From: Hyaloraphidium curvatum SAG 235-1
Lineage: Eukaryota; Fungi; Monoblepharomycota
DNA: 64,000 bases
NCBI GenBank assembly: GCA_025558095.1
Contig: JAIVFI010000038.1
Span: 434,001 to 498,000 of the forward strand
Direction: 5' to 3'
How positions within the stretch are numbered: position 1 is the stretch's first letter; every line of letters starts with the position of its first letter. The notes under the pieces are model-generated. The model saw only the letters and a list, made by a program, of their open reading frames with translations, did not search any database and was not told where the DNA came from. Of this stretch, positions 1 through 64,000 are shown piece after piece. The translations under genes were made by a program, and so were the position numbers.

Positions 1-228
1 GACCAGCAGGCCCGCGACCGGGCCGCGCTCCAGCGAGAACCGCGACAGCGCAAACACCGCGGCCAGCGCCGCGACGTGCACGAAGAAGGCGGACGACCGT
101 GCTGAACGCCGCGTGGGGGCCGCGCCGGGGGGCCGCGCGGATTGGCGCTCGGCGGGGGCACCGTCGGCGGCGTCTCTCGCGGCGCCCTTCGAAGCGGCGA
201 GGCGGCGGCGCGCGCCGCTCGCGTCCAT
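1..228 (-). CDS. 5' part of a probable membrane protein running off the window edge
   Basis: ATG at 228 opens a frame to position 1: MDASGARRR...SAFFVHVAALAAVFALSRFSLERGPVAGLLV, with a hydrophobic segment. Confidence 0.5.
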   Translation of the reverse strand, partial: MDASGARRRLAASKGAARDAADGAPAERQSARPPGAAPTRRSARSSAFFVHVAALAAVFALSRFSLERGPVAGLLV

Positions 229-939
229 TGCGGCCGATTCGCAGATAGCGGTCCCAGGACTTGGTTCCCTGGCCGGATTTAGGCTCCGTCGGCCGTTTTC
301 TGACTGACTGATTTCTAGAAGGCGGCAGTTCGGGGTCCCGACCCTTGGTCGGCGCCCAAGCGCCACGTTTCTTCCCCCCGACATCTCAATGAAAACCGAC
401 CAAATCGCACGGGGACATCCGTTGCCAATACCCCGTGACCGCCGGAGATTCGCTGCAGGCCGACCGAGCGCTGCGGGAATTTTGGAACGTTGTAGGACCC
501 TACAATCGAGATTGCAGTAGTGGCAACAAAAGCGGTAGCCTCCTAAGCGAACGACGAGGCAAGCGGACCTGACAGCCGCTCGAATGCTTGCTGCCAAGTC
601 CCGGGTTTTTTCGCGCCTGCCTCGGCCGCGGTCGGATTCCACGGCGGTGGGATTTCGAAGGGTGACGCGACGCCAGCATTCGGGTCCGACCAGGATCACT
701 CGGTCGGTCTGTAGCTGTGCGAACAGTGTTTGAAAGGGCATGGAGCATGCGGAGGGATTTTCCACCTCCGGCGACCTCACGGAGGCCGTGGTTCCGCGAG
801 ATTGTGCACGAGGTGATCTACCGTTTTGTCTCGGAAGCGGGAGAAGAGCCGATGGAACCCGCAGCGTAACAACACCCTCACGGCCACGGCATTCCAAGAC
901 GAACGCGCCGAGCTTCTTGAAAGCAAAATCGAACCCACA

Positions 940-1130
940 AGTCTTGGCCGCCGCCGCGCTGGAGCGGTGCCGAGGCCCGCGCGCCGAGGAGGAGGTTCCT
1001 CGGCGTCGTGATGGGGTTCGGCGCGTTCAGGGGGCTGCTGGTTTCGCTGGTCACGGTCGCGTTCGCGGCGTGGGGGGTGGCGAGGGGGTTCGGTGTCGCG
1101 CTGACGCTGGAGACCGTGTGCCCGGGGTGA
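940..1130 (+). pseudogene. orphan 3' fragment of the 7-TM (GRL-like) family
   Basis: 987-1130 reads RRRFLGVVMGFGAFRGLLVSLVTVAFAAWGVARGFGVALTLETVCPG*, matching the C-termini of 14576-16108 and 59317-60792; in-frame stop upstream at 918. Confidence 0.75.
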
Positions 1131-1242
1131 GCCGTCTGCGGACCCGATCGGGGCTGCGCATCACAACGATGGAAACAGTGGTGCATTCTCGCTCTCTTTC
1201 GCAGTGAGGGGGCTATACCCCTTACAGCCGGCCCTTCCGGTC

Positions 1243-2781
1243 TTACCGAATCGGACAGTAAGACTGCACGGTCAAAAAGATCCCCAACCCGCGCAGCACG
1301 CTCCACAACCCCACCGCCAGCGTGACGACTGTCACGACCGCCGTCCGCAGCAGCGCGAACGACACAGGGAACCCGAAGATGCGGTACCTGTGCCTCTCGA
1401 TCCCCGCGAACGAACCCAGCAGCGCCTCGTGCGCGCGGAGCGCGTCGACCACCCGCTGAGGGGCGGGATCTGCGCGCCGGGCGGCGGCGGCGAGCATCCC
1501 CTGGATGCGCTGCCGCGCGTCGTGGTACGTCCCCGCGAGGTCCTCGATGGCGACGTTGCCGAGCGAGAGCAGGGAAAGGTCGACGGCGAACCAGCAAAGC
1601 ATCCAGAGGATCGGGGCCAGGGCGCCCAGGGTGATGCAGGAGCCGACCGAGGCGGTGATGAGGGCGAAGACGGAAAAAGCGGCGAGGCAGAGCAGGGTGT
1701 TGGTCCCGCCGGCGTGCAGGACGCCTATGCCCCAGGGGAGGGCGGCAGCGGCATTTTCGTGCAGATCCTCGTAAAGCTCGCGCCCGCCAATGAGCTCGCC
1801 GATCTCGGCTTCCGAAAGGCCACCATCGAGCGCCAGGAAGTAGCGCTCAAAGAACGAGGCAAATGCGACATTGGCGGCCCGCATGCCCAGCCGGCGGGGG
1901 AGCTCCAGGATCGCTGAGGAAGAGGAAGGGGAAGCGATGCGGCCCTGTAGGACAAAACCAAGCGTCATGAACACCAACATCGCACCAAGAAGACCTGACC
2001 ACCACACCACCACGTTTCCCAGAACTGCCCGGCAAATATTCCGAAAAGTAGAGTCCAGGGAATGCAGAAGAACATGACCGCCATGGACGCGATCAGGAGC
2101 GTGAGCTTGACAAACTGCTGCGTTCCAGCCTCTTCGCTATGTCCCCGGCACACGAGCGAGCGGGACAGGGGCAGAAGGGGTCCTTGTCTTGGTGTGCGAC
2201 CAGCTGGGAACCAGCTGGGAGCACCTGACCGAGCCAAGTTCCCGATTGTCGCCCTCCTCAGCGTCCGTTGCGCTGGCAAGCTCGGTCCAACGCACCAGGC
2301 CGGCGAGGAAATGGGCGCCCAAATCACCCCCGTCCCCCGACTCCCAGTCCCCGTTCATGGCCAGGCGGTTTGATGGCACGAAGGGATAGATGAGGTATAT
2401 GACGAACACCCATAGGAAGCCCGCGAACGTGGCAGCAATCCTGGCCCTGTCAAACGTGCCGTCGTCAAAGTACCACCCCGTGCCCAGCGTCGCCAGCATC
2501 ACGGCCATGAACCCGAAGAACCAAGGTGCGAGCCACCTCCCGAAAGGCCAACAGGCAAACTGGGCGCGCGTCAGGCCGCGCAGAAGAGGCGGCAGCGCCG
2601 CGAACAGCGACTTTTGCGTAAGCGGGTCCGCGTCGCGGGCAGCGGCGGCGGCATCGGGCGGCGGCGGGTACCAGCTGGAGTAGCCGCGCGACGAGTCGGG
2701 GTGCCGCGAGGACGGCGGGCGCGGGTAGAGCGCGAGCCATTCGCGGGCGGAGAACGACGCGGGCTTCGGGAGATCGCGCAT
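1243..2781 (-). pseudogene. frameshifted 7-TM gustatory-receptor-like (7TMIC-like) family member
   Basis: Pieces in different frames join into a paralogue of 14576-16108 (LVAHQDKDPFCPCPARSC; GSCI; YRIFGFPVSFALLRTAVVTVVTL...QSYCP). Exact 11-bp (2199-2220) and 8-bp (1998-2013) tandem duplications and a third shift near 2120 break the frame. Confidence 0.75.
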
Positions 2782-3071
2782 TTCGCGGCGCTATCCGACG
2801 TGATACTGACGTGAGACTTGGGGAATGTGGTGGGGGTTGGGGCCGCTCCGCGCCCGCCCCCCCCCGGATTCCTCGCCGGTCTGTCATGTGCACCGACATC
2901 TATCAAAAGACTGTGGCTCGCGAAGCGTTGTCAGGTACTTCGGATTCTTTTCTTGCCAGATTCCCGCGTCCGCCCGGCATCTTGCCGCCATCCCCTCCCA
3001 TCGTTGACCGGCCCCACGAGCTCGGTCCACCGACCCGTCACTGGTCATACGAGCACATCCAATCGACTGCA

Positions 3072-3873
3072 TCAGAAGACGAGCAGCAGTGACACGACGA
3101 TGGTAAGGAGAGCGAAAAAGACCCCCCAAAAGTTCATCCAAAAGCCAGCATTGCGGCCGGCCAGATCTTCCTCGCACAGAATGGAAGCCGGCGCTCCGTA
3201 TAGGGCCGTATACCCAGCTAGCATCATCACCAAGATTCCACCTGCTAGGGTTCCAATGATGAGGAAGAGAACCACGAATCGCCCCCGTTTCCACCAGGAA
3301 CTGAACAGGGTCCTGCTCCACGCCGGCCGGAACATGTAGTAAATGACCGAAATGAGAATGGAAGTTGCCGAAGAGTATATGGCTCCGATCATGCAGCGCT
3401 GCATGAACATGACGTACGATGCCACGCTCGTTGAAGCCGTAACGGGATCCATCCCACATGACACCATTGCCTGTTCCAGGAATTCGTAGTGTTCATGGTT
3501 CAGTGCTCCTTGGATGGTAATCGGTATGGTCAAGATAAGTGTGTTCTTCGTTGGCCCCGGCCCCAATGTCAGAAAGCGAACGGAACGGTGAGGCAAACGG
3601 GAGCTGGCCCACCACGACGGCGAAGGACCCCACGGCAATGTCAACGTCCTTGGACCTCACCTTCCCCGTGTCTTTTATGTAGGTCCGTAGCGCGCTCGCT
3701 TCCCAGCGCTTTTGCCAGTGCTCCTTCGGGGATCTCCAGAACGACGGTGGATCCCCGGACGCGCCCGATACTGTCCTGGCTGTCGTGGAATCGGAATCGC
3801 TGTCTTTCCCGTCCGCAGCGACCGCGATGACGTTTGCCGCCGACTGCCGTTCGCCTTCTCGTGTGTTCGCCAT
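3072..3873 (-). CDS. uncharacterised multi-pass (about 4 TM) membrane protein, 1 intron
   Basis: ORFs 3493-3873 and 3072-3644 join via a GT..AG intron at 3546-3612 (FAVV|NTLILTIP); several hydrophobic helices. Confidence 0.7.
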
Positions 3874-4034
3874 TGTGGCGTTGTGTCAGTCGATTTACGT
3901 AGTCGCTGACGAATGTTCAGCTAGGGATCTAGTTAAAACGACTAAGCCGGACGACGTCAAACACCCATCCATCCATCGTTCAGAAATTCTAATGATTGAC
4001 GAATGCTCGCTCTAAAAATATGGTGCAGGTAAGA

Positions 4035-5040
4035 TCACAGCCTCGTCCCCTTCCCCTCGCTCTTTCTCGGCCAAACCTTCGGGTACCACCCCGGATCCCC
4101 CGCCAGCAGCTCCCCGTCCTTCACCCCGATCAAATTCGTCCACTGTATCGCTGACCACTCCCTCCTCACCATCCTCGCCTCCCCGCTCACGTACCTCACC
4201 GAGCTCGCCCTCCTCACCCTCCCCGACACGTTCCCCGCCGACCCGTGCAGCGTCCTCGCGTCGTGCACCAGCACGTCCCCCGGCTCGGCGTCGAGGTACA
4301 CCGCGCCCAGCTCCTTCTCGGCGGCGGCGTCGATCCGCGGGAGGGGCGAGAAGGAGGGGTCGCGGTCGCTGCCCGGGAACGTGCCGTGGGAGGTGACAAA
4401 GTCCGACGGGCGGTACAGCCTGCCGTCGAGGTGCGAGCCCGGGATGTAGCACATGGCGCCGTTGTCCATGCGGACGGGGTCGACGGGGCACCATGCGACG
4501 GCGCAGGGGCCCGAGAGGTCGAAGTACGGGAGGTCCTGGTGCCACGGCGTGCGCAGGCCCGAGCCGGGTTCCTTCTTGAAGACCTGATCGTGGAAAAAGT
4601 GCAGCGTGCCGACGCCGAGGACCTGGGCGACGATCTCGGGGAGGGGGCCCTCGACGCAAAAGTGGCACAGCTGCGGGTCCCAAAGGGAGGCGCCGGTCTC
4701 GATGATGTTGCGTCCAGTGCGTGCGCCGGCGCCGGGCTCGAGGGCGATCTCCGCGCCCCTCTTCTTCCTCTCCAAAACGTCGGCCATCGCGGCCGAGTCG
4801 GCACGATGCCCGCGGGCCGACATGCCCCTCGCGACGGCGTCGGGGTCGGCCGCCTTGGCGGCGCCTTCAACGTCGACGACGCGGTCGATGTTGCGGCGCA
4901 GGTAGTCGACCCAGTCGGGCGGCAGGATGCCACGGAGGGCGACAAAGCCGCGCGTGCGGAACTCGGCGGCCTCAGCCGGCGTGACGGCACGCAGCGGGCG
5001 CGGCGAGGAGGGCGCGCCGGGGCCGGGCTCCCACTTCATC
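4035..5040 (-). CDS. phytanoyl-CoA dioxygenase (PhyH) family Fe(II)/2OG dioxygenase, intronless
   Basis: FRTRGFVALRGIL, TPWHQD (HxD), AEPGDVLVHDARTLHGS, RRA; the ORF could start as far upstream as 5102. Confidence 0.9.
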
Positions 5041-5309
5041 GCTGTCTCCCGCAATTCGGAATCGACAGGCGGGAGGCTCGATGGCACCGGAATCAGACTC
5101 AAACACGTCGACAGCAGTGCAAACCCCCTTCAGAAGAGAATTTGCGACGGTTTCGATGGTGGAAACCGCCGAAGCGTCGATCCAGCCCTTCTGTTTGTGC
5201 GCAAGGAATCCCTTGCTCTCAACTGAGCAACGCTGTTTCGATGCCGACAGTCTGGGCACCCCCCGGTCAAGCGGGCAGCTTCCTGCTGGCTGCCAACGCG
5301 CTCACGGAG

Positions 5310-7135
5310 ATGGCCGCCGATGACGACGATCTGGCGCTGGCGGAGCAGCTCCAGCTCGAGGAGGCCTTGCGGGCGTCGGCCGAGATGGCCGGGCTGCCCG
5401 CTGAGCTGGCGGTCGGCAACGGCGTGCAGACGGCGCCGCACGCCGCCGACGCGCTGCGGGCGCAGGCCGGCGAGCTGGTCGCGCAGGCCGACCGGGAGCA
5501 CGCTGCCCGCTGGACCTGGCGAGGCACATCTACGCGCGCGACAGGGCGCTCGCTATGCGAATCGACGACCTGGAGAGGAAGCGCGACGCGGACGTGATCT
5601 CGATATCATCGGACGAGGACGGCGACCCGCTGGACTGCATCATCGACCCGAACTCGGGGCTGGAAACCTACGCCAAGGTGTGACGAACCGGGGCGACTGC
5701 CAACCGCCCCCTCGCTGACAACCACACGCCTGCATTCAGACGGAGGCAGAAATCCACGCTGAGCCGCGCGGCAGGCACAAGGCTCCCGACGGCGCCCAGC
5801 ACCGCTGCGGCATCTGCTTCGACCACTTCCGCCAGCTTCCCGTGCCGCACGACTTCCTCGCCCCGCGCCCCACCAGCTCCTCCTCCGCCCCGCACCACGG
5901 CGGCTTCCTCCTCCCCTGCTCGCACCCCCTGTGCCACGGCTGCACGCGCGAGTACCTCGTCCACGGCCTGCGCAACCAGCCGTTCCCGCTCCCCTAGCCC
6001 CGAGAAGGGCTGCGCCTTCCTGTTCTCCCCCGAGTGGATCCCCCGCGCCGTCTTGACGCAGGAGGAGCACGCGCGGTTCGGGATCAGGCACATTGAGGCT
6101 TCGTTGGGGTCCAGGGCGGCGTACTGCCCCAACAAGCGGTGCGGCACGGTGCTCGAGATGCCCGAAGGGGCCGAGGTCTGGGACAGGGCGCAGTGCCCGG
6201 GGTGCGGAACCGTCATGTGTCCGTCGTGCAGGGTGGTGGGTTGCCCCCCTCCCGGCCCTCGCCGATCCGCCGCTGATCTCAGCTCCCCCGCAGGAGTACC
6301 ACGAGAACCTGACGTGCGAGCAGTTCCGCGCCATCCCCGAGCACCTTCGCAACCGCGAAGACATGGAGCTTCTCGACGTTGCCGCACAGAGGAGGTGGAG
6401 GCGTTGCCCGGGGTGCAGCGCGGTGATGGAGCTCGACTCGGGGTGCAACCATGTGGGCTCGCCGTTTCGTGCAGGCGCGGATATTGTGGTTGACCGGGTC
6501 GGCGTCTGACAGATCACATGCAAGTGCAAGAAGGAGTTCTGCTATATCTGCGGCGCTGACTGGACGCAGCCTTCGTGCCGGAACGGTGCGTCCTCTCCGC
6601 CTTGCGCGCCGCGTCGCTCACCCGCCGCAGGATGCGCGCTGTGGGACGAGCGCAACCTCCTGGACGAGCAAAACAGGCAGGCGGCGCTGGAGGACCAGGA
6701 GGCACCCCCCGCGGGCGGGCTGGACAGGATCGAGTGGGAGGCGGCGGTGCCGGCGGTGGGTACCCGACCCGCGCGTCCGGACATTCGGTTGGCTGAACTC
6801 CTGGGCCATCGCGGTGCACCCACAGAGGAGGCCCCCGCTCACGGACCTGAGCGACCTTCTCGACGGGTACGCCGCGGTGCGCATCCCGGCGTGGCTCTAC
6901 GACGACGTTCGCGACACGATGTACTCCTACTGCGGCCGCCGGGTGGGTCTCCTTTCCCGCCTCGCCTCATTCTCGGAGCTGATCACCCCTCGATGCGCAG
7001 TTCGACTCGCTGCCCGCTCTGCGGTCCCACCTGGCCAACACGTGGTCGCACCGCGTGTACGTGTGCTGCGGGAGGGTGTTTCTGGACGCGGAGGGGGTGT
7101 GGAAGCACAGGCAGATGAGCGCGAGGCACAACTGA
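5310..7135 (+). pseudogene. RBR (RING1-IBR-RING2) E3 ubiquitin ligase, multi-exon, with apparent frameshifts
   Basis: RING1 CGICFDH..PCSHPLCHGC; IBR YCPNKRC..CPGC..CPSC..YHENLTC; RING2 RCPGC..SGCNH|ITCKCKKEFCYIC; C-terminal C2H2-like CCGRVF..WKHRQMSARH. Frame breaks near 5508 and at 5996 (TAG instead of TGC). Confidence 0.75.
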
Positions 7136-7252
7136 GGCACGGAGAGGTGGCGATGGGACGGCGGCGCTTTTTCGCGGGGGACTTCTTAGATTCCAAGGAT
7201 GTAAAATTTCGGATACCCAACTTCAGGCGCGTCTTTCCGCGCACGCACACAT

Positions 7253-7914
7253 TCAGAACGGCGGCACTCCTCCTCCCGGCATCATGCTCGTCGACAACCG
7301 CCTGTTGTGGACATCGTCCGCGCCCGATCCCCGCCTGCTCCCTGCCGCGAGCCTCTGCGCCTCGGTCAGCGACGCCTCGGTGCGCTTGAGCGCCTCTTCT
7401 CCGCGCAGCGCGTCCTCCTTTGCGCGGCGGATGGCGAGGTCAACGGAGATCTCTGCGTCCTGGATGCAGGCGAATCAGGGAACGTCAGCCTCAGTTGATG
7501 CCTCTCGATCGCGCCGCGCCCACCAGCTTCTCGGTCGGTGCGACTCCGGGCTCCTTCTTCCCTCCAGACCCTTTGCTGACCTTGATTGACGCCCTCCGCT
7601 CCCTTGAGCCTTCCTGAGGTGACAGGAAGTGTCGGTCCCCGTCTTCGCCCCGCCACGTCACGGGGAGCAGCAGAACCCACTGCCGCCTTGAACGGTGCCG
7701 TCCCTGCTGTACCTGCTCCACCGCTCAGCTCAGCATCCGGCATCCTTTCCTCGCCTGCAGAGAGCGCAGGTGCCCCGCGGTCCATCGGGTCCCGCCGCTC
7801 GGCACCCGGGGTGGGTTCCGAAAGGAGCTTCGGGGCGGAAGGGGGGAAGAACTGGTTGCTCGGAGGCGTGAGCCCGCGATCGGCGAAGGGGGTCGCGAAG
7901 GGGTGCTCGGACAT
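7253..7914 (-). pseudogene. small disordered/coiled-coil protein, frameshifted tandem paralogue of 8072-8750
   Basis: KAAVG..[shift]..VLLL..QEGSRERRASIKVSKGSG..|intron|DAEISVDLAIRRAKEDALRGEEALKRTEASL. Confidence 0.6.
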
Positions 7915-8071
7915 TGATTGCTGTTTGTAACGAGCAGGATGTAGGGAACTGGATACTGGTCAAGTTGTTGTTCGACCGTGGGATGACGGTGTGCGGGCTT
8001 CTGCCTCCTAACACCCTGCGCCAAATCACCCCTCGAATCCAAAAGTCTGGAAGAAATCGAGCCAGGTACAA

Positions 8072-8750
8072 TCACGGCTTCGTTCCCTGTCCAACTTGGT
8101 GGCCGGTCCCCAGCAACAACGGGCTAAGCACCATGCTCTCCCCGCCCCTCTCGGCCGACACAACGATCTCCCTCCTTTCCTTTTCCGCCTTCCTCCTCAC
8201 GTTCTCCAAGGTCTCCTCCGTGCGATGCAGGTGCTCGTCCCCAAGCTGAGCCTCCAGCTCGGCACGGCGGATCGCCCTGTCGAGGTCCTCCTGCGCCTGG
8301 CCGGTCCCCGATCAGTCCGCCTCGTTGTCGTGCGTGCTCCGGAAGACATACCGATGTCGTAACGGCAGGCGGCAGCTCGTTTTTCTTTCCCACACCGCTC
8401 TTGTCGGAGACCGCGATGGACGCCCGCCGCTCCGCGCTGCCCTCCTGCACCGGTGCGTCAGCGATGCCGGTCCTTTCCGCCAACAACACCGGACCAACCG
8501 CGGCCTTGGGAGGCAACGTCTCCACGGGCTCGTAGTTGGGCAGTTTAGTCTTCCTGGTTGCGGCGGCAATCTCAACGGGCTCCGTGGAGGCCGCGGGTTG
8601 CGGTGCAGGGAACGTCGACGGACTTGCGACAGCCGCGGGGGCAGGCTGCGCCGGCGCGGGTTCCCCCGAGAGAGAGAGCGCGCCCGGTGGAAAGAGGTCC
8701 GAGGGCGACCATTCAGCGGGAGGGGTGGCGTAGGGCGTAGTGGACGACAT
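8072..8750 (-). CDS. small disordered/coiled-coil protein, 1 intron
   Basis: MSSTTPYATPP..KAAVGPVLL..QEGSAERRASIAVS..TTS|GTATGT..CAG|AQEDLDRAIRRAELEAQLGDEHLHRTEETL. Confidence 0.65.
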
Positions 8751-8959
8751 CGCGTCTTCGCGGCGTCGAGATGCCCGATGACGGTGCGCGAGGATCAAGT
8801 CAAGCTGTCTCCCATCACCCTCTCTTCCCGGACTTCGCAGTTACCAAATTCAACTTTGACGGCCATGTAATCCATCAGACACAGATACACTTCACGGGAA
8901 TGCTATTGATCATTGTTCAGGGTTGATCACCAACGCGTCGCGAAGGCGGAGGCGAAAGT

Positions 8960-9439
8960 TCAAGCGGCCGGGGCTCCGGCTTTGTCCTTGGCCGGAGTAG
9001 TGGGCGGCGTTGCGGGCTTGGTTTCTTCGAGGAGGAGCCCGTGCTCATCGAGCCAGCGGGCGATGGATTTGCCCGGCAAGGTGATGTTGGCGCCCTTGGC
9101 GTCGGTGATTTCCTTGACGACCTGGAGGGGAGCAATTCGTCAGCGGGCCGGACGGGAACAGTGCGAACAGTCGGTACCTACCTTGTTGAACTCCTCCTGC
9201 CCCAAGAGAAGGTAAAGGCCGAAGAGCTGGACGGCCTTGTCAATCTTGGGCAGCTCAATCCTCTTTTCGAGGCCCTTGAGCTTCTCGGCCGCCTCCGTGC
9301 CGATGCCCGGCACTATGCTGGCGGGTGACGCGTAGCTCAGGTTGGCCTCCCTGAACTGGTCGCTCTTGGTCAAGGCTACGGTGCCGACCTTGGCCTTGCC
9401 GAGCTGCTCGGCGAGCGCGTCGACGTTGGCTGCGGCCAT
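8960..9439 (-). CDS. barrier-to-autointegration factor (BAF)-like DNA-binding protein, 139 aa, 1 intron (9122-9181)
   Basis: Spliced product ..KSDQFREANLSYASPASIVPGIGTEAAEKLKG..IDKAVQLFGLYLLLGQEEFNK|VVKEITDAKGANITLPGKSIARWLDEH aligns colinearly with BAF motifs (K..DF, GIG helix-hairpin-helix, KKL, DKA, LGQFL, GAN, EW). Intron is GTAGGT..GCTGAC..CAG. Confidence 0.75.
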
Positions 9440-9622
9440 CGTAGGGCGATTCGGGTGGAGAGTTGTCTGAGCGCTGAGTTTGCGATGCTGGAGCGGTCCG
9501 GCAGCGTCTCCCTTAAGTGCAAGGGCCGTGTGGCCGAGCGTCGGGGCTCGGCCCGTCGGGGCTTGGGGGGCACAGCGCTGAGACGGGTCATCGCGCGCTA
9601 CGGCGCGGCCCAGGGAACCGTG
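9440..9622. promoter_or_regulatory. probable bidirectional promoter between the BAF-like gene and the kinase
   Basis: 183 bp between two divergent ATGs; inferred from position only. Confidence 0.5.
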
Positions 9623-10705
9623 ATGGAGCCCGTTCCGGTCCTCAATCTGTCGTCCTTCAGCGCGGGATGGACCACCGGGGCGCTGCTCGGCCGGGGCGCG
9701 CACGCCGCTGTGTTCGCCGCGGTGCCGTCCAGGGCCTCCGCGGGCCAGGAGCTGCTCGTCGCGAAAGTCGCCCTGGGGCAGGAAGGATTCAGGGCGATGA
9801 ACGAGGAGAGAACAAAGTACACGATGCTCAGATCCTCTTTTTCTTCGACGCCGGGGGTCGAGCCGGTGCCCAAGGCGCGCTTCATTCCGGACTTCTACAA
9901 CCTGCACTACATTCCGCCCACCGACTCGGACAAGCTAAAGCGGCCGTTTATCATTCTTGAACGATTGGCAACGAGCCTCGATTCCGAAGCGGAAATGACG
10001 CAGCCGGCGACGAATCGCAAGTGGGGAACGCTCAAGCGCTGGGCGCTCGGGATGTTCGACTGCCTTGCCGCCTTCCACCTGCGCGGCTACGCGCACCGCG
10101 ACGTCAAGGTGGCTAATTTTGGGTTGAGGAAGTCGCCCTCGGGGGGCGACGAGGTGGTGCTTTTCGATCTGGGCATCGTATCCCGCCCTTCGCTCGCCAA
10201 GCCTGACAAGGGCAAGGACTACACGGGCACCCTCCCGTTCCTGAGCATCCGCGCCCACGGCAAGCTCAACCCCGTGTTCAGGGACGATCTCGAATCGCTG
10301 TGCTACTCGATTTTGTGGCTGCTCGGGGAATGCAGGCTCCCCTGGCCGGACGACGCGGATGCGGATACCAAATCCGTGCTGCAGGCCAAGAAGAAGATGG
10401 AGGGCCTCCTTGGAGATGTGGAGGAGCTGCGGGAATGGGCGGGAATCAAGGGACCGTTGCTCGAACCAATGACCGCCATGCTACAGCGGGTTCTGAAGAT
10501 GCCCTGGAACAGGAAGCCGGATGCGGAAGAGTACGCCACGCTCCGGAAGCTACTGGCTGACACGGAGGCCGTGGACGAGCAGCCCGGTGGGACTCCGGTC
10601 CGGCCGAAGCTCAAGAGGGCCCGCACGTCGGAGGTCGACCGGCTGGCGGAGGAGGCGCGGAGGTTCATGAAGGGCGAGCTTACTCCGAAGCGGCTTCGCC
10701 GATAG
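9623..10705 (+). CDS. CK1-superfamily Ser/Thr kinase, VRK-like, intronless
   Basis: LGRGAHAAVF, VAK, HRDVKVAN, LFDLG, GTLPFLSIRAH, RDDLESLCY, WLLGECRLPW; basic C-terminal tail PKLKRAR..PKRLRR. Confidence 0.9.
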   Translation: MEPVPVLNLSSFSAGWTTGALLGRGAHAAVFAAVPSRASAGQELLVAKVALGQEGFRAMNEERTKYTMLRSSFSSTPGVEPVPKARFIPDFYNLHYIPPTDSDKLKRPFIILERLATSLDSEAEMTQPATNRKWGTLKRWALGMFDCLAAFHLRGYAHRDVKVANFGLRKSPSGGDEVVLFDLGIVSRPSLAKPDKGKDYTGTLPFLSIRAHGKLNPVFRDDLESLCYSILWLLGECRLPWPDDADADTKSVLQAKKKMEGLLGDVEELREWAGIKGPLLEPMTAMLQRVLKMPWNRKPDAEEYATLRKLLADTEAVDEQPGGTPVRPKLKRARTSEVDRLAEEARRFMKGELTPKRLRR

Positions 10706-10847
10706 AGACCCGGAAGCAAGGGGATGCTAGCACCGGCAATAGAGGGAGACCGCCACGGCCAATCGGCGCCCGCGCGGGCGGCTAAAGGACTGCCGAGTTC
10801 CGCCCCTCGCCGTCTCCCGACATACGCTATCGGAACACCCGCCAGCC

Positions 10848-12233
10848 ATGGCCTTCGGTTTCGACACGACCGCCGAGGAGGCCGCCGCCGCCTTCGCCTC
10901 GGGCATTGCCGGGAAGAACGTCCTCATCACCGGCGCGTCTCCCGGCTCGCTCGGCGCCGAGTGCGCGCGGGTGCTCGCCAAGCACGGCGCGGCGCTGATC
11001 GTCCTCGCCGGCCGCAACCCGGAAAAGTGATATCGCGCGTCCGCACGCCCGGGGCCGCGCATCTGACGCGCGATTCCAAGCCTGAAGGCCACGCAGGCCG
11101 CCATCCTTGCCGAGACACCCAAAGCCAACATCCGACTGCTGCAGCTCGACCTCGTCGACCTCGATTCCGTGCGCAAGGCCGCGGATGAGGTGCTCGGTAC
11201 GCGGAATGGAGGGACGCGGAGAGCCGGGGTTGATTTGTCCCTCTCGCTCTTCTCTCTCTCTCCCCTCTCGGAATCTTTGTCGCTCTCTCATTGTGCCAGC
11301 ATATAAGGAACCTATCCACGTGCTCTACAACAACGCGGCAACGATGGCCACGCCGTACAGGCCCGCGCCGAAGGGGCTGGAGTCGCAGTTCTGGGGCAAC
11401 CACGTCGGACACTTCCTCTTCACCAAGCGGGTCCTGCCCAAGGTGCTCGAGTCGGCGTCCGGGGACCACAAGCCGCGAGTGATCAACGTGTCGAGCCGGG
11501 CGAACCTGCGGAGCGGGGTGCGGTTCGACGACATGGGGTTCAAGGGCGGGGAGACGTGCGTGGATTGCGGGCGAGCTGCTGTCTCTGCCTAACAGCGCTC
11601 CAACCTGTTTGGCTCCCCCACAGGTATGATCCATGGTGAGAACACCCATTTGCCGCCGCCTTTCGACAGCTGACCTCTTCCTTGTCCCTCAGGATCGCTT
11701 ACGGCCAGGTACACCCGCAATTTCTGGACATACCGCGGGTTGCGACCTGACCCCGCTTCGCGCAGAGCAAAACCGCCAACGTTCTCTTCTCCCGCGAGCT
11801 CGCAAAGCGCTACGGCGACAAGCTGATCACCTTCTCGCTGCACCCCGGAGGCAAGAGCGCACGTCCCTCGAATCGATCCCGCTAATCCCATCCCCGAACG
11901 CGCAGGGATCAGGACCAACCTCTCGCGCGACCTGACCGAAGAAGCGCGGCAGACACTCGCCAAGACGCTCCCGGCCGGGTTCAAGTACAAGACCATCGAG
12001 AGCGGCACCTCCACGTGGGCCTCCGCCTCCATCCCCGCCGGGGGAACCCACGCTCACATGCCTCCTGCAGCCACATCTGCGCCGGGTTCGACCCCTCGAT
12101 CGTCGGCAGCAGCGGATCGTACATGCAGGACTGCGCCGTGGACGACGCGGGGTGCGCGGACTGGGCGAGGGACATGGACGCGGCCAAGAAGCTGTGGGAC
12201 CTGAGCGAGGAGCTGATTGAGGAGAAGTGGTGA
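10848..12233 (+). CDS. short-chain dehydrogenase/reductase (retinol dehydrogenase/WWOX-like), multi-exon
   Basis: GKNVLITGASPGSLG, LYNNAA, NHVGHFLFT, RVINVSS, YGQ|SKTAN, SLHPG, AKKLWDLSEEL. Confidence 0.9.
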
Positions 12234-12323
12234 TGCCCTGCCCGTGCGCAACGGATTCTGGATCGACCGGCCGATAGAGGTCCATTGTAGACGATGGAAC
12301 ACGCCCTCCGTACGGGAGGTCGG

Positions 12324-12791
12324 CTAAGGAGCGAAGCTCGACCGGCCCTGGATCCCCCACCGCTTCTCGTCCTCGACCCACGCGACGATGTACACCGAGA
12401 CGAACCTCCCCGTCTCCTTTCCCTCTTTGTTTAGCCTCCGGAAGCAGCAGTCCCAGTGCACCTTGTCCTTGCCCACCTGGACCGCCTTCCGGTAGACCCA
12501 CTCCGAGTGGCCCCACTCCGGGAACCCCTTGGCCGCCAAAGCGGCCTCGTTCCCCGCGGCCTGCTGCCCGCGCACGTCGACCTCCTCGACGGTGGTGAAC
12601 ACCTTGATGGCGCCGCTGGCGATGCGAACCGTGGGCCAGGTGAAAGCTCTTTTGAGCCCGTCGCGGTCGCCCTTGTTGAACGAATCCATGAAAAGATCAA
12701 GGATCGCGTGGGACTCGCGGATGGCGCGCTGCTGCGCTTCGTCGAGGGCGGAGAGGTCGGTGCCCGACGCGTCGCCGGGGAGCGCGGCCAT
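12324..12791 (-). CDS. NTF2/SnoaL-like small protein, intronless
   Basis: FMDSFNKGD..FTWP..WGHSEW..KVH..YIV..WGIQGRSSFAP has an NTF2-like fold pattern. Confidence 0.65.
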   Translation of the reverse strand: MAALPGDASGTDLSALDEAQQRAIRESHAILDLFMDSFNKGDRDGLKRAFTWPTVRIASGAIKVFTTVEEVDVRGQQAAGNEAALAAKGFPEWGHSEWVYRKAVQVGKDKVHWDCCFRRLNKEGKETGRFVSVYIVAWVEDEKRWGIQGRSSFAP

Positions 12792-12995
12792 CGCGTCGCG
12801 TTCTCGGGCGCAGCGGGTCTTTCGCGTCGAGGTGCTCTTAGAGCGTGTTCCTAAGTGGTTTTCGCGGGAATCGCAAGGTCGGAAGGGCGGCGTCGCGGGT
12901 CTGCTCTTGCGGAGCGGAGCGAGCGGGCGGGCACGCGCAACGCCCTAATCTCCATCGCACTGTCTCCCGCGTAGGAACCGTGCGGCGCAGCAGCG

Positions 12996-14250
12996 ATGGC
13001 GCGTCCCGTGCCCTTTACCTTCCCGCCCGAGACCGCGGAACCCCTCGACTGGGCCCCCCTGGCCGCCATCTCGCTGTCCCCCACCGCGCTCGCCGACCCC
13101 GCCCGCAGGCGCGCCGAGGCCGCCAAGCTGCTGGACGCCGCCTCGACGCTGGGGTTCTTCTACGTCGTCGATGCCGGGTTCGGGGAGAAAGAGGTGATGG
13201 AGCAGTTCGGGATCGGGAGGGAGTACTGCGACCTCGAGTTCGACGAGAAGATGCGGTGCCCCATCGACGGACCCAACGCCAACTACTACGGTACGGCGCA
13301 GTGCTGGGTGCAATGAGCTGCTCCTGATTGGCGTGGTCGGCAGGTTTCAGCCCCCCGGGCATCCAGTACACGACCGCAGCCTCGGGAACCGCCGAGCCCC
13401 CCCGCTACGAGATGTTCAACCTCCCCAAGTTCACCCCCGAATTCGAGACCTTCCACTCCTCCGGCCCCGAGATCTTCCGGCGGTACCGCCGCCTGATCGA
13501 GCCCTTTGCGCTCAAGACCTGGAGTACGGGGATCGAGATCATGCGGCTGCTCGCGCTGGCGCTGGAGATACCGGAGGAGCGCGGCGGGGAGGACTTTTTC
13601 GCGCGGGAGCACGCGTACGGGAACCGCACGGGGTTCGCGGGCGACTCGTACCGCTACATGATGTACCACCGCACGAGCTCCGAGCAGGACGAAGCCAACA
13701 ACTTCACCCGCATCGGCGGCCACACCGACGCCGGCTCGCTCACCCTGCTTTTCTCGCACCCCATGTGCGGCCTGCAGATCCGGCTGCCCGGCGGTGCGGA
13801 GGAGTGGCGATGGGTGAAGCACGTGCCGGGGGCGATCATCGTGAACATCGCGGACGTGCTGCAGTTCTGGACCGGGGGGCTGCTCAAGAGCACGGTGCAC
13901 AGGGTGGTCACGCCGCCGAAGGACCAGCGGATGGTGGGCCGGCGGCGCGGCGCACGGGAGCCGACATGCTGACCACTTCGCCGCGCCTCCAGTACGAACG
14001 CCTCGGCCTGCTCTACTTCTTCCGCCCCCGGATCGACCTCGACCTCTCCCGCATCTGCTGCTGGCGCGAGTCCCCCCCCGTCCGCGCGCACCTCCTCTCC
14101 CTCGGCCGCACGCAGGCGCAGCTCGAGGCCGAGGAGCGTGCGGCGGAAAGGGTCGAGGTGGGTGAGTGGATCAACGCGCGGGTGAGGAAGATATTCACCC
14201 CGGTCAACAACTACGTGGGTTTCCGCGCGCATTCGTTGGTTGAGCGGTAG
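12996..14250 (+). CDS. Fe(II)/2OG dioxygenase (IPNS/DIOX-like), 2 introns
   Basis: LGFFYVV, RYMMYH, GGHTDAGSLTLLF, GLQI, VNIADVLQFWTGGLLKSTVHRVV. Confidence 0.9.
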
Positions 14251-14575
14251 CTGATGCATTTGCAGACGGGGGCGACGCAGGAGATTACCAAGGGCATCAA
14301 GCTCGTCGAGGGTGGGGGCATACACCTGCCGATCGTGGGCGCGGCGCCGGGGGGCAAGGCGAAGATATGAGTGGCGGGTTTCGGTGGTTGGCGAGGAGTT
14401 TGGCGTCTTAGCGCTCGTGCACAAGCTGCGCCGGGTTCTTTGGCATCCGGCAGATGTGAACTGTGTCTTTGAATGATTAGCGCGACCTCCGAGTTCGTGG
14501 TGCGATGAAAGTGCGTCGGGTACCGGCGGTGGCTCTTTGCGAGAACTTCCGCCGAACACGACAACGGCAACACCG

Positions 14576-16108
14576 ATGGACGACCCCGGCGGGACCTTAT
14601 TGTGCGGGCTCACGGCATCGGACCTCGCGCTGCTGCAGCCTTCCGCCCTCCCGGCGCCGGCCCCGCCGTGGAAACCGCGCGCGCCTTCCTTCCCGACCGC
14701 CGCGCGCCGCGACCCCCTCGACCGCAAGCGCGTGCTCGCGGCGCTCCGCGATCGCCCGCTCATCCGCGCCGTCGTGCGGCTGCGGCTCGCCGTCGACCCG
14801 CTCTTCGCCGCGTGGTGGAGCCGCGCCGTGGTGCTGCCTGCGTGTTCCGTGCCCTTGCTGGCCGTGCCCTGGGTGTTTGGCGGGCAGGCCTACGGCACGC
14901 GTGAACTGGTGACTGCGACGGCGGCGCTCTGCTTGAACCTGGTCGCGGGGGTGGTCATGACGGTGCGCATCGACATCACGCGGAGGCTCAGAATCGCAGG
15001 GAGCTCGGGGGACAAGGTTTCCGCCATGGGTGACCTGGCCCTCATCACGCGGTACATGGAACGTGCAGCTTCGGCGGGGGATGCTGTCGGGCAAGGGAAG
15101 TTTGCAGCGGCTGAATTGGGGCAGGAGAGTTCCCCATCGGAGGGCCCAGACGTCCTCGCCAGGATCGGCGCCAGCCCGCTTCTGGCGCACGACGACAGCG
15201 ACCCGGCCTGCTCGTGTTCGAGAAACAGCTGTGCCGGAGAACTCCCCACCCGCGCACTGTGGTCGTCCACGCTGCGCACAAGCGTCGCCCTCGTCGTCAG
15301 GTTCGCCGCCTACGGGCTGCTCCTCCGCTACTACACCCCGCTGGTCGCCCTAGGCGCGGAAAATTGGACGCACGCATGGAGTGCCGTGTTCGCAGCCCTG
15401 CGCATCCTGCTCGACGTTGTCATGTGGATCCCGATCCACAGCCTCGCCTTTGGTCCGTACCCGCCGCGCGCCGCCGCCCTCGAAGCCCGCCTGCAGCGGC
15501 GCGCCGTGCGGCTCTCCGTCATCGAGCTCGTAGAAAGCCTCGACGGCCCTCAGTCATCCCCGGACGGCGATGGCGGGGACGCCCCCGACCCGGCCTACCT
15601 CTCCATGCACCGCCTCCTCGCTCCCAACTGGCAGCGCCGCTTCCACAGCGTCCGCCTTCAGCAGAGCAACCGGAGCCTCCTCCTCGCCCTGGAACTCCTT
15701 TATGGCCTCATCTACGCCGCAGGCTCCTCCTGCCTCCCGGCCTGGGTCCTCCTCGGCATCCTCATCGACATCGTCCAGATCGTGGATGACCTGGTCGCCG
15801 TCGCGCGGTACAACGACGGCGTCGGCGCGCTGCTGGACCTGTACCGCCTCGCGCTGGCCGAGGTGCGCCGGCTGCGCGTGCACCGCCCGCGGGAGGATGT
15901 TCTGGCGGCGCACGACGCCGCGCTGTCGGGGCTGATCGGGCAGGACGGGAACCGGGCGACGTTCCTGGGCGTGAGGGTGGACTACGCCGCCGTGAGGGTG
16001 TTCGTGGTCACCCTGCTGACGGTGTTTGGCGTGGCGTGGGGGGTGCTGAAGGGTGTGGGGCTTGCGGTCACACTGGAGAGCGTGTGCCCCGGGGGCGGGG
16101 CCGGCTAG
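14576..16108 (+). CDS. 7-TM membrane protein, gustatory-receptor-like (7TMIC-like) family, intronless
   Basis: Seven hydrophobic segments; LLAHDDSDPACSCSRNSC; GSSCLPAW; ATFLGVRVDYAAVRVFVVTLLTV..LESVCP. Confidence 0.8.
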   Translation: MDDPGGTLLCGLTASDLALLQPSALPAPAPPWKPRAPSFPTAARRDPLDRKRVLAALRDRPLIRAVVRLRLAVDPLFAAWWSRAVVLPACSVPLLAVPWVFGGQAYGTRELVTATAALCLNLVAGVVMTVRIDITRRLRIAGSSGDKVSAMGDLALITRYMERAASAGDAVGQGKFAAAELGQESSPSEGPDVLARIGASPLLAHDDSDPACSCSRNSCAGELPTRALWSSTLRTSVALVVRFAAYGLLLRYYTPLVALGAENWTHAWSAVFAALRILLDVVMWIPIHSLAFGPYPPRAAALEARLQRRAVRLSVIELVESLDGPQSSPDGDGGDAPDPAYLSMHRLLAPNWQRRFHSVRLQQSNRSLLLALELLYGLIYAAGSSCLPAWVLLGILIDIVQIVDDLVAVARYNDGVGALLDLYRLALAEVRRLRVHRPREDVLAAHDAALSGLIGQDGNRATFLGVRVDYAAVRVFVVTLLTVFGVAWGVLKGVGLAVTLESVCPGGGAG

Positions 16109-16165
16109 CAATACTGCAGGGGCGTGCGTCTTTGGTTCGATCGTCTAGCTACATGCTGCGGAACG

Positions 16166-18323
16166 TCACTTTCTCGCCGCCGGCTTCCCCGTCCACGCAC
16201 CCGCCCACTCGGTGACGAGCTTCTCCGGCAGCGCATCCCCCGGCTCCCCCCGATCCACCGCAACATCTTTCCCCCCTCCTTCCGGCAGAACATCCGCTGC
16301 ATCCGGCGGCATCCGCTTCCGCCACCCCCAGAACGCCAGCCCGACTGCCGACCCCGCGGCCGCAACGCAACCGACCGCGATCCCCGCCACGGCGGCCGGC
16401 GAAAGCCCCACCGCGGGCGCGGGAGCCGGCGGCGGCGGGGTCGTTGGCAGCCCGCCGTCCACCACGACCGCTCCACCCCTTGCCCTCGCCGTGCCCGCCC
16501 ACCGGATCGCCACCGACCCCTCGGGCCGCGGGTCCGCCTGGTCCGCGAACCGCACGAGCACGTCGGCGACGAGCTCGACAGAGTACGTGCCGCTGTCCGC
16601 GGGATCGCCGTCCCCCGGGGCATAGTAGAGCGACCCGTCGGCGTGCCTCCCGAACCGCATGTCGACCGCGAAGCTCCAGGAGGCTCGGTCGGTGCCGCCC
16701 GGGTACGAGGGCTGCGTCGCGCCGTCGACGGTCAGCCCCACCCGCTCCGACGACTGATAGGTGAGGAGCAGGACGCCGTCCGCGGAGCCGGAGCCGGCGG
16801 GGACGGCGGCCAGCTTCTCGAGCGAGGCGGAGGCGATCCGCCGCGAGGGGGAGGAGACGGCCAGGACGAAAGGGACGCGGGCCGAGGGCGGCACGGCGCG
16901 CGGGGTGCCGGGGGCGAGGGAGAGGTCGGCGAGCAGCGGCCATGCGCGCGGATCGGGCGGGGCGAGGCAGTCCCCCGGGGGGAGCGCGTAAAAGGCGGCG
17001 ATGAAGTCGGTCCCGTCGGGGCAGGGGTCGGCGCCGACGCATCCGACGGCGTGGGAGAAGGCGTACCCGCCCCGGAGCCCGCACAGCTGCGTCGCGTCCA
17101 TGGCCGTGCTGAAACGGTCGAGCTTGGTGCACGAGGTCCAGTTGCCGCGGATCGACGGCCTGGCCCCGCAGGCATCCGTGTCCCAAAACGACAGGAATGC
17201 CTGTTCGAAGGCCCTGTCGGGTTTCGCGTCGCCCAGAGTGAACGGGCGCCGCTCGGTGGTCCAGCAGCGCTGCTGCAGCACCCAAACCGCGGACCCGTTG
17301 GCCGGGCCGGACCTCGGGTGAAGCGTCCACTCGTCCGTCCGCGCGGAAAACGTCGACGCTGTGCTCGGGCGCACCATGCGCAGCGTGACGTTGCGCACCG
17401 CGGTGCCGCCGACCGCGGGGGCGCCGCCCCCCGGCTCGTCGGTCCACTCGATCGCCGCCGGCGCGGTGAACTCCGCCACCTGGTGTGTACCAACATCCTC
17501 CACGCTCGAAAACACCCACCCGCACCGCTCGAGGCGGGACCACGGCCCCACCACGGCAACCGTGAAGTCCCCGCATCCCCTCCCCGCCAGCTCCGTGGAG
17601 TTCCCCCATGCCGGCCCGGCGGTGCACGCCGCCGCGTCCGCATCGCGGTGCAGCCCCGCGCGCAGCCGCACGGTCCGGGAACCCCCGAGGGGACCGAACT
17701 GCGGCGACGTCGCGGCGATCCAGAAGGTGCCGGTGGCGGGGTCGGTCCCCGAGGACGCGTACGGTGCCGGTGCCGCGGGGGGGCCGCCGTCGGGGTAGGG
17801 CGGGCACAGGGCGGGGCCGGGGGGGTCCGGGACGACGGTGATGCAGGCGCGGGTGAGGTAGCCCCACCGTCCGGCCGGTGAGGGGTAGCGCGGGAAGGCA
17901 GCACACGAGCTGCTCGGCGCCGTTGGCGTAGCCTGCCGAGACGGGCGAGGATGTTTCCGTCGGGAGCGTGTGCGCGATCCAGCGGAAGCCGGCGGCCGGG
18001 TCGGGCGCGAGGAACTCGGCCGCGGCGGCGGGCAGCTCGGTGCCGCGGAGGGCGCCGGAGCCGACGGTGCAGCGCCAGGCGCCCGCCGCGGCCGCACCGA
18101 ACAGCGGCCCGACGGCGTCGCGGCACGGCCACGTCAGCGCGCGGCCGGGCGCGAACGGCTCGACGAACGCCGCGGGCGCCGCGGGCTGCACGGCCGATGC
18201 CGCCGGGGGCGCCGCCGCCCACCGCACGATGTCGCTGTTGAACTCGGTGCACACAAACGCGGACGCCGCGGCGCTGACCTGCAGCACCAGCAATGGCAGG
18301 GCCGCCGCCCGGGCGCGCCGCAT
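16166..18323 (-). CDS. Cys-rich type I membrane protein with one apparent frameshift (~17900)
   Basis: Signal peptide in ORF 16149-18323 continues in ORF 16166-18097 (EQLV/CAAFPRYP); C-terminal TM AVAGIAVGCVAAAGSAVGLAFWGWRKR. Confidence 0.65.
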
Positions 18324-18533
18324 CGCTCGGAACGGGGGCAGTTCGTGCGTGTGGCTGGTGCGGGCTTGGCGGCGAGGGAACGTGCGGAAACACCCTCCCC
18401 GTCCGCGATCCGATCCGAAAATGATGTTTTCACCAACGCGATGTCCCAGACTCTGGAAATCTGTCCGCGGCTGGCTCCGCAGACGGCCCGGTAAGGAGGC
18501 TGTTCCTGTTGAGTATCCGTGACCAAACTTTGC

Positions 18534-18706
18534 ACCGAGGTCGTCTCCGTCCGCGCGGCGCTCGCCGTGAGGGCGGACGCGATCAAAGGGGCACGACGCG
18601 GAGGGAGGAGGGCATGTTCACCAAGGGGGCGCGGTGGAAGAGGATGTACTGGGTCATCGGCGGCGGGAAGAAGGCGGTGGAGGCGTTCAGCGAGATGTGA
18701 GCAGCG
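18534..18706 (+). repeat. inverted, diverged copy of the 3' end of the gene at 24958-26269
   Basis: VRAALAVRADAIKG..GMFTKGARWKRMYWVIGGGKKAVEAFSEM* matches the reverse complement of ~24952-25129, including TGAGCAGCG past the stop. Confidence 0.85.
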
Positions 18707-18930
18707 GGCATACTGGCGTCGGAAGGATTAGGCCGGAGGGACTGGATATAGATCGAATCACAATTCCACATCCATGGACGGCGCAGGTGTTGGCATTCCC
18801 GTGGCGGCTTGGTCCCGAAGACGAGCAGAGTCCCACGACCGCGGTTGGGGAAGTTTCATCGCCACCGTCGACGGCGACCTTAAAGGGAACGAATAAACTC
18901 GAATCCAGGTGTACAATACTCGCAAAGCGC

Positions 18931-20264
18931 TCAAAGATTCGCGTAGACAGCCTTCTCGTACTCGTGGAGCAGCGGGATCACCTTGACGTCGCAGAACGGG
19001 AAAACTTGGCAGGCGATGACGGCTGAGGGGGCATCAGTCATGAGCACCGAAACAAAGTGCGCGCCTGGGCAGAGCTCACCGGCGACGCCGTTCTTGGGAT
19101 CCGCCCAGAAGAACGAGTTTGCGAGGCCCGCCCACGTGAGCGTGCCGGCCGGCCGCATGCCCTCGGTGTCCTTGGTGCTCACGGCGCACGCCATGGAGTG
19201 CCCGATCGCCTCGCCCGGGATGAATTCGGCGACGTTCGAGTACGGGTAGCATGCCTGGAGGGCCTTGACGTGGATGCCCTCGCCGAGGTGGTTCTTCCCG
19301 ACGTACTCGTCGACCGTCGCCTTTTTCAGGAGCTGTGGCGAGTCCGAGATGAGGTCCGTGAGGAACTTGAGGTAGTCGGCGGGCGTCGAGCGCAAACCGT
19401 GGCCGCCGGGTTGGTAGTCCTGGCCCTCTGGCGGCCCAAAGGCAAACGGACCGAGCGCGCCGCCGTCCGCCGGGCGCAGCGAAAAGGCAACAGCGCGCGG
19501 GTCGCCCTTGATGTCAAAGTAGGTGTTGGTCATTCCGAGCTTGTCTGTGAGCAGCCGCAATGTGAGCCGGATGTCGTCGCGAAACCACATCGAGGGCCAA
19601 CCAAAGATGGACTCCTTGAGCGCCACGTCGAGCGTCTTGCCCGTGATCTTCTCGACAATCAGACCGAGAAAGTCTATGCCGATGGCGTATTCCCAGTCTG
19701 TCCCCGGCTCGAACATGAGCGGCGACTTGAACATTGTCTCCTTGAGGTACGCGAAAATGGTCGGCACGCCCAAAGCCTTGTAAGCTTTTCCGTAGTCTGC
19801 GTTGAAGAAGTCGTATGCGAATCCGGCGGAGTGCGCCCCGAGCTGGAGCGGGGTCGGCTGCGACTTGGCCTTGGCCAGCTTGGGCGAGTCGCCGTCCCAT
19901 CCCTCGATGATCCGGAGGTCTGCCATTTCGGGGAAGATGTCCGAGAGCTTGGCGTGCGGGTCCAGCTTGCCCTGCTCGACGAGCTGGATGGCCGCGACGG
20001 ACGTGATCATCCTGGGGAGCGGCGGCGGCCAGGATTCGGCCGGAGACCTCTGCAGAGCCGAGGCACGACCCACTTTGTCATGCTGGCAATCCAGAATGTG
20101 GGATTTTCGGGCGCCGGACCCGCGATGCCATCGTAGACAAGTTTGCCGTTGACGGCCACGGCCGCCGCAATGGTCGGGGCCGCGCCGTCCGCGACGCCCT
20201 TGGCGAGCAGCGCATCGAGCGCAGCCGCGAGTTTCGGGTGCGATGCGGTTGATTTGGCGGACAT
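18931..20264 (-). CDS. beta-lactamase-family serine hydrolase/esterase, multi-exon
   Basis: FWIASMTK (SxxK), FEPGTDWEY, GGHGLRST, TWAGLANSFFWAD; ends ANL. Confidence 0.9.
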
Positions 20265-20568
20265 CGTCGCCCTTCAGGAGAGTTTCGAAATGCGCAATCG
20301 GGCTGAGGCACCGAACCCGATGATTGCGATGCGAAGCACGTCCCCCGTTTACAGGGGCGGCCTTTCTGAATCGCCTGCGGCCGCTCCCGCCACCTTCGTC
20401 AGCTCCCGTGTCTGCCCCTCTATCCCACGCTGGAGGCTGATTCTGGGCTGTGGACCTTTGCCTCACTTCCGGCAAATACTACGCGGTGTCGTGATCGCGG
20501 AACTGTCTCCCGCGTTCACACCGTCCCGTCTGCGAGCCGTCTTGCCGCCGCCCGCCTCATCTGAAGCG

Positions 20569-21224
20569 ATGGCCGCCTCCCGCGCCGACCAGATCGCGTC
20601 GCACCTCGGCGCATCGCCCCTCAAATCGCGCCTCCTGTTCCGCATGTCCCTCAAAACCGGCGCGGTGCCGACCACCGCCGTCGGGAAGAACCCCAACGGC
20701 ACGCGGTTCATCGCCACCGTCGACGGCGGGACCGTCGAAGGCCTGGTGAACGGCAAGGTCGTCGGGCCGGCGGCGGACTGGGTGCTCGTGCGCGGAGACG
20801 GGAGCAACGGCATCGACGTGCGCCTGACGTGGGGCCCTGTGCGGCGCGATGGGACCGCGATTGACGGAGGCATGCCGGCAGGATCGTGACGGAGGACAAC
20901 GAGGCGATCTACATGACGTACACGGGGGTGCTGGTCGGGAAGAAGGCGCACGCGGAACTGGTCGCCAAGGGCGCGCTGGAGGACGCGGAGCCGGTGCGGA
21001 CGGCGGTCAGGTTCGAGACGGCTTCGGAAAAGTACGCAGATGCGGGAGGTGGTGATTGTGGGGCTGATTCGGTGCGGCAGGCACGCGTTTCTGAACACCA
21101 CTGTGGCCGTGGGCCGCGGCAAGACGGTGCCCGGCGGGGTCATCTACGAGGTGGGCAAGACGGACGCTGTCTTGGAAACTAGCTGACATGCGCCTTCCTC
21201 CGGCAGGTCTTCGGGATTCTATGA
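20569..21224 (+). CDS. DUF3237-like beta-barrel protein, multi-exon
   Basis: GTR..VDGGTVEG..GKV..ADWVLVRGDG..IDVR..TEDNEAIYMTYTG..RFETASEKY..FLN..IYE|VFGIL*. Confidence 0.8.
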
Positions 21225-21419
21225 CACCTCCTCGCGCGCTTAGGACGACCGACGTGACGAGTGTGGATGAAGGTGGATCAAGGGGCGAAAGGGCAAACGT
21301 GACGCAGGTGAGGAGCAACAGGGAGACTGTGCAGTAGGATCCCGACCACTTACGCGGGCAACACCCGCGCTCTATCAAAGTCTCCGCCGTCCCGCCCGCC
21401 ATCCCTCCCACCCGGCCCC

Positions 21420-22244
21420 TCAAAGCCTCGCCCCCTCCCCCCCGTGCCCCACCGCGCGCCCGTAAAACAGCCTCTGCGTGAGCTCCGACAGCCGCATGTC
21501 CGGCCTGTCCCCGTACGTCAGCACGGCGTTGATCCGCGTCCTTTGCCCCTCCACTTTCGTGACGCGGTGCAGCGCGCGGTGCCCGCGGAACAGGGCGAGG
21601 GTGCCGGGCCCCGTGGAGATGCGCACGCGGCCTTCGGGGTGGCCCTCGATCGCGCGGCGCACGCCGTCGAAGTTGGGGCGGTCGTCGGTCCGCAGCGCGG
21701 GGAAGTAGTCAAAGTCCCCGCCGCTCTCGGGCTCCTGCAGCATCAGCGTCACGGAAAACTCCGAGTTGTCAAAGTGCCAGCCCAGCTCCTGGCCCGGGCG
21801 GAACGACGCGATCTCGCAGCAGTCCAGCGGGTCGGCCGACCTGTACAGCGGCGAGATGCCCAGCGCGGCGCCGACAAAGGCCGTCATGGCGTCGTTCTGG
21901 TACAGCTGCTTCAGGGGGGATCCGGCGGGGATGCGGTCCCACGCCAGCGCCCTCTTTGCCGATCGCACGGTGCGCCTTAAAGGGTGGCCTTCGTCCAGGG
22001 AGGCGTCGGGCTCCGTGAAATAGACCGTGTGGGTGCTCTCGCTGGCCCACTCCTTGTCGGTCGTCTCGGCGGCCAGCGCGAGGATTTCGGCGACGGCGTC
22101 GGGGCGCACGAAGCCGTGCAGCTGGCAGATGCCGGTGCTTTCCAGGGCGGCGCGGCACGAGGCGACGAAGGCGGCGCCGCGGGGGGAGCGCAGGTCGTCG
22201 ATGGGGAACCTTTCCAGGTCGACGATGGAGCCGAGCGGGGCCAT
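21420..22244 (-). CDS. bacterial-type Fe(II)/2OG oxygenase (BesD/HalD-related hydroxylase), intronless
   Basis: IVDLERFPI, LYRSADPL, LGWHFDNSEFSVTLMLQ, GGDF, PGTLALFRG..LHRVT..R; ends ARL. Confidence 0.8.
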   Translation of the reverse strand: MAPLGSIVDLERFPIDDLRSPRGAAFVASCRAALESTGICQLHGFVRPDAVAEILALAAETTDKEWASESTHTVYFTEPDASLDEGHPLRRTVRSAKRALAWDRIPAGSPLKQLYQNDAMTAFVGAALGISPLYRSADPLDCCEIASFRPGQELGWHFDNSEFSVTLMLQEPESGGDFDYFPALRTDDRPNFDGVRRAIEGHPEGRVRISTGPGTLALFRGHRALHRVTKVEGQRTRINAVLTYGDRPDMRLSELTQRLFYGRAVGHGGEGARL

Positions 22245-22645
22245 GCCGCGCACGCAACCGTGACCGCTGCTGAACAAAGGTGATGAAGGCAGCAGAGGGC
22301 GGGCCGGCGCTGCGGGCTCCGTGCGATATGAGCAATGTGGCGGCGGGGGCAAGTCGGCGGCGAGGCGGACGCTCCAAAACATACACGTACCGGGTCCCTC
22401 GGGTCTTCTTCGGACCAGCCGCCGTCGGATTGCCAAAGAATGATGTTGCGCTGATGGAAACTGTGTTTCTGGATCGGCGGTGATCGAGAGCCAGACCAAG
22501 CCGGGGAGGAGGATCAAGCCGGTGCGCAAGCTCAAGGCGACGGCCGCGGCGCCGCACAAGCTGTGAAGCGGACGTAGCCTGCGCTTCGGATCGGCTGCTT
22601 CCGGCAGAATCGATTTCGGAACCAGATGGCGGATGGAGCGGGCCG

Positions 22646-24298
22646 CTACTCGTCCGACGCCAAGAACCTTACCCTGGCCTCCCTCTCCCTCGCCGACCCG
22701 CTCGCCAGCTCCACCGGCTCCACCGCGATCCTCTCCTCCGCCCTCTTCCCGTCCCTGAGCCTCAGCACGTCCACCTCGACCCTGCTGAACACCCTGGTCC
22801 CCGGGGGCCGCATGGCCGCCCGCCCGCAGACGGGGGAGAAGGCGTACACGCGGTCGTACATCTCCTTGCCGCTGCCCACCGGCTCGCCGGCCACGCGGAC
22901 GATCAGGTCGCCCTCGCGCAGGCCGGCGCGGGCGGCGGGGCCGGCGGGGTCGAGCGACATGACGAGGAGGCCGCCGAGGGTGCCGTTCCACCCCTCGTAC
23001 CGCTCGGGGAGCGAGGCGAGGAGGAGGTCGTCCAGGGTGCGGAGGCCCAGGTAGGGCCGCGGGGGAGGGGGGAGCGTGGCGGGGTCCGTGGGCTGCGTGG
23101 GGTGGCCCAGGATCATGCTTCGGACGAGGCAGCGCACGGTGGCGTCGGCACGGATGGCAAAGGTCGCGAGGTCGTTGCCCCCCGCCGAGGCGGCGACGGG
23201 GTCGAAGGAGGTGGTGGTGATCCCCAGCACGTGCCCCGTGCGGAGGCTGAGCAGCGGGCCGCCCGAGTTGCCCTTGCGGACCTGCGCGTCCGTTTGGAGG
23301 AAGTCGATCCCGGGGTCGGACTTGCCCAGCACGGCAGAGGGGCGGGGGTAGCTCCCCAAGATGCCCGAGGTGACCGAGTAGGCGAGGCCTTTGGGGTTGC
23401 CGATGGTGCAGACCTGCGTGCCCGGCTCGATCTCCTCGTCCTCCTCGACCGCGCGCGTGGGGGGAAGCGGGGCGAAATGCAGGGGGACGAATTTCGCCGG
23501 CGGGTGGTCCGAGAGCTCCGAGATCTCGGCGGTGACCTTGAGCACGGCCAAATCGGAGAGCGAGTCGTAGCCCACGACGTCGGCGGCGTACTTGCGGCCC
23601 TTGCTGTCCTGCACCGTGATCCTGCGCGGCGCGTTGCGGTCCAGCCCGTGGGTGGCCTCGCGGGCCGAATGGCAGTCGGGCGAGAGCACGTGGGCGTTGG
23701 TGAGGATGTGGCCGTGGGTGGAGATGACGAACCCCGTGCCGGTGCCGTGCTGCGCACGGTCGAGCGAGCCTGGGCGGGCCATGGAGGCGGGGCCGACGCG
23801 GGGCGCCTTGGGGGGGAGCGGCAGCTCGACGTGGATGAGGAATGTCGACTGCAGCGAGCGGGCGATGTTGTGCGGGTGGTGGTGGCCGTCGCCGGGAGGG
23901 GCGTCGGCGAACAGGCCGGGCGAGAACTCGAGGGGCGTGCCGGGGGCGACTGCCGGCACCATGCCGTTCCCGAGGGGTGCCGAAGTGCCAATATCGGAAT
24001 TCAGGTCCATAATCGGGTCCGCCCCCTTGGGGGGTTTAGAGTCCGTGGTCGAACCAAGGAACGACAGCCGGCCGCCGCCCATTCCCATCCCGGGCGCCGC
24101 CACCCGCCGCAGCGCCGCGAAGCCGTCTCTCAGCGTCGCGTACGCGCGGTCCTTTGCCTCCTCGACGCGCAGTCGCCGCCACTCGTCGTCGTCGCGCGGC
24201 GAGAGCGCAAACACCGCGGCCGCCGCGGCGCCCGCAAACGCGGCCGCGGGGGGCCGCCGCGCCCCGCGCAGGGCGAGCGGCACCGCACGGCGCGCCAT
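22646..24298 (-). CDS. HtrA/DegP (HtrA2/Omi-like) serine protease with PDZ domain
   Basis: GTGF, LTNAHV, SDLAVLK, IGNP, LQTDA, GNSGGPL, GPAARAGLREGDLI; Arg/Ala-rich presequence followed by a hydrophobic segment. Confidence 0.9.
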   Translation of the reverse strand: MARRAVPLALRGARRPPAAAFAGAAAAAVFALSPRDDDEWRRLRVEEAKDRAYATLRDGFAALRRVAAPGMGMGGGRLSFLGSTTDSKPPKGADPIMDLNSDIGTSAPLGNGMVPAVAPGTPLEFSPGLFADAPPGDGHHHPHNIARSLQSTFLIHVELPLPPKAPRVGPASMARPGSLDRAQHGTGTGFVISTHGHILTNAHVLSPDCHSAREATHGLDRNAPRRITVQDSKGRKYAADVVGYDSLSDLAVLKVTAEISELSDHPPAKFVPLHFAPLPPTRAVEEDEEIEPGTQVCTIGNPKGLAYSVTSGILGSYPRPSAVLGKSDPGIDFLQTDAQVRKGNSGGPLLSLRTGHVLGITTTSFDPVAASAGGNDLATFAIRADATVRCLVRSMILGHPTQPTDPATLPPPPRPYLGLRTLDDLLLASLPERYEGWNGTLGGLLVMSLDPAGPAARAGLREGDLIVRVAGEPVGSGKEMYDRVYAFSPVCGRAAMRPPGTRVFSRVEVDVLRLRDGKRAEERIAVEPVELASGSAREREARVRFLASDE

Positions 24299-24957
24299 AT
24301 TGCCCGGAAGGAGGCGGCACAGGGGAACGGACGCGTGACTGACGTGTTGGAGTGGCGGTGGCGATGACGGCGAGGGACCCACGGGCCACGATGACTCAAC
24401 TTATCAACTTGCCCCGCAATCAGTGAAGACGAGGAACGATATATGAAACTCACTCAAAGACATCAAAGACAACGACATCCGACGAGCCTGCGCGCGGGGT
24501 TTCGAACAACCTAGGCGTCCAGCTTGACCTCGAGGACCAGCACCTCGGGAACGACTGGGGCCTCCTGCCCGAAACCGCCCCCGGGTCGTCCGCAGGAGCT
24601 CCCGCGCTCCCCTCCGGTGCCACTTCCAGCCCGCGTTCGAGCTCCTTGAGGGACATGTCCGGGTAGGCAGAGGCAGAAGGGGGCTTGGACGAGGGGACTG
24701 TCCTCCTTCGCTTCGCTCCGTCGTCGGCCCCTCGTGGCCGGTTAGACCGTAGGTCCTTATGAAGTCTTCCTGCGCGAACTCCCTGGGTTCTCGTCCCTAT
24801 CTCCTGTCTCCTGTTGCCGGAAGGGGGGAGTGGGAGTTCCCCCCCCAAGGCTCCCAACCCGAGGGTCTCGCCGATCGTCCGGACAATCCGATCGTGAAGG
24901 ACACATTCGGCCGCCACCGCTGGAGTGACCGAGTCCACGGCTTTGGTTGCGCGCTGC

Positions 24958-26269
24958 TCACATCTCGCTGAACGCCTCCACCGCCTTCCCCCCGCCCACG
25001 ACCCAGTACATCCCCTTCCACCGCGCCCCCTTGGTGAACATCCCGTCCTCCGCTCCGCGCCCCTTGATTGCGTCCGCCCTGACCGCGAGCGCCGCGCGGA
25101 CCGAGGTGCGCACCGAGACGACCTTGGTGCCGACCTTCCATTGCTCGCCGGGGGGGAGCGAGGGCTCGGCGTGGGCGGAGGCGCGGAGATCAGAGAGGAG
25201 CGAGTCGGTGCTTGGGGGGAGGTCGCAGCGGAGGGGGGTGAAGCCGGGGATCTGCGAGGGAGGGGGCGAGTGAGATAACGGCGGAATAGAGGAGAGGCGA
25301 GATGGAGCACACCGGATTGCGAAAGCTGTCGACGAGCACGTCGAACACGGGCTTGCCGCCGGAGGGGAGCAGCTCTTTGAGTAGGTCGCCCTTCAGCTGC
25401 CCCTTGAGCCTGTTCTGCGCCGCCGGGGTGGGCGCCGGTACCGTCCCCGCGGCCACCTCTGCCGACAGGTCCGCCGGGTCGAGTTTGGAACCGGAGGTGT
25501 CGACGGCGTCCAGGCCCGTGTACATGCACAGCTCCCACCCGACCTCGACGACCCCGTAGGCCACCGTAAACAGGCTGCCCCTACACCGCGGGCAGACGAC
25601 GCTCCCAGAGTTGCCGCACGGTTCGCAGGAAACCACGCCCGTGCCGGTGCAGTTGTAGCACATGTTGGTGTAGGAATGCCGGTGCCGGTGGTGCGTCACG
25701 TATCCGGAGCCCCAGCAGACCTCGCACTCCCGCCTGCCGGCCCCGTTACACGTCGAGCAGGCCACCCTCCCCGCCTGGCCGCATCCGGCGCACCGCATCT
25801 GCCGCTCCGTCTGCGGCATGCGGACCCGCACCTGGCCCGTTCTGTTGGTATCGGAGAGAGCGGGCTGCTGCACCGGCATGCTCCACACGGGAGGAGGCTG
25901 CGCCGGCGGCACGGGGTACCCGTTCCATGGTTCTTCCTGAGCGACCACATTGCGCTTCTCGCGGACGGCGGCCACGCGGCAGGCCAGCAAGACGACCGGC
26001 GGCCGCAGCTCGATGCCGTAGCGGCCGAATCGCGCGCCCGTGTTCTGGAAAATGTCCTTCATCGAGTGCTCCTCCTTGAACTCGGCAATCAGGAGCGATT
26101 TGAGCTCCTCCGAGTCGGGGTCCGAGGGCGGCGTCGGCAGCGCGAGGGCGGCCAGCCAATCTGACCGGAGCGGGGCAGACTCGTAGGTAGGAGGAGGCCC
26201 CTCGGGGGCCACCACGTCGCCCGGTGGCGGCGCATACGGGTCGTACGCTGGCGATGGAGGTGCCGACAT
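24958..26269 (-). CDS. SSUH2-like protein with DnaJ-type CxxCxGxG zinc-finger repeats, 1 intron
   Basis: CAGCGQAG, CSTCNGAG, CEVCWGSG, CYNCTGTG, CEPCGNSG, CPRCRGS; intron CCG|GTGTGC..CAG|ATC. Confidence 0.75.
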
Positions 26270-26352
26270 GTCGAGGCGAAGGAGGAGTGGACCCCGCCGG
26301 CTGCGGCAAACCCCTTGCTCTCAGACCTACTCGAACCGCTGACGAGGCATGA

Positions 26353-27759
26353 ATGCCCGACGGGCCGGGCGATAACGGGGACGATGGCGGGGATGATCCT
26401 TTACCGAGGAGCGAGGGCGATTCGCGTGCCGGTCTGGCGGCGGAGGGCGCCGGCGTGCTCGGGTCTTCTCCGTCGCCGGGACCACCGAATCGCCAGAGGA
26501 CGCCCGCTGCGCCAGACTCGGAAAATGACATCGGGTCCAACTTTTCTGAAATTGGGACGCGGGGAGGACAGCCTGGCGGCGGCGAGTTTAGGCACCGGCC
26601 TGCTCCCGCCGACGGGGAGAACGTCAGGGCCGCCAACGGATTCGCGATCCCGCCTCGGACGGCGTCACTTCCCTCCGCAAACCGAACCAAAGCGCGCAGG
26701 GAGGCGGGGAATCGCCCGTCATTGCTTCCTCTGGGCCTCTTGCTAGCGATTCTCCTCCATCTTTCTTTGCTTCCGCGGTCTTCACCGCCCCCGCCGGCGA
26801 CAGGCACGTCGTGCTTCCTCGCCGCACTGCCCCGCCCCCTCCGCATCGTCGACGTTCCCCTTCCCGGACCGCAGGGTGGGATATTGACCTACCCACTTGC
26901 CCTGCACCCCCCAGGCAACGACATCTACCTCTCCGACCCCCTGTTCGACGCGCTCATCGCGGACCGCCCGCACCCCTTCCGCGACCTGCACCTCCGCTTC
27001 GTCGCCGCGGCAGCCCGCGCAACGGATCGGTATGGCCACCCTTCCGCAGCATCGGCTGTCGACGTCGGCGCGCACCTGGGGATCCACGCGGTGACGCTCC
27101 GCGCGCTGGGCTTCCGCGTGCTCGCCGCCGAGCCGCACCCGGCCTCGCACAGGTTATTGGAGTGCAACGGCGCGTTCAGACCTCCTCTGGGTGCCGGCAA
27201 CCTCACCCTTCTCCGCGCCGCGGTCACCTCGCACCCGCCACCCGCCCCGGGCACGTTACACCTCTCCACGCCGTACCCCTCCAACATCGGGCACTCCCTT
27301 CTCGTCCCCTCCCCCGACCCCACTTCCACCCCCGTCGCCCTGACCTCGCTGGACGAACTCTCTCGGCTGCTCCCTGCCCTGCCGTGGCTCCTCAAGGTCT
27401 CTGCCGAAGGCCACGAGCCCGCGATCCTCTCGCGCACCTCCGTGCTGCGCTCCCCCGCCACCCGCCCGCGTTACATCGCAGTCCACATGGACGCCCCCTC
27501 CATGCTCCGCGACGCCGGACGCGGGGGGGCGGAGCCCGAGTCCCTCTTCGCTGCGTTGTTCGGCAACGGGTACCGCCTCTTTGCCCGGCTCCCCGGCGGG
27601 ATGGACAGGGTGGACAAGGCGCATGCGGCTCACGGGGTGCTGAAGGGGGATAGGGAGGTGGTGCTCGGCGGGGCGGACCTGCGGGGGGTTGTAAGGGAGG
27701 GAGGGTGGTTGTGGGCGGTGCACGGGGACGAGATCGGGGGCAGCCAGGGGGAGGAGTGA
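26353..27759 (+). CDS. membrane-anchored FkbM-family SAM methyltransferase
   Basis: TM segment LLPLGLLLAILLHL; VDVGAHLGIHA; VLAAEP; SLDE; LLKVSAEGHE. Confidence 0.8.
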   Translation: MPDGPGDNGDDGGDDPLPRSEGDSRAGLAAEGAGVLGSSPSPGPPNRQRTPAAPDSENDIGSNFSEIGTRGGQPGGGEFRHRPAPADGENVRAANGFAIPPRTASLPSANRTKARREAGNRPSLLPLGLLLAILLHLSLLPRSSPPPPATGTSCFLAALPRPLRIVDVPLPGPQGGILTYPLALHPPGNDIYLSDPLFDALIADRPHPFRDLHLRFVAAAARATDRYGHPSAASAVDVGAHLGIHAVTLRALGFRVLAAEPHPASHRLLECNGAFRPPLGAGNLTLLRAAVTSHPPPAPGTLHLSTPYPSNIGHSLLVPSPDPTSTPVALTSLDELSRLLPALPWLLKVSAEGHEPAILSRTSVLRSPATRPRYIAVHMDAPSMLRDAGRGGAEPESLFAALFGNGYRLFARLPGGMDRVDKAHAAHGVLKGDREVVLGGADLRGVVREGGWLWAVHGDEIGGSQGEE

Positions 27760-28243
27760 ATCGAATCGGGCTGCGGATTTTGCTGCACTGCTGATAGTGT
27801 GTCATGCGCGTCGTCGCCATCTGACTTGTGGTCGCCGTGAAGGTCCCTGCGCATCGAGCAGCTGGAGATCGATCACCGAGAGGGACGGACAGCGCGGCAA
27901 GGTTCGTCGAGACAGGAAGAGCGGAGGAGGCTGCTGGACTGCTTGAAGGTGCTGATGGCAGCGGAGCACGTCGAGCTGTCGACGCGGAACCTCGGGGCAC
28001 TGCTGCGGTGGGGGAGGGAGAACCTGCCGGAGACTGGAACGTGCAGTAGGACCTGGAGTGTTGGCGATGCGCTCGAATCTCCCATTGTCTGTTGGCTGAT
28101 CTATACACGGCAAGCCGATCAGGTGCAGCACTTGCGCCAGCTGCATACGCGGACCACCACCGGTTCCGTGCAGCACGAACGGCTCTACTAACTTCCGATC
28201 CTGCGTACCTCCCCAACCCCCCATCCCCGGTCCCGGTCCCCAA

Positions 28244-30252
28244 TCAGCTCGCGGCCATGAGGCACGCCAGCGGCACCAGCCCCTCGACCTTGCTCACCGC
28301 GTTCCTGCCCATCGCCCAGCCGTCGTCGAACACCTGTTCCCCTTCCCATCAGCACCCATCCTCCCCCCTCAACACGGAAACGACCCACCTTGAGCACCGT
28401 CACCACGTCTCCCTTGTTCAGCACCATCTCGTCGTTCAGCTGCGGCGCGTACGGCCGCACGGCGACGTAGTCCCGGCCCTCCATCGTCGGGCTCTCGGGG
28501 CTCGCGGGGGCCCCGCGGCGGCGCGCGGAGGGGGTGGGCGCCAGCGCAGCGCCCGTGCCGGCTGCGACGGCTGCACCGGCGGCGATCGGCGGGGCGATGG
28601 TGTTGAACGGCACGCTTTCGGGGTAGGCGGTCGACGGGTAGGCGGAGGAGGCGGCGGCGAGCTGCGCCGGGGGCACGTAGGCCGCGGGCTGCTGCTGCAC
28701 CGCGGCGGTGCTCGCCGGGCGGGTCTGCTGCACCGTCGAGCTGGCCCCTTGGGCGGTGACGGGGACCATCTGCACCGCCTTCTCGGCGGGCTTGGGGCGG
28801 AGGAAGTACCACAGCAATCCGGCGATGGCGAGCAGGCCGACGGCGCCGCCGATGGCGATGCCCACTATGGCGCCGGTGGAGAGGGCGGAGGAGGTGGGAG
28901 GGGGGACGGGGGAGGTCTGCCGGGCCGAGAGGCGGTGCGGGCGGGTCGGGGGCGGGGCGGGGACGCCCTCGTCCTCGTCGTCGAGCTGGAAGGATTCCAG
29001 CACGGGGCGGCGGCGCGGGGGCGGGCGGGGGTCGGTGCGCGCCGGCACCGCGGGCTCGAAGTATTCGTCCTCGTCGAAGGCGTCGGCGGAGGTCGGATCG
29101 GCCATGTCCACGGGCTCGAGCTCCATCACCGCGCGGCCGGAGGACTGGTAGCTCACGCCGCCGCAGCGCCGCACGCCGCAGGCGGGAGAGCGGGTGAGCG
29201 AGCAGACCGTGGCGTCGACGGCGCAGGTGGAAAGGGGGGGCAGGGGGGGGAGCGGGCCGGCGAGGCGGTTCTTGGTCAGGTCGCTGGAGGGGGGTCGGGG
29301 GTTCAGCAAAGAGGAACCGGGGGATGTAAATGGAACTCACAGGTGACGGAGGGACCGGGGGAGCGGCGGGACGGCGCCGCTGAGCCTGTTCGAGGCGAGA
29401 TCACTGGCGGCAGGGATGATCAGCGGCTCATTCTTCCACATGCCGGCGCGGAAACCCACGCTTTGACCAGCCTGGTCTCGTCCAGGTCCGGCAGGCTCCC
29501 CGACAGCGCGTTGCGCGACGCGTCCAGGCTCTCGAGCGTGCGGGGGAGCTGCGGCAGCGCGCCCGAGAGACGGTTGCCGGCGACGTTGCTGGCGGGGGGG
29601 TGCGCGTGAGCCGGAAATCCAGTACCATGGAAGAAGACGGTGACCCACAGGTGGATCACCGAGGAGTGGTGCGAGATCCAGGCGGGGAATCGGCCAGAGA
29701 GGCGGTTGAACGACAGGTCGCTGGATGGGCCGATAAGCGCGGGCCCGAAGGAGCGGAAGAGATATGGAGCTTACAGCTTCTCCAGGCGGGTCAGCGAGGT
29801 CAGCGGCATCGACGCGAGGTTGCCCGAGAGGAGGAGCTCCGGCGGAGGGTCCGCCCACGAACTGCGATAAGGAGGCACACCCGGTCAGACGCCTCCTCTT
29901 CCCCAAATAACACCAAGCTTCTTGGTTGGACGGACACCCACATCTCGACGACCCGCCCGTCCCTGCAGTCCACCCTCCCCTCTGCCGCCCCGCCCTCCCC
30001 GGCGAAGGCGGCGCGGAACCCGCAGCACTCTTCCCCGCGGCCCCACAGCCTTCGCGGCGTGATCCCGCCCTTTGCGAAGAACTCCTCCAGCGCCGCGCAG
30101 TCGCGCGACTGGGGTGGGCGGGCGAGGGCGCGCGCGGGGGCGGCAAACACCGCGAGCGCGGCCAGCGCGAGGAGCAGCCGGGCGGGGGAGAGGGCGGGCG
30201 GGCGGCGGCCCGTTCCGCACGGTCGCCGGGCGCTGAGAGAGAGGGATGCCAT
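28244..30252 (-). CDS. signal peptide + extracellular LRR + TM + SH3 receptor-like protein, multi-exon
   Basis: LRR N-cap (DC..W..CC..VDC..GRV); repeats DLSFNRLSGRFP, NVAGNRLSGALP, DASRNALSGSLP, DLASNRLSGAVP, DLTKNRLAGPLP; TM GAIVGIAIGGAVGLLAIAGLLWYF; SH3 YVAVRPY..DEMVL..GDVV..DDGWA..GLVP. Confidence 0.85.
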
Positions 30253-30578
30253 GGCGGCGGCGCTGGCAGGGGGTGCCGGTTGGGTGGCCGGAGGGCGCGA
30301 CGCGGGCGCGGCCCAAGCACCGCGTCCGCTGACGGCACGCGCCGGCGGGGGAAGCAATCCCCGCGCGGAACGAGGCGTGGAATTCGCCGCCGCTGGCACG
30401 GAGGCGGCGCGGGCGGAGGGCAGGGGTCGCGAATGGCGCGAGCGTCGTCAGATGCCAGGGCACGGTCACGCAGCCGCTGGCCCCGAACCCGCACTTGGAC
30501 TCCCCGACCGCCCCCGCACCGAAGACGCCCGACGAATGGGCAATGTACACAATTGGAAAAGAGTATTCGTAGTAGAAT

Positions 30579-31629
30579 TCATGTACCGCCCGAGTCCGGG
30601 TGCCCTTTCTCCCAGGTCTGCGAGGTCACCCGCACGCCTCCATCCGATCGACAGCCACCCTCCCGGCGGTCCCGTCCTACTCCAGCTTGCCGTCGAAGCC
30701 CGGAACCTCTGTCCCCGCCGCCGCAGATGTCAAGGGTACCTGCGTCCGCCCACCCGCCTCGTTCCCCGTTGCCTGTCGGTGAGAGACCAAAGAATAACGC
30801 CGGTTCAGGTCCCGAGTCGATGCCGTCCACGGGTCCACCGACCTCGTCGCCTCTCGCTTGTGCCTTCCCTGCATTCTCCGCAGCCGCCTCGCCCGCCCTG
30901 CGCCCCCCCTCGCCCTCCTGCCCGCCACGTCACCACCTTCCCCACAACGCACGCCGCCAACGAAACCCACCGCAACCCTCTCCTCCACCCTCCCCACCCC
31001 CTCCCCATCCTTCCCCCCCTCCTCCTTGCCCGCCTCCTGCGTCCCCATCCCGGCAACGGTCGCCGGCGCCGCCCCCTGCATCGGGTCCGCCTTCTCGGCC
31101 TGCGGCGTGGGGTGCGCCAGCAGCGTGGGGTGGGAGGAGAAGAAAAACTCGGAGGAGGAGTATTCCGCGCGGGGGGTGGACATTCCGGGGAGGGATGTCG
31201 GTTCGTCGGGGCTTTGCGTGGAGCGGGGTGGGTGGGGTGGGTGGGGTGGGTGGGGCAGCGCCGAATCGCCACCGCGTTCTTGCGTGCGCTGCCTCGCAGT
31301 CATGCCGACAATGACAGCAAAGCGACAAGATCGCGCCCCCGCGTCCTACATCATCCATATTCTCCGCCTGTCCTCGGGCCACCCCGGCGCACCTCCCCCC
31401 CCTCCGCACTCGAGGCACGCGCAACGCGATCGATCGCGGGACCCGGGCTCGACCGCCAGCCCGTCGACGGCCGTCCACCCTCGGGCGGTGAGCTCCCCGT
31501 CGCCCGATCGATCCGCAGGCACGCGATCCCAGTCCCCTTTGCCAGGCCGGGCTTGTATTCCGGGCTCGGCGTCGGGGACAGGGTGGGGGGCGGGCGTTCC
31601 GCACGCCGAAAATCGCCGTCGGGCTCCAT
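30579..31629 (-). CDS. possible low-complexity hypothetical protein; exon structure unresolved
   Basis: Chain of overlapping minus-strand ORFs (31351-31629, 30677-31303, 30579-30830); no recognisable domain. Confidence 0.25.
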
Positions 31630-32008
31630 TATGGATGGCTAGCTCCTCATTACATGAATCCGGGATTCCCTTCGACCGACTAGGCAGTCCGCGGGCCGCC
31701 TAATCCGGTTCCCGCTAGCCGCCCGGCCGGCATCCCTCGCATCGCCGAACGGCGCTCGGAAGCGGGCGCCCGTGCATCGGAGCACCCGTGAGGTGCGAAC
31801 GTTTTGCGATCCGGTGGCGGGGAAGTGTCTCTGCGCGGCGTGACATCGGTTGGCGATGGCCAAATCTACGCGGTCCCTGCGTCCTTGTCCTTGGGGCGGT
31901 GTCATTGCGCGCGCAATCCCCAAGCGCCCTCGGCCGGCCAAGGGACATTAGGGACAGCCCGACCAACCAAGCTCCGCGCGTTCTCCGATCCCCGCACCTG
32001 CCGAAACC

Positions 32009-32644
32009 ATGCGCATCGCGGCCGGCAACCTGCTCTTATTGGCGCTCGTCGCGGCGCTCGCACGGTGCGTCCGCGCGCGCCCGGCCGGCGCGCCCCAAGG
32101 CTGACGAGCACCGCCCTCGCCATCCGCGTTCCGCGCAGGGCCGCCGCCGCCGCGCCCACCGGCGGCCTCGAGCTGGCCATCGGCGGGCCCGCCGGCCGCG
32201 ACGGGGAGGACGTGCGCTTCGTGGGCGCGTGCGCCGAGTGCGAGCCCGAGCAATACTGGTGGGCCCCCGCCGCGCCCCGCCGGTGCCCCCGCTCACCGCC
32301 GCCGGGATCGCAGCGAGGCCGCCTACCCCGGCGCACCCGACGGCTCCCTCGCCTGCGTGCGCTACGACACCGCGCGCCACCTCTACCGCAGGTACACATA
32401 CTCGGTCTGCGCGACCGGCAAGTTCTGCAGCGGCGGCGCCGAGATCACGAGCGGCGAAGCGTACCCGGGCGCGGGCACCTACACCCAGTGCCAGACAAAG
32501 TGCCAGGAGGCGCCCGACTGCAAGATATGGGCCTTCGACTCCGACTCGAGCCTCTGCGAGCTCAAGTCGTCCTGCGTTGGCGTCCTGAACGCCGCCGCGG
32601 GATCGGCCTACGGGGTCAGGAGCGACTACACCTGCCCAACCTGA
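32009..32644 (+). CDS. small secreted Cys-rich protein with a PAN/apple-like C-terminal domain, 2 introns
   Basis: Signal peptide MRIAAGNLLLLALVAALA; CAECEPEQYW|SEAAYPGAPDGSLACVRY; CQTKCQEAPDCKIWAF..CELKS. Confidence 0.75.
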
Positions 32645-32912
32645 CCGCGGGCCCCCGGTGGCGATCGGATCCGATCGCGAAATGGACGTTGGGAGTGCGT
32701 CGTGTACGTGGGACATCGCGAATCGGAGCGTCCTCCTCCTGCAAAGGATGCCTTCCCGCCGCCCAACGAACGGCGGCGCCTGCCGCGGCGGGCGCCCCCC
32801 CACCGGCGTCGCGCCGGCACGGCGGCGTCCGGCAGCTCAAAGTTGGCCGAGGTGCGGAGAGTCCGATCCCGGAATCCTGGCGTCAAGGATCCGATTCCCC
32901 GAAAATGTAGAT

Positions 32913-34565
32913 CTAGACAAAGACCGCCTGCACCTTCTCCTTCTTCTGCGTCACCCTCGACGCCCCCCCGTCCCAGGTCAGCCTCGGCCTCACCTTCACC
33001 CTCCTCACAAACTCCCCCGGCGCCGCCAGGCCCCCGCCCCACCGCAGGGTGAACACCAGCGCCTCGCCCGTCTCCAACCCCAGCACCCCGTCCGCGAAGC
33101 TCACCGGCAGCCTCAGCCTGGCGCGCAAAACGTCGAACCAGTCCTGGCTGTGGAACCGGTGCACCACCGCCGCCGAGGCCAGCTCCAGCAGCTCCGCCGG
33201 CAGCGTCCGCGGGCTCTGCGTCGAGACCACCGTGCGCACGCCCAGGTGGCGCATCTGGCGCACCGCCGAGACCACCGCGCGGGAGAGGCCGTCGGTGCCG
33301 GCGGGGCGCATGTACTTGTGCGCCTCGTCGAAGACGCACAGCCGCCCGTGGGCAGCGGGGCACGACAGGAACTTGGCCATGACGACGGCAAAGACGCCGT
33401 TGGCCTGCTCGCCGCTGAAGAGGGGGTCGGTGAGGTCCACGACGACCATCTGGTCCGGGGTGCGGAGGACGGCCGAGACGTCGGGTTGGCCGGCGTAGTA
33501 GGCCGCGTTGGAGGGGTCCTCGCGGAGGAAGGAGGCGAGCAGCTGCAGGCGGAGCTCGAGGGGGGATCGCTGCGCGTTGGTGAAGTCCATCTCGGCGATG
33601 TGCGCGCGGAACTGGGCAAAGTTCGGCTTGGCGTCGGCCTTTTGCATTGACCGGAGGTAGTCGATCACGCTCTCCATGTAGAGCGGCATCTCGTCCACGT
33701 GCATGAGCGTCTGAAGGTCCGCAGCGTCCAGATCATCCCAGGAAAAGAGCAGCGGCTTGACGGCGACCGGGAACCCGAGGTTTTCGTAGACCCGCTTTCT
33801 CCGCTTGAAGTTGGCCGGGGAGACAAGCACGACCACGTTCTTGACCGCGCGCGCCATCCCCGCCGGAAGATCGCCCCGCGGCCGCGACAGCGTCACGGCC
33901 TCGCAGAAATTGTCCGGGCTCTGGTCATAATAGAACACCACGGCCGCCATCCCCGCGTCCCCGGCAATGTCCCGCGGCGAGTCCAGCAGGCAGTTCTCGA
34001 TCACGCACGACAGCGTGTGCGACTTGCCGGCGCCCTGCACGCCCACGGCCACCAGGCAGAACGGGGCGTGGGTGTTCATATAAACGTCGGACGCGCGTGC
34101 GTCGGCCAGGGCCGTGGTGCCCAGCCATCCGTAGTGAGGCACGGTGCCCGAGAGGACGGTCTGGCGGTCGACAAAAACCGACTCGATCTCGGGGCGGAGC
34201 TGCGGCCGCGCGCGGGGATCCGAGGCGGCGAAGGCCGAGAGGGGGAAGAGCGCGTCGGTCGCGTCGGGCACCCTCTTTGGAGCCGCAGGCACGTCGGGGA
34301 CCGTCGCCGCTCCGTTCGCGCCCTCCTTCGCCTTCGGGCTCGTGAAAATCACGGGAGAAGGGCCCGTCGTGGGCGAAACGGGCGGCGGCAGCGAGGATCT
34401 GCCAAACTCGAAGGACGGCAGGTCGAACTTGAACGCGCTCGCCGGCTTGGCAGCCTTTGGCTTCGCGGCAGGCGCTTGCCCGCCGGTTCCGAATACAATC
34501 ACCGGCGAGCCGCTGGTCGCCGCGGCCGGGGCCGGGGAGGCCTCGCCCGGCCCCGCGGATGTCAT
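32913..34565 (-). CDS. HerA/FtsK-like P-loop ATPase, intronless
   Basis: Walker A GVQGAGKSHT, Walker B VFDEAHKY, RQMRHLG (Arg finger), VSTQSP, HRF. Confidence 0.85.
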   Translation of the reverse strand: MTSAGPGEASPAPAAATSGSPVIVFGTGGQAPAAKPKAAKPASAFKFDLPSFEFGRSSLPPPVSPTTGPSPVIFTSPKAKEGANGAATVPDVPAAPKRVPDATDALFPLSAFAASDPRARPQLRPEIESVFVDRQTVLSGTVPHYGWLGTTALADARASDVYMNTHAPFCLVAVGVQGAGKSHTLSCVIENCLLDSPRDIAGDAGMAAVVFYYDQSPDNFCEAVTLSRPRGDLPAGMARAVKNVVVLVSPANFKRRKRVYENLGFPVAVKPLLFSWDDLDAADLQTLMHVDEMPLYMESVIDYLRSMQKADAKPNFAQFRAHIAEMDFTNAQRSPLELRLQLLASFLREDPSNAAYYAGQPDVSAVLRTPDQMVVVDLTDPLFSGEQANGVFAVVMAKFLSCPAAHGRLCVFDEAHKYMRPAGTDGLSRAVVSAVRQMRHLGVRTVVSTQSPRTLPAELLELASAAVVHRFHSQDWFDVLRARLRLPVSFADGVLGLETGEALVFTLRWGGGLAAPGEFVRRVKVRPRLTWDGGASRVTQKKEKVQAVFV

Positions 34566-35256
34566 TCGAAAACTGGGGAGCGCAGGGACCTGGGTCCCGC
34601 CGCCGAGTCGGCCTCAAAATCGAGGACGGCCATTAGCTGGACAAATCGTCGCCGTATCCACGATCAGAAGCATCTCTGGCATTCAGCTAATCAGTGCAGC
34701 GTTAGGCAGGCTGCGACCGAACTTGAAGCGTTTCAAAGCCATCGCGCCGCCCGAGTCCGAGCTTGACCGACGTCCTCCGGCGGCGACATTCTCGACGGTC
34801 CCGAAAGCAGCTTGCTTGATCAGTCGCTGGCGGTACCAGTTGCCGCACCTCCGCTCCTTGGTGGATTGGAAGGGTCGCTGGTTGATGATCTGCGGCGCGG
34901 CTGCCTGAAGCGTGAAAAGCTTGGCGTCGAGGAGGCCGATGTTCCGGCGCCGCTGCGCCTAGGCCGACCCCGAAGCAGCCGCGCGTGCCCGCTCCTGGTG
35001 TGCTGCCTGCATCATGCGCGCCTCCTGCAACGCGCCTTTAGATGTCCCTGAAGAAGGTCCCTACGTCATGATCGCATAACACAAGGAAGAAAAGGGACGC
35101 CTCGAGCCCGAGTACTGCGACGCTTGATTACCAGGAAATGGAATCAGATGTCTTTCCAAGGGCTTGGTGTAAGACCACAACGTTGACGACTCTACTACTG
35201 AGGAACATCTACCAGACCACTTTTGCCGCCCCGTGCCGCCCTCGCAGCAGCCCTCC

Positions 35257-36367
35257 TCACAAGCTCGCCTCCTCCTCGACCGTCCTGTCCACGTACCGCA
35301 CCCTCGCCGCCGCCCCCTCCCTCGCCAGCGCCTTGATCGGGTGCTGCCCGTTGACCCGGCCCACGAGCGGCGTGCAGACCGAGTAGCCGAGGAGCGACTG
35401 GAGCTTGGGCGGCATGCGGATGAGGTCCGAGGGGGAGGTGACGAGGAAGTGGTTCTCGTACGGTCGCTGGAAACGGAGCAAGGGATGAGAGGGAGGACGG
35501 ACCCTCGGCGGGCGAGAACCCACGATCCACGGCTCCCCGTAGACGCACGCCACCGCCATCCTCGACTTGTCCGTCGTGTTGGCCCCCGCGCTGTGCCACG
35601 CCGTGCTGACGAACATGCACACGCTCCCCGCCGGCGCGACGAACTGGATCCCCTGCTCGTGGTCGTTGGCCTCCGGGAGCCGGTCCTCGCCCCAGAGGTG
35701 CGAGCCAGGGATTATATGGGTCCCGCCGTTGGCGCGCGTGAAGTCGTCGATGGCCCAGAAGCAGTTGACGAAGAAGAATTTGCGGGGGCGGGCCATGCGG
35801 GTGTAGTTGTCGTCGTTGTGCCACGGCTGCTTGTGCTCCCCCGGCAGCACCTCGATCGCCTGGCTCGCCGAAAGCAGGTAGTTGGGGTTCAGGACGTGGT
35901 CCAGCACGTTGAGGACCTTGGGGTGGAGGACGAGCGGCTCGACCACCGAGAGCTTGTTGACCAGGTGGTCCGTCCGCCGGGTCGTCTCGCCCTCTGCGGC
36001 AACAAGGAGATCAGCACTCGCTCGACACGGTACGGAGGGGCGACGTGCCAAAGTAGTTGTGCCCGTGGTAGCCCGACTGCTCGCGGTGCACGGCCGCCTT
36101 GATCTTCCGGCACAGGTCCGCCGACACCGCCTTCTCGATGACCACGTATCTGCGCGTTACCACCCGTCAGCCCCCATGCCCCTTCCCCCGGCGGCAAGGG
36201 ACGCACCCGTCCTTCAGCAGCTTCTCCACGTTCGCCATCGTCTCGGGGCTCCTGTCCGCCTGCCGCGTCTGGTAGTCCAGCCCCTCCCCGGCGAACCGCG
36301 GCGAGATGTCCTTCTGCTCGTTCATAAGCTCGTTGATGTTGCGGGCGTCGAGCACGCGCGTCGACAT
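35257..36367 (-). CDS. PhyH-family Fe(II)/2OG dioxygenase, multi-exon
   Basis: QPWHNDD, DDFTRANGGTHIIPGSHLW, APAGS, WHSAGAN, R; ends ASL. Confidence 0.9.
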
Positions 36368-36777
36368 GGCGGCGAATGGGCAGGGGAGTGCGGAAATCGG
36401 GTGGTGTTGCGCCGCTGGATTGCGGGCGCCCGGGTGCGGCGGCGCGGGGGAGCAGACGGCGAGGTTCTCCGCGAAGGTCGGCGGGCGCGGAAGGAGCCGC
36501 GGCCGGTTTCGGGGCGGGGCGCGTGGGAGACGGAGGGGCGAAGAGGCAGGTGGCGCGGCGGCGGCGGCGAACGATCCGTCATTCCGCCTATCACTCGAAC
36601 CTGGGCGCTTGATTCCCCGCGATCGGATCCATAACATCTTTCCTAAGCCCAGGCGGAACACGTGTTTTCTCGATAAACCTGGACCGGTCTCTTCGGCACC
36701 TGCAATCGCCCTGCAACGCGAGGTGGCGACGATCGGACGCAACCCATCTATGCGCGCAGAACAAAGTGGGAAGCGGC

Positions 36778-38460
36778 CTAAAGGACCGCCGCGTCCATGA
36801 ACGGCTCGATTATTTCCATCGTCGTGTCATCCGCCGCGGCATCCACCCCCGCGTCCTCGGCGGTGGTGCCTTCAGCGAGGTCGTCGGTCTCCGAGCCGGC
36901 AAAGAGGCTGCCCATCGAGGCGCCGGTCACGTAGTCGATCCCCTCTACCGCGTCAATGTCCATGTCGGTGAAGATCTGGAACGAGCGGCGGAAGTCCGTG
37001 GTCTCGGCTGTCTTCTGCGGATCGGACGGGAAGGGTTAGGACCCGGCCCCCCTCGCGGGCCTTGCCGCGCATGCACTCACCCCGACCATGTCCCAGAGAT
37101 CGTTCTCGCCGATCCCGGCAAAGGCCTCGCTTAAATCGGGGTCCACGGCGTTGATCGCCTCGATCATCTCCGCCACCGTCGAGCCGAGCTCGATCCCCAT
37201 GTCCACGAGCATCTCGGTCAGCGTCTCCAGCGTGTCGCTGATCATGTCCATGATGGTGTCGGGGACGCCGGGCATGTTCATGAAGTACTGGATCCAGTGG
37301 AAGCTCGCCTCGCCCGAGTTGATCATGCGGGCCGCGTCGCGGAGGGTGCCGATGTAGACCATGCAAGGCTTGGCCGCGATTGTGCACATCGTCATGTTGA
37401 CCTTGATGGTGTCGGAGATGGGCTCGAGCTTCCGGAACGCAGGGCCGAGCACGGCAGTGGGCACCTGGCCGCGGGGCCGCATCATGTTGACGTCGCTGGG
37501 GTAACCCGCGGGGTAAACGGCGCCGACGCGCATGCAGTCCGTCCGGCTCCAGATCCTCGGCGGGAACGGGCCCGAGGTCTTCCTGTTGGCGCCGGTGTGC
37601 ATCACGAGGAACTGCACGTTGGCCACGTTGGGGTTGTTGCCGGCCTGGCAGGGGTGGCCGAGGATGGCGGTGCCGTTGTTGTTCAGGCAGACGTCGCCGA
37701 GGCCTCGGTAGTTGGGAACCGGTCTTATCTCGACTGTAGGAGGATTCGTAGGTATTTCAACGGGGAGGTTGTCCATGAATTGCTGCTGCTGTGTCCAGTA
37801 GGTTTTGCTGAAGTTCGCCGGCACGTCCTTCTGGAACGGGTTGAAGGCGTAGAACCTGATGGTCGCGGGACTGAATTAGCGGCCGATCGAGTCGGAAAAG
37901 CTGCGGGCGCAAAATGCTTACCACTGCCCTGTGGCGTTCGGCTGCCCGAAGCAGCAGCTTGGTCCGGTCCCTGCAAGGAGCGTCGCCCATCCAGAGTTCA
38001 GGTCGGGCTTGACCCATTGCAGCCCGGTCCCGGACTTCCCGGGGATGAAGATGCTGTACGACTCCGGTATGTCCGCGTACTGTTCGAAGAGCGGGGCCCC
38101 GATGTCGGCGCACTGGTTCTGCTCCAGGTAGATCTTGCGGATCGTGCCCCCGTTCCCCTGGCTCCCGATGCTGAACTCGGTCGGCAAGTCCTGGTTGACG
38201 AGGCGGATGACCATGCCCGTGGTCGCAAAGTTCGTGGCCCGCTCGCCGAGGCGGGCCCCGGCCGCGAGCGTTTGGTCGGATTCGTGCGGGGTAGTCGAGG
38301 TCTGCGCGCGGGGCGGGAGATCGCGCCGGCGGGGTGCCCGGGCGCGGCGCACGCGACGGCTGCGGGGCTTGGCGGCGGCTTTGGCGGCGATCGCAGCGGC
38401 CTTGGCGGACTGCGGTCCGCCGAATGCGAGCGCCACGGGTCCGAAGGCCTTCCGGAACCT
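36778..38460 (-). CDS. uncharacterised protein with a Cys-containing core and an acidic helical C-terminus; 5' end unresolved
   Basis: ORF segments 37918-, 37036-37824 and 36778-36963 are linked by GTAAGC..CAG and GTGAGT..CAG introns. Confidence 0.6.
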
Positions 38461-38852
38461 GAGGAACTGCCGCGACTCTCCGCAGTCGCCCGAGTGCTCA
38501 GTGGTGTTGCGAGTGGCGAGCGAGAATTTTGCCGGGCACGAGTAAAGCGGGGCAGAGGTGGATGTGCCCACGGCCTGGGCCGACAGCCGATTGGCTGCAT
38601 CTTCGCAGGCGCCGCGGGATGTGAACGACATGCAGCAGGGCACCAGACCGCCCTTGACGGCGCCATTGCACGAGGTCCGGGAGATCGAGGTGGAGCGCAT
38701 GCTTCCGGAAGCCATCGGGGGTGGTTTCATCACGGAGGAAGATCCCCGCTGGAAAGATGCTGCTGCTGCTTTCGTGCTGAAAATGTTCAACGAGCTCGAC
38801 AAGCTGGAGAAAGAATGGCGCATGGCTGGTTGCAGAGACAAAGAAGTTGAAT

Positions 38853-39821
38853 TTATCGACAGCACGCCCCCGGCTTCTTTGCCTCGTCCAGCATTCTCCC
38901 ATGCTCCTCCTTCGACCCGGCCACGCGCACCGCCCCCCGCCCGTCGCGCACGAGATCGAACACCTTTGCCCGCCACGGATACCCTCCCCGCATCTCGCTC
39001 GTCTCTTCCCGATCCCCTTGCCCGAGCCCCTTTTCGTGCGGCTGCGGGTTCCTGGCGACGACCGAGTCCACGACGAAGATATCCTGCCCGAGCTCGCGTG
39101 CGAGGGCCGAGAACCACACGTCGATGCCGTATCCGGGCACCACGGGCGAGTAAGATCCCAGGAATTGCTCGGCGAAGCTTTTCCGGAAGATGGGCCAGCC
39201 CATCTCGACGAAGGAGACTTGGCGGAACTCGGCGGGCAGACCTGCGCAGGAGCCTTTGCTCGGCGAACACCGACACGCGCACCCCTGTGGCCGCAGAGCG
39301 TAGTAGGTGGTCGTTGCAGAGGCGTCGTGGGCCGGGGAGTAAACGGCCGACGCCGGGTGATCCGCGCCGTGGACTCCGATCGCACGGAACATCGACGTGA
39401 TCTCGCTGGCGGAGAGCAGGAGGTCGTCGTCAAACACTGCTAACCACTTGTACCTGGCCACCAGCTCCGGTTCCGTGGCCTTCAACGCCCAAAGCAGCTG
39501 GAACTTTGTGCCAGCGCTACGGAAGGCCCTCGTGATTCGGGGATCGCTGGCGATCTCTGCCCATCGCGATTCGTTCCGTCCGTAGTAGGCGACCGCCACG
39601 TGGGCCACAGAAGGGTCCACGTCGAGGAAGCTCCGAGGAAGAGTGGGGTCCCCGATGGCCGAGAAGACTAGAAACGGGGTAGGCCATTCGTGCGACGGGA
39701 CGAGGTCCACCGCGTTCGGCGGGGGAGCTGAAGGGGCCGGTAGCTGCTCGAGCCATCGGTATGCCAGCAGCGAGAACAGAGAGAAAAGCGTAATTGAGAG
39801 CGTCGCAACCGCGGGCCGCAT
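38853..39821 (-). CDS. type II membrane DUF707-like putative glycosyltransferase
   Basis: N-terminal TM; TKF, YKWLAVFDDDL (DxD), SPA, FVEMGWPIFRK, GYGID, VVDS. Confidence 0.7.
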   Translation of the reverse strand: MRPAVATLSITLFSLFSLLAYRWLEQLPAPSAPPPNAVDLVPSHEWPTPFLVFSAIGDPTLPRSFLDVDPSVAHVAVAYYGRNESRWAEIASDPRITRAFRSAGTKFQLLWALKATEPELVARYKWLAVFDDDLLLSASEITSMFRAIGVHGADHPASAVYSPAHDASATTTYYALRPQGCACRCSPSKGSCAGLPAEFRQVSFVEMGWPIFRKSFAEQFLGSYSPVVPGYGIDVWFSALARELGQDIFVVDSVVARNPQPHEKGLGQGDREETSEMRGGYPWRAKVFDLVRDGRGAVRVAGSKEEHGRMLDEAKKPGACCR

Positions 39822-39932
39822 CCTTCGTTTGGTCTGAGTTCTCAAGTGGCGGTTGCACGAAGTCAAGGACGCCGTTCAGGGTCCAGGGTCCAACGTCCCT
39901 CGACTTCACCAACCTGCATCTCGACCGTAGAG

Positions 39933-40859
39933 ATGGCAGCGTCGCCCGTAGGCCCGTCGACGACCCGCTGGAGCCGTCTGCAGTCGTGGCACGGCCCATT
40001 CATCGGGCCCGGGCCGGCGGCGGGATCCGCTGTGGCGACGTTGGACGCGAGCAAGGCCGCCGTCTTCTCCCTCTCTCCCCGCGGCAACAACACCTTTGCC
40101 CTCGTGACGACGACGGGGCTGTTCCTGGAAGTGCACCCGCAGGAACCGCGGGTGCGGTTCGCCGCGGCGGACACCGGCGCGCAGCAGCGCTGGGCCGTCG
40201 AGCAGACCAGCCTCAAGCCCCAATGGGCTGGCGAGTACATGTTCCTGAAGTCGCTCGCGCCTCAGGGAGGATATCTTTGTGCCTGGCATGGTGAGAATGG
40301 CACTTGACAGGGCCGTACGTAGCTTCGCTGACGAGATTCCGCCCTTGCCGCCGCCCCAGACGACGCCACCAACACCGTCTCGTTCAGGATCCAGCCCGGT
40401 CCCGCGAAGGAGTGGGAGGTGTGGACCATGCCTCCCTCCGATCCGCTGCAGGATCCAGCCAAGAAGATCAAGCTTCAGTCGTGGCACGGGCCCTACATGA
40501 CTGGCGACGTCTCGACCGGTGTCGCTGCCGCTGCCGCCGACGTCGGCAAGGCCACCGTCTTCCACCTCGAGGACAGGGGCGCGGGCCAGTCCGCCCTCGC
40601 CCTCCTTGGTGGTGGATTCCTCTCCGTGGAGGCTGCCGAGCCGCGGATCAGGATCGTCGCCATGGACGCCGGCCCGAGCCAGCGGTTCGAGGTCAAGCCG
40701 TCGCCTCTTAAGCCTCCCCAACCCGGCAACCCTGTCACAATCAAGAATGCCGCCGGCTACATCTGCGCCTGGCACGACGACGCAACCAACACGGTGTCGC
40801 TGCGCCTCGCCACGGAGCCCAAGGAGTGGGAGACGTGGGCCAGCCAGCAGATCCAGTAA
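39933..40859 (+). CDS. protein of two tandem fascin-like beta-trefoil domains, 1 intron
   Basis: Internal duplication: LQSWHGP..KA.VF.L..RG....AL....G.FL.V...EPR..GY.CAWHDDATNTVS.R....KEWE.W occurs twice. Confidence 0.7.
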
Positions 40860-41052
40860 CAGACGGTCACTCCCGTTATAGTAGTCGGACGCAAAAAGGA
40901 TGCTATCCGTGAAAAGGATCTAGTATAGAGAGCTCGTCGGTCAAGTGGAGTGAGCGGCTTCGGAGTTTCACGCCCGCGCTTGCCACCCGTTTCCACCGGA
41001 ACCTTCTGAGCTTGCCAACGCGAGATTCGGCGGGCAACCGCATCTGCACGAC

Positions 41053-43397
41053 ATGAGCGGACTAGGCAGCGCCGCTCCCCTCCTGGGAGCAGCCGCCGCC
41101 GGCCTCGTCGGCGCCGCCTTCCTGGATTCGCGCGTCGGTCTCTCCAAGGACCTCAAAGCGATCCGCCGCGGGAACCAGTGCCTGCAGCGCCTCAACGACG
41201 TCTGCGTCAACACCGGGCGGTGGAACATCTCCTACCGCTGGTCCGAGTCGGTCGACCGCGTGCCCAACAGCGTCGCGTTTCGGACGCCGGGGATCGAGGA
41301 GGGCGACACCGGCCGCGCGTGGACCTACGCCGAGGCCGACAATGAGATCAACCGCGTCGCCCGCTGGCTCAAGGAGACCGTCGGCGTCAAGAAGGGAGAC
41401 CGCGTGGCGCTCGTGTTTGAGGTGCGTACGCTCCATGTTCGCGACAAGTCTTCGCTGACTGTCTCCCATTCTCTCTTTCCTCCTCCCACTCTCTTTCTTC
41501 TCTTGGATACCAGAACACCCCTCAATACCTCTTCATCCTGCTCGCGATCCAGAAGCTCGGGGCCGTCCATGTGCCCCAGAACTTCAATCTTAGAGGGACG
41601 GGTTTCATTCATTGCGTCGGAATCGTCACGCCCGTCGCGATCATCTTCGAGGACCGGATGAGCCACATCTTCGACGCCGAGGTGTGCAAGGCCATGAACG
41701 ACCGCAACGTCAAGATGTTCTGCTACGACTTTACCGACGGTAGCGCCAGGATCGATGTCCCGGTAGAGGAAGTCGTCTCGGAGGTCTCGCTGGCGAAGAA
41801 GTACCCCGGCCGCGTGGAGCCACCAAGCGAGGAGGACGGCCGCAAGCTTTCGGGACCCACGGACCCGGCGCAGATCCTTTACACTTCGGGCACTACGGGG
41901 CTGCCCAAGGGGACCATGCACCAGCAGTTTGCGCTCAACAGGCTCGCCGTCGTCTTCCCGATCCAGTTCGACGTCTTCAGCAAGGACGACGTGACCATCA
42001 TTGTGTTGCCGATGTACCACTCGCAGGGACTTGTGAGCTTCTACGGCACCATGTGCTCGGGAGGGACCGTCATCGTGGGTTGATGGCACCACATTCGCGA
42101 ATCGTGTGCTAACACTTTCGCGGACAGCCCGTCCGCAAGTTCTCGGCCCGCCGGTTCTGGAGCGACGTCGTCCGCCTCAACGTCACCACGTTCATCTACC
42201 TCGGCGAGATCCTGCGCTACCTGCTCGCCGTGCCGCCCTACCCGGCCGAGCGGGAGCACAAGGTCCGCAAGATCTTCGGCGCCGGCATGCGCGCCGACCT
42301 CTTCGTCCCCCTGCGAGACCGCTTCGGCATCCAGCGCGTCACGGAGTTCTACGCGGCGTCGGACGGCACGGCGTTCACCTCGTTCGAGTGGCACGGCGAG
42401 AAGGAGGGGATCGGCGCGGTCGGGTTCAGGGGGAGGCTGATGGAGCGGATGGTGCCGGGGACCATCATCGTCAAGTACGACCCGATCGAGGAGAAGCTCA
42501 TCCGGGATCCCAAGACCGGGCTGTGCATCCCGTGCGCGAGAGGGGAGCCCGGCGAGGCGCTCGGACCGTACGATCCTTCGCTCCCCGGGCAGCCCTTCTA
42601 CGTACGTTTCACGGCACGCCAATCCGCGAATGCGAGTTGACTTTCTCGGACAGTGGAACAATCCCGAGGCCATCGAGAAGAAGATCTACCGGGACGTGCT
42701 CCAGAAGGGCGACATGTGGTGGCGCAGCGGCGACCTGCTCGTGCAGGACAGCAAAGGCTACTTCTTCGTGAGCTTCTTTTGGAAGTCGAGGCTCACGCCT
42801 CGGGATTGACGTGGTTTCTGTTTCAAGTTCATGGACCGGATCGGCGACACCTTCCGCTGGAAGGGCGAGGTGAGCCCCTCCTGACATCCTCTTGGCGAAA
42901 CTGGTTGCTGATACGGGGTTTCCCGTCCAGAACGTGTCCACTCTCGAGGTCGGGAACGCCATGACCGAGTTCCACCCGCTGCAAGAAGCCAACGTGTGAG
43001 TGCTCGTAAGGTCCCCATGGGCAACCGAGAACTGACCCGATTTTGCCTCAGTTACGGCGTCAAGTTCCCCGGCATCGAGGACGGACGCGCCGGAATGGCC
43101 ATGGTCACGATCCGCGAGGAGTACGCCGGCAAAGACGTCGATCAGCTGATGCGCGACCTCGGCAAGCACACCGTGAAGATGCTGCCTCGCTACGCGGTGC
43201 CCATCTTCGTGCGGGTCGCCCCCGAGATCGAGATCACGGGGACTTTCAAGCACCGTAAGGTCGAGTATCAAAAGGAGGGTGTGGATCCGGCCGTCGTGTC
43301 GGACAAGCTCTTTTGGATGCCACCTGGGTCCAACGAGTATGTGCCGTTCGGCAAGGCCGAGTATGCTACTCTGGGCCAGCTGAAGGGAAAGCTCTGA
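41053..43397 (+). CDS. FATP/Fat1-like very-long-chain acyl-CoA synthetase, multi-exon
   Basis: YTSGTTGLPK, LPMYHS, YLGEILRYL, EFYAASDG, WRSGDL, DRIGDTFRWKGE|NVST, GRAGMA, TGTFKH; ends GKL. Confidence 0.93.
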
Positions 43398-43513
43398 TGT
43401 GTAGCACGATCTTGGAATCATACAGATTGTGTGTTCGCCACAGACAGATCTTCGTCGGCTTTGCGGTGGCGCGGTAAGCCGGTCGGGGATCTCCCGCACC
43501 TTGCCAAATCGCG

Positions 43514-46500
43514 ATGGCCGAGGGACAGCTCGTGGCCCTTGCCTCGGGCATTCCTGATACCCTCCTCTTGCTCGTGGGATCGTTCTTCTCGGCGAAATTG
43601 GCGCGCCGGTCGGGGCCGCCGGGCGCGTGGAACTCGGAGGACGCCGACCTGTCGGACGACGATATACCCGGCGCGGACGCTGCAGAGGCCGAGAACGCGG
43701 CCAATGGGCATCTCAACGGGCACGTGCCGCGGGATCTCAACGGCGAAGGGGAGCAGGACGGCGAAGATGAGGAGGAGGCAAAGGAAACGGACTTCCTCCT
43801 TTCGCTCCCTTGGCGACGCCCGCCGCCAAGGGGATCTCTCTTCTGGGCAAAGCTGGTGAGATTTCTGTAGCAGCTTGACAGAGGGCCTGCTTATTCCACT
43901 CCGAAACAGGCCGCGTACTCGCTTCTGGTCGCGGTCCCCGCCGCGGGACTGGCGCACCAATTGGCCGTTGGAGAGGCCTCCGCAATCGAGCTTGTGTCGG
44001 GTTGCCTGACCATCGCGGCTTCGATTGTCGCTTTGACTCTCTCTCTCCTTTCCCACACGCGACTGCGGCTCTACAAGCGGGCGTCTCCCCTTCTTCTGCT
44101 CCTCCCTGCTGTCGCGGCCGGTCATGCCATCGCGGCTTACCTTCGACCCGTTTCACTCACTCCGGCGGAGCTTGGGCTCCTCATTGCTGGATTGGCTGCC
44201 ATCGTGCTCTGCTTTGGGCTTGAACTGGTGCCGAAGGAGGCACCGAACCCCCGGCTGAACCCCGTTCAGCGCGCCAACATCTTTAGCCAGCTCACGTACT
44301 CCTGGCTCTCGCCTCTGCTCCGCTTGGGCAGCGAGCGCGCTCTGGAGCTCTCGGATCTGCCGCCCCTCCGCGCGAAGGACACCTCCAGTGCGGCGTTTGA
44401 CCTCTTCTCTGCGGCCTGGGACAGCATCCCGGAAGGAAAGCGTGGTCTGTGGAGGGCCTACGTCAAAGCCTTTGGGCTCGAGTTCTTTCTCGTCGGCGTC
44501 ATCAAGCTGGCGCAGGACCTACTCGGATTCGCCCAGCCGCTGCTCCTCTCCGAGCTCATCGGCTTTGCCGCTTCCTACGCGACCCCGCAACCCCTCCCGC
44601 CGTCGCGCGGCATCCTCGCGGCCTGTGCCATGCTCTGCGCCTCGCTCACGCAGACTTCGCTGCTGCAGACCTACTTCTTCAGGGGCATCTCGATCTCGCA
44701 GCGGATCGAGGCGGCCACCGTCACCGCGGTCTATCGCAAGTCCCTCGTGGCGGCCAAGGGCGAGGGCGGAACGGCAGGCGAGATCACCAACCTGCAGTCG
44801 GTGGACGCGGACAGGATCTCGAGCACCATGCCCTACCTTCACGTTCTATGGTCGGGACCGTTGCAGATCCTCGTGGCGCTTGCGCTGCTGTACCGCCAGC
44901 TCGGGCCATCGATGCTGGTCGGTCTGGGGGTGATCCTGTTGATGATTCCCGTGAACACCGTCATCGCCAAGTGGGACGCCAAGCTCGAGGAGGACCTTAT
45001 GGACCGCCGCGACCAGCGCGGTAAGAAGACGGAGGAGCTATGGAGAGGCGTGGGGATCGTGAGGATGTACGGCTGGGGCACCCCGTTCGTGAGGAGGATT
45101 GAGGAGGGGAGGAACGGGGAGCTGAAGACGTTGAGGAAGATCTGGTGGTTGAGCGCGTTCTCCAAGTGGGACAGGATCTCTGCGGCTCCCTAAGCTTCGC
45201 TGACTTCCAGTTCGACAGCCTCACTTGGACCTGCACGCCCTTCTTCGTCTCGCTCGCAACCTTTGCCTGCTTCACCTTCGTCTCGAGCGAGCCCCTCACC
45301 AGCAAGCGCATCTTCGTCAGCATCTCGCTTTTCAACATGATGACTTTCCCCCTTGTCGTGTTCCCCATGGTAAGGTTGAGCTAGCGTCATGCCTTGCAGT
45401 CGCTGATTATCAGTGCCACGACAGATCATCAACGACCTCATCCAAGCCATCGTTTCTGTTCGCCGCGTTGAGGCCTACCTTGGCTGCCAAGAGCTGGACC
45501 CCAAGTCGGTCACTCAACTCCCCTCCAGTTCTGCCAAAGCGGTCGTCATCTCCGACGCCACACTTTCCTGGGTTCCGCCCCCGGCTCCGCCTACCTTGGA
45601 CTCGCTCTCGGTCGAGTTGGACAGAAACTCCCTCGCGGCCATAACTGGCCGCGTCGGTTCGGGAAAGAGCACGCTCCTCTCGTCGCTCCTGGGCGAGGTC
45701 CCCCTCTGCTCAGGCTCGGTAGCGGTGTCGTCCCCCGGCGGGATGGCATACGTCCCGCAGCACCCGTATATCTTCAGCGGGACCGTGAAGGACAACATCC
45801 TGTTCGGACTCCCTTTCGACGCGGATCGGTATGCCGCGGTGCTCCGTGCTTGCGCTCTGGAGGCCGACTTAGCGCGTTTGCCGAGCGGGGACGCGACGGA
45901 GCTGGGAGCAAGGGGCGTGACCGTTTCCGGGGGCCAGCGAGCGGTGAGTGTCTCGCCGGAAGCACCTTGCCGGATTGCTCACTGGGCCAATCCAGCGTAT
46001 CGCGCTCGCCCGAGCCGCGTACAGCTACCACCACGTCGCCCTCCTCGACGATCCCCTCGCGGCCGTGGACGCCCGCGTCGCGCGCCAGCTCTTCGAGCTT
46101 TGCATCGGCCCCAACGGGATCATGGACGGCCGCACGCGGCTGCTCGTCACCCACGGGACGAACGTCATCCCCGCGTGCAGCACGATCGTGGCTCTCCGCG
46201 GCGGCAAGGTGGTGGACGCCGGGGAGGTTGAAGGGGTCGTCAGGGAAGCCGAGGAGGAAGTAACACACGAGAGCGACAGCGACGAAGGAACGGTGGGTGG
46301 CGACGGTGTCAAGAAGTCAACCGCGAAAGACCTCGGCAACGAAGGCGAACCGCTCCCTGGCGGCGGCCAGCTGACACAGGCCGAGGAATCCAAGAAGGGC
46401 TCGGTCGGCCTCGCGACGTACCTGGCCTACATACGGGCGTGCGGATGGCCCGGTGTCATCACCTTCGTGGTTCTCGCGGTCTTTGCCCAAATCGCCGGCG

Positions 46501-48396
46501 TCGGAAGGAACCTGTGGCTGGCGCACTGGGCGGCCCAGAACGACTCGCGCTCCGGGCAGCCCGACGCGGCGATCGCCTTCAATCTCGCCGTCTACGCATG
46601 CCTCGGGTTCGGACAGACCATTCTGGTGGCGGGAGAAGAGGTCGCGTCGCGCGTCTGGTGCGCTGTGCGGGCCTCGGGCATCCTGCACTCCAAGATGCTC
46701 CGCACCGTCATACGCGCGCCTCAATGGTGGTTTGATGCCACGCCGCTGGGAAGGATCCTGAACAGGTTCACTTCGGACGTCAACACGGTGGACCAGAAGC
46801 TGGTCCGCACGCTCAGCTCACTCGTCACGGACGTACTCTTCGTGCTGAGCGTCATCATCGTGGATTCGGCGGCCACCCCGGCGGTTCTGCTTTTCGTGCT
46901 GCCGCTTGGATACATCTACTACCGGATCGGGGCCTATTACGTGTCCTCAAGCAGGGTCGGTTGCTCACCTGCATTTTTGTCATCGATATCTGACGACCTC
47001 GGTTGACAGGAGCTCCAACGACTCCAATCCGTCACCAAATCCCCCGTCTACCAGCACTTTTCCGAGACCCTCGCCGGCATCTCCACCGTCCGGGCCTTTG
47101 GCCAATCTCCCCGATTCGCCCGCGAATCCCTCCGCCGCATCGACGACCACCTTCGCGCGCGCTTCGCGAGGTTCAGCGCCAACCGCTGGCTCGCCGTCCG
47201 ACTCGAGGGCATCGGCAGCCTGATCGTGTTCGGGACGGCGCTGTCTTCGGTGCTGGCCATCATCAGGAACCCGGGCGGGATGAGCTCGAGCATGGTCGGA
47301 CTGGTCATCAGCTACGCGCTCACCTTGGGTGACTCGCTCTCGTGGCTCGTCCGCGAATGTGAGTTCCTCCCGCCGTTCGTTGATGGCGCGTTTTGACCTT
47401 CACGTTCGTCCAGCCTGCGACGCCGAGTCTTCGATCGTCTCTGTCGAGCGGATCGAGGAGTTCTGCAACCTTCCCCAGGAAGCTCCCGACCACATCGAGG
47501 GCAACCCTCTCCCCCCCGGCTGGCCGGCACACGGCGCCGTCTCATGGGAGGGCTATTCGACGCGGTACCGCGAGCACCTCCCCATGGTCCTCCGCGACCT
47601 CAACCTCTCGGTCGCGGGCGGCGAGAAGATCGGCCTCGTGGGCCGCACGGGGAGCGGCAAATCGTCGCTCGCCCTGTCGCTCTTCCGCGTCGTCGAGCCG
47701 GCGGCCGGGAGGATCACCATCGACAGGGTGGACGCGGCGGGCATCGGGCTGGCGGACCTGCGGTCCAACATCACCGTGATCCCGCAGGACAGCGTGCTTT
47801 TCCAAGGGTCGGTGCGCTCCAACTTGGATCCGTTCGGGGAGCACGGGGACGAGGCGCTGTGGGGGGCTCTGGAGATGGCGCACCTGAAGGAGCTGGTATC
47901 CGGCATGGAAGGCGGGCTGAATGCGGAGGTCCGAGAGGTGAGCTGCAGTCCGCCAGCGGGATCAGTCCGGCGCTGATTGCAGTGTCTTTTCCAGAACGGC
48001 GAGAACTTCTCCGCGGGCCAGCGGCAGATGCTCAGCCTCGCCCGCGCCCTGCTCCGGCGCACCAAGATCTTAATCCTTGACGAAGCCTCGGCCAACCTGG
48101 ACCTGGACTCGGACGCGCTGGTGCAGGCCACCATCAAGGAGGCCTTTGCCGGCTCGACCATCATCACCATCGCGCACCGCCTCAACACGGTCCTCGATTA
48201 CGACCGCATCGTGGTGCTTTCCAACGGGCAGATCCTCGAGGTTGGGCCGCCGGAGAAGCTGCTCGCGGACCGGCAGTCGGCTTTCTATGCGCTCGCGAAG
48301 GAGGCGGGGCTGGTCGGAGGGAGGGGAGGGACGGGACGGGAGACGCCGATCAGCGTCGGGAGGTCGACGCCCAAGCCGCTGCCTCGCGAGTCTTAG
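43514..48396 (+). CDS. ABCC/MRP (Ycf1-like) ABC transporter, multi-exon
   Basis: ANIFSQLTYSWL; NBD1 GRVGSGKS, VSGGQR, LLDD; FDATPLGRILNRF; NBD2 GRTGSGKS, FSAGQRQ, ILDEA, IAHRL. Confidence 0.95.
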
Positions 48397-48589
48397 ACCG
48401 ATGGAGCAGCGAATCCATAGAACGGATGCGCGCCCCTGCATCTCGAGCGTGCTGTGGGCGGGAAAACCGGCCGGGGCACCGCCGACCTGAGTCCGTCAGC
48501 CATGCGCTGTTCCACCACAGCGCCATAAACACGAGGAGATGTCAGGTCCGATCATTTCTCATTCTTTGGCACCGGGACACCGTTCTCCC

Positions 48590-50704
48590 ATGGAGTCTGC
48601 TCCCTCCCGCCGCCCGGCGCGGTCTTTGCTCCCACCCGAGCTCTGGCGCGCCGTGCTGTGCCGCACCCCCGAACCCCGCGAAGTCGGCTCGCTCGCCCGC
48701 ACCGCGAAGGTGACCCTCGCCGAGGCGGCCGATGATGCGTTCCGCGCCGAGTGGCTGCTCGCGCGATTCGGCCGTGGGGAGTCCGTGCGGTTCCTGCTCT
48801 TCGAGCTGCCGCGGCTGCTCGCGACTTCGGCCCGCCGCGCCAAAACAACCTCTACTCCGCCTATCATGCAATGTCTGACTCTGAAAGGCGCCATCGTGCG
48901 CCGGGGGGACTTGCAGGCCGCCTGCCGAGCCGTGTCGAACAGGCTTCACTCGTCTTCGGATCGGCCCCGCGACTGGGTCCCCGTCGGCGCCGACCTCTCT
49001 GACGCCGACGGTGAGGTGGTCAAATTCCTTCAGGCCGTCTTTGCCCTGTGCGCCTCTGCATTCCCTGGGCAACCGGCGTCCCTGTACACCTACGACCTCA
49101 AGGTCTTCATGATGACCCTGGGCTACGGAACTCGCTTCGGCACCTCGCACTTCGAGAACCCCCCCGACTGGCCGCCCGAGCGCGACGTCGCGCCGGGGTA
49201 CCGCCGCTCGCGGTGGCAGCTCTCCCGCCCCGACGAGGAGAAGCTCCGCTCCCTCGTGTTCAACTTCAACCTCTCGCTGCTGCACCACGGCAGGAAGAAG
49301 CTCGCGACCGTGCCCGGCGTCCGCACGGACTTCTCGGCCGACGGCGGCATCGCCCCGGCTCCGGCAGACTGGCTGGCCTGGGACCTCGCCGTGTCGGAGA
49401 ACTCTTGCTTCCAGGCCCTCTGCGCCTCCCGCAACATCGCCTTCTCCGCCATGGCCTTTTGGGCGTGCGCCGTGTTGGACATCACCGCGCTGTACGTGCA
49501 GTGGGGCGGTGACGACGATGCCTTCGAGCAGGTGCCCGGGGTCACGGCCGTCACCTCCTCCGTCCTCTCGGAGCACCACGAAGCGGTGCTGGATGCGTTC
49601 ATGTCCTCGCACGCCGCCGCCCTGGAGATGGACCGTTCGATCGAGGCCTACGTGCGGATGGCGGTGTTTGCCGCCGAGCGGAGGAACGAGTACGCCGCCC
49701 GGGACGCGTGCCGCAGGCTGTTCCGGGGGATGCCCGGCAAGGGGATCGCCGAGGTGCTGGCCGCAGGTGCCGCGAGGGACGGGTACAGGATGCTCGCGCT
49801 GCTGGTGAGCAACGCTGACCTGTTTGCTGAGCACGCGGGGTTCGCGTCGCAGGCGGAGCTGGAGGAGACTGTGATCGCGCTGGTGCTCGACGGGGCCGAG
49901 AAGCGGCTGGCGTCGCCCGATCACCAAGGAGTCGCCAACGCGGGCCTGTTCCCGTTTAAGTGGGCGGTGCAGAAGCTCGCCCCGGGGTTCCGCTCGCAGC
50001 CCGGCACGCTCCCTCCGACCTCGGTGGACAACCCGACCGCCATGCGCGCCGTCGACCTCGCCTTTTCCTTCCTCGACGCCCTGTGCCGCCCGTTCACCTC
50101 CCCCGAAGGCCGGCAGCTCGTTCCCCTGGAGCTCTTTTCCCACCCCCTCGACCGCATCGTCACTGATCCTTTCGGCGCGGCCGCCCTCTCCCTGGTGCCC
50201 CTCGCCGGGCGCGGCGCCTTTGAGGGCGCGTGGTCCGGTATCGCCTCTGCGATCGCGCGCGCCCCATGCGGGTTCACCGACCACCAGAAGGGCGTGATGG
50301 CCTGCGTCGGCGACCTCGTCGCGCGCTCCCGCGCCGTGCACAAGGCAATCGCCCTGGCCGAGCACGCGGACGGCGGCGACGAGGGCGATCCCGAGGCCAC
50401 GGTGCGGTTCCTCTTCGACGAGGCGGAGCAGCGGGCGTTCCTGGCGGGCCAGGTGTACCGCGAGCTGGAGGAGGCGGGGCACCTCGCGCCCGGCGGAACC
50501 GCGCTCGTGGTGCGCGGGCCGCTGTTTGCCTTCCTTGCGGGGGTGCACGGAAGGTGGGAAGCTGCGGTGCGGCCGGTGCTCCGGAAGGAGATGGTGTCGT
50601 TCGACGAGGACGAGGGGATGGACGGCGTGCTCGATGAACTTTTTGGCGAGGCGGAGGCGGAGGAGGCGGAGGAGGTGACGGAGACGATCGCATCGCTGGT
50701 GTGA
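48590..50704 (+). CDS. large uncharacterised helical protein with an F-box-like N-terminus, intronless
   Basis: 704-aa ORF with host-like codon usage; LLPPELWRAVL..LARTAK. Confidence 0.7.
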   Translation: MESAPSRRPARSLLPPELWRAVLCRTPEPREVGSLARTAKVTLAEAADDAFRAEWLLARFGRGESVRFLLFELPRLLATSARRAKTTSTPPIMQCLTLKGAIVRRGDLQAACRAVSNRLHSSSDRPRDWVPVGADLSDADGEVVKFLQAVFALCASAFPGQPASLYTYDLKVFMMTLGYGTRFGTSHFENPPDWPPERDVAPGYRRSRWQLSRPDEEKLRSLVFNFNLSLLHHGRKKLATVPGVRTDFSADGGIAPAPADWLAWDLAVSENSCFQALCASRNIAFSAMAFWACAVLDITALYVQWGGDDDAFEQVPGVTAVTSSVLSEHHEAVLDAFMSSHAAALEMDRSIEAYVRMAVFAAERRNEYAARDACRRLFRGMPGKGIAEVLAAGAARDGYRMLALLVSNADLFAEHAGFASQAELEETVIALVLDGAEKRLASPDHQGVANAGLFPFKWAVQKLAPGFRSQPGTLPPTSVDNPTAMRAVDLAFSFLDALCRPFTSPEGRQLVPLELFSHPLDRIVTDPFGAAALSLVPLAGRGAFEGAWSGIASAIARAPCGFTDHQKGVMACVGDLVARSRAVHKAIALAEHADGGDEGDPEATVRFLFDEAEQRAFLAGQVYRELEEAGHLAPGGTALVVRGPLFAFLAGVHGRWEAAVRPVLRKEMVSFDEDEGMDGVLDELFGEAEAEEAEEVTETIASLV

Positions 50705-50898
50705 GGCATCCAGGGCTGAATCTATCAAACTCCTCCCGAAATGCAAATCAATGGCATTCTCCCTCTGGCCAATGCGATACCCGCGGTATACAGTCCACCC
50801 CCGTTTTCTCTTTCACTGTGGCGTTGCGGCGGATGTGGCTGGCACTGGCGAGTGATCGACGATCCGTCCCGCTGCCCCTCCTCAACCCCGCCCAAAAC

Positions 50899-52924
50899 AT
50901 GCTCCGTCTGCCGCGCGTCGCGCCCCGCCTGGCCGCGGGCCTTGCCCGCGGCGTCTCGACGACCTCCACGCCGCGCGCCGCCGCGGTCGCCACGGCGCCC
51001 GCCCCGCCGGCGGTCGACACGGCGTGGTCGTCGCTGCCCAACTCGTCGCGGTACCCGCCGATGAGCGAGGCCGAGATGGTGCGGCTGTGCAAGGAGCACA
51101 CGATCTACACGTGGACCGCCGGCAACGCCGTGGCGCCGCTGCCCGTCGTGCGCGCCGAGGGCGCGTACATGTACGGGCCCAACGGCGAGCGCACGCTCGA
51201 CTTCAACGCGCAGCTCATGAGCGTCATGATCGGCCACGGCGACCAGCGCGTCAAGGACGCCATGAAGCGCCAGATCGACGAGCTCATTTTCGTGTACCCC
51301 CAGGTTGGTAGTGGGCACGCGGACCTGAGTGAGGAACGGAGCGGAGTGGACCCTGCCTGTGCCGTCCTCGGTCTTGCCTGCTCAATTGTGGAGTTCTGGA
51401 GTTTTGTTTCGCTATTGGGGTTCTCAGGATGCCGGGGAGCGCTCGTCGTAGGACGGTTGCGCCTGGGCCGACTGTCTCCCGCGCCGGGCTCGCCTTATCT
51501 CGCGCCCCGATTGCCGGGTGCCTCCGTGGCCAAACTCGTCTAACATTTCCTTCCCTTTCCCTCTTCTCCGCTCCTTGCTTGCAGACGGCGACGCCCGTCC
51601 GCGCCCGCCTCGGCAAGCTGCTCTCCGAGACCGTTCCCGGCATGGATGCCTTCTTCTTCGCCCTCGGCGGCGCCGAGGCCAACGAGAACGCGATCAAACT
51701 CGCGCGCCTGTACACGGGGAAGCACAAGGTCATGTGCAGGCTTCGGTCGTGTGGGTGTGCTGCCCTCTGGACTTCGGTAGACTATGCTGATCTTCGTCCT
51801 CCGACCTTCGCTCGCTCAACTCTGATGGCCCCTTCCTCAACCATTTCTTTCCCCCGCTACCACATCGCGTCTCCCAAATTTGGTGGATGGCAGACCACGG
51901 CGGCACCCACCTCACCCTCTCCATGACCGGCGACCCGCGCCGTGCCTCTGCCGGGGTCGAGACCCCGGGCCTGATCCACGTCATGAACCCCCGCCCCTAC
52001 TCCTTCTCCTTCGGCTCCACCGACACCGAGATCACGCGCAACTACCTGACCTACATCGAGGAGGTCATCCTCGAGGAGGGGCCCGGGTCGATCGCGGCCA
52101 TGATCAACGAGACCGTGACGGGGACCAACGGCGTGCTGGTGCCGCCGGCGGGGCTGATGGAGGGGCTGAGGGCGCTGTGCGACAAGTACAACATCGTGAT
52201 GATCTGCGACGAGGTCATGTGCGGGTTCGGAAGGACGGGCAAGATGATGGGTGGGTTGCGGCGGGCCGTCCGCTGTTCCGTCAGGTCGCTCACGGCTCAA
52301 ACCCACAGCCTACGAGCACTTCAACATCGTCCCCGACCTCGTCACCATGGCCAAGGGCCTCACCTCGTCCTACTTCCCCCTCGGCGCCGTCGGCATGACC
52401 AAGAAGATCCACGACTTTTTCCAGACCAACAACTACGGCGGCGGCCTGACCTACAACTCGCACCCCCTGGGACTGGCCACGGCCGAGGCCGTGCTCGAAG
52501 TGATGAAGGAGGACAAGCTAGTGGAGAACGCGGCGCGGATGGAGGGGCACCTCAAGAAGCACGTGGCAGAGATGAAGAGGAAGCACCCGAGCTTCAAGGA
52601 GGGCAGGGTCATCGGGCTGTTCTGCATGGTGGGTCGCCATCGCCGGCAGCGGGGGAATGTGGTGGCTGACTTTGCCCGGTGTCTCCGCAGATGGACCTCC
52701 AGAAGAACTCGCGCGGCGACCCCTTCGTGCCCTACAACGGCCCCCCGAGCAAGGCCATGAACGAGCTCGGCGCCTTCTTCCGCAAGGAGGGCCTCTTCAC
52801 CTTCCTGCGGTGGTCCACCTTCTCGTGCATACCCCCGCTCAACATCACCGAGGAGCAGCTGGCCGAGGGCTTCGAGATCGTCGACCGGGGGCTGGAGATC
52901 ACGGACAGGGCGTTCGAGGGTTAG
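50899..52924 (+). CDS. class III PLP aminotransferase with a mitochondrial-type presequence, multi-exon
   Basis: RAEGAY, LDF, GHG, GAEANENAIKLAR, HGGT, DEVMCGFGRTG, PDLVTMAKGL, GLTYNSHP. Confidence 0.93.
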
Positions 52925-53542
52925 GCGGGCGGATCGATGCCGAAGAGTGCCATCGCGTGTAGTCCTTTCCGGGCGTGTCTATAGACGGATCGTGTGACGT
53001 CTGAGTTCTTCGCGTCCCCTGGCCGATGAAGCAGGCATTTGTGACTGGGGTGTCCAGTCATCGGTCGACACCCCACTAACAATATCTGCGCTCAGCTCCG
53101 AGGCTTTTGCCCACGGATTGCCCTTGAGCGCTCGACACTTTAAGTCCGCGACATGATCTTGTCGGGCATGCCACCAGCGCTCAGATCGGAGTTCGAGGGC
53201 AAGTTCACGGTCTGCGGGGTCGGGGTTGGATGTGGATGTCGAACTACACAGTCAGCTACGGGGAAGATGTCCTTAAAGAAGCGCACACGTGTGAAAGGCT
53301 CGTCGGACCAGAGCGGGCAACCCGGGACGCTCTCGGCGACTTAGTCATGATCTGTCGAGGCTGAGGGTCCAAAGCGACGGAGAGGATCATGGCCGCGGAC
53401 GAGGCTGATGTTCCAGACTGTGCAAAGCAAGGGAACTCGGTTTTTGTATTGAGTTGGGCAGCTTGTACGTCAGGAATCTGGTATACCTTTCCTCAGCGGG
53501 CCTGGTGGACCGATGCACGTCAGTGACGCGCTCTAGCTTTCA

Positions 53543-54695
53543 CTAGAGCCCATGATTGCCCACCTTGACCCCCGCAGCACCCCCGGTCTTCTTGTCCGAC
53601 ACCTTTTTCGCCCCACTCGGAGCAGCCTGCGCCTCCTCGTACGGCACCGGCCCCTGCAGCACGCTCGCACACGCGCGGCACTTGACCGCCTTCTTGGGCA
53701 CCTTTTCCAGGCAGTACGGGCAGGGAGCCATCTCCTTGTCGGCCTTGGCCTTGGCCTCTGCGTCGAGCCGGGCCTTCTGGTCCTGCGTGACGGCGAACAG
53801 GCGGACGATCATGTAGAGCACGGGCGCTGCGCCATCACAGGTCAACTGGTGTCTGTCGGCGAAAGCTAGGAGGTCTGGGCCCACCAATGAAGAGGAAGTT
53901 GAGGATTGTTTGGCACCAATGGCCCCAGTAGATCGCGACCGCGCCGTCGGACTTGGCGAGCTCGTACGAATCGTAGGTCGTGTTGCCAGAGGAGCCGGGC
54001 CGGATAACATGCAGCTTGTTGATCAGGGCGGGGCCATCAGCGGTGAGGCTCGCGAGGACCGGAGAGAGAAAATCATCAACAGTCTGCGGGTGCGGGACCG
54101 CAGAAATCAGTGAGGCCGGGGCCAAGACGTTGGACAGATACTCACAGCGTTGACGATAGAGGTAAAGCCGGCCCCAATGATCACACCGACGGCCAGGTCG
54201 AGGACGTTCTGAGTGCGAAGAGTCGAAAATGAGATCGATAATCGCCACGCCCAGCCGGCACGCCACTCACCCCACGGTTGATGAAGGCGACAAAATCAGA
54301 AAAGAGCCACTCCATGCCCCTGGCTACGTAGAGCACGTTCTCCTCGATCTCGTCCGGGACAAAGTCGCTGGTGGCGGCAACGTTGAGCGCCGTCCAAAGG
54401 GACAAAGCCCCGCCTTCAGCCCGCACCTGATGATTTTCTTGACGTCCTGCACCGCACTTTCGATGTCCTCCTTCACGTCTCCGATCTTGTCCGCCAGCGA
54501 CGCCACGGCCGCGGCAATAGCAGGCTCGTCCTCTTCCTCGGCGAGCTGCGCGGCCACCTCGGCCTCAGCCATGGCCTCGGCGACCGTCTCCTTTGCTTCT
54601 TCCATCATAGCTTTCGCGGCTTCGGCGGTCGATTGCGCCGAATCCATGAGCTGCTCGGCGTTGGCGAGGTGCTCCTCGGCGTCGACTGGAGCCAT
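53543..54695 (-). CDS. mscL: MscL-family mechanosensitive channel with an acidic N-terminal coil and a C-terminal zinc ribbon, multi-exon
   Basis: FVAFINRG|NVLDLAVGVIIGAGFTSIVNA|TVDDFLSP..IYWG..ILNFLFI; CPYC..KCRAC. Confidence 0.85.
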
Positions 54696-55299
54696 GCAAA
54701 AAGGGGTCAGATGCCATCTCCAGAGCCTCACGAGCCCATCTCGATCACAATCGGAGGCCACGGAGCAGCGCTGGTGCCCCTGGTTCGCCCTCCCCGGCTC
54801 GACCCCTCCGCCAACCCTCCTTTCTCGCCCCGCCGCGTCGCCGCACCTTTGCCGTCACTGTTGAGGTCGCGCGCGTCCTTCCCGTCCGCCACGGGCGCCG
54901 GTTCGCTGACCATCTTTCCCGCGCTCGTTTTGATGGCTTTGATTCGCGGGAAGAGGGAGGAATGGCCGGGGAGAAGGCGGCCAAGAAGAAGATTCGCGGA
55001 CCCTGACCTCTGAGAGGTCGGTCCCGCCGCCGCCGCCTTTCCGACGCGTCTGAGTCCGGGAGCTAAGTGAGCATGGCGAAACAATACTTACGGAGGACGA
55101 TGCGCGCCGACAATCGCATTGACTGGTCGCACGGGAACGGGGTGTGTACCATCACCACGTGTGTAGATCCGAGGAGAGCAACGAACCATCATCTCTAGAT
55201 GATCGGGCCAATACGATCGCTACTTTATTCTTGATGCCCAATCCAAGGCGAGCGCATACGGCTGATTGTCGGCAAACGGCTTGTTCCAACTGCGGTCGC

Positions 55300-56479
55300 T
55301 CACTTCTTGGCCGCGAGGTGCTCCTTGAACCACGCGACCTGCTCCTTCGAGTTCTTACCGAACCAATCGCCCTCGTAGCTTCAGCGCCCCGTGTTAGCAT
55401 GAACAACTGCCGCCGTCCGGAATCCACCCACGGGTCAAAGTGTCCGCAGTCGAGCATCACGAACTTCTTGGTGCCGCCGAGCTTCTCCTCGTACAGCTGC
55501 TTAGCCAGCTTGGACGGCACCAGCGAGTCGTGCTCGGCAGCCACCATGAGTAGCGGCGTGGGTGCGATCAGGGGGAGGAAGTCCCCGGGGTTGTAGGCCG
55601 CGGTGAGCTCGACGCTGCGGGCCGTGATGGCGTTGGTCCACACGCCGGGGTGCTTCTTCTCGAAGCTAGGCGGAATCCGTCAGCCGAGGCCAACGACTGG
55701 CCGTTGGATCACCCACTTGTCGAAGAAGGTGAAGCTGTCGTCGGTCGGGAGCGCCACGCCGACGTTGTCCTTGGCCACGACCGGCAGCATCACCGGCTTC
55801 TCGCCCTTGAACCTGGCCGACCTGTCCGCCGCGAACAGCGCGCGCATGGCCGCCTGGCCCTCGGCAGGCAGCCCGCCGAAGAAGGTCGAGCCCGAAAGGA
55901 GCGCGACCTGCGAGACGGCGCACTTGATACGCTTGTCCGTGGCCGTGGCGACGATGACGTTGCCGCCCGAGTACGACGAGCCCCAGCCACCGACCCGGTC
56001 CGGGTCCGTTGACTCCTTGGTGATGGCGTACGAGATGGCGTCGCTGTAGTCCGAGACCTGCAGCCACGGCTGGATCTCGCCGCGGGGCTGGCCCTCGGAC
56101 TCGCCGAAATTGCGGTTGTCGAACACCAGCGCGTTGAACCCGTTGCGGGCAAACTCCTCGGCGAACGAATCCAGCGCCATCTCCTTGACGGCCGAGAGGC
56201 CGTGTGCCATCACGATGGTCGGGCGTTTGGCCTCCGAGGACAGGCCCTCGTACCACCAGGCGCGGAGGAGGGTCCCATCGGTGGCCTTAAACTCCACCTT
56301 TTGCTGGACGGCTGCGGTGGTATTGGGGTCGTGGCGACGCGCCGAGAGAGGATTCGTTCGCCGGTCCGGGTTCAAGCGGCGGGGTTCAGGGCGCCACGGA
56401 AACAGGCGTCAGACGACGGGGCGCCAAACGGCAACGCCCCGAGATGCTCACGCGAGGCACCGGCGTCTGCGGCGGGCAT
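55300..56479 (-). CDS. alpha/beta hydrolase (S15/S9-like), multi-exon
   Basis: MAHG, FDNRNFGESEG, WGSSYSGG nucleophile elbow, PLLMV..HD, GHFDP. Confidence 0.88.
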
Positions 56480-56787
56480 TTTGGGCGGCAGCGAGCGGCG
56501 GTACGGGAGAGGGTGGCAAGGGAGACAGTCGTACAGGGGAGTGGCGGATGGAGCCGCCGGCGTGCAGTGCTTCACTCGCGCTTGATCCCGGACATTTCTC
56601 CTCCATCCTGAGAGAAAGCGCTGCAACTACAAGCTGTCAAGACGATTACATCGCTGATCGATCACCTACGGGGCGGCAGGGACGTGTGCGGTGGCAGCAC
56701 GCTCAGTTAGATCGCGAAATCAATACAAAAGGTCCTAATCAGCAGTCATCTCCTCGATCAGAGCACTTGCTCCAGTAAACGGCGCAG

Positions 56788-57280
56788 CTACGCGGCCCCT
56801 GCTTTCGCCGCCTCTGCCCTCTCCATCTCGGCCAGCATCTCCCTCCCCTTCTCGGTCCGCGGGATCAGCTTCGGGCGGTAGTAGCTCCGCACCACGTCGT
56901 GCGTCTTGCTCCAATCGCTCCCCGACACGCCGCCGACGCGCCGCCCGTTCCAGTACAACGCGATGTGGGGCAGGCCGTCCGGCAGTGCCTCGCCGGCGCG
57001 CGGGCACGCGTCCACGTCGGCCTTGGCGAAGACCGCGTCCGGGAATTCGGCGGGGAGCGTCTCGAAGCGGCCTGCGATGAGCTGGCACGGCTCGCTGGGG
57101 CGGCCGCCACGCAGGGGTGAGCTCGCGGGTCGGCCAGTCAGGGCTCGAGGGACCCCACCACCACGCCGCCGAAAACTCGACGGCGACGAGCTTGCCCGCC
57201 GTGCCGTCGATCAGACGCTGCAGCTCGTCGTCGTTGCTGGGGGAAAGCACGTCGGACGGCGATGGCGAGGCCTGGGTCAT
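56788..57280 (-). CDS. thioredoxin-like protein (WCEPC after splicing), 1 intron
   Basis: KLVAVEFSAAW; a phase-2 intron splits the Cys codon (TG|C), giving WCEPC; FAKADVD, LP, VSG. Confidence 0.8.
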
Positions 57281-57448
57281 TCCGGAGAAGTTCTGCTCTT
57301 GGCGGGTCCCAAGTGCTCCAAATCCGAACCCAAGCCAGTAACTGGCAACTGGAAGCAACGCTTTGTCCTTTAAAGCTCAAGGCTCCCAGATCCTCTTCGC
57401 ACGGTCGGTCTGGATCAAGAGTCCTCGCCCAGTTCCCATTTCGTTCCT

Positions 57449-57510
57449 CCGGGACAAATGACTCCCCGGGACAAATGACTCTCCGGAAGCTACTCCCAAA
57501 GCTACTCCCA
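57449..57510. repeat. two adjacent short tandem duplications
   Basis: CCGGGACAAATGACTCC twice (imperfect), then AAGCTACTCCCA twice. Confidence 0.7.
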
Positions 57511-57626
57511 CTCCGAAGTCATGGCTCAACATAGTACTGCACTGAACTACACGAGAAGCTGGTAACGTAACTTTGTCTTGAATCACCTTCTGCCTAGGAG
57601 TACCCCAGGTGAACCAAGTCCCGAGC

Positions 57627-58171
57627 CTACTGGATGTTGCAAAAGTACAGGTCGTAGCCCGCCGCCGCGTCGTAACCCGAGCACGTGCTCCAGCAGGTGC
57701 AAGCGCCGCTGGTCTTGTGCCTCGCGATGTAGTTCCCGCCGGCCTGGGTCTCGCAGTACCTCAGGCATTCCTCGGGGGAGGCGGTGCCGGTCGTCATCCC
57801 GTCGTACAGTTCGTCGGAGCACACCACGTCGTTCGAAGAAAGCGTGCACTGGTCGGCAAAGTACCGGCGGTACAGGCCGCGCCTGTCTCCTTGGGGGTAG
57901 GCAACACAGGCCACAGAGCCGGCGGGCGCGCCGGGGTAGGCGTACTCGCTGCCGCCGCGGGCGCGGGGACGTTAGCAGCCCATCAGGGCGCCGATTCGCG
58001 GCCAAGGAGCGCTCACCAGTAGGAGGCCTGGTCGCAGTCGGCGCAGGAGCGCCGGAACACGCCGACGTTGCCGGGCGCGGCGGCGGAGACCACCTGCGGC
58101 GCGGCGTCCGCCGCCCCGGCGAGGGCGGCGGCGGCAAGACCGAGGTAGAGAAAGGCTAACGCGATGCGCAT
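57627..58171 (-). CDS. small secreted Cys-rich protein, paralogue of 32009-32644, 1 intron
   Basis: Signal peptide MRIALAFLYLGLAAAALA; CADCDQASYW|SEYAYPGAPAGSVACVAY..LYRRY; SPEECLRYC..CTC. Confidence 0.75.
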
Positions 58172-58282
58172 GACGGTAGGACAGAGGTGTGCAGCGGCCT
58201 GAAATGTCGATTTGGTGCGTCCCTTGCCTCTGACGTAGTTCGGAGGCTGGTGAAGGACTTCACCCTTGCAGCCCAAGGATCC

Positions 58283-59107
58283 CTAACCCTCAGTTCGAAA
58301 GGTCACGTCAAAATGTCGCATCTCGATTTGAAAGTGCCGGATTGATGATCTTGGGATGCGGAACAAGCAAAGGCACGCGGTATCCGTGGTCAAAGGCGGG
58401 ATGTCCGGTCGTCCCATCGGACACGAATCGTTCCGGTGGACGCCCGGCAGGTAGTTTCTCGGCAGCTCTAAAAAGGAGAAATCTGCTGTCGACGCCCGTG
58501 GCCGGCTCTTTGACAGTGATTCGGGGGTTATCACAATCGTTGGAAGCACCCGACGACTCTGCGACTCTCTGTCGCCACCGTAATTGTACAGGTTGATTTT
58601 CGTCAAAGCAGGACAGCCCCGCGCGAATGATTCGCAGGCGCAACGGAGCAGTTCGTCGGCAACGTCGGCGTAAATGGTCAGGTTCTCCAGGGCGGGAAAC
58701 CGGCACGGAAAAGAGCTAGGTTCCGGCCCCTTGAACTCCGTGCTTCCGAAGTCGATGGTCACCTCCTTCAAGCTCGGCCACTCCAGAGAGGCGAAGAGAT
58801 AGAACGGAACCGTCGTGGGGCCATAGATCCTCGCGTCTGTGATATGGGGAGCCAGCGCCCCTGCCAGACCCGAGTTCCACAGCCAGGAAGCTTCATTCTC
58901 CTTGTCATTGACCACGAAGATGCGGCACATGCTGAACTTGTTGGCCCCGCCGGAATCCATCGCGAAGTTCTTCATGCCAGAGCCCGACCCCAAGAACGCC
59001 GACCACTCCTTGCCATCCGGTTCGTCGGTGCGCATTAAGTGACCAAGCAACCGCGTCACGAAGTACGGGAGCAAAAGCGCGTGCACCGCGCGCGATGCGA
59101 AGGCCAT
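58283..59107 (-). CDS. hypothetical protein with degenerate RNI/F-box-associated LRR-like segments
   Basis: WPSLKEVTI, FPALENLTI, CPALTKINL. Confidence 0.5.
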   Translation of the reverse strand: MAFASRAVHALLLPYFVTRLLGHLMRTDEPDGKEWSAFLGSGSGMKNFAMDSGGANKFSMCRIFVVNDKENEASWLWNSGLAGALAPHITDARIYGPTTVPFYLFASLEWPSLKEVTIDFGSTEFKGPEPSSFPCRFPALENLTIYADVADELLRCACESFARGCPALTKINLYNYGGDRESQSRRVLPTIVITPESLSKSRPRASTADFSFLELPRNYLPGVHRNDSCPMGRPDIPPLTTDTACLCLFRIPRSSIRHFQIEMRHFDVTFRTEG

Positions 59108-59316
59108 CTCGCGGTGGGTCTGGATGGGCGACGCGAGCGCCACGGCGAGAAGAGAAGCAGCTCCGGAATCAGGCCGGGAGCCGGATCTTCTTCTTCTCCG
59201 GCGTCCATTTCGTCGCCGCGTGGCTCCATCTCGCGCTTTGCAGATCGGCCCTCGAGCGCGGAGTGTTGGCAGGTGTGTGATCGATGTTTCCACGGAAACC
59301 AACGTCCCCCTCGGCA

Positions 59317-60792
59317 ATGGACGGCGCGGCGGTGATCGACGTGCCCCGCAAGAACGGGCCGTGGAGCGACGTGGCGTGGCTCGGCCTCCTCCCGGGAGAA
59401 CTGACCCGGGACGGCGGAGCCCCGTGGGCAGCCGTGCCTCCCGACCCGGCGCGAGCGGGGCGCGACGCGGACCCGCTCTCGCCCGAACGCGTGGCGCAGG
59501 TGCTCTCCGACGCCGGGTCGCCGGCGCTGGGCGCCTTTATGGCCTTCCGCATGCGCGCTCTGGCCCGCGCGTCGCTATGGCAGTTCGCACTCTGGTTCTC
59601 AATGGCCACGTTCGCATCCCCGCTCTTGGCCGTGCCTTTTGTCGTAGGCACATACTCGTCGCGGGCACTGGGCACTGTTGTTGCCTCATTTCTCTGGTCG
59701 ACCATGGCGTGGTTCGTCGTCAACGCGTTCGGCACGCGGGTTAACTCGGGCCACAGGGATCTCGCGTTCGAGCAGTTCGTGCGCTACGCTCTGTTGCTCG
59801 CGACGAATTCGTCGGACACGGATTCGCTCGTGGAGCACTGGGAGAGGGATTCACGTTGTCCCTGCCCCGCCCCGACGTGCCTTGGCCGGTTTCGGACAAC
59901 TTTCGCTCGCTCTCTTGTTGTCCGCACAGTGTACACGTTTGCTTGCCTTTGGACGGCGTACACTTTTCTTGCCTTTTACACCCAGCTGGTGACGCTGGCG
60001 GGGTACACATGGACGCATGCGTGGAGTCTAGCTTTCGCCGTGCTCGGTCTGCTCGCACGGACCATGTGGTACATCGCGGGCGCGCTCGTATTGCCGATGA
60101 GCATGAACGCCGCTCTGCTGGACGTCTCCAGTCGGCTCGAGGTCCGAGCGTTCGATGTTTCGCTGGGCCAACTTGTGGAGTCGGCGGCAGCCGCAGTCTC
60201 CTCATTCGGAGCCGAACGGGAAGCAGCTCAAGAACCTACGTCCCTACCCTCCATTGCCGCCGGCCCGTACTGGATCGTGCACGACGCTCTGGCCCCACGA
60301 ATGCGCACCAGGTTCGCCGAATTCCGCCCGAACAGCCACCTCGTGCTCGCTGGCATCGCCATCGAGCTGATATCGGGCTTCATCTACGCCGTCGGCTCCT
60401 CCTGTCTGCCCGCCTGGGTGCTCATGTCCGTCGCCACGTGGATCTCGTTCGCCCTCTCGGACCTCGTCACCGTCGCCCGCGCCAACGCCCGCGCCGGGGC
60501 CGTCGCGGACCTGCACCGCGCCGCCGCCGCCGACCTGCACCGCCTCGTGCTCTCCCTCCCCCCTACGGAGCTTGCGGCCCCGCTCCGCAGGCAGCTCCTG
60601 GACCGCGAGTCCGCGCTCGCCTCCGTGGCGGGCGAGGCGGAGCACATGCGGGCCAGGTTCGCGGGGTTGGTCGTGGACACGGGGGTCGTGAGGACCGTGC
60701 TTGCGACGGGGCTGACGGTGGGGGTGGCGCTGTTTGGGATAGTGAGGGGGTCGGTGGCGGTGACGCTGGAGAGCGTGTGCAACACGGCGTGA
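59317..60792 (+). CDS. 7-TM GRL/7TMIC-like family member, intronless
   Basis: LVEHWERDSRCPCPAPTC; WTHAWS; GSSCLPAW; ARFAGLVVDTGVVRTVLATGLTV..LESVC. Confidence 0.8.
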   Translation: MDGAAVIDVPRKNGPWSDVAWLGLLPGELTRDGGAPWAAVPPDPARAGRDADPLSPERVAQVLSDAGSPALGAFMAFRMRALARASLWQFALWFSMATFASPLLAVPFVVGTYSSRALGTVVASFLWSTMAWFVVNAFGTRVNSGHRDLAFEQFVRYALLLATNSSDTDSLVEHWERDSRCPCPAPTCLGRFRTTFARSLVVRTVYTFACLWTAYTFLAFYTQLVTLAGYTWTHAWSLAFAVLGLLARTMWYIAGALVLPMSMNAALLDVSSRLEVRAFDVSLGQLVESAAAAVSSFGAEREAAQEPTSLPSIAAGPYWIVHDALAPRMRTRFAEFRPNSHLVLAGIAIELISGFIYAVGSSCLPAWVLMSVATWISFALSDLVTVARANARAGAVADLHRAAAADLHRLVLSLPPTELAAPLRRQLLDRESALASVAGEAEHMRARFAGLVVDTGVVRTVLATGLTVGVALFGIVRGSVAVTLESVCNTA

Positions 60793-61068
60793 AGTTCGAT
60801 TGGAGAAGTCCGTTGCGGACTTGTTCCCGAGCCGCATCCGATGTCGGCCCTTTCATGATTGTACTCCTCACCGCAATTCGATCCATTTGTCGTCTCTGTC
60901 CGATCGCTCGATGGAATATGCACGTTCCAGCAGACTGCGGCGGGGCCAAGGGCGGGGCTAGCGTCAGGGCCCGTGTCGCTCTCCGCCCTACAAACCTCGC
61001 CGCCCTGGCGATCGCGCAGGACTTCGGGAGCCGTCTGCGAAGTGGCTTCAAGCGTCGCGATCGTGGCA

Positions 61069-62529
61069 ATGGGAAACGAACCGGACGCGGCCGCGCCTGC
61101 CCTCGCGCCGGGCAAACGTGCCGCGCTCGCGTTCTCGGCACCGGAGCTCCTCGCCATCTTCCCCGCCCCGCTGCCCGACCCGGATGCGCCGCGCCTCGCT
61201 GCTGACGACGAGGCGGCCGACCCCGCTTTGCAGATCCGCGAGGCGGCGCCGCTCTCGAAAGACGCGTTTTTTGCGCTGCTCAAGAACCACGGCGCGGCCA
61301 GATGGGCGGCCGCCCTGCACCTGTGGTTCCGCCCGTTTTTCGCGCGCTTCGCCGCGATGACCGTGCCAATCATGCTGTTGACGGCCGCGATGACGGCCCC
61401 GCTGTGGCTGTTCAACGGGACGCAGCTCCTCTTTTCCGCCCGCTCGCTTGCCATCGCAACCACGGTGCAGGCTGCGTACTCGGGCTTGTTAATTCCCGGA
61501 CTGGTCTTTACTACGTGGTCTGCGCGCGGGATAGCAGGAGTGCACCGGACGCGAGTCAACGAGGATTTTTCCGGGCACGTCTACGGTGGCGTCGCGCGCT
61601 GGGCCCAGCTCTGCGCGGAAGGCAGGTCGAGGCTGATTCAGCACGACGGCGGGGACCCTCTGTGCCCGTGCAGCTCGCCTTCCTGCGCATTGCGTTCGGC
61701 CGATACGGCTGCAATGACGGCTCTCTTCCTGAATTCTGTCTTCTCGTGCTTCGAGTCGTTCGTCTTCTTCGCGCAGACTTGGACGGCAACGGTGACCTTT
61801 GCTCCCAGAACCTTTGCCAGCCCTTGGAGCACAGTTCTTGCCGTATTCAACATTGCCGCTATCTCCATCTACCAACTTGTGCGCATTCCCGCTGACCTCG
61901 TTCAGAACCCACCACTCGACCTCGCCAAGCGAATCCGCCACCGCGCTGTCCTCATGCTGATGCAGGATGTGGTCGCGCGACGCGATTCACTGTCCCTGCC
62001 GGCCTCCACCGAACCCTATGTTGCCTTCCACTATTCCTTGTCTACGGCATGGGCTTCGAACCTCGCTCGCTTCCATGGCGGCTCTGGCTTTGTCTTGTTT
62101 GTGGCCGGCTTTTGCTTGGCCAACTGCATAGTCATGGCCGCTGCGGACGGCTGCATCCCTCTCGCTTGGCCTCTCCTCCTGCTCGAAGTTCTCGCGTCCT
62201 CCACGCTTCGCATGATCTTTCTGACCGCTTCTTGGAACGCCGGAATCTCTTCCATCCGCGCACTGTACAGTTCCGCCGCGACCCAGCTCCTCAAGCGCGA
62301 GACCGACCCCGCCTTGGGCTCCCCTGCACGGACGCACGCGGAGCTGCTCCGCGCGTTCGCGGCCGACGACATGCGCGGGAAATGGCTGGGCATACCCGTG
62401 GATTACTCCGTGGCAAGGACGGTGGCCGTGACGGGGGTCACCGTGGTCCTGGGGCTGTGGACGGTGGTCAGGGGGGCTGGCGTGGTTTTCACGATCCAGA
62501 ACGTCTGCGGTGGGATCCCTGTAGATTGA
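61069..62529 (+). CDS. 7-TM GRL/7TMIC-like family member, intronless, tandem to the previous gene
   Basis: LIQHDGGDPLCPCSSPSC; DGCIPLAW; KWLGIPVDYSVARTVAVTGVTV..IQNVC. Confidence 0.8.
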   Translation: MGNEPDAAAPALAPGKRAALAFSAPELLAIFPAPLPDPDAPRLAADDEAADPALQIREAAPLSKDAFFALLKNHGAARWAAALHLWFRPFFARFAAMTVPIMLLTAAMTAPLWLFNGTQLLFSARSLAIATTVQAAYSGLLIPGLVFTTWSARGIAGVHRTRVNEDFSGHVYGGVARWAQLCAEGRSRLIQHDGGDPLCPCSSPSCALRSADTAAMTALFLNSVFSCFESFVFFAQTWTATVTFAPRTFASPWSTVLAVFNIAAISIYQLVRIPADLVQNPPLDLAKRIRHRAVLMLMQDVVARRDSLSLPASTEPYVAFHYSLSTAWASNLARFHGGSGFVLFVAGFCLANCIVMAAADGCIPLAWPLLLLEVLASSTLRMIFLTASWNAGISSIRALYSSAATQLLKRETDPALGSPARTHAELLRAFAADDMRGKWLGIPVDYSVARTVAVTGVTVVLGLWTVVRGAGVVFTIQNVCGGIPVD

Positions 62530-62776
62530 GACGGTGTTGCCAAAGTCTTGCTGTTACTGTGTCGATTTCCAAAACAGAGCGATCGGTCCCAATGATTTCA
62601 TGCACGCGGCTCCCCTTCTATGATTATGCCCTAAAGTACAGCTGCAACCCCCGCCCGGCCATCCGCCGGGCCCGTTATAGATATCCTTTGCGATGGAATG
62701 CTGGAATCTGGAGGCACGATCAGCTCCCGACGGTTGCCCCACGGCCGCGGCACCGTACCGACAATCTGGTAGCCCA

Positions 62777-64000
62777 TCACCCGAAGCACACGCTCCTCGC
62801 CGCGCACGAGCCCTGGAAGCAGCACCCGCTCTCGGGGCACTGGTCGAACGTCGACGCGGTGCAGCCGCCGCCAGTGCCGCCGGGCGCGGGCGCGCCGGCG
62901 CACTGCGGCGCGCCGGGGCCGAAGCACTGCTCGCAGGGCGCGCAGGCGCCGCCGATGCAGCAGCCGGTGGGGCACTGGTCGACGGTGGAGGCGGTGCAGG
63001 AGCCGCCGGTGCCCGAGCTGCCCGAGCCGCCGCCCGAGGAGCCGGAGCACTGCGGGGCGCCGGGGCCGAAGCACGAAGCGCAGGGAGCGCAGGTGCCGCC
63101 GATGCAGCAGCCGCTGGAGGGGCACTGATCGAAAGTCGAGGCGGAGCAGGAGCCGCCCGAGCCGCCGCCCGAGGGGGGCGGCGGAGGGGGAGCGCCGGAG
63201 CACTGCGGGGAGCCGGCGCCGTAGCACGAAGCGCAGGGCTCTGGAAGAAGGAGGGCAGGGTGAGGAGAGAGGACGGATGGAGGCGCGCCAAAGACACCCA
63301 CGGCAAGATCCGCCGATGCAGCAACCGGTCGAGCACTGGTCAAAGGTCGAGGCGGTGCAGCTACCCGAGCCACCCGACGAGCCACCGCCGCCCGACGGCG
63401 GCGGCGGCGGCGGGGGCGGGGGGGGCGCGGAGCCGCCGGCGCAGTTGATGGTGATCCAGTCGACCTGCATCCTGTAGTCCGGGTTGTACTCGTTGCTCCA
63501 GTCTGTCGGGCCGCCGGACCAGGCGACGGTGCCGGGAGGCGTGCCGACGCCGGCGTCCCACAGGTCGAAGACGATCTTGGCGGGCCTGTCGGGGAAGCGC
63601 GAGCCCATGTCGCCGCGGTACAGCATGCGGACGGTGTTGCCGTTGATCTTCCAGGCGATGTAGTCGGAGGTGCGCTCCACGCAGACGGTCTGGACCTCGT
63701 TGAAGGCGTCGCCGTGGCCGTGGTACTGGCCGTTGACGCCGTAGATGGCGTAGCCCTGCGAGAAGTAGTTGGTCTGGACCTCGAAGACGTTGCGGCCGAC
63801 CCATTCGAAGTCGATCTCGTCGTCGATGTCTGGGCGGGGGATCGCGGGCACCGTCAGCTGAGGAACGCAAGGGCGCCGGGCGCGGGGGGAGGGGGGACCC
63901 ACCCTGGCCGGGCACGTAGGAGGCGATGAAGATGGCCGAGACGACGCCGCCGCCGCGACCGATGCGGACGCCCGTGCAGATCTCGCCGAACTGCCACCAC
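62777..64000 (-). CDS. GH16 (Crh/Utr2-like) transglycosylase with four C-terminal Cys-rich repeats; 5' end outside the window
   Basis: GVVSAIFI, DEIDFEWVG catalytic motif, VQTNYF, LWDAG, WSGG..DW; repeats CxASTFDQC..GCCxGGxC. Confidence 0.9.

Follow-up and report, generated by a model that had tools for sequence, protein, structure and literature searches.

Results

Two divergently transcribed genes and their neighborhood

The window analyzed (the whole stretch of 64,000 nucleotides, corresponding to positions 434,001 to 498,000 of contig JAIVFI010000038.1 from assembly GCA_025558095.1 of the fungus Hyaloraphidium curvatum SAG 235-1) harbors a small spliced gene on the minus strand and, head-to-head with it, a protein kinase gene on the plus strand. 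Translation and reading of the sequence indicate that the small gene starts with an ATG at position 9439 and encodes a protein of 139 amino acids in two exons. Exon 1 (9182..9439, minus strand) encodes 86 amino acids and is followed by a phase 0 intron of 60 nucleotides (9122..9181, minus strand), which begins with GTAGGT, contains the branch-like sequence GCTGAC and ends with CAG; as there is an in-frame TGA inside the intron, an unspliced reading ends early. Exon 2 (8960..9121, minus strand) encodes a further 53 amino acids and ends with a TGA stop codon. This spliced gene had been proposed in an original prediction made from the DNA letters alone, and its coordinates, intron and length agree with our model; the motifs KSDQF, VPGIG, EKL, IDKA, LFGLYLLL, GAN and RW are likewise all found in the order in which they had been listed.

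Within exon 1, a conserved N-terminal extension (residues 1-22) is followed by T24 and S26 as candidate phospho-acceptors, then by a helix-hairpin-helix motif, VPGIG (9313-9299), and then by a helix, IDKAVQLFGLYLLLG. Exon 2 contains the GAN motif, a conserved W-L-x-x-H motif, a non-conserved insert rich in TP, in which residues 38 and 42 of the exon belong to TP sites, and a conserved C-terminal GAPAA. In the public annotation of this contig, the kinase gene is called and the small gene is not, and there is no called gene in the interval between the kinase gene and the next called gene (7253-8750 of the window). The neighboring genes possess introns and encode domains that are ordinary for a eukaryote (IBR, PhyH, 2OG oxygenase, beta-lactamase and short-chain dehydrogenase); these neighbors, the intron signals and a G+C content of 66% agree with a fungus-like genome.

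The two ATGs, from which transcription units run in opposite directions, are 183 bp apart (9440..9622), as had been predicted; this spacer presumably comprises a shared bidirectional promoter together with the 5' untranslated regions. The kinase gene (9623..10705, plus strand) consists of a single exon and encodes a protein of 360 amino acids, which is identical to a database protein (P0001). Main elements of this CK1-group, VRK-like protein kinase are the beta3 lysine Lys48 (9764-9766), HRDVKVAN as catalytic loop (10094-10117), a DLG with Asp182 in place of DFG (10166-10168) and the CK1-group signature GTLPFLSIRAH (10226-10258), the latter corresponding to the motif GT..F.SI.AH that had been noted earlier. 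A second motif, WL.G..LPW, is also present, but it reads WLLGECRLPW and is thus one residue longer than had been written. The C-terminal tail (10604..10702, plus strand) is basic and contains the clusters PKLKRAR (10604-10624) and PKRLRR (10685-10702), and looks like a nuclear localization signal at the sequence level.

The kinase resembles VRK1 and VRK2 more than other solved kinases

When the kinase was used as a single query against PDB, VRK1 was obtained with an E value of 1.9e-11, VRK2 with about 1e-9, TTBK1 with about 2e-8 and CK1 with about 1e-6. A profile built from the kinase and its orthologue from a second locus (described below) gave 60-62 bits and E values of about 6e-16 for VRK1 and VRK2, with both lobes aligned (positions 13-259 of the kinase profile to residues 33-278 of VRK1), followed by Hrr25/CK1 with 42-46.5 bits, aligned in the C-lobe only, and by TTBK with 33-37 bits. 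The first exon of the orthologous kinase alone also placed VRK1 and VRK2 first, within the top nine matches, at an E value of 3e-5. VRK ranks above CK1 and TTBK with each orthologue on its own as well, in a comparison that covers solved structures and not the full kinome. In Pfam, the matches of the kinase were weak and partial, with 26.3 bits over 80 residues for Pkinase_fungal (slightly more than the cut-off of 24.1 bits) and 18 bits for Pkinase.

The beta3 lysine, HRDVKxxN, D-L-G and GT..F.SI.AH are kept in both orthologues and align to their equivalents in VRK1. As the catalytic residues are conserved, the enzyme is predicted to be active. Similarities to VRK1 and VRK2 thus comprise the alignment of both lobes, the replacement of APE by GT..F.SI.AH, the intact catalytic residues and a basic tail. 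On the other hand, the alignment shows DLG where VRK1 has DYG and HRD where VRK1 has HGD, and the protein is fungal, has 360 amino acids, shows no demonstrated similarity to VRK1 in its tail and passes the Pkinase_fungal cut-off on a short stretch. CK1/Hrr25 and the tau-tubulin kinases, which are likewise CK1-group kinases, align in their C-lobes with E values of 1e-8 to 1e-11, whereas their N-lobes do not align and their profile scores are about 15 bits below those of VRK. Judged by its sequence, the kinase is a CK1-group enzyme that among characterized kinases is most like VRK, and the assignment made in the original prediction stands, VRK1 and VRK2 being clearly the best solved relatives. 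The Cryptococcus protein called Vrk1 is a "virulence-related kinase" and is unrelated.

The tail of the orthologous kinase also carries clusters of lysine and arginine (KRKKR and PRKRARK), and both kinase tails thus contain a putative nuclear localization signal. A shared motif in the two tails was considered and discarded, as its score of 40 is not above chance (shuffled sequences scored 31 +/- 6, with a maximum of 53).

A second locus with the same head-to-head pair

An exhaustive phmmer search with exon 1 of the small gene against 1.84 billion protein representatives returned three matches. Two of them (P0002 and P0003) are repeat proteins, whose scores are sums over repeats, and were rejected as false. 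The third (P0004) is a true homologue of 85 amino acids with 43% identity to exon 1 of the small gene in the window. Word-indexed protein searches with exon 1, with the exon-1 alignment and with the kinase returned only P0004 and the window's own kinase. P0004 is encoded at locus L002, a contig of 5 kb from the assembly of run SRR23967301. At this locus, exon 1 of the small gene (2854-3099) encodes 82 amino acids and is followed by a phase 0 intron of 67 nucleotides, which begins with GTGAGC, contains CTGAT and ends with CAG, and whose position matches that of the window intron to within one codon. Exon 2 (3167-3289) encodes 40 amino acids.

The two small genes are 44% identical at the protein level in exon 1 and 35% in exon 2, and they have in common the start codon, the position and phase of the intron, the W-L-x-x-H motif, the last five residues GAPAA and the stop. 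The protein thus measures 122-139 amino acids across both loci. In the reverse direction, a tblastn search with exon 1 of L002 against the whole window gave a single match (9421-9188, E 6.7e-11). Two exons that are kept at the protein level around an unconserved intron provide good support for a coding gene that is spliced, and by this comparison the small gene is real and more than a chance open reading frame.

The head-to-head arrangement of the small gene with a kinase gene recurs in L002, where the spacer measures 231 bp. This kinase, encoded by two exons of which one shows 47% and the other 38% identity to the window kinase, is the orthologue of the latter, and its gene contains a phase 1 intron that the single-exon kinase gene of the window does not have. 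When the whole L002 contig was compared with the window by tblastx, the small gene and the kinase gene were the only genes in common. A short-chain dehydrogenase gene adjoins the pair at each locus, on opposite sides and with no detectable orthology. A pair that remains intact while its proteins are only 35-47% identical and its flanks are unrelated indicates that the neighborhood was reshuffled around the pair (n=2). The conserved adjacency for which the original prediction had proposed a search was therefore encountered in the only other genome in which we found the small gene (two loci in total), and from this comparison the two genes form a unit that is transcribed divergently and conserved in fungus-like genomes (n=2).

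Apart from these two loci, few relatives were obtained. Searches of protein sets and of metagenomes that are poor in fungal DNA yielded a single homologue for the small protein and, for the kinase, only its partner in L002. A metagenome scan with the kinase alignment yielded three distant kinase loci (L003-L005), one of which (L003) also carries a gene for a bacterial-type sugar-binding regulator and so has a clearly bacterial context; a neighboring small gene was found at none of the three. As the small gene is lacking from the annotation of the very genome that carries it and is represented in L002 only by a truncated exon-1 open reading frame, its apparent rarity in databases carries little weight.

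Resemblance of the small protein to BAF

BAF is compact and all-helical, measures about 89 residues and contains a pseudo helix-hairpin-helix; it forms homodimers, interacts with LEM domains and bridges double-stranded DNA. The small protein had been predicted to be BAF-like, and its exons were compared one by one with 24,736 Pfam models, among which SAM_BAF (PF02961) has a profile length of 88 and a gathering score of 25 bits. With exon 1 from the window, SAM_BAF was the only family matched (13.1 bits, E 0.14; HMMER aligned residues 41-83, encoded at 9191..9319 on the minus strand, to positions 21-56 of the 88 of the profile), and after removal of the N-terminal extension it was again the only one (13.9 bits, E 0.078). 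The trimmed core of exon 1 from L002 also matched SAM_BAF only (12.1 bits, E 0.29, profile positions 17-54), while the untrimmed exon 1 from L002 gave no match in Pfam. The matches cover about 40% of the domain and a similar part of the profile in both orthologues. No BAF match was obtained in Pfam with exon 2 from the window or from L002, and none of the generic helix-hairpin-helix families of Pfam was matched by the exon-1 core of either orthologue.

E values of 0.078 and 0.29 over 24,736 models correspond to per-model p values of about 3e-6 and about 1e-5 for the single prior question of whether the protein is BAF. Scores this far below threshold would be disregarded if they stood by themselves, but the question is posed independently by the VRK-like neighbor, so that they gain weight. 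As BAF is a substrate of VRK1, the two resemblances, to BAF and to VRK, are independent of each other and functionally coherent.

Searches of PDB by phmmer and with two-sequence profiles, using the exons of the small protein and E values up to 10, returned no BAF chain. AlphaFold2 models of exon 1 reached pLDDT values of 48.6 for the sequence alone and 49.2 together with the orthologue, and both are unusable; predicted helices in such a model (pLDDT below 50) lie where the alignment places the BAF helices, an agreement of no statistical weight, and a Foldseek search with the first exon-1 model, uninformative at a pLDDT below 50, found nothing at E below 6. In agreement with the predicted BAF identity, SAM_BAF is the sole Pfam family matched by both orthologues, but the scores amount to 12-14 bits against a gathering score of 25, and PDB provided no BAF match.

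Likenesses to BAF/BANF1 are those of a small helical protein in which a GIG hairpin precedes a helix with the pattern DKA...G..L.L, both in the order and at the profile positions that correspond to BAF, and whose gene adjoins that of a kinase from the family responsible for regulating BAF in animals. The small protein of the window differs from BAF in its additional N-terminal segment of about 22 residues, in about 7 residues that are inserted, relative to the SAM_BAF profile, behind the hairpin helix and in a C-terminal tail ending with GAPAA, and it comes from a fungus-like genome whereas BAF has been described as restricted to metazoans. A Ser/Thr-Lys pair ahead of the first core helix is conserved (T24-K25 in the window and S-K in L002) and may correspond to the N-terminal Ser/Thr at which VRK-type kinases phosphorylate BAF, a position outside the HMM-aligned stretch. 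On these grounds, homology of the small protein to BAF is plausible, reproducible and unproven, and we consider it fairly probable.

TP sites had been noted in the tails of both proteins, and they are indeed present in both proteins of the window (residues 324 and 354 in the case of the kinase), but those of the small protein reside in a segment of 13 residues that is missing from the orthologue in L002, which lacks S/T-P sites altogether. Conservation thus does not extend to the TP sites of the small protein.

Discussion

A BAF-like protein and its putative kinase as a conserved pair

In animals, phosphorylation of BAF by VRK1 is established (PMC3952857). BAF has been described as a conserved metazoan protein that yeasts do not possess (PMC3198171), chromatin tethering by BAF via LEM domains as probably restricted to metazoans (PMC5630835), and Dictyostelium as an organism without BAF (bioRxiv 10.1101/2023.05.31.543154). 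In our search of the literature, no report of a fungal BAF was found, nor any on the assembly or the run accession, and a linked head-to-head BAF-VRK pair is not described in the sources consulted, which do not treat gene order.

The best reading of the locus appears to be that of a BAF-like DNA binder that is co-expressed with its own VRK-like kinase from a conserved divergent gene pair, a reading towards which we lean slightly. By its sequence, the small protein would most likely be a BAF relative that has diverged strongly and that carries an extra helix at its N terminus, a short insertion behind the hairpin and a tail at its C terminus. The shared promoter region of 183 bp presumably leads to co-expression of the small protein and the kinase. 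The small protein would bind double-stranded DNA or chromatin via its hairpin, probably as a dimer, and the kinase, presumably nuclear, would phosphorylate it, with the conserved Ser/Thr ahead of the first core helix (T24 in the window) as the most plausible site. By analogy with the effect of VRK1 on animal BAF, phosphorylation would lower the DNA binding of the small protein, and the two proteins may in this way constitute a functional switch.

Among the other explanations, the one that fares best holds that the small gene encodes a helix-hairpin-helix protein specific to its lineage and without descent from BAF, and that the SAM_BAF matches reflect a GIG hairpin followed by an amphipathic helix. 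It agrees with BAF scores that lie below threshold and are confined to the hairpin region, with PDB searches that yielded no BAF, with exon-1 AlphaFold2 models of a pLDDT of about 49 and with the published view that BAF is restricted to Metazoa (PMC5630835; bioRxiv 10.1101/2023.05.31.543154). However, one would then have to accept that SAM_BAF alone was matched in both orthologues and none of the many generic helix-hairpin-helix families in Pfam, and the presence of a specifically VRK-like neighbor would be a coincidence in need of explanation. We regard a protein unrelated to BAF as rather unlikely. Even in that case, the conserved pairing suggests that the small protein may be a partner, substrate or regulator of the kinase.

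It is improbable that the adjacency has no functional meaning and that two unrelated genes with a short bidirectional promoter simply remained together in two related genomes since the interval is short. Two loci are known, and alignment of the intergenic regions from the window and L002 gave no significant motif, the one shared 9-mer being at chance level (about 0.16 expected, by estimate); such an account is nevertheless difficult to reconcile with proteins that are 35-47% identical between flanks that share nothing detectable, which argues for reshuffling around an intact pair, and with a BAF-like and a VRK-like resemblance that fit together. A foreign-DNA defence or selfish toxin-antidote module, in which toxicity would come from the DNA-bridging protein and be neutralized by the kinase, had been offered as an option in the original prediction and proved unsupported and highly improbable: tight linkage and the analogy with restriction of poxvirus DNA by BAF are all that speaks for it, whereas each gene is single copy in the window (no paralogous copies and no paralogous pairs were found there), no transposon or repeat surrounds the pair, the G+C content around the pair (0.59-0.66 compared with 0.62-0.71 in the neighboring 12 kb) indicates no compositional island, no relatives were found in a viral contig collection or in prokaryotic genomes, and PADLOC gave generic kinase-domain matches only and none for the small protein.

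Returning to the reading as a BAF-like protein with its VRK-like kinase, it is conceivable, and for us a tentative proposal that falls somewhat short of being probable, that a divergent BAF-VRK module is older than the split between animals and fungi and has been kept in some fungi as a co-regulated linked pair. With the same reservation, annotation pipelines might have missed the BAF-like gene of such a module on account of its being small and spliced.

Implications

The locus adds a conserved small spliced gene that is absent from the public annotation of its assembly and nearly absent from protein databases. If the homology to BAF holds, it would represent a divergent BAF outside the animals that is physically linked to its likely kinase. 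If the interpretation is true, the BAF-VRK module would date back to an ancestor shared by animals and fungi, unless a transfer had taken place, and the linkage of the two genes would constitute independent genomic evidence for the kinase-substrate relation. The pair would then also offer a genetically tractable system in which DNA bridging and its regulation by phosphorylation could be studied.

Comparison of the two loci

The BAF-like small proteins encoded in the window and in L002, a 5-kb contig from run SRR23967301 that bears the orthologous head-to-head pair, both end with the five residues GAPAA (window 8963-8977; L002 3272-3286), and in the tail preceding this ending a 13-residue indel separates the two proteins. 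The VRK-like kinase orthologue of L002 is interrupted in the activation-segment region by a phase-1 intron of 50 nt (GTGAGT...CAG, L002 1939-1988), whereas the window kinase (9623-10705, + strand) consists of one exon and lacks this intron, indicating intron gain or loss between the two lineages.

A gene for a short-chain dehydrogenase adjoins the pair in both loci (window 10848-12233; L002 about 3630-4776), on the kinase side in the window versus the small-gene side in L002. As no orthology between the two dehydrogenases was detected by tblastx, their presence beside the pair at both loci is either a coincidence or the result of an old inversion with divergence. The window dehydrogenase gene also contains, inside an apparent intron, a CT-rich low-complexity tract (ctctct..., 11230-11275). 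Downstream of the small gene, the window encodes a 325-aa Pro/Ala/Ser-rich protein (7253-8750, - strand), for which no Pfam family is on record and whose gene has no counterpart in L002.

The small gene in the public annotation

When exon 1 of the small gene (window 9439-9182) was used in an exhaustive phmmer search, the long tandem-repeat proteins P0002 and P0003 were matched with E-values of 1e-5 to 1e-6. Both were rejected as homologues of exon 1, because these E-values come only from the sum of 5-6 weak repeat matches and the hits are therefore false positives of the whole-sequence score.

The gene calls for the public assembly GCA_025558095.1 do not include the small spliced gene (window 8960-9439; L001 9338-9817). 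The interval that separates the kinase from its nearest called neighbour on this side contains no gene call, and standard annotation thus overlooked a conserved gene. Passing through exon 1 in its reading frame, a 255-codon ORF (window 9140-9907, - strand) extends over the intergenic region and, on the opposite strand, the 5' end of the kinase gene; this ORF is an artefact of high G+C, by which ORF-based gene callers could be misled.

Follow-up and report, generated by a model that had tools for sequence, protein, structure and literature searches.

A large, divergent family of proteins with a predicted odorant/gustatory receptor-like fold in the fungus Hyaloraphidium curvatum

The genome of Hyaloraphidium curvatum, a monoblepharid chytrid in the NCBI taxonomy, encodes a large and fast-evolving family of seven-helix proteins that probably share the fold of the insect odorant and gustatory receptor (OR/GR) superfamily, the 7TMICs, and that may work as a set of ligand-gated channels. 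Structure prediction gives good support to membership in the 7TMIC fold superfamily, while a function as ion channels and in chemosensation is suggested only by analogy with the insect receptors. All positions given below refer to the window, the whole stretch of 64,000 nucleotides that was analysed, unless another contig is named.

Five members of the family lie in the window. Three of them are single open frames on the plus strand: copy A (14576-16108, 510 aa, family HMM E 2e-120), which is intact and whose protein was modelled, copy B (59317-60792, 491 aa, E 1e-115), which is the first of a tandem pair, and copy C (61069-62529, 486 aa, E 2e-121), which follows 277 bp 3' of B and is identical to the 486-aa protein P0123 of a public representative library. 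Copy D (1243-2781, minus strand) is frame-broken and is a probable pseudogene. The family HMM matches it in four pieces that occupy three frames, namely HMM positions 8-178 (2772-2257), 179-212 (2215-2114), 204-249 (2141-2004) and 246-493 (2007-1249), and its main frame is interrupted by a TAG at 2137-2139; the open reading frame listing likewise gives two frame-compatible pieces with a stop between them. From about 2257 to 2007 the homology leaves the main frame for two others, which requires three or more changes of frame; this out-of-frame stretch retains the TM3/EL2 segment as well as the H..D..CPC....C motif, which is intact. Arranged tail to tail with copy D is fragment E (969-1130, plus strand), which consists of the last 53 codons (969-1127) and a stop, and thus of TM7b and the C-terminus (HMM 441-493, E 9e-18); the family HMM detected no homology upstream of it. 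A six-frame scan of the window with this HMM, built from 97 members, yielded matches at A, B, C, D and E and nowhere else. Together with the open reading frame listing, it places all five elements where the sequence-only reading had put them. That reading had called them divergent, intronless paralogues. Indeed, A, B and C can be aligned end to end at 24-38% identity, C sharing just about 25% identity with A and B, and the window copies lack introns, the RNA contigs on A being unspliced. The five copies are not one another's closest relatives: the nearest paralogue outside the window is 50% identical to A, 72% to B (71% by BLAST), 39% to C, 62% to D and 81% to E, and that of B, which sits on another contig, shows a dN/dS of 0.32.

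By hydropathy, A, B and C each have seven hydrophobic segments, laid out as three hairpins (TM1-2, TM3-4 and TM5-6) and a single TM7. Their lengths of 486-510 aa lie at the upper edge of the approximately 350-500 aa of seven-helix 7TMICs. The long loops after TM4 and TM6 that had been described from the sequence are present in all three, and there is another long loop after TM2. Among the 97 sequences, the N-terminus and each of the three long loops hold 8-10 lysine plus arginine residues, compared to 1.0 in EL1, 0.4 in EL2, 0.0 in EL3 and 0.4 in the C-tail. Under the positive-inside rule, this distribution points to an N-in/C-out topology with all long loops in the cytoplasm, the inverse of that of GPCRs, and the collinear alignment to receptors with a cytoplasmic N-terminus agrees with it. 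The intracellular loops, with mean lengths of about 80 (IL1), 81 (IL2) and 66 (IL3) residues, are much longer than the extracellular ones (EL1 about 8, EL2 14 and EL3 4), as is characteristic of 7TMICs. A GPCR reading, which calls for the N-out orientation, was rejected on the charge bias and on the ranking of structural matches.

Conservation is strongest towards the C-terminus, as the sequence-only reading had proposed. TM7b is the most conserved segment, with a column entropy of 1.63 versus 2.7-3.3 in TM1-6, and the C-tail is highly conserved as well, while TM1-TM4 are the most variable (2.9-3.3). The C-terminal motif that had been put forward, [FW]xGxxVx(4)RxxxxTxxT..G..T.(E/Q)..C, is essentially right, except that in copy A five residues rather than four separate the V from the R. 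Invariant or near-invariant positions include H205, D209, C212, C214 and C219 in IL1, W264 and W268 in EL2, R305 and R309 in IL2, N413, P438 and G465, R474 and T482 in TM7b, and G495 in the tail; in addition, C386 at the outer end of TM5 is invariant and C504 in the C-terminal tail is near-invariant. The IL1 residues form an H-x3-D-x2-C-x-C-x4-C motif (15188-15232, plus strand; A residues 205-219) in the loop between TM2 and TM3, where the model of copy A has a pLDDT of about 95. H205, C212 and C219 are present in all 97 sequences, C214 in 99% and D209 in 94%. The charge-based topology would place this motif on the cytoplasmic side, and it is most simply read as a putative metal (zinc) site. 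As for C386 and C504, they could form a disulfide on the outer face that would tie the C-tail to the TM5-TM6 turn. To our knowledge, neither the His/Cys motif of IL1 nor this cysteine pair has a counterpart in insect receptors. In a subset of paralogues the family HMM matches in two pieces that break at position ~363, at the outer end of TM5 (G000:C38:104123-105652, C37:35725-37344, C12:731482-732948, C7:67463-69022 and C32:411646-413190). In each case the unmatched 27-60 nt lie within one open frame, which suggests that the TM5-TM6 turn carries an in-frame insertion.

An AlphaFold2 model of copy A, made from the 97-sequence alignment and no template, has a mean pLDDT of 88.7 and a pTM of 0.88, and none of the five models falls below a pLDDT of 86. 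It predicts TM1 at residues 61-101, TM2 at 108-142, TM3 at 223-250, TM4 at 267-290, a cytoplasmic helix at 297-323, and TM5 and TM6 at 340-384 and 389-436, both of which exceed a membrane span by about 25 residues. TM7 (15893-16057, plus strand; residues 440-494) is split: DSSP assigns TM7a to 440-454, the strands of a beta-hairpin between 462 and 468, and TM7b to 470-494. Two small strands, at 386-388 and 497-499, are predicted side by side, so that the C-tail adjoins the TM5-TM6 turn. Judged from secondary structure and alignment ranges, the model thus has both the anchor domain of 7TMICs, in which long TM4-TM6 helices extend below the bundle, and the division of TM7 into TM7a and TM7b. In a Foldseek search of the PDB, insect GRs and ORs fill ranks 1-12, with weak E-values of 0.013-0.18 and probabilities of up to 1.0; insect OR, GR and Orco structures are the best matches, nothing else reaches that level, and the model is collinear with them from TM1 to TM7b. 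The nearest entries in the ESM Atlas are unannotated animal clusters (Cnidaria, Echinodermata and Arthropoda) with TM scores of 0.54-0.57 by query and 0.62-0.68 by matched row, and a plant DUF3537 protein matches residues 53-492 at 0.52 by query and 0.59 by matched row. The sequence-only reading had likened these proteins to insect OR/GR, GRL and plant DUF3537 proteins with a split TM7. The layout, the split TM7, the OR/GR fold and the matches to DUF3537 and to animal GRL-like clusters bear this out, but the GR signature motif in TM7 is absent. None of the observations that it had named as contradicting it, namely a GPCR-like N-out topology, a different number of TM segments or a lack of structural similarity to 7TMICs, was made. 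In BFVD, the matches are weak and confined to giant viruses (A0A3G4ZRZ0 of Edafosvirus and A0A1V0SCD1 of Catovirus, Foldseek probability 0.97 and 0.90), and the ESM Atlas holds a Nucleocytoviricota cluster with a TM score of 0.71 by matched row. These best viral neighbours of the model are uncharacterised proteins of about 310-440 aa, and the predicted similarity hints that 7TMIC-like proteins may exist in giant viruses.

How large is the family? At least 141 distinct loci are present in the 32-Mb H. curvatum assembly, as the union of three assembly searches in each of which about 85 candidates were scored, nearly all of them positive. In a census independent of the homology searches, a pattern of 33 DNA places encoding D-x2-C-P-C-x4-C occurs at 257 sites genome-wide versus 4 for the reversed control. 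Since 94% of the aligned members have D209 and 85% have P213, the proline being absent from copy A itself, the census extrapolates to about 300 genes, and we estimate the family at approximately 250-320 copies. Thus, the count of five copies in 64 kb that had been given holds for the window, but not as the size of the family. Most contigs carry copies, which are often paired in tandem or head to head (B/C, and pairs on contigs C14, C22, C12, C9 and C39), and most loci are complete, stop-free open frames. When 1.8 billion cluster representatives were searched exhaustively with HMMER, 249 matched, and of the 20 whose source was checked, 13 are from H. curvatum, the sole named organism among them, and seven are environmental proteins. 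The closest database proteins are annotated as 'hypothetical protein DFJ74DRAFT_...' of H. curvatum. A word-indexed search returned four close paralogues with either a protein or a profile query, as the method is too insensitive for this family. Losses are evident too: six further loci elsewhere in the genome contain an in-frame stop, and short terminal relics occur beyond the window, for example an 84-codon frame on contig C40. The evolution by birth and death that had been surmised from the window is backed by the tandem pairs, the frame-broken copy, the terminal relics, the in-frame stops at other loci and the dN/dS values of the youngest pairs given below.

What might such a repertoire do? 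In insect receptors, ligands are bound in a pocket within the outer half of the bundle. Four subunits are joined through a cytoplasmic anchor domain (TM4-6 and TM7a), and TM7b lines the pore (PMC9998090, citing Butterwick 2018 and del Marmol 2021). By analogy, the fungal proteins would form tetramers through their cytoplasmic anchor domain, the conserved TM7b would line a cation pore, and the variable TM1-TM4 half would provide diverse ligand pockets, such that the repertoire would constitute a set of ligand-gated channels through which the cell would perceive external or metabolic chemicals. The cytoplasmic His/Asp/Cys3 motif in IL1, as a possible metal site, and the C386/C504 pair, as a possible disulfide, would be additions private to the family. 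The constancy of TM7b and the anchor, combined with variability in TM1-4, fits the division of labour of insect receptors, and this pattern, along with hundreds of divergent copies that turn over, favours an array of ligand-gated channels. Since H. curvatum is non-motile and is not known to have a flagellated stage, such channels would more likely regulate uptake, growth or development than chemotaxis. A bolder proposal, which we put forward tentatively and regard as somewhat doubtful, is that a non-swimming unicellular fungus has independently built an array of ligand-gated 7TMIC channels of insect size (about 300 genes) as a chemical sense, regulated through a metal-binding His/Cys module in the cytoplasmic IL1 that is private to the family.

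It is possible, albeit rather unlikely, that the proteins have the 7TMIC fold but do not form a chemoreceptor array, serving some other purpose as channels or scaffolds, for example the sensing of light or oxidants (as for nematode LITE-1 and GUR-3), developmental signalling (as for cnidarian GRLs) or a function in internal membranes. Such a role would be in keeping with a non-motile organism, and the invariant cytoplasmic His/Cys motif might sense redox state or metals instead of binding odorants. Moreover, hardly any 7TMIC outside insects has been assigned a function (PMC9998090). However, a family of this size whose divergent copies vary in TM1-4, conserve TM7b and are continually born and lost shows the pattern typical of receptors for diverse ligands, which is hard to square with one housekeeping role.

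The affinity to insect receptors is seen in structure rather than in sequence. For the five window proteins and all 97 members, Pfam gave nothing beyond scattered sub-threshold noise, a sequence-profile search of the PDB returned nothing relevant, and the best score of a language-model feature search of the ESM Atlas (0.76) was uninformative. The 97 members show no sequence similarity to 7tm_6, 7tm_7, Trehalose_recp or DUF3537 even at E-values up to 10, and the Pfam models for DUF3537 and 7tm_7 matched neither the H. curvatum genome nor the control genomes. All structures used to train AlphaFold2 predate the deposition of the first Orco structure, so that the predictor did not merely reproduce a fold it had already seen. 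We consider it highly improbable that the resemblance is convergent or a modelling artefact and that these proteins form an unrelated, new seven-helix family, although the undetectable sequence similarity speaks for it, as do the structural alignments to insect receptors, with an rmsd of 5-6 Å and 5-12% identity, and the tendency of helical bundles to reach high chance scores. Sequence similarity is in fact often undetectable among accepted 7TMIC families (PMC9998090; bioRxiv 10.1101/2023.08.30.555482), and it therefore does not define the superfamily.

While a common 7TMIC fold is well supported, the fungal family also differs from the systems already described. Compared to the insect OR, GR and Orco structures (AaegOR10 8V00/8V02, Orco 6C70, DmGr43a 8JM9, BmGr9 8VC1 and MhOR5 7LIC), it is without detectable sequence similarity and lacks the GR TM7 motif TYhhhhhQF: the TM7b consensus (R474, T479, T482, L491, R492 and G495) does not have such spacing, and at most the T is shared. 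On this sequence evidence, the family should not be filed as GR or GRL in the narrow, motif-defined sense. The fungal proteins are also longer (about 490-520 aa), their IL1 of about 80-100 residues carries the invariant His/Cys motif, they have the conserved C386/C504 pair, and their host is unicellular. The few GRLs that the sequence-only reading had mentioned from chytrids are indeed on record, one each in two Spizellomyces species (SpunGRL1 and SpalGRL1; PMC7746228). They are likewise candidate 7TMICs of early-diverging zoosporic fungi and likewise lack most of the GR TM7 motif, but they are set apart, by their published description, as a single gene per species from the several hundred estimated for H. 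curvatum. In Benton et al. 2020, six GRLs each are given for Thecamonas and Vitrella, and 4-12 DUF3537 genes for plants (PMC7746228); plant DUF3537 (PF12056) is a structural match to copy A but not a Pfam match to any of the 97 members. The PHTF-like 'Class-B' 7TMICs share with the fungal family the core fold and an enlarged first intracellular loop (bioRxiv 10.1101/2023.08.30.555482), but the fungal loop has only about 80-100 residues, and its best structural neighbours, namely OR/GR, animal GRL-like clusters and DUF3537, are of Class-A types. Himmel et al. 2023 extended 7TMICs across the tree of life, and the text and one supplement of that study do not mention Hyaloraphidium (bioRxiv 10.1101/2023.08.30.555482). 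A full-text literature search retrieved no paper describing the family, and we found no published non-animal 7TMIC repertoire of comparable size.

The family is not strictly private to the species. Contigs of sequencing run SRR26194948 (L031 and L032, from Logan) and of JGI metagenome 3300043314 (L033 and L034) also encode full-length members that share its motif, with a GC content of about 53-55% and no more than 32% identity to the H. curvatum copies. Since the DNA of an environmental homologue gave no match to the H. curvatum genome, and given its GC of about 53% and its low protein identity, it comes from another organism. Beside one environmental member lies a UDP-galactopyranose-mutase-like gene that is closest to chytrid proteins (55% to Gaertneriomyces). 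The repertoire that had been proposed as lineage-specific therefore has members in a chytrid-like fungus and in the JGI metagenome as well. Short gaps, which may be introns, interrupt the HMM match in L032 (2098/2154) and L033 (2173/2194).

The family is under purifying selection and is at least partly transcribed. For the youngest pairs, Nei-Gojobori dN/dS is 0.25-0.45 at a dS of 0.25-1.2, and selection is thus purifying but fairly relaxed. One public sequencing run contains 82% of the sampled words of copy A. On 12800-17800, its contigs skip three GT..AG intervals of 53, 59 and 51 nt in the gene that precedes A, which indicates that the run is RNA, and the contigs on A itself (14843-15804 and 15852-16352) are unspliced and without a single difference; they show transcription of copy A as such, and neither transcript ends nor levels. 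The upstream gene (12800-14693, plus strand) has RNA-supported GT..AG introns at 13290-13342, 13933-13991 and 14215-14265. Its RNA contig extends to 14693 and overlaps the first 118 nt of the A frame, either as a 3' UTR reaching into A or as read-through. The long open reading frames flanking A (16166-18097, minus strand) and B (58283-59317, minus strand) have no Pfam match, and RNA contigs cover parts of 16352-17572. The frame at 62631-63902 (minus strand) encodes a GH16 glycoside-hydrolase domain (Pfam E 3e-16), and 3' of copy C overlapping frames encode a proline-rich linker and repeated cysteine-rich modules. That the copies are non-functional or selfish repeated frames of a mobile element rather than host genes, as their high, dispersed copy number, broken copies and terminal fragments might suggest, is scarcely credible and was rejected, since dN/dS is well below 1, paralogues are mostly less than 50% identical and the family is therefore old, no transposon domain was found in or beside the window copies, most loci remain complete and copy A is transcribed.

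Published non-animal 7TMIC families are small (PMC7746228), and a repertoire of some 250-320 transcribed, fast-diversifying genes under selection, in a fungus whose genome measures 32 Mb, would be the largest that we have found described. Intronless genes in a culturable microbe would allow testing whether the OR/GR fold is a ligand-gated channel generally, and asking what such channels sense in a cell that has neither neurons nor flagella. A high-confidence model obtained without a template from 97 paralogues also helps to tell which parts of the fold are universal. If the family is indeed a fungal chemical-sense array, large repertoires of the OR/GR fold would not be an animal invention, and would require neither neurons nor motility.
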